From Auanema rhodensis (Eukaryota > Animalia > Nematoda): a stretch of DNA of 64,000 nucleotides. Shown here piece after piece: positions 1 to 64,000 of the stretch. The stretch lies in the NCBI GenBank assembly GCA_964057225.1, contig OZ059896.1, forward strand, positions 6,510,001-6,574,000. Reading direction: 5' to 3'. The notes beneath the pieces were generated by a model. The model was not told where the DNA came from and did no database searches. It saw only the letters and a list, made by a program, of their open reading frames with translations. Every line of letters starts with the position of its first letter. Positions within the stretch are counted from its first letter, which is position 1. Both the position numbers and the translations under genes were made by a program.

Positions 1-1151
1 AAGCATTTACAAGTACACCGCGCGGTTATAATATAAACTTTCTTTCTGAAACTTTTTTCCAAATTTGACTTCTGAGAAGTAAAATTTATAAATATCTCGT
101 GCCGTTCATCTTGTATTTATGCATCGTGTTTCAGTATCTTAATATGCAACGTTCATGTCGTCTTATTTCAGTACCTTAAAATGCAAGGGCCATATCGGGG
201 TGTTATAATCACACCGTAAGCCTTACATGACGTGTCTCTGGCTGGAATACGGGAAGAACCAGAAATGACAATATAAAATGTTATATCTTGGTTCTACCTA
301 ACATTGCTCCTCGTAAAATTGTGATAATTATCCATTTAGTTTTCCCTCCAATGTTTCTTGTTTTATATCTTTTTCTGTCTTCAATTCATTCTTTCGATAT
401 TTTATTATTGCTGCATGCTCATACTCTTCTAATAAGTAAAAATGATACTTTTGTATTTATCAAACAAATAATTTCATATATGATAGTACTCTTTGTCAAG
501 GTGATCTGCAGAAAATATATTAATCCTAAGATACCTCTTTTCTATATACGATGTGTTCTTATAATCAATCAACAATATCGTTAACCAAGAGTTTCCAGAT
601 ATTTATATAAATAAATAAATAAACAAACAAACATATTTGTTTGTTTGTGTGTGTATATATCTTTTACATCCATTCAGTGTATAAGATAGTCTTGTTTCTT
701 CTTCTATTCTCTTACTACGTTTTCTTCTCTTCATTTGCCTCCCACACAGCTCTCACAAATTCTTCCTTCGGTCTGTTTTTTTTGAGATTATTTAATTACT
801 TGTTTAATGTATGTATAGTTTAACATTAACTACTCAGTGATATGTGATTTATGGTAGCCAAATTAACCAGATTTGGCTTAAAATTGTAATTTGTTGATGT
901 AAGCCAACATTTTTTTTGGTGAAGCATTTACAACTGTTTCGTTTTTGATTCGCGGTTTGATTCATCGTTCTTATTAGTAAAATATTACTAATAAATTTTA
1001 ATTAAATAAAAAAATGTTTGAAGAATTTTAAAGTTTTGAATGTGAATTAGATAATGAAGTAACAATTAAGATTGCATTTTATTTTATCTCAGAGACTGAC
1101 TGTACAACAATAATAATAAAATATAATAAATATATTTAAATTAAATTAGTT

Positions 1152-2308
1152 TTAATCATTTTTTGGAAATACTTTCTTTGGATCTCCCAATATTATTATT
1201 TTATTTCTTTGACTATGAATTGATTCTTTGAATGTTAAATTAGTTTGATGATAGTCATCCAACCATCCTAATACTCCGAAGCATTCATTAAATCTGAATA
1301 AATAATTATTAACTATATATGAATATAATAAACATTTTTCCAAACTTACACTTTATGATGATAATCATGAGGTTCAGGTGATGGCTGTAATGGAAAATGA
1401 TAACCAGAATGTGATGATGTTGTTGATAGTAAAGCTATAGCACTCCAAATCCATAAAGTAGTAATATGTGATCCACATAATAATGGTCCTATAATTAATT
1501 ATAATTTTAAAGAAAATAATAATTTATTATTACCTAATACAACAGGAGTAACATTTGAAACAGCATGTTCAATTGGATGACAATATACACTTGTAATAGC
1601 TAAATTATAAATTTTATATGAATATAGTTATAGATTAAGATATTAAATATTTAAAACTTACATACAGGTGCTGTCCATTCATGATGTTTTTTATGAATAT
1701 ATTTATATATATTTGGATGATGGAATAATCTATTAAAGATTTCTTCTTCTTCTTTTTCAAAAAAAAAACTTTATATACCTATGTGTATAGTAAAAACCAA
1801 GTTCTTCAATAATTAGACTAATTATTAAATCTCTGAATACTATTAACCATGAAGGTAGCTCTTCTAATGAGTAAATCATGCCTAATAAGTTTAAAATTAC
1901 AAGTTTCAATGATAGTTGTTACCTCTTGATTGGCTTATATAAAACCAAAACATCATTGTAGTTGGTCCAACTATACATATATTTATCAAACTTACTTTAA
2001 GAGCAGAAAAATATTTTGAGAATGTTGGCTATGAATAAATAAAACTTTTTAAATAAAAAATGAAAAAAAAAAAACCTTTTTATCTTCTTGTATTCGATAA
2101 TGTTGTGCCCATTTAGGTTCAAATATATCTAAATAAAAGAAGAAACTATTGAATACAATCCACCATCCTAAAGACCAAATCGTTCCTGCTATTACACTAA
2201 AAAAATAAAATTTGAAGAGAATTAAATCCAATTTTTAAAAATTTACCATATTTGAAATGGATCTCCATTATGTAATTCATAGAAGAAATTATATGTTTTA
2301 GTTAACAT
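1152..2308 (-). CDS. Fatty acid hydroxylase/sterol desaturase family protein (FAXDC2-like), about 8 exons; 5' end uncertain
   Basis: Spliced translation gives the His boxes [35 protein letters not shown] and SHSGYHFP..PEPHDYHHK..FNECFGVLGWLD; GT-AG introns; stop at 1152. Confidence 0.88.
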
Positions 2309-2942
2309 AATCTTTCTATTAAATTATATATTATATATAAATAAATATTATTTAAAAAAAAAAAAAGAAAATTATAAGTAGAAATACATACAAAGATAGA
2401 ATTTTATAGAAATAACTGTGAATTATATAGTTAAGCCGAAAATATTTTTAGTATAGATAACACGACAACATTCTAGTTGATCGATTACAATTTCTTGAAT
2501 GAACTATCTATTTCAATGATTTCAAATGGTTTTTGATTTCAAACCGTTCGTTTTTCTTTTTTTTTTTCAAAGTATTTTTCATCATTTTAAATATAAAATT
2601 CTTTTTATTTAATTTTAATTATTTTATAATATAAAAAACTTTAATTTTTCATTTTGTAGTTTATAATTATATTTGAAAGTATTAAATGTATATGTGTAAT
2701 CGATTATATTATATAAAAATTATTTTTATATTATCAAATTAAGATTAGAAATGAAAATATAATTAAAATTTCTTATTATGTTATTATAATCTTTAATTAA
2801 ATAAGTTTTAATATTCTATATGTTAACTAAATATTTTTTTAAATACATACATAGTAGTATATGGTTTAAAATAAACTAATTCTTTATTTTATCTAAAATA
2901 ATTAACAAATTAATAATATAATATTATATATAATATAAATTA

Positions 2943-4900
2943 TTATATTGGAATTTTAATAATTGGTCTAAAATCGGCAAATGGAGATTCGTCAAATGAT
3001 GAAGAATGGATGAATGCAGGTTTAAATTGTTCTTCAGATGAATAATTCTTTAAAATAAATAAATAAAATAAAAATATTTTTTTAAAAAACAACTTACAAT
3101 AGTTTCAAGATCTGTTGATGAGGTAAACATTTCCAAATCATCATAATCATAAAATTGTGATAAATGAAATACAATGATTGAACATATACAAATATATTCC
3201 ATTAATGCTGCTTCAACAGGAACTTAAAACTTATTTTTAAGAAAAACAGAAAATTTTTAATAAACTTACTAAAGCAATGACATGGTTTCCAAACAAGAAA
3301 TTTAGAATGTGTTTCATATACTTTGAATATACAAGATGTAAATGATATAAAAGAAAATATTCGAAGATGCATTAAATATTTTTCTTTCTATAAAAAATTT
3401 TTTTTAAAAAATCAAATAATATAAAAATACTTTTTTTCCATCATATACATCTAATAATGTATATGTTATTGCATAAATTAAGAATGATATTCCAAATAAT
3501 GGAAGTAATGCTTGCATCATCCATTTAACTATAATAAATATTTGAAAATTATTCATAAATAAACTCAAATATACGTGATTTATCTTGATCTTGTTGTAAA
3601 CATAATATAAGAATAGCTGAAGTTAAATGTGCAAATTCTAAAATTGGAGTTATATATGACATAGTAAAGAGAAATCTGCTTCTTGGATGCCAAATAGCCA
3701 TACGTCGAATATGAATAAAACATAAAAATACCTAAATTATTGAATATTTAATGATTATTATTATATTTTATTTACTTTACTCATAAATATTATTAAAACT
3801 GCTGTTCTTAAAAAATATTGTGTATCAACTCTTAATTCCATCATTCGTAATAATGATGGTAAATATGGTCTGAATGGTCGTCGAACCAACTAAAATTTAA
3901 AAAAAAATTAAATTTTTTAAATTTTAAAATTAAGAGGAAATACCTTACAATAATTCCAAAATGAACTACCATATTGATATCGAATGGTTCGATGTTTAGA
4001 ATAAATTGAACGAAGTGGACCTACATGTTCTAAAGCTCTAACTGCTTCATGAAATGTAGCTTTTGTTCCAGGTGCTACCCTTTAATTTAAATTTTAAAAT
4101 ATTTTTAAAAATAAAAAGAATTATTATAATTCTTTTGTTATTTTATAATATTTATTGATTTTTTAGTTTTTTTATTTCTAAAATCATCTTTTCAAGCGGA
4201 GAAAGGTAGGTGAAGAAAGGAGATACAACAAAACTGGAAGACGATAAAGTGATCTCGGTGATTCCAGAAGTCGATGTTAGTACAAACAGCTTTTTTGGCT
4301 AAGAAATTGAATAAAATTCCAGAGAAACAAAAAAAGGATAAAGAAATAAGAGATAGAAGCTTGTTCAACTTTAATGTTTAATAGATTTTAACGAAAAAAT
4401 ATATAAAATAGTTAAATAATTAATAAAGAATTTATAAAATGATTAGATATAGTTGATGACAAGAGAAGAAGATGATGATGATGAATATGGAAGATTGAAA
4501 ATAGATTTGAAAACGAGAATATTCTGATAAGCGATCGGATAACATCATTAAAAGGTTAAAATACTCTTCTAAAAGTTTTTTTTTGTTAATAAAGAAATGT
4601 TTTAAAGCATTATTTAAACTATATATATATATTTTATAAATTAGTATATACATATAGTTAAATATTAATAATAATAAGATAAAGATAAACAAACCTATTA
4701 CGTGTTATATTGAAATTGGCTTCAGTAAAATTATCATATGGTATATGAATATCAGTTGTTATAGCTAATATAATACCAATACTTAAAGAAGTTAAAGATA
4801 GAAATACAAGTGCTGCATTCAAAGTTGTAACTTGTACTTTGGAATGCGCCCAAAGTTCTTCCTCTTCTGGAGGTAGAATCCTAAAGATGGGTTTAATCAT
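2943..4900 (-). CDS. Multi-pass membrane protein, Frag1/DRAM/Sfk1 (PGAP2/CWH43-N-like) family, paralog 1
   Basis: Exons read MIKPIFRILPPEEEELW..., FWNYCK/LVRRPFRPYLPSLLRMMEL and ...WKPCHCF/VPVEAALMEY..., with several hydrophobic helices; stop at 2943. Family assigned from motif recall. Confidence 0.62.
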
Positions 4901-5262
4901 CCAGCACACCTCACCTTAATCCAATAAATATTTTATTTTTTATAATTCTAAAATTAAAAAGATTAATTATATATAAATAAATAAATAAATATATGAAATA
5001 ACATTTTGATATAAGAAAAATGAATTTATAAATTAAAATATAGAAATATCAAGAATTTTTCGCAACTTTTTCTATAAAAATCTCAATGAAAGGAATTTGA
5101 TGAAATTATTGAAAAGTTTGGATGAAAAGCTTAGTTCGGAAGTGATGTATGAAATTTCTTTTTCAATTTCATCGGACCAGATGGGGAGGAGAAATTACGA
5201 TTACGACTAGCTTGTATCGTAATCAGTCGTTTTCGCTTTGTTTAACAATCTCACGTGTGTTT

Positions 5263-5295
<33 letters not shown>

Positions 5296-6668
5296 TCCCA
5301 TAATATCCTTGAGATATTCTCTCTATGGATTTCATACATGTCTTTTCATTAAATACATGTAAGAAGATTTCATTGATAATCGCCAGTCAAGTTGAAAGAA
5401 CATGTTGAAGCAATTAACGGTACTTTTCATTCAAAAACTTCCTCATTTTCCTTCAAATTCTGAACTCCCTTTTCTAGCATTTCAAATAAAAGAAAAGAAT
5501 ATAACTAACTGAATAATATATAATATATTAGAATTAAAGAAAATAATTAAGTTTAAAGAAAATTAATTGAAATACTATACGAAATACTGAAAAAAGTTTG
5601 AATTAATCAATGCAACTTGTACTTTCTGTTTCAGATTCGAGATTCAGATTACAAAAAAAAGATTTTTTAGATTTCGAAAAAAGTTTGCACAGGTTTCATT
5701 CTAAGATGGAGAGACATTGGTAGTTGAAAACGAAGAAAAATGAAGCAATGATGGCGAAAGATTGAAAAAATCGAAAAACTTTTTTTGTTGCGATTGAAAC
5801 AAAAGAGAATTTGGGATAATAATTTAGCTATATATAAGATAATTATATGATATATCTAATACATTTATCTTCAATAATTGAAATAAATGAACAAAAAAAC
5901 TTTTCTTTAATTCAAAAAATAAGAAAAAGTTAATGAAAGAAGTTGTCTTTCCATATAAATAAGACGATTAAGCAATTCATCATAAATCTCATTAACAAAG
6001 AAACAAAAAGAATTGAAAATGTGATTTGAAAATAACAATAAAAACATTTTAAAATTATAAAATATTTATAATATTATTATAAATAAATATAAAATATTTG
6101 AAAATATTCTAATTATAAAGTTTTTAATAAAAACTTGATCTTCAATAAGAGGCATAAGTATATATCTACATATAATTATAAAATATATGTAATAAAATGA
6201 AAATAAAGAAAAATTTGAAAAGAAATATTTGAAGCTAGAAAAAGCCGAAATTAGCAATAAAGGACAATCGAACAATTAGTTTGAACAAGTGGTCAAAATC
6301 CGGTTTAGATAACGATAGTGAAATAATATATAACCATTGTGAAAATGAAATAATATATTAAAATATTTATAAACTAAAACTTTAAATATTTTAAAATATA
6401 TTTAATAAAATTAATATAATACTATACTATATAGTATAAGTAATATAAAAATTATTTATTAATTTTTAAATAAAATAAATTTAAATAATTTTTTAAATAC
6501 CTTAAAGTTTGTTCAAAGAAATATATGTAATTTCATCTTATATGATATGATATAACTGTGATAATCTGATAAATCCCCTCTTAACAAACAAATCATTTAA
6601 GAATAAAATTTTAAAATATTTATTAAAATAATATAAATAATATAAATAAATAAAATAAATTATACAAA

Positions 6669-8105
6669 TTAATATGATAATTTAGAAAAATATTTCAATT
6701 CACTTGGAATAATACATTTCTGCATTTCATACCATAATGGTGAATATATAGTTTTATATTTTTCATTTATATCTAATACAACATCATTATATGATGGAGT
6801 TATAACAAAAATAGTATTTTTAAAATCAAAATATGTTGTTAAATGATAAATAAATATTGATATTATAACTAAATATTCATTTATAGCATCTGACCATATA
6901 ACTGAAAATATATTTTATATAATTAATATAATTAATATAATATTTACCAAATGGATGACATGTTTTATGTTCATAAAATATCATATAAGATAGATATGAT
7001 TTATAAAAACTTGGTAAAAATGTTAAAAAACATGAAAAACGTATGAAGAAGATTGTACTTGAAATCTAAAAAATTTAAAAAAATAAAATAAAATAAAAAA
7101 AAAATAATAAAATCTCTTACTTCTAATTGCTCATCATTCATATCAATTATAATATTTGAAATCATTTGTATACAACATAATATACCAAATGATTTAAGTG
7201 TATATGGTATTAAGAATTTTACTAAAATTATATAATAAAATAATAAAAATATTATAAAACTTACATTCTATATCAATATCTGTATGAAATGAAGAAAATA
7301 AAAATAATGAAATTGATTCAAATATAATTATAATTGGAAGTATTAAACATAAAACTTTAAAACTTAAAGATTTCTTTTTTTTATTTAATACAAGTACCCA
7401 TCCAATTCTCATTATTGTTATTATCTAAATAAAATAAAATAATATTAATTTATATAAATTATATTTAAACCATTCTAATAGATAATAACATCATTATTAT
7501 AAATCTTGTTAATGCTTGAGGTAATGGACGAAATTCAAACATACGAAATATTGAAATAAGTTTTGTATAACTTTCATTTTTAGTTGGAAATGGATTATCA
7601 TCCTAAATATATATATATTTAATATAATATTAATTAAAATATATTTATAATTAATTAATATATTACCCAACAATATGTATTAAATGTTGTTCCCCAATAT
7701 ATACGTTTCATTCCAAGATTTTTATTAAATTGATCTTGAAGAAATGTCTTAAATATATTAAATTATATTAATTTATATTTTAATATAAATTAACTTTTTT
7801 ATTATATGTAGCATTACGTCCTTCTCGATCAATCATCCATATATCATCACTTTTAACAACTTCCGTTGCATATTTAAGCCAAGTTTTATTTTCCCAATTA
7901 TCCTTAAAAAATAAAAATAAAAATAAATAAAATGATTATAATATACCTCAGGAAACTTATCCCATTCAGTTGGTGTTGTTAATATTGCTAACATAATTAA
8001 TAAAGAAATTATAAAAGTTATAATACATGCTGATTGTGGTCCAATAAAGGTTGAATGAGCATTGATAAGCTCTCCTTCAGGATGAACATAACGTATTTTT
8101 TGCAT
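6669..8105 (-). CDS. Multi-pass membrane protein, Frag1/DRAM/Sfk1-like, paralog 2
   Basis: Same architecture as 2943-4900: N-terminal TM, FNTYCW..ISIFRMFEF, ..HKTCHPF/VIWSDAINEY; stop at 6669. Confidence 0.6.
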
Positions 8106-8274
8106 GAATGCTTTGAAGGTTAAAGTGAAATATAATGAAAGAAAAAGTTAATCAAATCCGGATTCAATCGGGTTTTTTTTCATTCAAATCTTTTACTTAT
8201 ATACAATATATATCTCAAGACCTACTTTAGAAATATTATTGATTGATAGATTATATCATTAACTATACATATAG

Positions 8275-8308
<34 letters not shown>

Positions 8309-9633
8309 GCTTATATGTATATTATAATTAAATATTTAAAAAATAAGATATACTATATTCATATTTATTATAAATTATATTTTTTATTGGAAAATATTAA
8401 AAAGTTTCAAAATAATTGAATTCAAAGATCAACAAACTGTTTTCTTTTTTAAATATTTTATATAATTATTTAACTATATATTTATTAATTTTTATATTTT
8501 AAAAATGATAAAACTTTCTATTTTCTTCGTTATATTTCACTTTTCAAAATGAGGTTAATCTGTTGTGGCTAATAGTGAATACATTCATCTTTAGCCATTG
8601 ATTTACCTCATCAACACATGACCTAAATAGAAGAAAAAGGAAAATGTAGGGTTGATCACTTTCACATTGAGTGATAGAAATGAAACTTTTACTTATTTCT
8701 TATATTTCTTATATAATTAATATAATTTATTAAATAACATATTGTGTATTTGATAATAGTTCCAGTCATTATTATCGAGTTCAACATGGTTTCACAAAAC
8801 TACTTGAACATAGTAAAAAAGAAAACCGTTACAGCTACCAATTTTTATTTAAAACGTATATGACCTAGTAATATAGACAATAGATTTTCAATTTTTTTTT
8901 CTTTAGATTTCCCTTGTTTTACCATCAGTTATCAACAGTTTCTTTATCTTTTGTATTTTGACATTGAAAGAATGTGGTTGACATGAAGATGAGAAATAGA
9001 AATAAAGAGCGAATGATAGAAAGAGAAGATCTCTCTCTCTCTTTTTCTCTTTTTCTCTCTATCTATATAGTACTCTCTATTTTCCTTTTATATTACCTTC
9101 CTCTTCCGCCTAATAAGCAAAAAAATGGAAAGTTTTTGGAATCTCTTGCCATCGAATCTTGCCCACAAAACTATCGACAGCAGTTGCAGATTTGGAGACC
9201 CCGATGTTGGACGTCATAGTGTTCTTCAGACTCATTTCTTCTACTGTCTCTCTATTTCATTTCATGTTCTGTTCATATTTCTCTGTCTATACCTCTTGTT
9301 CTCATCTTATTTCAGATCTCTTCTAGCTATTGAACTCCAGTTTTGTAGAGAATCCTGTCGTCTTCATCGTCTTTTGACCATACAGACATCAGACAGTGAA
9401 AGACCGTACAGATGCGTGTAAATCTCGTTCTGTAGCGGCTTTTAGTCCTTTGGTGCGTAGTTCTAGCTATGACTGTCATCTTCTTTTTCATCTCATCATC
9501 TTTTCTTTGACCTTGCTTAGCCTACACTGTATTTCTTATTCATAAAATACTTTTTTATAATCTTTTTTTTCATGAATGTTGATGCTCATTTTTCATGTAA
9601 ACATTCAATTTTCATGAATTTTTATTTTTACAG

Positions 9634-10892
9634 ATGAGATGTGTACGTTGTCGAAATTCAACGCTCTGTATTCCACACGGAAAATACAAATTAGTTCATA
9701 AAGATACATTAAAGAAGCAAATGTGGATTAATGAACATGTAGTAAGAAGCTATCGTCCAACGAAAATGACAAGTCATATGTGTATCAAAAGGTTTAAATT
9801 AATTATAATTTATATTTAAATATATATTTAGTATATTTCATTGGACAAATGAGACAATTAACATATGGAGTCATCTATTAGGATTTATCTATTTTACTTT
9901 TTGTCAAATTGATTCAAATTTCTTTCATATACCTATGATTGGTGGAAGTACTGAAGATCATCTTGTCTTCACTTTATCCATTTTTGGATCTCAAGTAAGT
10001 TAAAAGAACTTAAAATGAATGAATATGATAAATCTTTGCAGGTTTGTATGCTACTATCAGCATGTTATCATACATTTGGATGTAAAAGTTCAAGAAAGCG
10101 AGAACAATGGCTTAAAATGGATGTGTTTGGTATATCAGCTGGATTATTAGGCATGTATCTAGGTGGAATATATACAGCATTTTATTGTTTCCCTGTATGT
10201 TTTATCTTATAAAATTATATAATTAAATAATTATTATTTAGGAACATCTTCACAATTATTTATATTTTCTTTTAACAATTTTTGTTATTACTGCATATGT
10301 TCCAAGTCGAAAAGATTTTTTCGATAAAAAAGTTGTTGGAAATCGTATTGGATTTTTACATATAATTTATACAACAATTATTATATTTGGTATATGTCCA
10401 ACTATACATTGGGTATATTTACATGGAGGAATTGAAAATTTCCATGTTCAGGTAATAAAATTTTATTTTATTTTTTAAAAAAAAATTTATTTATAGACAT
10501 GGTTACCAAGTATTATTATATTATATGGTCTTACAGCAGCAGCTTTCTTCTTTTATGTTTCATTAATACCTGAACGTTTATCACCAGGTAATTGTTTGAA
10601 ATATTCTAATTTTTGACGTAAAATACGTGAAAGAATATTTCATTTCTTATATAATATATCAATTGAACGGTTGTATATTTATATTATTATTAAAGGAACA
10701 TTTGATGTTGTTGGATGTTCACATCAATGGTGGCATTTGTTTATTCTGGCTGCAATGGTATGGTGGCAACGTGCTGGACGTGAATTGCTTACATATTATC
10801 GTTTACAAGAAAATTCATGTCATATTTCAACTGTTGGTAGGACAACAATAGTAAACATGACATCATCATCATCATCATCATTGAATTATTAA
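9634..10892 (+). CDS. paqr-3: PAQR-family 7TM protein, PAQR3-like; 6 coding exons
   Basis: Motifs NETINIWSHLLG, SACYHTFGCKS..WLKMDVFGIS, PERLSPGTFDVVGCSHQWWH. The ATG follows TTTTACAG; a possible non-coding upstream exon lies at ~9316-9452. Confidence 0.9.
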
Positions 10893-11913
10893 TTATATAT
10901 ATATATATATATATATAGTTATATATATATATTATATGAAAAAAAACTGTTTTCAAACATAATTCAAAGTAAACTCATATTCGTTTTCGAACAAAATATG
11001 AGATTTTTCTATTTTCTTTGAGATATTTTTGTGATTATGCATAGTTAATTCAATTTTTTTTTCTTTTCTAATATTCCTCAATATTACTTTCAAGTTCGAA
11101 AATTTTAATTTTAAAAGAATATCCAAATACATAACATGAAATATTCAAATGAATATATGGTATTCATATAATTCATTAACTATATGATATAATTATATTT
11201 ATATAGATTAATTTACTTTGATTTTTTCATTTTTTATTTTATGTATAAGCAGGTCAAATATATTTTATATGTTATCACAAAAATGTGATCTCTATTATAT
11301 CTTCATATCATATTGTAATTTGTTTGTTTATTTTCTTTTTTATACTGTATATTTGTTTTTATAAAATTTTTAATTTTTTATAATTATATTAATTATAATT
11401 ATAATATTAAATTTTTATAATAATTCATAATATAGTATATAAGATATTATTTTTATGTTTATATTCTATTATTTTATAAAATTATCCGTAAAAAACTGGC
11501 AAAAAATAAATAAAACAAACAATATGAGCTAATAAATTGATAATTGAATAAAGACATAAATTATTTTCTAATTTTTTTTAATTTAAAAAAATCAAATAAA
11601 TTGCTAGCGAAATAAAAATAAATGAAAATTATTTTTTAAAAAATCTTTTACACACTGATATTCTGAGTTAATTCTCATACATTAAAGCGAATGTAAGGAA
11701 GGCATTCAAGGCTGGTAGGCTAAGCTGGAAAAGTTTTTTACAAAAAAAAGGTTGAGAGAGAGAAAAGGAAGGGGAAAGGGAGACAGAGAAGACAGGAGAG
11801 ATCATAGATTCTAGTTAAAAATCCGTAAAAATTATAATCTTTGTGTTATATGGCTAATAATTATAAATATAATATATATAATTTTAACAACATTTCATAT
11901 TATTTTAAAGCAT

Positions 11914-14900
11914 TTAAAGACGATTCAAATGAGATCCAGGAGTCGGAAATGGAGGAATCTAAAATAATATTAATAATAATAAATAATTTTATATAATATA
12001 TAATTTACTTTTTCTACAACTTCTAATAACCGTTGACATTTCTGAGCCATATCCTTCTGTGGATGTGATTGTAATTCTGTAGCTCGAGCAATCATTTCTT
12101 CACGACCTTTTGGTCCAAATATACAATAATAAAGAGTTTGGGTTGGATTACTAAATGGATCCTAAAATATATTATTATTATTATTATTATAAATAATAAT
12201 ATTATTATAGATTTTACTTGATTATGTGCAGCAATTGTCTCATATGTGATATTGAGAGCTTGAACAGCAGAGGAAGTACATAATAGCCATGTAACTCCTC
12301 TTAACAAAATCTCATCACGATCAGAATCTAAGATGCGTAATAAGCCTGTGACTGGCTAAATATATAATTATAATTATATTTTGTATATGTTTATATAAAA
12401 CCTTTCCACCAAGCATATAAGGCACTAGATCAGGACAACATGATAGATTAACTAAAAGACGTAAAGCATTGATATTAGCTTCTCCTCGAACCCATAGATG
12501 ACTAAGACATGCATTAATACATGGAACAAATGTTAATATCTAAAAGATAATAAAATAATTTATTTACAAGTTATGAAATAACTTGAAACTTACATCATCA
12601 CTGGATATACGTAGAGACAAGTTAGTTAAAGCTTGTAAGGCGACTACAACTTCCGTATCATCTGTTGATGATAATCTAGCTATAGCAATGGTTATAGCTT
12701 TTTTTACAATCATCTATAAGAATAATTAAATAAATAAATAATAAAATAAATATGCTAACCAAATTATCAGAACATACAGCCATATTAGCAACACATTGCA
12801 ATAGCATTAAACGGCATTGTGGTGGCCAAGAAGCTTGTTTTTGGCATAGCATATCAACTATTCTTTCTGTTATTTTAAGTTCTCTCATTAAAACCTAAAA
12901 TATTTAATATAATTAATTATAAATTTAAATAAATTATTAAATACTTGATTAGATGGATAAGCAGTAGCATTAGATATAACAGTTAATAATGGTAATAATA
13001 AATCAGCAGATGGATCAATACCATATAAAGCTGATAATAACTGAAAATATAATTTATTTATTATATTTATATATATATATATATATATATATAGTATATA
13101 CTATATATTTTAAAAACTTTTTCTTCTAATTTTATTCCAATGGGACTAATTCATCGAAATTCTTCAAATTATCTGACTTTATTCTCTATGGAATAAAGTT
13201 TGAGAAACAGTTAAACTATATATATTTCAATAAAATATTTTTTTTATTATACTATATAGTAAAATTTCTTTTTTTTTTCTTTTAAATTATTTAATAAAAT
13301 TATTATTAACTAGATATACCTGTCGAGCATCATTATGAGTTAATAATTTCTGATGATGATATAATCTATCTATTAGCTGTTTCAACCGATGTGATCCAAA
13401 TAATTCAGCTGCTGGATTAACAGTAATTCTCCATTCTGGTGGAGGCTTTTCATCCGGATCTTTTTGTGGAACAGCCTGTAAAAGAGAAAACATTTTAAAA
13501 TTAATAAAAAAAAATAATAAATAAGAAGAAATATTGAATTTTCTTTTTTTTTCTTTTTTTTTTATTATATTAATTATAATTTTTTGTTTTGTTTTTCATA
13601 TATTCTGTATATTTTCTATATATGTGAATGAATGTACATTTTCATTTATATTTCAAAGGATTCTCTCGAAAGAAGAAAAAAAAGAAGTTTTTCTCAATAA
13701 TTTTTCTTGTTTTCTTCATCGTTTATGTTGTTAGAAATAGGCAAAATGAGATTGATTTGCCAACTTTAATAGATTTTTTCCTTCTAATTTGCCAAATTGT
13801 CGCAGTCCAGATTTGACATTTTGGAGCAGATGGGACATAAAATGAAATTTTTCTTGCTGATTACGCTAGATGTAACTCGGAATGTGTTTGCTTTTTACGA
13901 AATGTTAGTTTATACGATCGTATAATTAAAAATATAGTATACTATATAATATAAATAAAAAATTTAAAAAGAAAAAATACGTATTACTCTTTCCAAGTTT
14001 TAGAATTCTTCTAGAATTCCTTTTAATTCTAACAACTTTTAATGTTTTTTTCTGAATTTTACAAATATTCAGATTGTTTTTTGTTATATTTTATATTTAT
14101 ATATATATGAGTTTGTCTTTCCTTTTGTTTCTAGAACTCATTTTTTCATATAATGAGCAATTACGTCATGTTATTGTTGGAAGTCCATTAGTCAAATACA
14201 TAAACACAAGATACTACTATACTATATGTATAGTTAAAAGATTTTTATAAGAATTATGTTTTCTTATATTTGAAATGAAAAAAAAAATGAAAGTTTTGAG
14301 ATTTAAACAGATATTAAAGAAAAGAAAGATTTATCTCGGATTTGTTCGAAATGCATATTCATCTTTAGAGTATGAGTCTTAGCTTTCGTTCAAAAGCTCT
14401 TAGCAGCCAATCTGACCAACAATGAAAGCAACAAAAGAAGAAATTGGTTTGAAAGAAAGAGATGATGAAAAGAAATAGTTAAGGGATAAAGAGAAAGATA
14501 TATATATAGAGAGAGAGAGAGGAAAAGACAGAGAGAGTAGAAAAGAATTGAAAGGAATACAGTCAAAAAATATTAAAGAACACATGAAAAGGAAGAAGAA
14601 TGAACAAAAATTGTTTTTGAATATTTTATAAAGAAAAAGATATATTATAATATATATAATATATAGTATATACATATGTATAGTATATGCCTTGTTAGAA
14701 TATAAAAAAACTTCATTTATAACTAACAACATGATAAATATGCTGTCAAGTGCTTTAAAACTATATGAATGGAAAGCTGAAAGAATAAAAAATTGTTCGA
14801 AAGAAAGTTTTTGAAAAGAAAGAAAATTATGTTGAATATTCTACTGAAAGAAGTTTTTTTTTTCTATTTAAATGACTATATTAAAAGAAATATAAAAGTT

Positions 14901-16259
14901 TTTTTATATATATATATATTATTATATAATTAAAAATTAAAAGAAAAGGTAAAATTTTAATAAAATATTTATTTAATTTAAGAAGAATTTATATTTCTTT
15001 TGAATTGATATAGTTAGTCAATGTTATAAGCTTCTGACTTATTTGAACATGAAGGATACAAATCGAAGGACAACAACGAACACGAACCTAATTTAATTTT
15101 TGATTGAATTGGATTAAGTAGGAATGAGGATGAGGACGAAATGTTTTTTTTTTAATATTTTAAGTTATAGTTAATGAAAAATAATATAAAAATTATTTTA
15201 TTTGTTATATATCTTAAATTATTTTAAAATAATATTTTAAATAACAAAAAAGTTTATTTTAAATGTTATTTATTGTTTATTTTTTATTAAAATAAACAAA
15301 AAATAAAACAATATATGTTTATATATTTATTTTATAAATAAAAATTAATATTTACTAATACATAAGATAATATCCTCTTATAGTATTTATATATTAAAAT
15401 ATTTTATAAATAATTAAAATAAAAGTTCCAAATAATGCCAAAATTTTCAAAAAATTACTTCAGATCTCATATTACATGATTAAACCTTTTTACTTTTTTT
15501 TTAAAGTAAAAATGCTTCAGGAACATGAGTTAAGTTGGAATCAAAAATCATTTTTTATTCTTCTTCTTTTGAATATAAATTGTTAAACTTATTCATATTT
15601 ATCTATATTGAATATATAATATATAATATATTATAATTAATAATTTTGAAAAAAAAAAGTGAAATGATGAATAATTTCTTTTATAAAAATATTTTACTTA
15701 TTTGTACTTTTATAAAAGAAAATTAAACAAGTAGAGAAAACAAAAATATGTTAAGAGCTGTAAATGAAATTGAATTTAGAGTAAATCTAATACATTTCAC
15801 TTAAAGTTTCTTATTTAGTTGGCAAAAAAAAGTTTTTTTTTTTTTTGAAAATGACCTTAATGTTATAACATTTTCTTCAGTTCTTTTTCTCTTGTTAAGC
15901 TTTCCCTCTTCTTGTTTCAGTAAATATTGTTGAAAGAAGAAAGAATCTTCAAATCGTTTGAAGTTGAAACAAAAAAAATGAAAAGCAGGCAAAATCATTG
16001 ACATGAAGTTTAGATACATTCAGATAAATTAAATAAAAGTTAATGATTCATGTTCAATGAAAAAGAAAAAGAAGAAATTAATTATAAAATAAAATTAATA
16101 TAATTAAAGATATATAGTATAGTATAGTATATAGTTAGATTGATTTAACATTTTTGATGGAATTGTAAAGAAAATATTTTGGTATGTGCAACTAACCTGA
16201 AAACGACCAAGTCGAGGTGAAGCAATTTCAACGACAAATCCTGAATGTTGCTGTCCCAT
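11914..16259 (-). CDS. Armadillo-repeat protein, ARMC10/ARMCX-like; about 9 exons; first exon 16197-16259 inferred
   Basis: ARM-like helices LLTVISNATAYPSNQ, LQCVANMAVCSDN, ALQALTNLS, ALRLLVNLSCCPDLV. Exon MGQQHSGFVVEIASPRLGRFQ|gttagt joins in phase 0 to cag|AVPQKD. Confidence 0.75.
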
Positions 16260-17867
16260 ATATGACGTGCAACGAAAGTCTTCTAGAAAAACGAACATAG
16301 AACAGATGAGAAGTCGTTGAGTTAAAGATGTGAAAAAATGATTTTTTTGTGAAAAAATAGAAGGGTAAAGAGGAAAAGCATTAAGAGGGAAAAAGAGATA
16401 TGAAGAGTATTTTAAGAGAGAACTGGACGCGGGAAGTGGAATTAGTTATGAAAAGTCAAAAACGAACGACGATGAGAATAGAGCATCGGAAACATATACA
16501 AGGAAATTTAGAAGTTATGTAAAGCTTAAGCCGAATTTCTGAATTGATGCATGTTATTTCAAATATGAAGGGATGAAAGAAAAGGAAAAAAGAGAGTCGA
16601 ACGGAATTGAAGAGATTGAAAAAGGAGGGAGAGAGAAAGAGAGAAAAACGATGTGAGGAAAATAGCCTGAGGGCAGACAAGGAGATGTTGTATTGATCAA
16701 GCCCTCCCATTCCCCTTCTCTCTCTCACTCCCCCACCAACACTAGCTTCCACTGCAACAAGCCTAGGAGCAAGCAGGGACAAACCCCATGTTCGCTCCTT
16801 TCTATGGATACTATGACAGCTGTGGGTTCGAGGGCAAACCTCTTTAGCATATGAAGCCATGGACAGATGGAAAGAAGAAGATGAAGAATTGAGAGAGAAA
16901 GAGAAAGATTGGTAAGATAGCTAAAAGGAAATAAAGGGAAGAAAGGGAAATTAAGATATGAGTAAAACTATATGAAGCGTTTGAGATAGAAGAAAGAAAA
17001 GAAAATAGAGAGGTACATGTATATATAATGCAAGAAGGGTAATGAGAACACTATTTACAAATATTCAAAATAGATTGAAAGAGATTAAGATAGAGTGAGA
17101 ATAAAAAGAAAAAGAGAAAAAGAAAGAGATTGAAGGAAAGAGAGAAGAGAGAGAGAGGGAGAGAGAGAAAGAGAGAGAGAGAAAGAAGGGAATCATTAAC
17201 TGAAAAAAAAGAAAGTGAATCATAAGCCAATCGTATTGAGATCATTCAGTCAAAAACAAAAATATTTTTGAAAATTTCCATTTTTCTTATTTTTTATCGA
17301 AAACTTTTGTATTTAACTAATTAATAGATTTTTATAAAAAATAAATGTTTAATATATATTTATATAATTAAATTTTATTTTAATAAAGAAAATAACAAAA
17401 AAAGAAATTTATTTCTAAATAAAATAGAAAAAACATGAAAAACTATTGAATTTGCAAAAGAAAGAAAGATTTTTATTACATATTCAAGTAAATTTGGATA
17501 TTTTTTTTTTGTTTCAAATGATCATTTACATATGTACATATAAATAAAATTTAAATATTATATAAATATAATTGAAAGTTTGATATAGCTTATATAGTAG
17601 TACAGGAAGTAAAAGCTTAAAGATATAAGGCTGGATGACTGGAGCTCCCAGCTGTTGGCGATTAGGAATCGGTGGGTGGGGAGAAGACGAGGGGTGTGTG
17701 TTGGATGTGAAGAGAAGCAGTTCGAGTTGTTGGGGAGGGCGGAGTCAAAATTAGTTATTCAGATTATAGAATGGAATTCTTTATTATATTTATATAATTA
17801 TAAAATAAAATAATAATATAAATAAAATATAAAAAATAATAATAAGTAAATGAATTATATAATTAAA

Positions 17868-18537
17868 TTAGACCATATGATCTCCATTTTTTGACATCTC
17901 AACACTAGATATTTCTAATAAACTTCTACGTTTACGTCCACATCCACCACGAGTACATCCACAACCACAACCTCCACCCTATAATATTATAATAATATTA
18001 ATTATTATTATTATTATTATTTATATAATAATTAATATAATTAATATAAATATTTATAAACTTACGTTCATACAAGCTTGAGTACATACAGGTCGACAAC
18101 ATTGACAACATGTTGTTTGCTGAACTGGAACTAAAACTGTATTTGTAACACATGTCTGACATCCAGGAGTTCCACAAGTACATGGTGGTGGAGGTGCAGG
18201 ACAGCAAACCTTAAACCATAGTATATATAAAATAATATTCTTATACTATAAAATTCATATAAATTTAAAAAAAAAAGTAATTTTAGAGAAAAAAAAAACA
18301 AAATGTTTAAGTTTTTAACCAAAAAAATCTACTTACTTGACCACATTGACCAACATTTCCACAACTACATACTCCTGCACAACATCCACCATCACCACCA
18401 CATTGTCGTTTAGCTCTTATAACAAATCCAACTTCAGTATTAATATTTTCATTTAATGTTAAATCATTAGATGGAAATATTGAAGCTATATTGCTTTGAA
18501 TAAAACAAAAAATGAAAAATAATTGATATGATTTCAT
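17868..18537 (-). CDS. Secreted Cys/Gly-rich proprotein (cuticle/apical ECM type), 3 exons
   Basis: Signal peptide MKSYQLFFIFCFIQSNIAS, then RAKR|QCGGDGGCCAGVCSCG...VCCPAPPPPCTCG...CCQCCRPVCTQACMN|GGGCGCGCTRGGCG-RKRR; both introns phase 0. Confidence 0.85.
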
Positions 18538-19707
18538 TGATATTTCCTGAAATATTTAAATTTTTATTGAAAATTTTGTGAAAAATAGTTATAATTGAAG
18601 AATGAGAATAGAATGTTGAATGTATTGAACAGTTCAATTGTCTTTATTTTTCTTTCTTTCTTCTTATTTTATACTCAAGACTGGCCCAACCTCCTATTCA
18701 TGTCATCATCTCCGTCTGTCGATCCGGATAGGTGTTGAAGATGCTAGAAAAAGCTCACAGCTCTTAGTGACCGGATCATTTTGATTGAGCGCGAACGAAC
18801 TATTGAATTTCTAGATTTTCAGGTGTTATCTCAAGAGATTAAGCTCTTTCAATGTTTCCTAATTAGTTAAAGTCTCAAGAAATGTAAAATTTAAAATAAT
18901 AATTTCCAATTAAAGACTTTATATAAGAATAATCTAAAATATTGCTTATATTATATATAAGAATTATATATTTTTAATAAATAAATGTATTTATTTATTG
19001 AAATTATATCAAATTTATTAAATTGTATGACTGATTTGTAGAATTATTTCGTTTTTTTCTGAAAATTAGCAAAATGTTGCTGCTGTTCAAAAAAAAGTTA
19101 AAAAAAAGTTCAAATATTCAGAGATCAGGTCCATGGGTTTATTCATTTTTGACCGGTTCTCCCTCCGTCTAATATCATCGTCTTCCGGTCCTCTTAAATG
19201 AACAGCACTTCATATTATTTTTGATTATTTAAATGATTAAAATCAATCAATAAATATAAAATATTTATATAAAAATGTGTTTAATATACATATATAACTA
19301 TATAAAAACATTTTAACATTGCATATTAAAACCCAAAATGAGAGAAAAACCTGGTTTAATGTTAAAGACTAGATTATATAAAATCATTTTTGATGACCTG
19401 AGAATAGATGATGAATATCAAAAAATCTATATTATACATATAGTATATACAATTAAAATATATTTAAAATCCTATGGCTTATGAAAGAAAGACACGCTTT
19501 ATATCAGATATGAAAGGTAAAATTATCTAAAAATGTTTAATTCAATAATAATAAAATTTCTTTTTATAAATTCATTACAAAGCTTTAAGTTTATAACTTA
19601 ATGCTTGTAAATGCTTTATGTATGAGATTGAAAAATATGTTTTTTTCTTTTCTTTTTCATAAATGAAAATAGAAAAAAATAAAAAGAAATTAATTATATG
19701 AATAACA

Positions 19708-21503
19708 TTATTGATTAATAACACTATTATATGAATAATTTGAAATTAAAAAATCTCTCCAAGCTACATTTCCTCCTAAAATTAGTGATGGAATAAACTT
19801 TGGTAATATAGATGTATTTGATAATAATCGTTTCAAATTGAATTTTTGTCGTAACATTTCAACAGAATCTGTATCAATCTAAATTAATAAATTAATATAT
19901 TTATAAATTAAAATTAAAATTAAAAACTTACTCTATAACAATGACTTATATCTAAATCAACTAAATTATTACATTGAAGTAATATATTTACAATTTCTGT
20001 TGTAATCTTATTACATGAACTTATATTTAAACTTTTTAAGTTTGGTAACATTTCTGAAAAAAAAAATTAATTTTATTTATAATTAAATTATATAAACATA
20101 CTTAATTCTATTAAAGAATTTATAGTTATACGAGAACATTTTGAAATTGAAAGATTTTGAAGTTTATTACAATTTCTTAGAATTGTTATTAATGATTCAT
20201 CATCAATATCTGTTTCATTAGCATGTAATTCTCTAAATATATATATATATAGTTATATAGTTATATAGTTATATAGTTATAGTTAACCTTAAATTTCGAA
20301 GACATGCTATTGCTTGAAAATCAGCAATATTACTTGGTTTTGATACATCCAAATATTCTAAAGTTTCAACTAAACAATCTAATTTAGTTAATTCTTGTGA
20401 CCATTGTAATAAAATATAATTTAATGTTAATGATTGAAGTCTAAAATAATTTATATAATTAATAATAATAATTATAATAATTTACCTTTTATTTTGTAAA
20501 AAAGTCAGATCATCAATTTGTAATAATGCACCAGATATTGAAAGTTTTCGAATTGTTGGAGATATACATTTTAATACAGTTGAACTTAATTCAAGTTTTT
20601 GAAAAAGTAAATCACCCTGTAAATTAAAAATTATTTCTATTCAATCAATCAATCAATAATTCAAATAAAATATTTGTTTTTTTAAAAAATATTATGATAA
20701 CATGAAATATATACATGTATGTATGTATGTATATTGTGTGTTTCATGTAAATAATAAATACAAATTATATTGAAAAACATTGAATAATTTGAAATAAAAA
20801 GAATTATTATCATATATACTATACTATACTATACTGTTTATATAATATATAAATAATATTACTAACCATAAATTGAAATTCTTGTAGATTTTTAGCTTTT
20901 TTCAATAATCGACAAAAACTTCGTTCAATTATTTCACGACAATCTGGTGATCTTGGAAAGCTACAGTCAACAATTGATATTAACTATAATAAGGTTAACT
21001 ATATGAATATATAAATAAATTATTTTTATTGATATTACCTCTAATGTTTCAGATAATTGTTCCAACTTTTCAATTGCTGCAAGGGTTAGAATCATACGAC
21101 GAATCTTGATTCTCTTTAAACGTGGAGCATGTATACTAAGTGATGTCATGAAATCACGTGTAACATGATAAGGGCTTGTTGATAAACATAAATTATAATA
21201 TAATTTATTTTTATTTGGCTTTGTACCAAGAGCTGCTATTTGAATTTCTTCCAAATTTTTACCATAAATTTCTAAAATTTCAAAATTTTTATTTATTCTC
21301 TTAAAATATTGAAATTTACCTATAATTTCAGACATATATGATGGTTCAGAGAGTACAGTTTGAAATTCTGTTTCAAAATTCAATACTGTTCGTCGTGAAA
21401 AGGTTTCAGATGCTAATCGACGCCAATGACGATTAACATTGCGACATCTCATGAGATCATGTGGATTGAGATATTGGAATACATGTCGAATAACATCATC
21501 CAT
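19708..21503 (-). CDS. F-box/leucine-rich-repeat protein
   Basis: F-box MDDVIRHVFQYLNPHDLMRCRNVNRHWRRLA, followed by LRR-type exons (LQNLSISKCSRIT, LKSLNISSCNKIT, LVDLDISHCY); stop at 19708. Confidence 0.85.
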
Positions 21504-22865
21504 TCCTATAAAAAATATTTAAAATATAAATAATTTAATAAAGAATATAAGAATATAAATAAAATATATAGAAATATAGATAAATAATTTCTACTGGTTG
21601 AACCATATAAGGTTTATTAGGTTGTTGTGGTGACAAAAGCCGGATTAGATTAGGTCGTCAGGCAGACAAGCATCTGACGCCTGAATCCAACATTATTTTA
21701 GCATATGCCTTAAGATGTGCAATTAGAAAAGCACATTGTTAGATAAAAGACAAATACAATAATGATATATAGTATAAGATATATAGTATAGTTGTAATAA
21801 AGTTTATATTAGATTGACTTAGACAAATGAATAAAGATTTTTTTTTTTTGAAATTCAAATATTTGCTCAATCTACTAATTGCAGAGTAAGAATTTTTCAA
21901 TAAATTAATAAAATAAATAATTGATTTTAAAATCAAATAATTTAAATTTTTCATTAAATTTTGTAAAAAAAAAAGAAATTTTTATAAGAATCAAATGTAT
22001 AAACGATATGTTGAATCATATTGATTTGACGTCAATGTTTAGAACACTGAAAATGAAAAAGCAAAACACAAACAGATGTGTTGAAAAGAATTTTAAAACT
22101 TATTTAATTCAAAAGAAAATGATTATTATAGAATATACTTTAGACTATATTTGGATATATAAGATGAAAGAGAACTAAATAGAGAGAGAGAGGAGGAAAA
22201 TAAGAGGAGATAAAGAGGTTATGAGGCTAAGAGAGGGGGAGTGAGAGAGAACTAAGCTTAGAAGCAATATAATTAGCATATCAAGATGTTTCCGGTCGGC
22301 TGTAATGGCTTTAAAAGCTTCAATCAAACTAAATACTACTAGAATTTCATCTAATTAGTCTATGAAAGCTGTTATAACATGAAATATGAATCACACAACG
22401 TCAACTACTTTACTACAACAATGAAGTAAAATGTTTTTTTGGAACAAAACAGAAAAATAGGAGTCAACAGCATTATGACTTGTTTCGGAATCATATCTAC
22501 TATGTATTTCCTGATGGCATTATGAATCCGGAAAAGACAAATGAGAAATGAAAAGAAGAAGCAGCAGATGATTGTCCTCCTCTTCATAATGTCTTTACTC
22601 TTTCTACGATGATTTTCTTGTTTCTGAACTGACGTTCGGTTTCTCTCTCATCTCTCATTCGTTCTTTCATTCTCTCTACCTCGCAGAACGTCTGTCTATC
22701 TCCATGTTTTACCAAATCGTACACTATGTATTTCATCTGTAGAACACGTTTCAACTTCAAAGTAGAGAGGAATAAAGAAGAAGAAGAAAGAAAGAAAGAA
22801 AATGAACGGTTCTAGTATTAACCTTCGCTTTTCATATATAACTCTTAGTACTTTTACTCTTTCTT

Positions 22866-22912
<47 letters not shown>

Positions 22913-25598
22913 AGTTTTGATGTTCTTTCTTTTATCCTTTTTCCAATTTTTTCCTCTTTTCTTTCTATCTTGTTCATCACATACAAAATACGATTGCTTT
23001 TTACTATAACTAAGAGGAATAATATTGTAAAAACAGATGAAAGATGAGAGACATATAGCAATTAAATGACTGAGGAAATTGCTTATGCTCAATTTCAAGA
23101 AGTAAAAAACTGTCTTGAGAATGAAAAACAAGTAATGTTATTTCAAGAATTTTCAATAAAAAAAACAAAATTATCAATTAAATTTTTAATTATTTTAAAA
23201 GATTATTATTATTATATATTATATATATAGTTAAATTATTTTTAAATATAAAAATATTAAGATTAACATGACTCTATGAGAAGTTAGAAGATGTGTGACA
23301 ACTGAAATAATGATAGTTTTTCAGATAAATTTAGCCCTAGGGAATATAATTTTGTACTGAAATAGATGACACATTCCAAAAGTTTTAAGAGACTTTTCCT
23401 TCCTCTTTGTGTATATTATTCTATAATTTTAAATTTTCTTTATGATATTTCAATATAATTATATGTGAATACATATAAAATTATGGTTAATTAGATAATC
23501 ATTTAATAAATATAATAAACTAATTAAGTGAAATCAAGTTTATTTTGAAAGAAAGAATAAATTTATAATAAAAATATTTAAATAGAAAATGAAAAAATGA
23601 AAAATATATATGAAATTAATGAAAAAAAAACAAAAAAAATCTTCATATTTGAAAGAAAAGAATAGAATTTCAAAATTCAATACTTGAAAAGCAACCGTAA
23701 AATCCTTAAATGCATTTAGAATGAATGGCAAAATTTCAATTATTTTACGTCAAATAACGTGAGAAATTTTTTTTTGTTTGCTTTATGTTATGTACAACTT
23801 TTAGAAAAAAATTTTAAAAGAGAGAGAGGAAGAGGAGGAGAAGGAGGAGGAGCAGAATGAGGAAAATTGATGGAGATGATTGGTTGATACTGAACAACAA
23901 ACAAGAAAATAAAAAGAAATGCTATGAAAGTTGAAGAAAACTATAAAAACAGCAAAGAAGTCTAACTTTATGAAACAAACTTGGTAGGAACTTAAGGATT
24001 TTAGTTGAATAAGCTGGTTCCGAACACATTGTATGCAGATTACAGCGAATGCATCAGAGAGGAGAGAGAACTGATGGAACAACTGCCCTTAAGGCATAAG
24101 AACAGCTTTCATCTTAGATGAAGTTAAAGAGAAAATAATTTTAAAAACTACCGGATGAGATAGATGTAGATGATTAGACTTTTGAAAGATAAATGAAAAG
24201 AAGAAATAGTTATTAAGAAGAATATTCATACATATGTATGTATATGAAGTTGATAGGTTATAAGAGAAATATATATATGAAGAGTGAGAGATAGAGAGAG
24301 AAAGAGAGAGAGTGCAAGAGCAATAAAAAGAAAAATTGAAATATATATGTAGAGAGAGAGTGAGAGAGAGAGAGAGATAAATAAGAGAAATTGAGAGAAA
24401 AAGAGTAAAAGAGTTTCAAATGAATTGATATATGAGAAGATGTGAAGAAGTAAATAAAGTATAATGTGATGTAATAAAAATAAAAATACTTTTATATATG
24501 AATATTTAGAAAAAAAAGAATATTATAAAGAATATTGATATATCAATGATATAAACATATTGCTGTAGACGATCGTGGTTGAAATGTTCATATTGCCTAA
24601 GGCAATTCATGTCTCCATTTGCTTGACTAACATCCGTCTGTGAATTATTCATGTGACTCTCGGCAGCTGCTGTTTCCCATTCTCTTTTTTTTTTGCAACG
24701 TTCGACGTCGCCAGAAGCTTAATCTTCACTATTCTCTTCGTATTGTCTTCGTTCTCTTTCACGCTACCTACAATCATTGACATCTTCGTGTTGTATTTTC
24801 TCTAACTACTCAACGCTCTCATGTTTTGCCCTGTCGTCAAGATCATCATCAACATCAGAAACGTTTGGAATATTCTATTTACATCTGATTCTGATTCACA
24901 ATGCTTCTTTAGAAGATAGAGAACACACGCTGTCATTGCTTTCCGTGAAACTCTGACGATTCTTGTCTTCAGGATGCATTAGACACTTTGCTCACTCTAT
25001 TGGAGCTAAAAATCGGAAGCTCAAATCAAACAGATGATGTTGTCTTCTGATCGCGAACCTGTCTTTCAGTCAGTAAGCAATGTCTTCATTTCTTGTTGCC
25101 TCACGTTAAGTGTGAAGCGATTTGATTAAGAAGCTTCAGGGTATTTCAGATGTATATAATACATGAATTATCCATAAATTCTATCAAATTATTAATTTAT
25201 ATCATATAGTTATAAATGAGAAAAACAGTAAAAACAATCAAATAGAAGAACTAGATTTAGCCAGATTCTCTCTGTTATTTTCTTTTTCTTTCTCTCAATC
25301 TCTCACGTATACACACAAACTTTAGAAAACTTAACAAAACTTGAAAATATTAAAAATTGAATGAAGAACGAAATCAAAAAAATTTTTATTTAAACAATTC
25401 TTTTTTAAAATAAAAAAATGAATATTATCTCTTTATAATTTCTTAGATGAAAGCCAGAAGTCATTTGAACAAAAAATGAATGAGGAAGAAGCAAGAGGTG
25501 AAGGAAGAATAAGAAGAAGAAAAAGAGAGAAACACATGAAAAATTGACAGAAAATATGTAAAAAGAAAAGAAATATGTACATATATTTATATAAATAA

Positions 25599-25637
<39 letters not shown>

Positions 25638-26189
25638 TGTATATAAATATATAAAATAAAAGAATATTTTATATTAAAATAAAATATTTAATTAATAATA
25701 AATATTTGACAAAAATATATTTCTTTTTCTTTCTTTTTTTTTGATTAAAAATGAAATCTATAGATATGAATGTATAGAAATTGATTTTATATATTCTTAC
25801 TACTTTTATATAGTTTAGAAAACACAATAGAATTGAGAAAATATAACAAAATTTTCTTTTAGAAAATCGGATTAGAAAAAATATCTTTTATATTTGAAAA
25901 AGGTCATAACTTAGAATGACCGTTTATTTGTGAAAATTCTTTCGAACTAATCTTATTGAATCTCTTTTCATCCAGTTATATTCAAGAGGTTACAAATCTT
26001 TTATGAAGCTTGAATCTTATATTATAGAAGACAATATTAAAGAAATTCTAAATAAATAATTCTAAATAATAAATAAAAAAAATATATATATATATAGTAT
26101 ATAGTATATATAATTATTTTATATAATTTTAATTTAATAAAGATGTCAGACAGCTAATGATGATGAAGATGTGTTGCTGCTACTTCTAG

Positions 26190-26223
<34 letters not shown>

Positions 26224-26718
26224 GCTATTGTATGTCAAAATATAAGAAAAGAAAGAAAATAATCTTTTTTTCTTTTTCCTCTATTTTCATTCTTTTGTAT
26301 TTCATTTTCTTTTTTATCACAACGATCATAATGCATCCAAGCAAACCAAATATGTAAAAACCTGTTTTATTTAAAAAGTCGTAATATATGAAATACATAT
26401 ATACATATAAATTTATATAAATTTATATAAATTTATATATAAATTTATTAAAAATTAATAAATTAGATGTAACTATATGTATATTTACTAATACATAGGT
26501 GTATATTATTAATATAATATTGTTTGATTTGAATATTATATTATTTCATTATATAAATAATAATTTATTCAAAAATAAAAGAAAAAAATAAAAATATAAA
26601 AGGGAAATAAAGAACAAAAGCATACAGATTCATGTCTTTTTTCATTTATTCTTTTAATTTTTTTTTATATTTACTTTAATAAATTCTTATATAGTATATA
26701 CTAACTATAAACAATATA

Positions 26719-27888
26719 CAGTCATGCGCGATAAAAGTCGGACACCCCTATGTTAGAGGCCCCAAAAAAAAATTTCAATTTCAGGTTCAAGTATCTTCAT
26801 ATCGATTAAAATTCGAGATAAAATGATGAAAACTGAATTTTTTTTAAATTATTAAAGTTTAAATTTGAATATATTAATTTTTTTGATGTTTTTGCATATA
26901 TAAATTTTTAAATTTTTAAATTTTTAAATTTAAGATGGTTAGAGGCAAGAAAACAACCCCTGAAGTTTGTTCAATTATTTTGATCATGAAAAGCAAAGGA
27001 ATCAGCATAAGAAAGATAAGCGATCTGCTATCAATCCCAAGGAGTACAGTTCAAGATGAATGGAAACAATCTCATAAACCATACAAGGTTGATATGAGAG
27101 GAAGGGAACGAAAAACAACCCAGGGACAAGATAATATGATGGTGAGGCTTGTACAACGACATCCTGACATGACATTATCCGAGTTAAGCCAGCATATTTT
27201 TCGAATGTTCAAGATTCAGCTTCATCCCTCAAACGTAAGAAGAAGATTGATCGTAAAAAATCTAAGAGCTCGTGTACCAGCTCAGTTACGAACAGGCTGA
27301 AAAGAATTCAATTTGCTCAGGAGCATTTGAATTGGACGTATCAAGATTGGTCGTCAGTCATATTTACCGACGAAAGCAAATTTTGCTTATTTGGTAATGA
27401 CGGACCAGGATTCATCAGAAGACCTGTGAACCAGCGCTACAACCCCAAGTTTATGAGGCCAACTGTGAAGCATGGTGGAGGAAACGTCATGATCTGGGGC
27501 TGCTTTTGTTCCACCGAAGCCCAATTTCCAATCGCGAGATCTCAACCCGATCGAACATCTTTGGAGAGAACTTGGTCGACGTGCTGCCAAATTCCCTTGT
27601 TCGAACAAGGATGAGAAGTTCAGAGTCCTAGGGACCCTATGAAGAGAAATTTCGCCGGAAATTCTGAAGAAGCTCGTGGAATCAATGCCAAGAAGACTTC
27701 AAGCTGTGATCGATAATTTTGGGTACCCCACAAAATATTAATAAACTTGTTCTTTATTTTTTTTTAAGTTCATTTTTTGATTCTATAGTGTTTTTCAACA
27801 CTTCTACTATTTTTTTCGATTTTTTGTAGTTTGCTTCAAAAGATACAGGGGTTTCTAGTAGGTGTCCGACTTTCATCGCACATGACTA
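26719..27888 (+). mobile_element. Tc1/mariner DNA transposon, internally deleted (non-autonomous)
   Basis: 28-bp TIRs CAGTCATGCGCGATAAAAGTCGGACACC (26719-26746) and GGTGTCCGACTTTCATCGCACATGACTA (27861-27888), flanked by TA; the empty site is visible in the duplicate at ~32811-32840. Confidence 0.95.
26935..27741 (+). pseudogene. Tc1-family transposase pseudogene
   Basis: HTH region, WSSVIFTDESKF, TVKHGGGNVMIWGCF, then a direct jump to DLNPIEHLW..SMPRRLQAVIDNFGYPTKY. The middle catalytic Asp region is deleted, with frameshifts and a premature stop. Confidence 0.92.
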
Positions 27889-28302
27889 TATTTTATATTT
27901 TTAATAATAAAAAATAATATAAAAATCAAATTAATTAATAAAAATCTATATTATATTTTGAATCTCTTTTCATCCAGTTATATTCAAGAGGTTACAAATC
28001 TTTTATGAAGTTTTTTTATGAATATAATTTTAATTTAATAAAGATGTCAGACAGCAAGAATATGTATTTTGCCGTTCTAGCGCACCTTTTTGCCCATCCT
28101 TAATTTTCGAATTTTTAAGCCATTTTAAGGCTTATCTTCATTGATTTTGTATCTCAACTCTTCGAACAAGTGTCCTTTTAAACAATTTTCAAAAATGGTA
28201 AAAAGGTCGAAATGCGCTACCCTAAAAATGTGGTCGAAATCCAGTGGTCGAAATGGTCGAGAAAAATGCGCTAACATTTCGAATGAAAATAATGTTCAAT
28301 AA

Positions 28303-28752
28303 ATGGTGAAGTCCAGAGGATCTGCGTCGCAAGCTCCTCCAGGAGTGCCTGAGAATCTAAAATTCCATAAAAACCTTAGAGCTCTAACAAATAGTGATCT
28401 TGAAGAACTTGTAAAACTATTAAAGATAAGAAACTTCAGAAGAATCATTACGAGAGACACCTTACCACTTCAAGAAATTAAAGAAAAAGAAGTTGGTATA
28501 ATTAATTTAGATTCTTCTAGTGGTAAAGGTACTCATTGGGTTCGTTATTCTAAAAATAAAGGAAAGATTTATTACTTTGATTGCTTCGGACTTGATCCTC
28601 CTTTACAACTTCAAGAATATCTCAAGAGTAGAAATAAAAACGATAAAATAAAGCTTTCAACATTCAAAGTTCAAGATTTTGGAACACATCATTGTGGTTA
28701 TTGTTTACTACTTTTAAAATTATTAGAAAATATGATTTTCAGAAATCAGTAA
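28303..28752 (+). CDS. Maverick/adenovirus-type cysteine protease (adenain, peptidase C5); C-terminus possibly truncated
   Basis: LTNSDL, GIINLDSSSGKGTHWV, YYFDCFGLDPP, VQDFGTHHCGYC match the His/Asp/Gln/Cys adenain pattern; intronless. Confidence 0.9.
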   Translation: MVKSRGSASQAPPGVPENLKFHKNLRALTNSDLEELVKLLKIRNFRRIITRDTLPLQEIKEKEVGIINLDSSSGKGTHWVRYSKNKGKIYYFDCFGLDPPLQLQEYLKSRNKNDKIKLSTFKVQDFGTHHCGYCLLLLKLLENMIFRNQ

Positions 28753-29005
28753 TTGGTCTGATGTGAATGCCATCATCCATTACAACACCTTTCGGATACA
28801 CCAGAGATAATCCAGTTTTATTCAAATCATAAGTCTTGGATAATCAATCCAAGCATAATTGAATTGCAACATTCTCACCTTAAAATCATCGAACATATTA
28901 CAAGCTGTTGCGGTGTGATGAGGCCGTGTGAAATAATATATTTATTCTAAGTAGAATAAACAACTAAACATAATAATCGAGGAAGAAATAAAGAAATACA
29001 ATCAA

Positions 29006-29903
29006 TTACACAACAAAAACGGAATAAGAACACTTGAAAGGAGTACCACCAAGAATAATAGTATTATTTACTTTTTTGATATTAACCTTTGGATCAGTTC
29101 CAACAATAAAAACCTTATTGAATTCTGCCTCAAGATTTTTGGTATCAAATGTTGCAAATATATTAACAAATTTTTCAATATCGCTTATGAATCCTTCATA
29201 TTCACTCGGCTTGAAATAAGTGGAACCATAAACACTCGAGTGCAACCTAAATTTACTTAATAGTTTTAAGAGAAATAGAAGAACCAAAAAATTCTAACTA
29301 AAAATAAATATAAAGGAAAATCTACTATAATATATAAAACAACTGTGCAATAAAACATAAACTTAAATAGCTTACTTTTCGGCCGTTGTCCAGTATTCCT
29401 TCATTTCAATTGCTATTCTGACGTTTTGAACGGCACAGATGATCGCGAAATTACAGAAGTAAGTCAAAGATTTATGCGATTTGATGTCGATACCTGAAAC
29501 CTTCAGATAAAAACATCCAATAAGCAATATATATTACCTCCGGACAATAGGAACTGCTTCTTCACAGCATAGATCGCGGCAAACCACAATTTCTCGGCTG
29601 CTTGAATGATGTCTGGCGGCGATTGACTGTGATAGAACCGAGCCTTCTCGATAAACGTTTTCACGTCGTATTCCTCCATTTCTTTCTGAAAAACAAAATA
29701 ATTTTTTAAAAATTTGTTTGTTAACTCGTAGTTTATTTTAAGAAAACTTATTAGCACCCAAAAATCAAAATAAATCATACCAAAAACTCCCAGCCACAAT
29801 CATCAACAAGCACGTTTTCTTTGAATTGATCGCGTAGACGGTCAAAAGTCTCTTCGTCATCGCAAATCAAACGATCGCCATTTACGAAAAATTCCTTAGG
29901 CAT
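29006..29903 (-). CDS. PaREP1/HEPN-like protein, 209 aa from the Met at 29903; 4 exons; true start may lie upstream
   Basis: Exons 29903-29781, 29685-29538, 29493-29376 and 29246-29006 splice (GT-AG; phases 0,1,2) into an open 630-nt frame containing IIQAAEKLWFAAIYAVK, KSHKSL and YWTTAEKLHSSVYG. Confidence 0.68.
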
Positions 29904-30182
29904 AGGGTTAACGCTACTTCTAAAAAGAGCTTTAATGGAAGAATGCGATGTTAACAGTTTTTCTCCTTCCTGTTCGTCTATTTGTCTTCTATTCTAGTTA
30001 AAAGAGTCGCGTGTCGCGTCGCGTGCGCCTAGTTCAACTGGGGCAATTGTGTGATTGTGCTCGGTCACACTTCTAGGAAGCTTTGCTTTCGCTGCTTACG
30101 CCTTATTTCAATTTTGACCATCTTTTCTAAAAAAATCCTTGAAATTTTCAATTCTGACTTATCCTGAAGAATTCGAGAAAAT

Positions 30183-30579
30183 CTATGGTTTTTGAATACT
30201 TTTTTGAATGAAAGCTATTTGTTCTTCTGGTGTTCTTTTTTTAGTTATTTTAGAAATGTCTATCAATCCTATAGATTTGGGATTTCCAGAGGTCTTTGAT
30301 TCTACCAATCCTCCAAATGACGCAGTTGAAGGATGCTTTGCTGACGCTCTAGAAATATTTGATTCGAAATCATCATCATACTCCTTCACCAGGTGAATGT
30401 CTTACAGATCCTTCGGATTCAGCGAAAGCAAGCTTCCTAGAAGTGTCTGTGAATTTTCTAATATTCTTATTTAAATAATCTACACTACAACCAATTTCTC
30501 TGCAGAATTTTGTTTTCTTGATGTAAACATTTTTATTTTTGTAATCAATCCAGGCATCATATAATTTTCTATTACTCAT
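30183..30579 (-). pseudogene. Frameshifted small Maverick ORF with an HTH-like N-terminus
   Basis: Two overlapping ORFs (30376-30579 and 30183-30389); KKTKFCREIGCSVDYLNK resembles a helix-turn-helix. Confidence 0.4.
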
Positions 30580-30653
30580 TTTTAATTTATATCTTTGTGT
30601 AGCAAAAAAGTAAATCTTTGATTTATATCATTAAAAATTATCAATAGATTATA

Positions 30654-31151
30654 ATGAATACTAATGAATACTTTTGGATACTAATGGATACTAAAGATTC
30701 GAAGTTATCACGAAGTGATGAACATAGTTACAAATATGCTTTTATTAAACACTTAACATCAGAATGTAAAAGTGAATGCAAAAGTATAATAATTAATTGT
30801 CTCGGAATTTCTAATAAAAAGAAATCTATGATGCTCAAAGAAGTAGAAAAAGCATTTCAATTAGAAAGAGATGAACACAATGAACTGAGAAAGAAGTATA
30901 ATGAGAAACAAAAGGAACAAATAGTAGAAATTCCTTTAGTTGATCTTTCTCTTACTCTAAAGAATAAGAAGACATTGACAAATCGAGAATGTTTAGATTT
31001 TCTCAATGATCTAGATATAGATGATACACTTCTTAGTGATAAGTTTAAAAGAGTGGATGTTTCTGAAGAATTTTCAAATATTTCGAGAGCATATGTAAAT
31101 GAAGAGAATAACATTATTCAGCGTCAACAGTGTAAGCTTCCTCAAAGCTAA
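30654..31151 (+). CDS. Uncharacterised intronless Maverick ORF (165 aa), probably truncated
   Basis: Long intronless K/E-rich ORF inside the Maverick block; it ends at the junction with an inverted fragment. Confidence 0.45.
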   Translation: MNTNEYFWILMDTKDSKLSRSDEHSYKYAFIKHLTSECKSECKSIIINCLGISNKKKSMMLKEVEKAFQLERDEHNELRKKYNEKQKEQIVEIPLVDLSLTLKNKKTLTNRECLDFLNDLDIDDTLLSDKFKRVDVSEEFSNISRAYVNEENNIIQRQQCKLPQS

Positions 31152-31340
31152 AAAGTTAAAAACCTATGTTGAGCAGGTAGATCTTTCTTTTTTATCCTTT
31201 TCTGGCGAATCAATTCATCGACAATAGAATGAATTTTATTATATTCACCATTATTCCCAGCTTGATATGAACCTACTGATAATCTTAATGAATCCAGTAG
31301 AGTATTAATATCAGAAGGTAAAATGATTGATATTGAGATA
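31148..31340 (-). pseudogene. Fragment of a conserved Maverick/adintovirus protein C-terminus
   Basis: ILPSDINTLLDSLRLSVGSYQAGNNGEYNKIHSIVDELIRQKRI resembles the recurrent Polinton motif LPSDPNEL..RL.LL..S..AGN....EI..I.DEL (from recall). Confidence 0.65.
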
Positions 31341-31546
31341 AGATGATTAATCAAACTTCCTGAAACCTGAGAAGTTTGAATGATCATTCTCAAAAAAATC
31401 AAGAAAATCCATTACCACCTCCAGATGAGATTTTTCCTATGGATGATTTGATTTTTATTTAACAAAACGATATAGAAAATGCTAATTCAAGAATAAGAAA
31501 TTATAGAAGCAAGAAAAACAAAGATTTCCTAGAAAATCCTTTTGAA

Positions 31547-32320
31547 ATGATCGAAGAGAAAGGTATTGAATTTTACACCACGATTCTAAAAAAGAGATTG
31601 ACTTCTTTTCTCAAGAAGAAGCAAAATACTGTAGTAAATGGTATTTACAAAAATACTAATGTGAGAATAACGCTATATTTAGAATATGAAACAAAGAAGC
31701 CTGATTCTACTGATCCGCATAAGATTCATGTAAATACGAAAACTCAACTTTTACATTCTGGTGAAAGTAGGGAAGAATTCTATCAAGCAACATGTAGCAC
31801 ATTAATGAATGACGTGGAGAATAGAGAACATCATGCTTCAGGATTAGTGATAACTAGGTTTTCGAGATTGACGATGTTTCAAACTAAAACTGATGTAATG
31901 ATAGGAGCATACCGAATTCTCAGTTTGTTATTAAGAAAAGGTCTGTTTTAAATATCCAGAACAAAGATAACATGTGTTTCAAGTGGTGTATTCTAGCTCA
32001 TCTACATCCTGCTAAAAGAAATAAAGAAAGAGTTACTAAATACACGTCTTTTAAGGATAAATTGAATTTTGATGGACTTGAATTTCCTTTCAAGTTTGAA
32101 TAATTTAAGTGTTCATGTTTTTGCATATGAATACTCTATTTCAAATTATGCTCAAACGAGAAATAATTACCGACCTACACCCGATGATTATGAACATAGA
32201 ATATATAAAATTCGTCATTCAACTTATAAATGTGAAAAAGAAAGAACTGTTAACCTCTTTTATAATGAAGATTCAGAAGGTAATGGACATTTTAGTCTTA
32301 GTCTTCACATATTTAAGTAG
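31547..32320 (+). pseudogene. Protein-primed DNA polymerase B (Maverick), N-terminal fragment, frameshifted and truncated
   Basis: ...ASGLVITRF..IGAY, then in another frame KRSVLNIQNKDNMCFKWCILAHLHPAKRNKERVTKY..LNFDGLEFP, then NNLSVHVF..VNLFY..GHF; stops before the exonuclease and polymerase domains. Confidence 0.85.
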
Positions 32321-33245
32321 ACTTAAGAAGCTATTGTATGTCAAAATATAAGAAAAGAAAGAAAATAATCTTTTTTTCTTTTTCCTCTATTTTCATTCTT
32401 TTGTATTTCATTTTCTTTTTTATCACAACGATCATAATGCATCCAAGCAAACCAAATATGTAAAAACCTGTTTTATTTAAAAAGTCGTAATATATGAAAT
32501 ACATATATACATATAAATTTATATAAATTTATATAAATTTATATATAAATTTATTAAAAATTAATAAATTAGATGTAACTATATGTATATTTACTAATAC
32601 ATAGGTGTATATTATTAATATAATATTGTTTGATTTGAATATTATATTATTTCATTATATAAATAATAATTTATTCAAAAATAAAAGAAAAAAATAAAAA
32701 TATAAAAGGGAAATAAAGAACAAAAGCATACAGATTCATGTCTTTTTTCATTTATTCTTTTAATTTTTTTTTATATTTACTTTAATAAATTCTTATATAG
32801 TATATACTAACTATAAACAATATATATATATTTTTAATAATAAAAAATAATATAAAAATCAAATTAATTAATAAAAATCTATATTATATGTATAACTTAA
32901 ATATTATTTTAAATATATTTGTTTTTTACATTTTTGTTTAAATTTGTCAATTAAAAATAAACAAAAATAATATAAAAATATTTATAAAAATTAAAAAAAA
33001 ATTAAAATAATAGAAATTAAATTAAAGGAACATATTTAGCCATGAAAGACATATAATTAAGAATTATTTACTATATTATTTATATAATATGTAATCCCTG
33101 ATTAGTTATGACCCGTAATATTGTGGATTTTTTCTTTTAAAATGAGAGCCTGAAAGAAAAAATATAATTATATCATAAAATTATATTAATTATGTTATAA
33201 AATCTTTAAATTCCGAATTTAAAAATCTTGATTTACCTTTATTTT

Positions 33246-33863
33246 CTAAAAAAAATTCCATTTGTGATGTGATTTCAATTGTCCCGTACATACGCAACAT
33301 GTCATTCCTGTAGCCGTTAACATACATGTCATCTCATCAGATTCAAATTCAGAACAATCCATCAAATCAATATGTTCACAATCACCTAGAATACTGAGCT
33401 GGATAGGTTGAAATGCTTGATATAACAAGTTACTTACCACTTTCTATAACAGCATTACTTATATGACGTCGACGACGTACTTCTACATTGGTTTCAGAAG
33501 AAGATGATTCTGACGATAAAGCTGCAGTTGTAGTTGTAGTCATTACTTCCAGTTCAGGTGAGGAGTCTGGGTTGAATCGTCGGAGATAGACATCACGACT
33601 GACAGCAGGTTCCCACGCTACAATAGGCACACCACCAACGACATCCAGCGGAGTTCTGAAAGATTAATATAATTTATTTATATAATTAAAGTTAAAAACG
33701 ATGTTTATTCGTTTAAATCTTATAAAACATACATTTTGCCTTCTCTTTCTTTAATTATTTTTCGAAGAACACGAAGAGTATCAGCACGTCCTTGAACCAA
33801 CAGGTTGTTCAAACTATGTACAAAAGCAATGCTTGTAGTAATAAGTAAAAGCAATCTAGTCAT
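33246..33863 (-). CDS. Secreted prepropeptide with an RRRR site and a 6-Cys C-terminal domain; 3 exons
   Basis: MTRLLLLITTSIAFVHS...EVRRRR|HISNAVIESGDCEHIDLMDCSEFESDEMTCMLTATGMTCCVCTG; introns in phases 2 and 1; TTTCAG just upstream of the ATG. Confidence 0.8.
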
Positions 33864-33999
33864 TTTTAATCTGAAATTAAAGATTTAGTTCTTCATTTGG
33901 AATACAAAGTTAAAAATAAAATTAATTGAGACGAGGAAAAGAAGTGGAGGAATTCCTCCCAAGCAGCTGTTCCGGAAAATATCTGAAGCATAAGCTTCT

Positions 34000-34182
34000 T
34001 CAACTGTACACCAATGTCTTCCGGTGCCGCAAAAAATAACAAGAAAAAATCCAGGAAAGGAAAGATGCGAAGATGCAAGACAGATAGAACGTGGAGTTTT
34101 CAGATAGACGAGATGCTTCAGCTCTAGCACTCGCCTTCCGAATCAGAAGGCTCAAGATGGTTAGGCAAACAGTGATTTTCAT
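34000..34182 (-). CDS. Candidate 60-aa single-pass membrane micropeptide
   Basis: ATG directly after TTGAACAG; signal-like MKITVCLTILSLLIRKASA, NST sequon, hydrophobic FYLSCIFASFLSWIFSCYFL, basic RHRK. Confidence 0.4.
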   Translation of the reverse strand: MKITVCLTILSLLIRKASARAEASRLSENSTFYLSCIFASFLSWIFSCYFLRHRKTLVYS

Positions 34183-35487
34183 CTGTTCAAACTAGTCCAT
34201 ATTCTGACCAATATCGGAAATATTCACGTGAGCAAAATGATGTCAATGTTTTTTTAAGAAAATAAATTAATATATTAAAATATAAATTAATAAAGATAAA
34301 AAACTTTGAAAAAATAAGAATGTTGAAGAAAGTGGGTGTAAGAATGAAATGATTAGAGAATTACAAAGACAATATAGAAGTATTATATAACATATAATCT
34401 ATAATTAATAATAAAAATAAATATATATTTTATTTAAAAGATTATATAAACATTTGTATTTATTTAGATAAGTTCAAACATTTCATTTAATTTATAATCA
34501 AAAATATATTTAACTTCTAATCTCATTTTTCTTACTTCTATGTATATAATTTTAATTATTTGTTTTACAAATAATAATAATTAAAAATAAATGATCTGAT
34601 CTGTTTAATAAATAAATATATATATAGATATATAGATATATAAACTTTTATATAAAATATTATGAACAACTATTGTATAAAATAAATAATTCTAGTTGTA
34701 TCATAGTTAAATATACAAAAATCTTTACAATTTATCAAATATAAATAGAAAATGATAATTATCTGTTCAATGCTTTGGTAATTGAGCAAAGAGAAGTGAT
34801 GTAATCCTAGCATATTTGCAGTAGCACTGACCAAGCATTCTACAGTTTATATACGGTTTCCGCTTCCGGAAATAAAGGCGTGGCTTTCCGGGTTTCTAAG
34901 CATGATCCACATCAAGCTTTGTCACCTTTTCTCTCTTGTTTCCTCGTGGTATTTTTATTTTTTTATGTGAAATATGGGTGGAGATTTAGAGTTTTCTTCA
35001 AAATCCTCCTCTTCGCTCATGTGATAGCCGTTACATGTAGGCGGTGCTTGCTTGACTCACTTAGGCTGCACAATAATGATAAGGAAAACGAAAACATAAA
35101 AAAAAAGAAAAAGACAATATGCATAAGAAGAAAAAACTGGAAAATGGAGTTTCCCTCACCATTTGTGACTCGAAAAAGCTTTCCAATGATCACAAGGTGA
35201 TGCCTGATCTATACAACAAGCTTCTTAATATTATCAAACAAACACAAAGTTCCTTAACAAAATTCTTTTTTCGTCTCATTTATTTGTATTTTAAAACTTT
35301 TTGCAAATAGGTAGAAAACAAGCAAATATTACAAGTTTCATTGATTTGTTTATTAGATTAACAAGTTTAAGATTTCAAGTTTTTCAATATAATGATTACA
35401 TCATTATTTCTTTAAATGAAAGTGATATAGATTTGAAACTTAAAGAAAGTGAAAGCTTATATGGTAATTGATTTATAACACTAAAAG

Positions 35488-35493
<6 letters not shown>

Positions 35494-35546
<53 letters not shown>
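35494..35546 (+). repeat. (GA)n microsatellite; similar tracts at ~5263-5294, 22869-22910, 37285-37328 and 55615-55670, plus (TA)n tracts and (GAT)n at 26190-26220
   Basis: Directly visible simple repeats. Confidence 0.95.
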
Positions 35547-35549
<3 letters not shown>

Positions 35550-36129
35550 ATCTTATACATTCTTTATAAGTTTATGTCATTAGAATACTTATCATTATAT
35601 TTATTTTTCAAATTTTTTATTATTATGTTTAACTAGATGACATCATTCTCTTTTTAGAATTTTGAAATTATATTCATGGTAGGAGGTCTCATCAATACCT
35701 CTTGAAATAGTTATTGAAATACATCCAAAAATAGACAAAAAACAGCTTTTGGAGATTGATAAAAAAGTCAAATACTTTTTGTTTTTCGAGAGATATTCTT
35801 GTTTGCAAAACAAAAGTTCATTTTTGGAGATACTTAATGTTTTCATCTTATGCTTTCATATACTAAATAAAAACTTTACTTTTTACCCTTTTAATTATAA
35901 ATAAAAAATATTTATTACATTAGAGGGGAAAGCCCTTGAAACTTTGTTTTCAAATGACGTATACGGCAGAGAACGATTTGCAACAATGTCCGAAAAAACT
36001 TGAAAATAACAGTTGTGAATCAGATGTCTCGTTTTTTGGACATTATTTGCTCAGATGATCAGGTTGATGCTGCGGTAACATCAGGATGTGATGACTATGG
36101 TTGTGGTTGTAGTTGTCGTCAGCCAATTC

Positions 36130-37281
36130 GAAAATGGTTTCTGGCTTCTGTACAGGACGAAAAAGGCAAATTAGGATGACGTGATTTAGGTCAACAGAAA
36201 CTAAGAGAGAGTGTAAGCTAATATGAGAGAAAGACTCATGTTCGAGCAATAATCAAACAAAAGCTCAAGTTTTTCTATTTTGTCTGATTCTCTCATAAAA
36301 TCTTTCTGAATGAGCATTATATAAGCCATTCAATTATTTGATGTTCTTTTCTTTTGTTTTGAATGATCTGTATTGATTTGAAAAGGATTCTCCATAAAAA
36401 GTTGTTATGAAATTAAGAAAATTTCAATTTATTTGATAATATGAGGAGCAGGGTTATCTTTTTTTTGAATGTTAGAGATTTCGTGTAAGGAAACGTCATC
36501 AACAGTTCTCCAGAAGAAACAAGACCCTTGAGCAATCAAATGAGAGAAAGAATGCTTTCAAAGAAATGAGAGAGAGAGAGAGAGATTTCACTTCCCTATT
36601 CTCTTTATCATCCCTTTCCTTTTTTTGTATTGAAAAGCTTATTTCTTTTCCGGATATTCAAAGTTATAAGCTTAAATAATGAAAATAAAAAGAAGAAATT
36701 AGAGGAAACAGACATCACATGGAATAAAAATCAGAAAATTTCAAAATTAATTTGATATTTAGCTTACTGTCTTGTCAACATTTGAAGTAAAATTTACAAT
36801 AAACTAGATGGGAACTAGTTTGAACCAATTACTTGATATCAGAGTTTCATTCAAAGGAGATGCTAATCAAAAACAAAAGTTTGAGAAAACCTTTCAAGAC
36901 ATGAAAACAGATAATATTTATTTCTGATAGATTAAGCTTCATTTAAGAAATGACTAAACCCTTTTAACTTTGATCTTATCTCATAATTATATGAAAAAAC
37001 GATTAACTATGTGATTAAATAAGGTAATTCTAACTAGATGTAATAAAGTTTTATTAGTTTAAAACAAATCTTCCACTTCCTGTTTATGAATGAAACGTTT
37101 TTCATGTTAAATAAGTTGTTTAAAGAGGGAAACTAAATTTTGTATTCAAAGGGAATTTTATTTTTTCCGGATTTATTCATACAATTGTCTTAAAAATCTT
37201 TTTTTTTTCTCAAGTACGATGAATGAGATTGATCTTCTTATTAGAAAAAAAACTATGAATGAAGACGAAACTGTGAACCTT

Positions 37282-37338
<57 letters not shown>

Positions 37339-37511
37339 TAAAGAGTTATAGAAGGGGTAGTTGGGAATAAGAGAGCGAAAGGACATCTAAAACCTTATAG
37401 GTATCACATTTCATCTTCACACATCACAACTACATAAGTACTTTGCCACACAATATGATGTGGCTAAGATGGTCGACGTCACAACATCATCATCATTTAC
37501 CTGTTACGGCT
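36130..37511 (+). repeat. Left arm of a 1382-bp inverted duplication
   Basis: Reverse complement of 39774-41155, including the same (GA)22 tract length. Confidence 0.95.
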
Positions 37512-37655
37512 ACTTTTTTGATGTCTAAATCATCAAGAATTATAAAATATTTAAAACTAAATTACATTCTTTTCATTATACATAACTATATATATAATAT
37601 AATATCTTTATATTCAAATATAATTAAGAAAAACACAGTAATGACATAGAAGATT

Positions 37656-39733
37656 TTAACTTTTTTTAACATTCTTACTATTATAATATTGTGGATCATT
37701 CATATAGTATTGAGCAGATTTACAATGTCCACAACTTTTTGCGCAATATGTTCGTAAAGTTTCTCTACTGAAAAGGATATCTTTTTCAAATTTTTAGTAA
37801 TTTAACTAGAATCTTGCCTGTGGGGATGTTGGCATACTCCTGATTCTGCCAAGGCTGAACAGTTATCAAGTTCATCTTTACAAGGAGGTAAAGCATCTAC
37901 AACAAGATAATCACTAACTTTAAAAAAATTTTGTTTCCTACCTGATATCGTACTTGGAGGTGTGCACATTTCGCAAGAACGTGGACAATACTCGTGAGCT
38001 GTTGGAAGCTTGCATCCCCCGAGTCGACGTACCTCCGCACAATCTACCTTTATGGAATCGAAACATTGTATTCCTTAACGATCAATTAGCCAATTATTGA
38101 TTGTTTCTATATGAGTACCATTGCAATTTTTGCATTTAACTGGACAAAGTTTTAAATAAAAGCCTGGGCGGGCTAAGCAGGTTTCTTCTGTTATTTTGGA
38201 GCATGTAGCTGGATCACGATCACGACATCCTAAAACAGATCAAAATATTAAAGTGTTTATGTGGAGTGAGCATACCTAAGAGGGAAACTAAATCAACAAT
38301 ATCTACTGGATGGTCCGACGAAATAGGATTTGCAGGAGAAAATGCAGGATTTCCATATTTAGAAGGAAAATATGATTGTTCATAATTATCATAACCAGGG
38401 TACATAGGTTGATTCAACTGTTGACGTTGTAATCGATTAAAATTATTATAATTATTATTATAATTATTAATATTCTTATTATAAAAATAATCAGAATTTG
38501 GTGGTGTATTTCTTGTCATTTCCGGATTATATGGATTTACAGGAAAATTAGGCATTAATCGTTGTGAATGATGTTCAAATACAGATGGACCAAAGCGCGG
38601 TTGATTAACATTTAATCTTTTTTTTCCCATAAACTGTTGTACAGGTTGAACAGGTTGAGTATTACCACTATATATTCTATTCTTTGAATATGTATTATAT
38701 CTTTAATAATAAAATTTAATTTATATTATTATCTAATTATTACCCTCTCATTGATGTTGGAGCTTTAACAATAGGCATTGGTTCTGGTATTTCTGGAAAC
38801 ATTTTTAATGCTGATGAATTTTTATTTTTCAAAGATGATTGATAATGTGGAGAATTTACTGAAATCAATAAAAAAATTCGATAAAGATGAAAGAGTTGTG
38901 TACCTGTTGGATCATGAACCCATTCAGTTTCTTCTTCATCTTGACCGGCTGCTTCACCTTCGATGTTCAAAGGCTCAGCAGGCATTTCAATTGAATTAGT
39001 TTCATAAGGAAATACTTTAATATCATTATAATCATCATCGGATGATCTTAATTAAATACATTTTAATAAATATATAATTTAATAAGAATTGCTTACGGAT
39101 ACATTGGAGGCATAACATAACCATTAGGTTGTTTACTTAATCTATTAAATTGATGTGTCATGGAAGAACTTGGATCAGATATAAATGGAATCTAAATGAA
39201 TAAGTTGAAAGTATGTTTCCAAATTTCAAAAATCTATTTCAAAACTTACAGCAGTGGTAGTAGCAGATGATGTTGTAAATATTGTTGTAGAAGTTGTTGG
39301 AGTATTATGAGATTGGATTGATTTTGATGTTATCTATGAGATAAAAAATAAAAATTAATTTTCAGAATAGATATGATACCTGCTTTTCTTTTTTTATTTT
39401 AATATCACGACATGTACCACATAGTAAAGGACAATAGTCTTTTAACATTGCATCACATTCAGATTTTCTTTCTTGTCGACAAGAAACAAAATGTGAATTA
39501 TGACAGAAATCTTTAAAATTTTATAATTATTTATAAATGTATAAATTTATTTTTATATTATTACCAACACAATTTCCACAAGTTTTCTTACAGTATTCAC
39601 GAGCATATCCTGGTCTTACAGTACAATCGTTGGAATTACAATATGGACTTCTATCAACACATTCTTTTTCTTCTTTAGCAGAGAGTTTGTAGACTATGGA
39701 TGTAATTATATGAAGAAATAGAAGAAACTTCAT
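37656..39733 (-). CDS. Secreted ShKT-domain protein (2 N-terminal and 3 C-terminal ShK-like domains, low-complexity linker)
   Basis: Signal peptide MKFLLFLHII..; CVDRSPYC..YCKKTCGNC, YCPLLCGTC, CRDRDPATC..LCPVKCKNC, YCPRSCEMC, CKDELDNC..YCAKSCGHC. Confidence 0.88.
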
Positions 39734-39773
39734 ATCTGGAAAAGGATTGGTAAAAATCAAAAATTCGGTAAAA

Positions 39774-39946
39774 AGCCGTAACAGGTAAATGATGATGATG
39801 TTGTGACGTCGACCATCTTAGCCACATCATATTGTGTGGCAAAGTACTTATGTAGTTGTGATGTGTGAAGATGAAATGTGATACCTATAAGGTTTTAGAT
39901 GTCCTTTCGCTCTCTTATTCCCAACTACCCCTTCTATAACTCTTTA

Positions 39947-40003
<57 letters not shown>

Positions 40004-41155
40004 AAGGTTCACAGTTTCGTCTTCATTCATAGTTTTTTTTCTAATAAGAAGATCAATCTCATTCATCGTACTTGAGAAAAAAAAAAGATTTTTAAGACAA
40101 TTGTATGAATAAATCCGGAAAAAATAAAATTCCCTTTGAATACAAAATTTAGTTTCCCTCTTTAAACAACTTATTTAACATGAAAAACGTTTCATTCATA
40201 AACAGGAAGTGGAAGATTTGTTTTAAACTAATAAAACTTTATTACATCTAGTTAGAATTACCTTATTTAATCACATAGTTAATCGTTTTTTCATATAATT
40301 ATGAGATAAGATCAAAGTTAAAAGGGTTTAGTCATTTCTTAAATGAAGCTTAATCTATCAGAAATAAATATTATCTGTTTTCATGTCTTGAAAGGTTTTC
40401 TCAAACTTTTGTTTTTGATTAGCATCTCCTTTGAATGAAACTCTGATATCAAGTAATTGGTTCAAACTAGTTCCCATCTAGTTTATTGTAAATTTTACTT
40501 CAAATGTTGACAAGACAGTAAGCTAAATATCAAATTAATTTTGAAATTTTCTGATTTTTATTCCATGTGATGTCTGTTTCCTCTAATTTCTTCTTTTTAT
40601 TTTCATTATTTAAGCTTATAACTTTGAATATCCGGAAAAGAAATAAGCTTTTCAATACAAAAAAAGGAAAGGGATGATAAAGAGAATAGGGAAGTGAAAT
40701 CTCTCTCTCTCTCTCTCATTTCTTTGAAAGCATTCTTTCTCTCATTTGATTGCTCAAGGGTCTTGTTTCTTCTGGAGAACTGTTGATGACGTTTCCTTAC
40801 ACGAAATCTCTAACATTCAAAAAAAAGATAACCCTGCTCCTCATATTATCAAATAAATTGAAATTTTCTTAATTTCATAACAACTTTTTATGGAGAATCC
40901 TTTTCAAATCAATACAGATCATTCAAAACAAAAGAAAAGAACATCAAATAATTGAATGGCTTATATAATGCTCATTCAGAAAGATTTTATGAGAGAATCA
41001 GACAAAATAGAAAAACTTGAGCTTTTGTTTGATTATTGCTCGAACATGAGTCTTTCTCTCATATTAGCTTACACTCTCTCTTAGTTTCTGTTGACCTAAA
41101 TCACGTCATCCTAATTTGCCTTTTTCGTCCTGTACAGAAGCCAGAAACCATTTTC
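39774..41155 (-). repeat. Right arm of the 1382-bp inverted duplication
   Basis: Reverse complement of 36130-37511; begins 40 bp upstream of the ShKT ATG. Confidence 0.95.
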
Positions 41156-41567
41156 AGAAAATGTAATTCAAAATTAGTATATAACTGGTTATTATATAGT
41201 AATAATTGACATTGGTCTGAACATAAAAAACTCGATCGTCCTAGCTAACGTTTTCGAAACGTTACTGTCAAATGTCATCGTATGATTTTCCTATGAACAC
41301 TCAATGTACTACTCAGTTTCTTCAAAGCAAGCCGTTTAAAAATTTAAAAGCATTATTGGTATCAAGAACAAGCCGATCAGAATATTCAACTGCTTCACTA
41401 AAACTTGCCTAACGAAGCCAAATACGTTTAAAAATTATATTCGTTAAGTAGCACTTCAGTATTATAAATCCAAAGCTCATAAACTCAACTTGACTTCTTT
41501 CTCGAACACAATTGAAAAATCCCATAACCAATTTATAACAATTTAACATCAACCAAACAAAATCATC

Positions 41568-41932
41568 TTATTTACTGCCTCTTCCAACGGCTGTGTCAGC
41601 CCGTCCCTTCACCATCTCCTCATTTTTCTGATTGATAATACGGGTCACCTCTGCAGATACTTTTTCCTGAAGATAAAATTATAAAAATGTTCTAAATGGT
41701 TATGATAACCTGCTGGATAACATGTTGTTTCTTAGGGGCAATATGAACAGGTCGCCCTCTTTTTGGTTGACCTACTGGCTTTACTTTTTTAGCTTTGCTC
41801 TTAACTCCCTTTGGGAGAGTAGTCTAAAATTTACAAATGTATTGTTTTCAAAGTATATATATAACAATCACTAAAAACGTTAAAGTATATTAAATACAAA
41901 TATACCTTTGCTTTCATTTTGTGCTGAGCCAT
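41568..41932 (-). CDS. Small basic protein, Leydig cell tumor 10 kDa / C19orf53 (UPF0390)-like; 3 exons
   Basis: MAQHKMKAK|TTLPKGVKSKAKKVKPVGQPKRGRPVHIAPKKQHVIQQ|EKVSAEVTRIINQKNEEMVKGRADTAVGRGSK; the MAQ..K and IAPKK motifs are family-typical. Confidence 0.8.
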
Positions 41933-41933
41933 T

Positions 41934-42311
41934 TTATCTGACGAATATAATGTAACCACAAGTTAAAAGGCAGGAAACTGATACAAACCAATGAAGACGC
42001 ACGCCAATAACCGCAGCCTTGAAATAATCATAAAGCTAATATTGATATATGTTAGATTATAAGGTATTGTATACGAAATTACATGAACACGAACTTTATA
42101 GAAAATACCAAAAAAACCCTTTTTCTCTGATAACAACCAAGCGTTTATCCTAGGAACACGTTTCAAGTAAGCACAGGCACAAATAAAAAGAAGAGCTGCA
42201 ATTAAGAAACCGTCCAAAGAATAAACTGAAAAACATTCTTAATTATACAAAATTCGGTACCATAGGGTCATGTGAAACAATAATAGTCTCAAAGGGAAAC
42301 CTACCGTTCAT
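41934..42311 (-). CDS. TMEM167B: Protein kish-B (TMEM167B ortholog); 3 exons
   Basis: [46 protein letters not shown]|[27 protein letters not shown]. Confidence 0.9.
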
Positions 42312-43002
42312 AAAACCCAACGTAATATTCCAAGCAAATCAACTAGGAAAATCTGAAGAACTATTCTTAAAATAGTAATGAACAGAGGCTTTCACGGAAA
42401 ATCTTCGATATTTACTGTAGGATAGCAATAACGACAACAAATACTATAATAGGAAATATTTCTACTTCGAAATAAACAATTTTAATGTATGATACAATGG
42501 ATTATTATTAATGAAAATTTATTAAAGTAAATTAAAACATATTAACAATAATAAAACAAAAAAAAATAAAAAATCGGATAAAACTGACTATTAATAGTCG
42601 TATGAATTATTTTATATTGCCTTGCAGGAAATGTACGCAATACGCAAAATTTTAGCCAAAAAATAAATATTATATTTTTGGATACAGGAGCATGGTTAGT
42701 TTGTTTCATAAATACTACAATTTTTACGGATATGAATATTTGACTAGATAAAAATATAGGAGTGCAAATTATTCCAAACATTACTTAGTGATTATAATGC
42801 CAGCATTATAATATAAAGAGTACGTGAAATAAGAATCCTTTTTAATGATTAGATTACTTCAAAAATATTGGATTTTGAAGATATTTAATAAGTATTATGA
42901 TAGACTCAAGTAAAACTGGAATGAAAGGAAGAGGAATGTGACTAACAACAAAACTTAGTTCTGTGAAATGATAATATGAAAGTTATATTATACAAAACTA
43001 AA

Positions 43003-45815
43003 TCATTCGAGTCGATATGTATAGCGTTGTCTATACATAGGTCTTGCTACCCCATTCAAAACATTTTGGACCGGTAGCAAAGATCCAAGGGTTACGGTTT
43101 CCATTCCAATCTTGGTGAAAAAATCCATTGTATAAGTTGTATCCTTAGCACTATCACTTTTCAAGAAATCATCCAATTGAGTGTACCAAGGGCTTAAAGT
43201 CATTATGTGTAATTATAAAAATTTCAATTCTTACTCGTCATAGGAACCCAGAAGTGGGAAATGGCCCATTCGTTTAGTAAGCTGTTCAAATAGATGCTTC
43301 AGGAATATTAGACCAGCGGCAGTAGTATCTTTTTCACACAAGGAGGTCACTTGGAAAATCTATAATCAATCTTCTATATATAGAAATTTAAAAAATATTA
43401 CATTCCAGTTTATCATCTGCGAAGCTAGTAATAACGATCCCAGTTTGGCAGTACGTTTTAATCGTTTCAAACTCAACCTATGAGCATTAGTATAAGTGTC
43501 TTGAATAATCGAATAAAAGTAACGCTGGAAGTAAAGAAAATATTCAGAACAAATTTTAAATAAGAAATTCATACCGCAAAATGATAATCATGCCGACATA
43601 AGCATACAGCAAATGTTGCATATGATTCAAGATAATACGGGGACATAACGCAAAAATCTATTACCATTTGAGATACCTCGAGCTAAAACTTGAAACATTA
43701 CGAAATATTTGAGTAAAATACTACCTGAATGCGACTTTTCGGCCTTAATTCTCTCAATGCTTTATACCCAGCAATATACGAGCTAGGCTTGGTATTATGA
43801 ATTAAATGATAAATTTTGCAGCGAAAATAATCTAACTGCTTTTCGGCTCTTTCAACAAATGGCAGCGCAAGTGTTAGATTGATGAAGTTTCGAAGTTTAT
43901 CGAAGCCGAAAACGGATATTAGTTCATGGAAGAAATATTTCATAAAAACATGGTCGCAAGGGTTGGTTTTTTCTTCCCTGAAGTCCAGATCAGTAATCGG
44001 CTGCAAATATAAAATATATAATGTTATAGATCTCTAAATTTACTTTCCAGCCAATTGCTTTGGAATACAGTAAATGAGCAATGAATTTAGTAACTTTCAT
44101 TATCATAAACACATCGTATTTATGATTTAACAAATAAGCTTGTTGCGAAAACTTTTCAAATCCTGTCTGAAAAAAACAAATTAAATGAATTACGAAAAAT
44201 TCAATGTCGAATTTTACTCTATATATCTTGCTCCTGCACAAAGCTTCGGCTATTGAAGCAAATTTACGGTCATACGCTACTTTCTGCATACATAAATCTC
44301 CTATCGCATAACACACCTCGGTCTTAAACATATTTTGATTAGATAATAAATCATTTTGGACTTGCCTCCATTCCCTCTCCTAATTTCAGGCTCATGATCC
44401 TTCTAGCTGCTTCATTCGATGTGCTAGAACTTTTAATTATAGAATTGATTAATTGACGGAAATGGTTCCAATCGAGATATTTCTTTGTAATGATCTTATC
44501 AGGATCCGTAACATATGGCTCTAAAGATGAATAATAAGAGGTTGAAAATGTAAAATATCATACCGTTTCTCATTTCATAATAATGATCTCTATCATCAAA
44601 TTCCCCAATTAAATCATCTTTCAACCTTTGATAGGCTTTTTCGTGTTTCTCAAACTCAGGATCATAAACAAAGCGACCTATAAAAAACAACCAATTTTTT
44701 TGATTTATCATATATTTTGACTAACTTAATCTCTCTTCACTGTCCAAGATATCATTAAGGTAGTAATGATGTGTGAATTGATCAGGTGGATGATCCACTA
44801 CTATTAGTTCATCAAAAAGTGCCGGATTGTTCTACAATGGTGAAAATGTGTTACAAAATATGTAATATCCTTACGGCCATGTGTTTCTTTTTGTAATACA
44901 AGCAATCATACAGAATTCCACGCGCAATCTTAGGGAAATCAAAATGTCTAAGACAATCTTCTGATAACATTTTATCGATTTGAGAGTAAACGTTTTTAAA
45001 AGCACAGCTATGAGCCTGTAATGTATAAACAATAATGATAATTAAGTAAAATATTACGATAGAAATAGAAGATGCGCATTGGGTAAGTACATAAGCACCA
45101 ACATTAACGGCAGCCACTACTGGTTTTGCAAATGTTAGATTTAATATATTTATAATAAGTTTATCTGACACAACTGATTGATGATTCAGATGTGCCAAAA
45201 ATTTTATTTTTGTTTTAGCATAATCTATAAATATTTTTTAGTAATGATTGTTAATTGTTAGCTGATTTACCTAAATATTTGGCTCTCAAAGCGAGCCTAA
45301 ATTGAATTAACAGCCTTTTAACCAACAGAGCTCCAACTTTTGGGCATTTAGAGTTAATTGCTGCTATTAGAGAAGAATAAATCGGAGTATATTCGGGGCA
45401 TCGCTCTTGAGCTTGCATAAATAAGGTTACCACGATTCCCCTAAAAAAAAAGGTTCGGTACAAATTTCAGTTTGTATTTGCCTTCGCCTAGTAAGGTCCT
45501 CTTCTAACATTAATTGAACAATAGGGATTATATTCCAAATGCATGCCTAAAACAAAAAATGATATATTTTTGAACCTTAACTAGTTTTAAAAACCCTATT
45601 TAGTAAGCCTCGGATTTTTTTATTCACTTGATCCCAGATAATTTCCTGGTATTCTTTTGAATTCTCAAAAAATATTAAATTAAATTAATTATTCATTAAT
45701 TCATTATTACCTCATATATTGCGTATTTGCTTCCTTTCTTAATTGTTCGTTGAATAGCAGGAGGGAGATAAGCCTTTTCTGATCTTTTAAACGGCGGCCG
45801 ACTTACCTTGGTCAT
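43003..45815 (-). CDS. Highly diverged CWC22/let-858-like splicing factor (MIF4G + MA3)
   Basis: AYLPPAI, EYQEIIWDQVNKKIRGLLN, YSSLIAAINSKCPKVGALLVKRLLIQF, FLAHLNHQSV, DQFTH, FVYDPEF..YQRLKDDLIG and MDFFTKIG occur in CWC22 motif order. Confidence 0.8.
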
Positions 45816-46686
45816 TTTAGATTATTACCTGAATAATATTATTTATAGTAAAGCTTAAAACAGTCAGTTGTTCAAGCAAAAGAATGTTTCACATATAAGG
45901 CATGCACTAGCGCAAAAGACTAGCATGCTAGATAGGCTGAAGGATATTGATTTTTACTAATTATGCTCTAACAGCGCGTTTCCCAGTATAATTTCGGGTT
46001 AATCAGGCATGTATTGGGCTCTTATTAGAAGGTTATTATTAAAAGTGTATATATAGATGATACAATAATTTTAAAAAATGGGAAGAACACTTAAAAATTG
46101 AAGAAATACTTTAAAAAGGTCATTGAATTATTTGATAGTGGAAATGAATGTTAAAAGTATGCCGTTGAAGCAAGCTCAGCTCTATCTATTTGGCTGCATA
46201 ATTACGCCCATACTCGAAGTAAATATTATGTAAGTTATATATGGAATAAACCCCTAGTGGCAAAAAAATTGACACAACTAACAAAATTCAAAACATAACG
46301 AATTGAAATAAATATATAGCTAGCATTTCGAACTAGACCTCAAATCAGAAAATCTAATGCATTAAAATCATTTCAGCATTTTTTATAATGAAAATTTATC
46401 ATATGTTTCACTTGAATAAAATAAGGATACTCTGCCGGAAACAACGTATATCACAATAATCAAAATCAATAGCAACTTTATATGAACAATTATGTTAACA
46501 GTGACTATTTTCGAAAATTTTATTTAAAATCTTTGAAGCTATTTATATACATGGCATTGTACTTAGTACTAACTACCTTGGAATGTTTACAGTGATAACA
46601 CTTTTCCACACATGATTAGGGCTCACAAGAATAATATGCTCAATTCTACAAGGTTGGGAATTATCATTTCAAGAGTTGCTGTATAT

Positions 46687-47550
46687 CTATATTTCATAAT
46701 CTCTGAATTTACGAACTGCTTCGGATTCGTAACGCTGTCCCCATCTGGATGTTCGCGATTCAACCACAGCTGGTTCTTCTCTGCCAGGAATCATGGGAGT
46801 GGATTTGGGTGTTACCCAGTGCATTGACTGAAATGTCAATGCTCGATTTTCAAACAAAGTTATGAATGTATTGGTGGTACGAATGAAACCCAATTAATTT
46901 TTTGAAAATTTATGCAAATTTCACAATGAAAATAAAATTAGAATATATTTAAACGAATACAAAATAAAGATTTTAATTGTTCTCAGTCTGAAAAGCTTTT
47001 TTGATTTTTATCTCTCTTTTTTTGTGTCGTTCATTTTGGATGTAGCTCTACTCCGACCCAAACAGGCCTAAGTTTTGGGTGAACACAAGTGAGAAAGTTC
47101 CTATGACATCTAGGACTAACCCTCGAACGACCGAAAAAGCGCTTCATTCGTGCTACCCAAAATTACCTGCTTAATTGAATCACTGTTTCGTTCAAATTCT
47201 TCGAAACTCATTGGTAGCGGACATCCCAACCAGGCATCATATATCTTCCGTCTAGCTGGATCGCTCAACAAAGAATAAGCTGCCTGCAAGATAAACAATA
47301 TATTACTAAAAAATATTGTTCACTTGAAATTTTGTGAATTCCTCAGTCACCAAGATATCTTGAACCTTATCAGGATGAAGTAATCGAACCTTCGATCTAT
47401 ACTCAGCAGTTATCTGTTCAGCCTAAACCTTTTCACGTGTTGTCGAGTTGAATTTTTATATACCGATGAAGCTTTATCACATCCAATAATGTCATATAAA
47501 CTTGGATCTTTTCGAGAAGATGATGTTTTAAGTAAGCTCTCGAAAGACAT
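46687..47550 (-). CDS. J-domain protein, DNAJC12-like; 4 exons
   Basis: LYDIIGCDKASS|AEQITAEYR..HPDK, AYSLLSDPARRKIYDAW, SMHWV, and C-terminal RKFRDYEI. Confidence 0.85.
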
Positions 47551-47738
47551 TTCTAAACTACTCGGCTAATTATATCCATTAATAAAAAATCTGTTTCAGT
47601 ATCATATAAAAGTATTTAATGGAGTTAACCACCTTAGGTGCTTAAAACAAAAAAATTAACAAACAGTTAGTCTGTATAAAACCAGATAACAACAACAATA
47701 TCAACAAAATGTGTAACAAATCTATCACAATGAAGTTA

Positions 47739-49252
47739 TTAAAATTTTATGTTTCGTTTTCAGCTTTTCTTTTCCGCTCGCCAAATTTATTGGTGACTAA
47801 TTTTCCATTCATTTTCCTCAAAGCCATCTTTCTATTATGGTGATAAATCTAGATCACAAAGTTTTAAATAATAGAAAGAAATTATTCATACCTTCATAAT
47901 TGCATCTCTATAAGTGGACCATCCTCCAACGGTTTTTTCGTATGATTGAGTTCTCTTAAAATTGGCTACCACACTAACAACACTAGGATCAGAAGGCGAA
48001 AAGAAGAAGTTGGATTTTCCAACTGATAAATCCTAAAATTCATTATTTTTCTGTTAATTTAATTAATAAATGACAAACCAATTTTCCACTTTTTGGCTTT
48101 GATGGGCCAGCAGAATCATTCTTGACTACATCCTGAAAAACGGAGAGGAATTACTTTCAAGCTTTTGGTATAAACTTACTAAAGAAGGTTGGTTAAAGGA
48201 TGGTTCTGGTTCCACATGAGCGCTTCTTCCCATCATAGCAAGAAAAGAAAAGTTATTTTCTTCTTTATTATCCTCCCTTGCAAGCCTAACTTTCAACTAA
48301 ATTCTTTTATTTAAAATAAATTAGTATCTAAACTTACTTCTTCGGCGAAACTAGATTCCATACTAGCAAAAGTTCCAGCTGTCGTTCTATCAACTTCTTC
48401 CCCTTCTTCTTCGTTAGGTTCATCAACAGTACTTTTCTTCTTTTTTCCAACTCCCTCATCTCTTTCACCGTACAATTTCATCCACTGCACATGCTTTTCA
48501 TTAGTAGGATCAAATCTAACGTAGGAATTTTATTACACAATTATATCTCAAAATTCTTACCTTGTAAATGGTCTAGGAGGTATTTTTTTCGCACCAGTAT
48601 CCACGGGAACTACCGTTTTCTGTTGAGGAGCAACTGATTTACCTAATACTTTTGATAACAGTTCACGATTTTTTCGTTTTTCAACTTCTAGCTCCTTAAA
48701 AAAAATTGAAACTATTTTTCAAGAACAAAAAATATACGTCTTCAGATTCTCCATCACTGACGAATTTATCAGTCATCTTGAAGCGGTCATCCGACTGAAA
48801 TTTTGCTTCCATCTCCATTAATTTCGCTCCTAGATATATTGAGAATGTATTATATAAATTCAAAAAAATTTACCTTTGAAGCCACTATGTTTATTTTCAA
48901 TAACAAAATTATTTTCCTCTCCAGAACCATCACCATCTGATTCGTCAAAAAGGGCGATCTTTCCTTTTGCAGAATTAGTTCCGCTTCCACTAAGTTTCTG
49001 AGAAGTGCTGGGCTTTGCATTCTAAAAGTAAAGCGTTAAAAAAATTTTAATCAGAAAATAATAACATACTGTTCCTACATCATCATCATCATCACTATCA
49101 TCAAAAACAATTTTGTTATTGACAGGCTTATCAACATTTTGAAGAGAAAGGCGAATAGCTTCCTTTTGCTTTTTTTCGAGTTCAACCTTATCTCTAATAC
49201 TTTGTAAACGTTGAGCTTCCGACCTAGCCTTTTTATCCCAGTTCTCCGACAT
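47739..49252 (-). CDS. Nucleolar protein 8 (NOL8)-like, C-terminal homology region
   Basis: SEAQRLQSI, NKIVFDDSDDD, LFDESD, GAKLMEMEAKFQSDDRFKMTDKF, RFDPTNEKH; TTCAG acceptor just before the ATG. Confidence 0.7.
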
Positions 49253-49466
49253 AATGGAACCTGAATATAGAAAATAAAAAAATTCAGTATGAATGAAATG
49301 AACAAAGATAAATATGGCTCATTACCATTAAAAAAATAGAAATTGATATTATTTTCAATATAAATTAAGAAGATCATTTCTCAACGGGATTGGAATACAC
49401 TGAGATTTCGAAGATACAGTAACGAAAATTAAACAACAAAGATGCATAAAACAAAATAATCACATC

Positions 49467-51940
49467 CTATAATTCAAGAGCAGTAGACATAGCACCGACA
49501 TGTTTTAAATTTTCTCGTACAACATTAGATAAACTTTCTAAACCATCTTGACACCTTGCCAAATATCTAAAAACAATAAAATTCATTAGACAAAGAGTTA
49601 GTATGGTCTTACTTTTGTAATTGCATAATATCAGATTCTGATAAAGTATGAGAAGCAGTGTTGGCAACCTTAGTTCGTAATGATGAGTTATCGTCTTTTA
49701 AAACATCCATGAGCTCGGCAATAAGAGGCTTAATCGATAATAATTTTTAATAAAAGCTAAAGTCAATTTACCTTAATTTGTTGTGGTGCATTCAACCTAG
49801 CATTTAAATTTTCCAAAGCACATTGAATTTGTTCTTCTGTAGGGTCAATACCCTTTCCAAATCGCTGCTGGATTAATTGCATACATAAGACACTGAAAAT
49901 TCAAAATGTACTTAATTTTCAGAAACCCATCACAATTACCGTAAAAGTCTATGAGATAACTGCTTGTTGATAACTTTCTTTTGAGAAATTTTCAATGCAG
50001 CAGATTCGGAAGAATTTCGTAACGAATTTAAACGATTTTGCATAGCATTTATAGCTAATTCATGAATTTGGACCTGAAAAGATCATTTAGAAATTTGTAA
50101 GAATTACTGGACAAACCTCAGATGCCTGAGAACGTTGGCGATTTACTAATTCTTCAAATCCACGGATAGGATAGGGAATCAAATGTTTAGAATCAGGATT
50201 CTCTTTAGCTGACTGTTGCCACAAGACATCATCAAATCCTGAAGTATTATAATTAAAAAGGTATCACAATTTCTCAAGACAAGTACCAGCAGGTGGATCC
50301 TTAATGTATCGTTCCATTTGATATTTATCCATGGCAGACAACGAAATTATACGATCAATTTTGAATTGGGTTTCAAGCTGTTGCTTTTTTTGAGGCTCAT
50401 TTAATAACTGAGCCAATGAACTGCTTGGAGCCGGAGTTCCAGAGGCTTTGTTAATAACACAAATAACCAACTAAAATATTACTTAACAGAAAGAATATGA
50501 AACATCATCTCCCAACCTCTGTATTGTTGTCAGGAAGCGGTTTAACATTTTTTATTTTAGCTTGCATATTAGGCTGACTTCCCAAAATTGCAAAAATACT
50601 ATCAATTAATTTCTGCCTTTGAACGCTAGTAGAAAACCTAAAAGAATGGCAAAATATAGAACTGTTAATTCAAAAACATACTCAGTTTTTGGTAATTTTG
50701 AGAAAAGTGAAACCATTCCATCAGCATCTGTGAATTCGGATACGGTATTGTATCCAATTGCCTGAAATTCGAAAAAAAACTAATATATTAAACACGTAAA
50801 CGTTACCTTTAGCCTATAGAAAGGTCCTTCTGGAGTATACGGCACGGACTCACCACTCTTGCAGAAACCATTACCAGTACCTAAGGCAGCAGCAACCTGA
50901 TACTTTTCAAGTGGATAACATAATGACGAAACAGAATACCTGATTCAGCTTTCCAATTAGTTTGTCCCGTTCATCTCCATATAATTCTGGACACGTCAGT
51001 GATCTGACAACAGCATCCGCTTGCTAAACTTATTTTTTTATTGATATAATTCAAAACAAAAACCATTATCATTCCTGGCAAAGTGTCACGCTGGCGGGTT
51101 GGAGCAACAGCTTGAGCCGCATTTGCATTAGTTCCCCCGAACAAGCCGCCTCCTGTTGCTGGTTTAGAACCAAACAAACCTCCAGACGATGCACCGAAGC
51201 CGGTACTAGCAGCTGAAGAAAAGCCAAAATATTAAAAAAATGTATTAATACACACGTTTGGAAAATAAGCCTCCTGGTGTAGAAGACGTAGTAGCAGCTC
51301 CAAACGCTGGCTTTGCTGCACCAAATAAACCTGTGTTTTGTGTGTTAGTGCTACCGAAAAGGCCTAAATGAGAAGAATTTATACACCAAAAGTAAATATA
51401 GCACTTTACCTGTTGAAGCAGTTGGTGTGGTGGTTGAACCAAATAAACCACCTCCAGTTTGTGAAGTTGTGGTACTACCAAACAGACCTACAAAACATAA
51501 GCTAAGTGAAGAACAATTGATAGTCATATTTACCAGTAGAAGGAGCGGCAGTTGTCGCTGTGTTACCGAATAAACTACCAGAAGCTTGTGTAGTTGCAGT
51601 AGTTGATCCAAAAAGACCTACAGCAAGTATAAAATTAAAAAAAAACCAACAATATATAACTACCGCCTGTGGCTGGAGCTGATGAAGTTGTTGTTGTAGT
51701 CGATCCAAATAGTCCGCCACTAGCTTGTGTTGTTGCTGTATTTCCAAAAAGAGATCCTGAAGATTGTGTAGCCCCAAATAATGGTTTAGTGGCAGAAGCT
51801 GTGCTGAAAGCAACAACTTTATATTGCAGTATTCAGATTCAAAATTGCCTGGTTGTGGTAGAACCGAAGCCGAAAGTACTGGTCGAAGTTGTTGGATTAG
51901 TAGCTCCAAAGGCTGGCTTAGCCGCTCCAAACAGACTCAT
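49467..51940 (-). CDS. npp-1: Nucleoporin Nup54
   Basis: N-terminal GLFG/FG repeats split over many short exons, then LFGDERDKLIGKLNQVAAALGTG, FKAIGYN, PPAGFDDVLWQQS..NPDSKHLIPYPIRGFEEL. Confidence 0.9.
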
Positions 51941-52687
51941 CTTAACACAAAAGGGTTTAGAAATTAGAAGCTTTATAAGAAGAATTAAGATTCCATGAAT
52001 AAATTCAAACAAAGAAGGCGTGGCCTTGGCAGCAGGTATTACACAGTCCTTTGTAAACACAGTGCAGGTTTTAATATATTATTTTTGTAACCATACTATT
52101 ATATATAATATATCAGAATATTTATTTTATTTCATTCAGTTCTTTTTTCGGATATTTTGATGATATGTTATATATCTGTCAACTTTTTGTTCTTTTGATC
52201 AACTTTTTGATAAGTCATATAATATGTAAATGTCTACTGTATATTTGTTGGATTATTATTTCTTCAAATTAGAATTTGAATATTTGGATTTCTATAACTT
52301 CAATTGTCAAATATTATGAAAAATCTATTTAAAAAAGATATATTTAATATCACAGATAAAAAATTTAAAAAATATTGTGGCTAGTTTTGCAACGTAAGTG
52401 ATTCTTATACGAGCAGATACACAGCTACATACAACCCGAGAGCATCATATGCCAAAAACTAAAAACGAGAATCAATTCCAAAAAAAAAAGATTTAGGAAA
52501 AGGGAAATCATTTAAGTAAAAATCCTTGAGGCTAACGAAATGTTGGGGAGAAGAGCTGTGAAAAAGGTTGGGCATGCTTAATTTCTTCGAATGTTAAAAT
52601 CATGATAGAAGAAGATAGCGTAAGACTAGGGATTATGAATAAATTCTCGTTTTTTTACATGTAAAGATTAAATAAATAACTCTCCGT

Positions 52688-54432
52688 TTACAACTCAGTC
52701 TTCTGAAGAATTGAATATCTCTTCTCACTTGGTTTCAATTCCTTGAAAACGGATGGAGGTGGAGTGGTGTCAGATGGGCGAGCGCCAGGAGGTCCTCCCT
52801 GCAATTTCGAATTTTATTTTAGAGTTTCTAATAGGATCTTATACTTCTCTATCATCAGTTAGATCATCATCAATATTATTTTCTGATTTGAATTTGGCTA
52901 ATTCAATCATTTTCTGATCCAAATTTTCGTGGAATTCCTTATGAAGTTTTCCGGAGTGTAAATCCATCACAAACTGTAAAATGAAAACAGTACCAAGGAA
53001 AAATAGTAAAATTCATTAAATCGTACTTGACGAAGTTTTCCTGGCACTGTAAGCTGAGTCATATCAGGGAACAGGAACATGTGTTGGAAGGAATCAATTG
53101 CCAAAACTGGTAAATCCTGAAAGTTAGTAATAAAAACATTATTCAATAAAATGTTTCAAAAATTTTATACTTTTGAAGTTTTTCCTAAATGTTTGAGTGG
53201 ATGAGCAAATTTGAATCCATCTGCCAATAATGGATTAACTGAAGAACGTTGATCATAGAGTTCACGAACAACCTAAAAATAGCGGGCTATAAGCATCAAT
53301 CGAGTAATGTATATCTTACTTGCTCTGTAAATAATTTATCGGCCTCCTTATCTTTGGGGTCACGGAAAAAGAGCAAAAATGGTAATCCTTCTTCAGTTAA
53401 CTCTTCGACGTTTTCGAATGTAACCTCACGAACCAACGGTATACATTTATCAGTAACCCATTGTTTAAGGAATTCATAGTCTTCAATATTACCAGTGAAC
53501 TAAAGGTAAGAAAAATTACGATTTTAAATTATGTTTCGCTAACCTTGTGTTCACTGCTGTTATCATCAGGATCATAGAAAGATAAATGATCGGTATCACT
53601 GTTTTCGTTCACCCAAAAGACACATTCTTCTCGAAGCAATGAAGCAACTTTCTAAGAAAAAAAGATTTCACTATTTTTCCAGAATTTTCCATATAATTAT
53701 GTCTCATAGGATTATGTTGAGAGAGTGGACAAGAAGGCATAAGACTCACTCTGATTATAGTTAAAGCATTTGATGATTTTCTAAGCCAAATAACAATATT
53801 TCTTCTTGAGTGATCTAAGTTGTTTTGAAGTTCGGATTGATCATTGAAATTATTCATAGCAGTTGATAACTGATATTTTACAAAATTGGTGAGAGCTTCG
53901 ACTGAACGAGTTGATCTGAAAGAAAAAACTAAGCTAATAAAACCCTTTTAGAAATAAACCTGTATTCCTTTTGAATAAGCTCTCCATTAACAAAAACTTT
54001 CATAGTTGGATATTTATTTACAAAATATTTATCACCTATATCAGCCTGAAAATTAATTTTCCATAAAACAAAAGATTTTGTCAAATAACAGACCTGGCGA
54101 ACACTATCTACAATAGCCCAAGTTACGCTAGCATCAGGATTTTCTCTTTTGAAAACCTTTAGAAAAATCATTTTCATGAGTTACTCGAACAAAATGGAAC
54201 ATACCTCAGCAGACTCTTCAAAGATTGGCTTTAATCTTCTTGAAAATGGACACCAATCGGCACAAAAAGCAACAAAAACAACCTGAAAATAATTGTATTT
54301 ATTTAATTATTAAAATAAAAGCAAAACCTGTGAGGATGCTAACACATGATCGTGATTAGCCATGGATAATTCCACGATACTACTATATGCCACACTGGCT
54401 TGGAGTAAACACAAGACGATTGCCAACTTCAT
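52688..54432 (-). CDS. ERP44: ER resident protein 44 (thioredoxin/PDI family)
   Basis: Signal peptide, FCADWCPFS, VNKYPTMKVFVNGE..KEYR, CIPLVREVTFENVEELTEEGLPFL, LHSGKLHKEFH, PSEKRYSILQKTEL (ER retention). Confidence 0.93.
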
Positions 54433-55066
54433 AGTTGGACACTAAAATTTAAGTTAAAAAGAAAATTAAAACAATGAAACAATATGAGCTATTTCCGCAT
54501 ATATAACAATAAAGAATAAAGTAAGAGAAACGGGAGAGTTAACTGATCTCACTCAAAGCAAACGGTGGAAGCAAAAAAAATGAATAATAGGGATTCGAGC
54601 AAATAAAGATCGACTATTTGTCCATCGAAAGGCTGGCACACCACCTAGGGCATCAGACCTATTGATCTAAGAAAGTTGTGACTTGAAATAAAACTAAAAC
54701 TAAGCATAATAACATTTAAAGTTTCAACAATAACTTAGAACATTAGTTTGATAATTTCAAGAAATATCATCATAAATATTTTTTTTGGTAAAAACTGAAT
54801 GAACAAAAGTTTCAAAAGAACTAAAGTATGTAGTCAAAAATCGTTTTTGTTGCAGTTTCAAATGGTTAGTCTACAATAAAAAAGTTTTATCAAGTAGTTA
54901 TCTAGAAATATATGAAAACTTGTTTTCGTTGTATAACTTCAAGAATGTCATTTAAAGAGAAAAACGAAGATTAATAAGATGGTTTAAAACTTTTCAAAGC
55001 ATTAACTCAAAATGTATTTCAAAAAGATATTGTCACTTTACCTGAAAAAGAGATTGAACGCACCGG

Positions 55067-55074
55067 TGACGTGG
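55067..55074 (+). promoter_or_regulatory. Candidate UPRE (XBP-1/ATF6) site upstream of ERp44
   Basis: TGACGTGG about 635 bp upstream of the ERp44 ATG, in a locally GC-richer patch. Confidence 0.45.
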
Positions 55075-55619
55075 AACCGTTGCGTGGAGATGAAACATGC
55101 TCATCTTTTTCTTATATAAGAACAATACAGACTGTATCGAAGAATAGAGATATAGAATATAAAAATATATAATTTGTTGACTATTTAGATATGATATTCT
55201 ATGTTTTATTTTTAAAGTTGGAAATAAAAGGGGAAGTTGACAATATGAGAAAAGAACGAGAAAAAGTGATGATGATTGTGACCGCTAGACGACAATGGTC
55301 GTCCTCCCTACCTCGGATGTTGACAGTGCGATACAGGCTAGGCATATCGGCAAGAGATTCAGATAGGTAGAAGAGGATAAGAAATAGTACACATACTAGC
55401 GAGGGTCAAGAAAAAGACAATAAGAGAGATATGAGGATGAAGAGAAAAATATTGACGGTATTTTCCCTCTGTACCCGTTAATAACTATTGCTTCGTTTGA
55501 TGTACCTATATAGAGCTAACAAATATATATCTGCATTATGTATTCTGAGATAGCTGATCAATGACAAAAGCAAAAATCGATCAGTGGTTAACGGAGATCT
55601 GGATAGAAAAAGAGTGAGT

Positions 55620-55655
<36 letters not shown>

Positions 55656-57318
55656 GAGATATAAAGAGAGAGAGGAAAATATGGTTTATTCGTTTTGATC
55701 TAATGGTTGTAAGGCATTAATGGAAAATACAGTCTTGATCATTCAATTAATTCAGATTACATCCGTATGAACGACAGTTTTCCAAAAAAATAACATTATG
55801 AAAGACCTTATACTTTATAATATTTGACAGAATTCATATCATAGAATATTGAGATATATTAATATCACAATTTGTCAATGACGGGTATCAAAAATCCAAT
55901 TCTATTGACTACACCAATTTTTGGATCATTTTCTCTTACAGATTTCTGTAACAATCAATAGTCATGGTAGTTGCCTGTAAAAAAAGAGAAAAAAGGTCGG
56001 GCAAATCGCCGATGAGAGAGGGTTGGTCTACACAATTAGTCCTCTTCGGGCACTGGTCATCATCTTAGAGGACGTAGGGACAGAAGAGAAGGGGTGAGAA
56101 AAGGTACATACATCATTTAGAAAGACAGAGGAAGAAAGAGAAGAATGAAAAGATATGACAGGTTAAAATATAAAAAGACGAGCGAGTGGGGGTAAGAGTC
56201 AATGAAATGAATAAGGAAATCCGGAAGACTAGGTACTGTGTATTATATATAATTTGGATTGGTTAATGTTCTTATTTTTTTCCGACTTAAACGAGAAGTT
56301 TTAAATTTTGTGTAATTTCACTTATCCAATAAAATTCAAATTTTTTAAACTTTTTGTGTCAATATTGAAAAAAAAAAGAGAAATAGAACTTTGAACTTAT
56401 TAGAGGTATAATGTAAAAAAAACTACTAAGCATTGTCGAAACAAAGAAAAGCCTGACTGCAGTACCACATTTTAGAACATAACTGCGATACTTATATCAG
56501 TAATCGTAGAACGTCTACTCTGCATTTCAAGATAATAGCGTGCATTAGTTTAATGCTAACTATTGGTGTTTATTATCACAAAATAATTACTAATAGGTTT
56601 ATATTACAGGCGTTTGCTGTGAATGCTCTAGATTTGTCTGAATTTATCTGTTCTATATATCCCGTTTTAAATCTCTCCCTTGTTCAACTTGTCATACCAC
56701 CTGCAAAAGAATACCCATAACTTACTGTTAATCAATAAAAGGTGTCCGCTATCTTCGCTAAAGAAATTAGTCAAATAAAGTAATTAAACAACTTGCCATG
56801 TTTAGAAGTGATGAAAATGGAAAAAACTAGCTTCATTTATTAAATATTCCATCGAAACAAAACCAAAACGATGCAAATTTCGATAAGATTTAATAGATAA
56901 TATATGAGAGAAAAAAATAAAACATTGTCTCCATCACATATACACTTTTCATCAAGCAATATTTTTTAAAAGGATAACATTATTTGGGATTATTAAGCAT
57001 GAAAGATCACCTGGGTTACAACTAGAAAAGTTTAGAATTGGGGTCGTCATTCGTTTTCCACGCCCTCATGACCGATATTCTTCTTTCAGAACGACCTCGA
57101 GGAAAGTTTTAAAAAAATAAGAATCTCCTGTTGATGACAAATAACGAGATACAATTAATATCTTTCTTTACTTATTCAACTTGTATTAAGTTGTCGAATA
57201 AATTTCATACTTATAATTCGATAATTACGTGAGAGGTAGACGTAAAAATTATTTTCCTCTTACGTTAATAATAACTCGGTTGTGCATCGAAAAATTTATC
57301 TGAGAGTTTGAATCAATT

Positions 57319-57791
57319 ATGCAGCAGCAAGATGTTTCTATCACGTAATTCATACCTAATTAGTTAAAACAGTCGTCACCATTACAGAGATGCTAACGAT
57401 GATACAGCTCGAAGCAAAATGGCTCCACATTCAGCAATGTTGGATCTCATTGGCGATTTGAAAAAAAAGAAAAAGAAAGAAAAAGATGAAGCCAAAAGAA
57501 GTGATGCTGAAAAGGAAAAGAAGAAGAAGAAAGAACCTAAAAAGAAATTCAAAACTGTTCGAAAAGAGGATCGTTTTGCGCCCAAAAATTATCTTTTCCG
57601 TATAGATGGATCAATTTGTTGTTCAGGAATAAGTAAGCAATATTTTATTATAAATAAATCATATTATTGTTTTAGTTGTGACAATGCTCATGGTCATTAC
57701 AAACGTATTAGTTCTTCTTTGGGTTATTACAATTAGTAAGGGCGACATAAAATATCTTATAAACAGAACGCCATTCGATGTGGAAAATTAG
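57319..57791 (+). CDS. Lys-rich single-pass membrane protein of unknown function; 3 exons
   Basis: MQQQDVSIT|DANDDTARSKMAPHS..poly-K..RIDGSICCSGI|IVTMLMVITNVLVLLWVITISKG..FDVEN*; splice phases consistent. Confidence 0.7.
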
Positions 57792-58095
57792 ATTTATTAA
57801 ACACAACTTAATAGTTGCTGAAAGTATTGCGATTCAAAAATCATAGTATGTATATTAGATAAATTATCAAAGTAAAATGTTATTACGCTTCGAAAATCAC
57901 AGGCGGTTATGCTAACTGTACAGAAAACTAGAATGAGAAATGTCTAAGAGGAATGAATAAGGTACATTTGAAAGAAAGATGCCAGATAGATATGTTAGCT
58001 AACAGCTATGTGCAAAATACAACAGAGCACCACAAATAAAGAATGTACAGAAATATGCTCTGACCTGTGCAAGATAGATATGTGCAAGAAAAGAA

Positions 58096-60270
58096 CTATT
58101 CTATGGTGGTAAGCATTTCATCATCAGATTTTGATTCTGGTACACGATCGGTGAGTAGTTCCTAAAAAATGAGTAAGTAACAAAACATTAAATAAGCTTA
58201 CCATTTGCTCTGGGGTTTCGTCGCCTTTTTTATTTTGGAAACGCTGCAAAACTCCTCTAATAATACTACCCGGAAGACGTTGGTGAGATTTTATTAGTCC
58301 CCTTATCTCACGTTTAATCTGTCTTCTAACCTGAAATAAGTTTTAATTAGTTAATTTGAGGGAAAAAAGAAAGAATACTTCTTCTGGACTTATATTGTCG
58401 TAATCAAACGTCATTGGTTTCCCAAGATGAGTCACCATTTTAACAGGAAAGCCTCCATATATTGGACACAATGGTATTTTTGTTTTTTCATATATCCAAC
58501 GGAAAAAGCTTCGTCCCCATTCTGGTGTTCGGAATGATTCTCGACAATTTTCGGTAAACATTGGAATTACGGGCTGTAAGTTAAAAAATAAATAGAATAA
58601 TTGAAACTAAGCATATGCGAAATGATTTAAATCTTACAGTTTTAGAATTAATCACAACTCGTGCAAATCCTAATCGCTTGCCCCATTGAATGTCATATAG
58701 ATTGGGATCGGAGAAGAGAGCTTCTCGGACACCTTAATTTAAATACAAGTATACTTGACAAGTTAACTTTCCCAGTTTTACCTCCTGGAGCAATACACAA
58801 TAAATTTCCTTCCAGCAGTTCTTTAGTACATTCTTCTACTGTGCCAGGCGTTATGCTGAACATTTTACAAATGGGTTTCCAGCCTAAGTAAGGATGTAAT
58901 GTATGCATTAACTTCATGCCTACCGGGAATTTTGAATATAAATTTATCTCCCACACAATGTAGTACTCTATTCTTATGAATAGCCAGTTTCGATATAAGA
59001 TAATAAACATCTAAAGGAAGGCATCCATGATAATAGATAAATAACGCTTTTCCATCATCAGGAACATTTTCTATTCCCTTTAACTCATAACCTAAATGTA
59101 AACTATATTTAGAGTATAAAAAATATATGATACCATGCCAAACAGAACCTACAGCATCCCAGAAGGATGCAATTGCTACTCTTGCACCATCCCAATAACT
59201 AGAGTTATAAGCTTCTCGAATCTAAAACAAAATACAGTGTAATTAAATATCATTAGTGATGATCAAACCTGATGACGTAGACCATAAACATGCAAGAAAA
59301 TTATGCAACCATATATGAATACTACTAATATAGCTGGAACAACAAAAACAATAATGAATGGGAGCAGCAGCCACAACAGATGCTGAAAAACGACATTTCA
59401 AATACAAGGCTTGTTCGTAAAATAATTTTTTAAATTATTATTACAATTATAATTTTCATGTCTCACCTCACCACCGAATAATTTTACTAGGAAGGGGTGA
59501 ATAACACTAAATGGCCATATGCTTTCCAGCACCATAGCCACATATCAATGAGGAGAGCAATGATTGCCTACAGGAAAGAGTATATTTTTGAACAAGAATA
59601 GATATATGAAAAAAACTTTGACTAAAATCAAGTGCTTATTAAAGCATAGGCAAAGGCTATAATGAACGATAAGATTCTTGATAAGGGATGAAAAGGGTAA
59701 ATACTGGTTTGTATCTATGTCAATTTTAAATGTGGGCTCACACAGAGCTAGCGAGCTGAATCAATATCAGGCGACATCATAAGCGCATTCATTTAAACTC
59801 CAAAAAAAGCTTTTTAAATCAAAGCTTTATATTGAAGTCAGATGAAAAAAGGAAAATAACGTTTGAGCATATAATGAATAAGTAATCAATAAAAGGAAGC
59901 GCGACATACGAATATGAGAAATATAATATATTGATAACATGTTGATATGTGGGCATTCGTAATAATAAGGGCCGTAACACATGATACACTGCTCCGAAGC
60001 AAAAGCTAATAAATAAGTAACAAAGAAAGAAGTAAATGTTATGTTGTCACAAAGTATTGAATAATAGTAGTTAAAAGTTGAATAAAAAATGTTACCTCTA
60101 AATAATCCAGATCAATATAGTCTAAGGCCCAAGTAATCCAAATAAGGAGAACCTCAATATGAGGCTGAAAAAACTCAGGCCATCCCATTGCTGAATTACG
60201 CGTTATTTAGTAAACAAGAGCTTCATAAAAGCAAACCTTGTAGTTCCTCCAGCCATGTTGAAATAGGCAT
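58096..60270 (-). CDS. TMEM68: TMEM68 (DGAT2-like acyltransferase fold)
   Basis: WDGARVAIASFWD..WHGYELKGIENVP..ALFIYYHGCLPLD, IAPGGVREALFSD, WGKRLGFA, PVIPMFTENCRE, PIYGGFPVK. Confidence 0.92.
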
Positions 60271-60387
60271 TACCTAGGTTAAAAAACGCAAATAATTTTG
60301 CAACAAAACATGCTAAATAATATAAGAGTAAAAAACTCAAAAAAATAATGTTTAAAATTAAAAAAAAATTAAAAATTTATTAAAAAT

Positions 60388-61036
60388 CTAATCTGTAGCT
60401 AAATTGTCATCGTTCTCAACCCAATTTTTAGTATCATAAATTGTAACAACTCCGCTTTGTAAACTCAGACTGAATGAAAACTTCACATAAAAGAAAATAT
60501 TGATTATGAAAACAAACCGAATTTTAGAAGTATAAAAGTTTTCTTCTTCCTTAGATCGAGTGGCCATCACATCCATATGACCACAATCCAAAGAACCGGT
60601 TATTGGTATTCTGAGCTGAAAACGAAAGAAAAATAAATTGAATATTAAAAAAAACTTCTTTACCTGACTCTTCAGTTTTCCCACATAATTATGCCGATTA
60701 TCAGCAAGATCTACTGCGCCAACTTTGATAGGACAACCAATTGTAGACTAAAACAAGTAAAAATGAACAAGTTTCTCGAAACAACATTATATACCATAGC
60801 TAACTCATGCTCACTAACTATGCGAAGACTTTCTACATAATGAGGAAGATTTCTGACTCTATGTTGAACAGATTTTTGAGCTAAATAAAGACCCGTTGCG
60901 CCGGCAAGAAAAGTTCCTGCTGCGATTTTCACTAACGTTGAATTTTGAACCTGTAACAACATGAATAAACTAAGAATTGGAAGAGCCTCAAACTAGCCAT
61001 TTCAGAAATGGTTTTTCTTTAACTTGAAAATACCAT
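60388..61036 (-). CDS. Cytochrome c oxidase assembly factor 1 (COA1)-like
   Basis: M|VQNSTLVKIAAGTFLAGATGLYLAQKSVQ..PHYVESLRIV..IGCPIKVGAVDL..QLRIPITGSLDCG; first exon appears to be the ATG alone. Confidence 0.7.
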
Positions 61037-61230
61037 ACAATATTATACCTCAAGATATAGAGAAAACCTGCAAGTATATATTAAATATTTTTTTCGAAAA
61101 CAATCTTTACAACCAGTTAAAAGTGTAATATGATCATGTGAGGAGAGGTAAAAGAAAAAATTTGAAATAAGCGTAATTTTATTTCTAAATGTATCATACA
61201 AAGGATGTGGATTTCACAAAGAATTATTAT

Positions 61231-61565
61231 TCAGGGATGATGAAGAGTCCAAGCACAAGTTTGTCCTATTCCCGCCATAGCAACGACCTTCCATCCATCT
61301 CCTTCTAATCGGTTGAGTACAATTCGAGGTGGAAGTTGGGTTACATATTCCTTCAAAGGGAAACGATGAAGCTTAGCGCAAAGGTAAGATGTGCAATATG
61401 CTTCAAGACCATAGTAAATCAAAAAAGTACCATAAATTCATTTCCTAGCTGCTTAGTAGGAGAAGCTTCTAGCTTTTCCATTAGTTCAGGGTCAGAGGCT
61501 CCATCGCCAACAAAAGTAGGCCCACATTCCAAACGAATTTGAGTAGAAATGAGCAAATATGGCAT
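61231..61565 (-). CDS. gfrp-1: GTP cyclohydrolase I feedback regulatory protein
   Basis: MPYLLISTQIRLECGPTFVGDGASDPELM..LGNEFM|EYVTQLPPRIVLNRLE..GIGQTCAWTLHHP. Confidence 0.95.
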
Positions 61566-61981
61566 TTTAGCAGACGTTTCTTAGTTTTAAGCCGGACAAG
61601 GTGAACGCGGACGGGTTATAGTAAAAGACGGTAAATTTAAAGAGGAAAGAGACGATAAAAACAACCAATGTCAAGGTCAAACAACTTCAATGATAACAAA
61701 AGAATACGTTGATTGAGAAGCATGATCTTGAAGGCATGAACAAGAAAGACAGGAAGAATCAAACAAGAAATAATAGATCATATTCAGATATGAATAATGG
61801 TTGAACATAATTCACGCTCATAAAAAAACATATCAAAATTAAATATCTTCATTTCGAATGATAGATATGGAAAAGTGTACACATAAGGAAACCCGCTAGA
61901 ATTACAGAAACTGTACAAAGTAAACAAATAATATTGTACACTTCAACAAAAAGGGAACAGAAAAGCAAACAACACAAAAAT

Positions 61982-63898
61982 TTACATATCTATGGGGTTA
62001 TTACTCATAGACAACCCTTCGTCATCTTGAAAATATGAGAGATTAGAAGTCTTAATATTGCGTGTTATCAGTACAGGATTAAGACGAGCTGCAAGATCCA
62101 TTCTTTTAACTTCTCCACACATGTATTCCAGTCTGAAATGAGGAATTTTAGAAAATAAGTAACTTCTATATTTACTTCTTAATTCGGTCATCAATATCCT
62201 TTCTTTTGATATATTCAACAGGAATACAGAGATTAATTATTTTTGAGTCCTTGTTTATTTCAGCATTAAGCTCACCTGATTCGACAAGTTTCTTAAAAAA
62301 TTGAATACAATACTCGAAAAATTTATAGAAAAAAGATACCTCAATTATGCTGATTACAAGAGCCTCATCATTTAACTTAGATCTTGTTGTTAAATTTTCC
62401 AAAGTAATTGAAGAAAATGATTTAGCTACTTTAAGCACAGCCTTGTATTTCAGTGTCTCAATCAAAGTCTCTACCAAGGAAAAATTTTCATCCTGAAACA
62501 TATTTACACCTTTAGAATATGAATAAACTGCTTCAAAAAAACCTCTCGGAAAATAGTTGAATTGTCTTGCAGAGTTTTCTGAACTTCACAAATATTATCT
62601 TCAGCGTCAGCAGCTAATGCAAGTTGGGTATAAGGAGCAGTACGAGCACTGGAAAAATGTTTTTCGAATTGTAAGTTATATATTTTGGAACTCACGATTT
62701 CCAAGCCCTCAAAAGAGCTGACGATCTTGAGCTAGGGATGTCTAAACGACCATGCAATATGAGTGAGACAATATAAAATCTTAAAAAATAAATATTGCAA
62801 AAAGTAATTTATCTATTTTTACTTCTTAAAAGCATTTATTTGGACCGGAGTTGGATTGCTAATTGGTAGTGTTATACTGTGCTCAAGGAAAATGATTGCA
62901 CGACGATATTGATTCTGAGATATAAAATTAAAAACTTTATTTTTTTTAAGCTTACCAAGCTCAATAGAACGACGGCTGAGTAGTAGAGATACTGAAGCAG
63001 AAACTTGGAATCAAAGTACTGTGTTGTAGCATTTCTTGGTTTCCTTACGGTTAGATCAAATGGCGATTCAATTAGATAAGGGTTCTAATTTAAAAGTTAA
63101 TATATCTCACAATCAGCAACTTACTTCGTTTACAAGGCCACTCACATGCGAATAAATATATGGCAAAGCAGCTTGAAGTTTATTAAGCTCAATGCACAGA
63201 AAAAGAAAAGCAGAATGAAGGGAAGACACAATAAAATTTTCTTGATCAAAGATCAAAGTCATGGCTTTCTCTGCAATATCGTATCCAATTCCAGGCTAAA
63301 CATGAAAAAATATAACTTTTAAAAATGCGCACATTTCAACCTCTTTCTTCCTCTCAGAACAATAATATGCAGCGTTTCTTACAAGCGGGACAACTAAAAT
63401 TTACACAGGACAATATAAAAATTTAATGCAAAACTGAACATACATATATCAAGACAATGCTTCAGTTGGTCTGGTTTAAGAATTCCATTATCCAAGTAGT
63501 GTTTCAGAACTTCAATAGCACGATCGGTTCCAGCTTCATGGTTTTTCAATACAGAATTATCGTAAATAGCACGAATGCCAGCAACAAGCATGGGCTTAAT
63601 AATAACAAATTATCTGGTCAGAATTAGGAATAATTTTTACCACAGCGTACGGCAAATTTCCACACTCGATCAAAAAAGGCTCCAGGTCAGGAGCTTTTTT
63701 CTCCAGAACATCTTTATTTTTCCTTGCCATTTCAGCAATCTTCTGTACAACTTCAGCTAAAAAATAACGACTAAAACTAACTATTGAAATTTTCGAAAAC
63801 CTACATTTATTGTCGTTACTTTGAATGCCAGTCATTATTGTGATTATGTTTTCCACATTATTAACTTCAGGGAAAAGTTTGGCAAGGACTGCCGACAT
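61982..63898 (-). CDS. csn-3: COP9 signalosome subunit 3 (PCI domain)
   Basis: SSLHSAFLFLCIEL, FLLQYLYYSAV, AFKKFYIVSLILHG, PYTQLA, AKSFSSITLENL, LVESGELNAEIN. Confidence 0.8.
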
Positions 63899-64000
63899 TT
63901 CCTATAATAACGTTTTTTTTATTAAGATTTGAAATTTCACAAGAACTCGAGATATGAAATACGAGAACATAAATATATACAAGAGTTTGAACAAGAAATG

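Follow-up and report, generated by a model that had tools for sequence, protein, structure and literature searches.

A spliced PaREP1/8-type HEPN gene in a Maverick remnant of the nematode Auanema rhodensis, a candidate passenger of the element

The stretch of A. rhodensis DNA analysed here (the window) covers 64,000 nucleotides of contig OZ059896.1, from position 6,510,001 to position 6,574,000 of the forward strand. It contains a minus-strand HEPN gene of four exons, running from 29903 to 29006, that lies in a remnant of a Maverick together with a protease ORF and several broken ORFs, and host sequence is duplicated on both sides of this remnant (Table 1). The 630 spliced nucleotides of the gene comprise 209 codons and a stop, and its introns, which measure 95, 44, and 129 nt, run from GT to AG in every case. 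This structure had been proposed from the letters alone in a first-pass annotation, and both statistics and assembled reads bear it out. In 200 block shuffles, the longest open frame obtained with three introns averaged 50 codons and did not exceed 109, and 209 codons were reached in none of them (0/200).

Table 1. Features of the remnant, the HEPN gene, and the flanking host sequence (window positions)
Feature	Position	Strand	Remark
Left copy of 498-bp host repeat (empty-site copy)	26221..26718		100% identical to 32327-32824
Broken Tc1-like transposon in left copy, separate from Maverick	26719..27892	+	terminal repeats at TA site; transposase HTH matches
Whole inserted Maverick remnant	28056..32326		4,271 bp; no terminal inverted repeat; replaces 66-nt host spacer
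Polinton/Maverick adenain-type protease ORF	28303..28752	+	convergent with HEPN gene
Minimum transcript (extent of spliced contig)	28966..29965	-	X10, 732 nt, 0 differences
HEPN gene, exon 4	29006..29246	-	second conserved His (His132, 29242-29240), HEPN helix 4, extra helix, C-terminal beta-hairpin
Intron 3	29247..29375	-	129 nt; absent from X10 contig; position apparently common to family
Exon 3	29376..29493	-	S-H motif (His97, 29476-29474) and W-x-x-A-E
Intron 2	29494..29537	-	44 nt; absent from X10 and X17 contigs
Exon 2	29538..29685	-	HEPN helices 1-2; Q-x-x-E-K-x-W motif about 29604-29584
Intron 1	29686..29780	-	95 nt, phase 0; absent from X10 contig; P0001 joined at same point
Exon 1	29781..29903	-	ATG at 29903; 21/35 aligned residues identical to Auanema P0001
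Broken ORF upstream of HEPN gene, two frames ("HTH-like")	30183..30627	-	no Pfam or PHROG match
167-codon open frame	30648..31151	+	no significant family match
Conserved Polinton ORF fragment	31199..31327	-	60% over 43 aa to L003 ORF 2391-3299, E 2e-13
pPolB-like gene, broken truncated N-terminal part	31463..32326	+	residues 87-342 of L082 1,300-aa ORF, E down to 6e-21
Right copy of host repeat, flanking remnant	32327..32889		32327-32824 100% identical to left copy

Twenty public runs from 10 studies contain the stretch or part of it, none of them recorded as RNA and seven of them flagged as possible sources. Contigs of four runs (X7, X10, X15, and X17) were compared with the window, and runs X18-X20 (share 0.07) were left out of this comparison. 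X10 and X17 are probably RNA, as guessed by the tool, and their contigs carry no expression level. A single X10 contig covers the whole gene without any difference and skips exactly all three introns, and in X17 intron 2 is skipped in a diverged copy of the gene. None of the three splice joints was found in X7 (possibly DNA) or X15 (kind not on record). In addition, four runs of one study contain 0.61-0.62 of the words, against 0.635 expected for the spliced transcript. The HEPN gene is thus confirmed as real and as transcribed into a spliced message, from the window copy or an identical one, the RNA nature of the run being the tool's guess. The X10 contigs leave most of the protease uncovered, which we counted neither way. 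In X17, a low-depth contig over most of intron 3 (29218-29370) shows one difference in 153 bases, whereas the exon contigs of the same run differ by 4-5%; it can be read as a second copy or a mosaic. The diverged copies in X15 and X17 have another 5' flank, with a splice-acceptor-like run directly before the ATG (window 29903), so the region upstream of the window copy is unlike theirs.

The codons of the gene had also been said to end in G or C more often than those of nearby host genes. This is true of the gene as a whole, whose GC3 is 0.415 as compared to 0.211 in eight host-looking open frames (taken from stop to stop, hence partly intronic) and 0.232 in four element frames, but GC3 is high only in exons 1-3 (0.41, 0.61, and 0.53), exon 4 being at 0.24. 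Among the part of the differences that was listed, the one exonic site is synonymous. At the break density of its neighbours, roughly counted as 3-4 breaks in 1.7 kb, a 627-nt frame would stay unbroken with a probability of 0.22-0.33, so the intactness of the gene is by itself no proof of selection.

With exon 2 as the query, 27 proteins were retrieved at E<=0.001 among 1.84 billion representatives. One of them, P0017, was dropped as a spurious repeat. Names are borne by 15 of the 26 genuine homologue clusters and all 15 are nematodes, namely Auanema sp. JU1783 (4 loci), Caenorhabditis bovis, C. auriculariae, C. remanei, Mesorhabditis spiculigera, M. belari, Ditylenchus dipsaci (3), Panagrolaimus sp. 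JU765, and Meloidogyne. The family is therefore found in six nematode genera of two suborders, with full-length members of about 210 aa, and the presence of several copies per genome (Auanema JU1783, C. bovis, and D. dipsaci) agrees with a family of the defence type. The homologue P0005 aligns along the whole HEPN gene (E 6e-42; 97/207 residues identical exon by exon, i.e. 47%) and was used as a stand-in for the window protein in the whole-protein scan and in folding; 40 of 78 residues of exon 4 are identical to C. bovis P0028. Pfam PaREP1 (PF05942) was detected in 15 of the 26 homologues and above the cut-off in five, including P0005 and P0030. Exon 2 of the window, scanned by itself, matched PaREP1 with an E of 0.043 (14.2 bits for a cut-off of 24.4). 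Atlas feature matches (0.83-0.86) correspond to PaREP1 clusters and, being below 0.9, are leads only. The PaREP1-type HEPN family named in the first-pass annotation is upheld by the Pfam matches together with the predicted fold described below.

Exon 4 as a query gave 28 candidates, none of which was scored. Family scans of viral_contigs, metagenome_contigs, and genome_contigs yielded no true relative, tblastn of P0019 found no match in plasmids, and no close prokaryotic relative was retrieved by these contig scans and the plasmid search. The sole match of the contig scans, L136, lies antisense to a long unrelated ORF and was rejected. Scans with NCBIfam, PADLOC, and PHROG gave nothing meaningful. 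The column of intron 3 is the end point of 6 of the 25 aligned homologues, and two Meloidogyne-linked ones diverge there. The position of this intron is apparently common to the homologues of the nematode HEPN family, and the introns would thus not be recent in the window copy. Since a paREP1/8 gene of Caenorhabditis was already reported in 2013 (Anantharaman et al. 2013, PMC3710099, main text), and given the apparently shared intron, the family is, as judged from sequence, old in nematodes and no fresh prokaryotic import. The earlier picture of a prokaryote-type protein that gained introns is right as to the real introns and the PaREP1 type but not as to the novelty that it implied. The C. 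remanei family members P0018 and P0030, which align to exons 2 and 4, carry a fused DEAD-box domain. The HEPN part of M. spiculigera P0007 is fused to a DEAD_2/Helicase_C_2 helicase; this could reflect a merge made by gene prediction or a further type of helicase fusion, in addition to the DEAD-box fusion of C. remanei.

The P0005 model (pLDDT 85.7) superposed best on 2hsb (Z 12.9, rmsd 3.0, 116 aligned), and its top eight VIA rows were all HEPN-clan or HEPN-like. Further Z scores were 10.6 for 1ufb, 10.1 for both 1wol and the sacsin HEPN, and 9.7 for SsR10 (2jpu), the same target as the PaREP1 entry 2q00; Foldseek placed 2hsb and 2q00 in its top rows (E 0.004-0.005). Z scores of 9.7-12.9 are moderate for a helical bundle, and the top rows are HEPN in agreement with the profile match. 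A four-helix HEPN fold is predicted for the gene product, read through its 47%-identical homologue. The core corresponds to residues 44-166 of the P0005 model, with about 45 extra residues at each end that no match covers. The N-terminal 40 or so residues of P0005, which correspond to the extension encoded by exon 1, are modelled with low confidence as beta-beta-alpha (pLDDT 51-62), have no Pfam match, and are too short for a full ubiquitin-like domain. The C-terminal part folded alone was uninformative (best Z 3.3). Searching PDB sequences with the family profile gave 2hsb as the best match (E 0.18), and the viral fold library gave no row at E<=0.001. In HEPN RNases, two subunits form a dimer and share an active site; the P0005 homodimer prediction scored 0.02, which weighs neither way.

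The conserved columns, in P0005 numbering (window numbering is lower by one), are W76 (25/25), K74 (24/25), K84 (24/25), H98 (21/24), E130 (20/22), and H133 (12/15), and the conserved polar residues are the Gln, Glu, and Lys of Q-x-x-E-K-x-W, the second Lys, His97, Glu129, and His132. The motifs on which the family had first been recognised (Q-A-x-E-K-x-W, S-H, W-x-x-A, and L-H) are all present in exons 2-4, the first as Q-A-A-E-K-L-W in exon 2, S-H and W-x-x-A-E in exon 3, and L-H at the opening of exon 4. The canonical R-x4-6-H, already said not to be obvious, occurs neither within exons 2-4 nor over the exon 3/4 junction. There is no Arg 5-7 residues before His132, and only one of 17 homologues has an Arg in this range. 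According to the main text of Anantharaman et al. 2013 (PMC3710099), HEPN RNases need the motif His, and the retention of this His with loss of the Arg is a hallmark of the PaREP1/8 branch. His97 falls at the alternative-His position of AF0298, as judged from the profile alignment and that same text.

The protease ORF, the conserved Polinton ORF, and the pPolB-like fragment support a position of the HEPN gene inside a Maverick remnant, as first proposed. The protease ORF had 188 homologues among 216 candidates, several with PF00770, and matched the protease of Polinton contig L003 at 55% (E 2e-34). L003 (1-8650) carries a near-complete Polinton set, with chromodomain integrase, A32 ATPase, double jelly-roll capsid, and protease, as well as a phospholipase A2-like ORF; given this set, the window piece is of Polinton/Maverick origin. 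The integrase, ATPase, and capsid of L003 have no match in the window, no terminal inverted repeat (TIR) was seen at the remnant ends, and 28056-32326 is a fragment of a Maverick and no whole element. The pPolB and HTH-like ORFs next to the HEPN gene had been called frameshifted. This is so for the pPolB-like gene, which has two frame changes and is then cut off, and for the "HTH-like" ORF; the protease, in turn, has an open frame of 149 codons and shows a frame difference only towards the end. The frame changes of the pPolB-like gene were considered as introns and rejected, the fragment being colinear with L082 and having no splice-site pair. It matches ORFs of 1,067-1,300 aa beside Polinton proteases in which the only Pfam domain is endonuclease VII, so that the label "polymerase" rests on the position and size of the matched ORF. 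The "HTH-like" ORF is indeed broken, but its HTH identity found no backing in Pfam or PHROG; its contig depth in X7 is above that of the HEPN gene. No minimal nucleotidyltransferase gene was found among the frames scanned near the HEPN gene in this partial remnant. An F-box gene (20967-21506, minus strand, E 2.6e-9) lies 7.5 kb from the HEPN gene, with no evidence of a tie between them.

An empty and a filled site stand side by side at 25956-27956 and 27958-32889. On the left, the host copy contains a GAT-rich spacer of 66 nt as well as the Tc1-like insertion, and in the right copy the Maverick remnant replaces the spacer. These paired sites can be read as a recent tandem duplication with an insertion or as two alleles joined in the assembly. 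As the host copies are 100% identical over 498 bp, the Maverick piece should be recent or polymorphic. No contig of the runs compared spans the whole remnant stretch.

The link between the gene and the element was followed in two other copies from other studies. In X15, a 1,103-nt contig contains the HEPN gene and protease bases 28553-28671 with a 178-bp gap between them, and this copy of the gene, compared over 976 bases that include the introns, has 54 differences and 8 gap letters. In X17, a contig joins the 3' end of the HEPN gene to the 5' region of the protease on the opposite strand, the extent of the piece being partly inferred from depth; the two genes are there arranged in tandem with the HEPN gene upstream, and contigs of the probable RNA run cover each of them. 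These two linked copies are about 94-96% identical to the window and laid out differently from it. Because they are 4-6% diverged with two rearrangements while the host duplicate is 100% identical, the link predates the insertion in the window. The three linked copies (window, X15, and X17) are at least 94% alike and could be explained by one capture in one lineage. The linkage to Mavericks put forward at first is therefore found again in the protease junction of two diverged copies. None of 135 other element loci (134 reached via the protease and one via the polymerase) carries the family (best E 1.4), but these are distant elements, with protease identity up to 63%. Among the matches listed (at least 120), the one named nematode protease, from Auanema, lies on a contig other than those of the four Auanema HEPN loci. 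In X7, contig cover is far deeper over the protease region than over the HEPN gene.

Spread between species by Mavericks had also been proposed. In a free tree of 16 proteins, which left out fragments and the window's own protein, the C. bovis copies fall together with those of Auanema and Mesorhabditis and not with C. remanei (89/88, unstarred), but forced monophyly of Caenorhabditis was not rejected by the AU test (p-AU 0.131), and the gene-tree check thus does not sustain the proposal. Maverick cargo in the WASP/KRMA sense is associated with core genes across species at about 20%, shows tree discordance or near-identity across genera, and is an intron-bearing, higher-GC gene inside the element; the HEPN gene is a gene of this last description. 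Taking these data together, we consider that the gene is probably carried by a Maverick lineage, and that it probably adds a third type of passenger to WASP and KRMA, the two known from Mavericks; that the family is a recurrent cargo across species is a tentative view only.

The PaREP1/8 HEPN family is already known in nematodes. The main text of Anantharaman et al. 2013 (PMC3710099) describes a paREP1/8 gene acquired by Caenorhabditis, with lineage-specific expansions and some DEAD-box ATPase fusions, and proposes RNA-directed defence, several nematode copies being perhaps inactive RNA receptors. The window gene belongs to the same family, which has several copies per genome, and it keeps the His and lacks the Arg; unlike the genes described in that text, it is a stand-alone protein of 209 aa with N- and C-terminal extensions, from a family in six genera, and it lies in a Maverick, a word that, like Polinton, has 0 occurrences in that main text. 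The predicted core superposes, via P0005, on archaeal/bacterial PaREP1/PaREP8 (PF05942; 2q00/2jpu) and HEPN-T AF0298 (2hsb) with Z 9.7-12.9. In contrast to the prokaryotic PaREP1/PaREP8 genes, the window gene has spliceosomal introns, about 45 extra residues per end, and no nucleotidyltransferase neighbour among the frames scanned, and its protein differs from a canonical HEPN RNase toxin by the incomplete R-x4-6-H.

Nematode Mavericks carry intron-bearing, higher-GC cargo, the WASP protease and the KRMA kinase, as described in the text of Widen et al. (bioRxiv 10.1101/2022.07.12.499685). Like these, the HEPN gene has introns and is higher in GC than the AT-rich genes of the element, which are intronless, and all belong to multi-copy families with several species in common (C. 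bovis, C. auriculariae, and M. belari). As far as that text goes, the HEPN gene differs by its fold, by the lack of a detected ubiquitin-like domain in the N-terminal 40 or so residues, and by its place beside the protease, WASP/KRMA cargo lying with the left TIR on one side and the integrase on the other. The remnant shares a protease, a conserved ORF, and a polymerase-like gene with the pPolB2-class nematode Polintons (Jeong et al. 2023, PMC10748475), and the nearest retrieved relative of its polymerase-like gene carries an endonuclease VII (HNH-type) domain, as pPolB2 does in that article; we infer that the remnant is of the pPolB2 class. Unlike the Polintons described there, it measures 4.3 kb and has no integrase, ATPase, capsids, or TIRs. 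HEPN and PaREP have 0 occurrences in PMC10748475 and its supplement text, and a link between HEPN and Mavericks is absent from the text of the Widen et al. preprint, whose supplement and journal version were outside the search. No such link in nematodes was found in the literature searched, where papers on HEPN and Polintons together are not on nematodes, as judged from titles and the starts of abstracts. Neither the wider range of genera nor the stand-alone form of 210 aa nor the link to Mavericks was found in this literature, and the supplements of Widen et al. or of the 2013 article could name the family.

The explanation that we favour, with a probability of somewhat less than one half, is that of an intact, spliced PaREP1/8-type HEPN gene which is a likely passenger of a Maverick lineage and would encode an RNA-cutting or RNA-binding defence protein. 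A Maverick lineage would have captured an intron-bearing host gene of the old nematode HEPN family, the captured gene would have moved together with the Maverick protease gene, and a 4.3-kb piece of such a Maverick would recently have been copied into the window site by a repair-type event and not by an integrase, as suggested by the lack of terminal repeats and by the host sequence duplicated on both sides. By analogy with other HEPN RNases, the protein would pair up, and His132 (the His of R-x4-6-H) and His97, with Glu72, Lys73, Lys83, and Glu129, would stand in for the missing Arg. It would act against the RNA of viruses or mobile elements, to the gain of its carriers and hence of the element. 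A defence effector that cuts or binds RNA is the likeliest role by such comparisons, and an inactive receptor is possible. A stronger version, in which an archaeal-type HEPN ribonuclease with a non-canonical two-histidine active site, domesticated and intron-bearing since early nematodes, forms a third class of cargo that is carried between nematode species by Mavericks as a portable antiviral or selfish-toxin module, seems unlikely.

The gene could also be an ordinary host gene captured once by a decaying Maverick, or one around which an element broke, and thus a neutral passenger of an otherwise vertical family. The age and breadth of the family, the apparently common intron position, the negative tree test (p-AU 0.131), and the absence of the family from all 135 other loci would be expected in that case, as would the far deeper X7 cover over the protease than over the gene and an intactness that is not significant. 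However, three copies with different rearrangements have all kept the linkage to the protease, an identical copy of the gene still gives a spliced transcript (in the probable RNA run), and the C. bovis copies group with Auanema/Mesorhabditis and not C. remanei in the free tree (89/88, unstarred); we consider a single neutral capture rather unlikely. The neighbourhood might also be unreal, two alleles or repeats having been joined in the assembly. Repeats of 498 bp and less stand on either side with 100% identity and no compared contig spans the whole stretch, but the junctions between gene and protease occur in contigs of two other studies, and such an artefact would touch the host flanks and neither the gene nor its link to the element; it is extremely improbable.

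Two further explanations concern whom the protein would serve. Some nematode antidotes are F-box proteins, and the HEPN gene has an F-box gene 7.5 kb away, the HEPN superfamily includes toxins, and the insertion looks recent or polymorphic, so that one could think of the selfish toxin of a toxin-antidote element, a maternal RNase killing the offspring without the linked antidote. A precedent exists in the Maverick cargo turned msft-1, as described in the text of Widen et al. (bioRxiv 10.1101/2022.07.12.499685). The remnant has no identified partner ORF, though, the canonical Arg is missing, and the broad conservation of the full-length 210-aa form is explained equally well by defence; the toxin reading is unsupported and we hold it to be improbable. 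The tandem arrangement with the protease gene in X17, both genes being covered in the probable RNA run, would suit an accessory gene by which the Maverick degrades or binds host RNAs or excludes competing viruses, with no benefit to the host. Against this stand the host-type introns, a GC3 unlike that of the element genes, the DEAD-box fusions of C. remanei, which point to host use, and the absence of the family from the 135 other element loci examined, and we regard it as very improbable.

In the literature searched, WASP and KRMA are the only described families of nematode Maverick cargo, and the patchy, multi-copy spread of nematode PaREP1/8 HEPN genes, noted in 2013, has no explanation. 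If the link between Mavericks and HEPN is true, it provides a route of spread, adds an RNA-acting effector to the cargo list, and supplies a small, expressed, and intact member with which it can be tested whether the Arg-less PaREP1 branch is an RNase; if it is a single capture, the result amounts to a sound annotation within an already known family and not much else. Elsewhere in the window, a 1,386-bp inverted repeat (36127-37511 and 39774-41159, 99.9% identical) surrounds 2.3 kb that contain host-looking frames with no Pfam match; no target-site duplication was seen, and the repeat can be read as a recent inverted duplication or as an assembly artefact.
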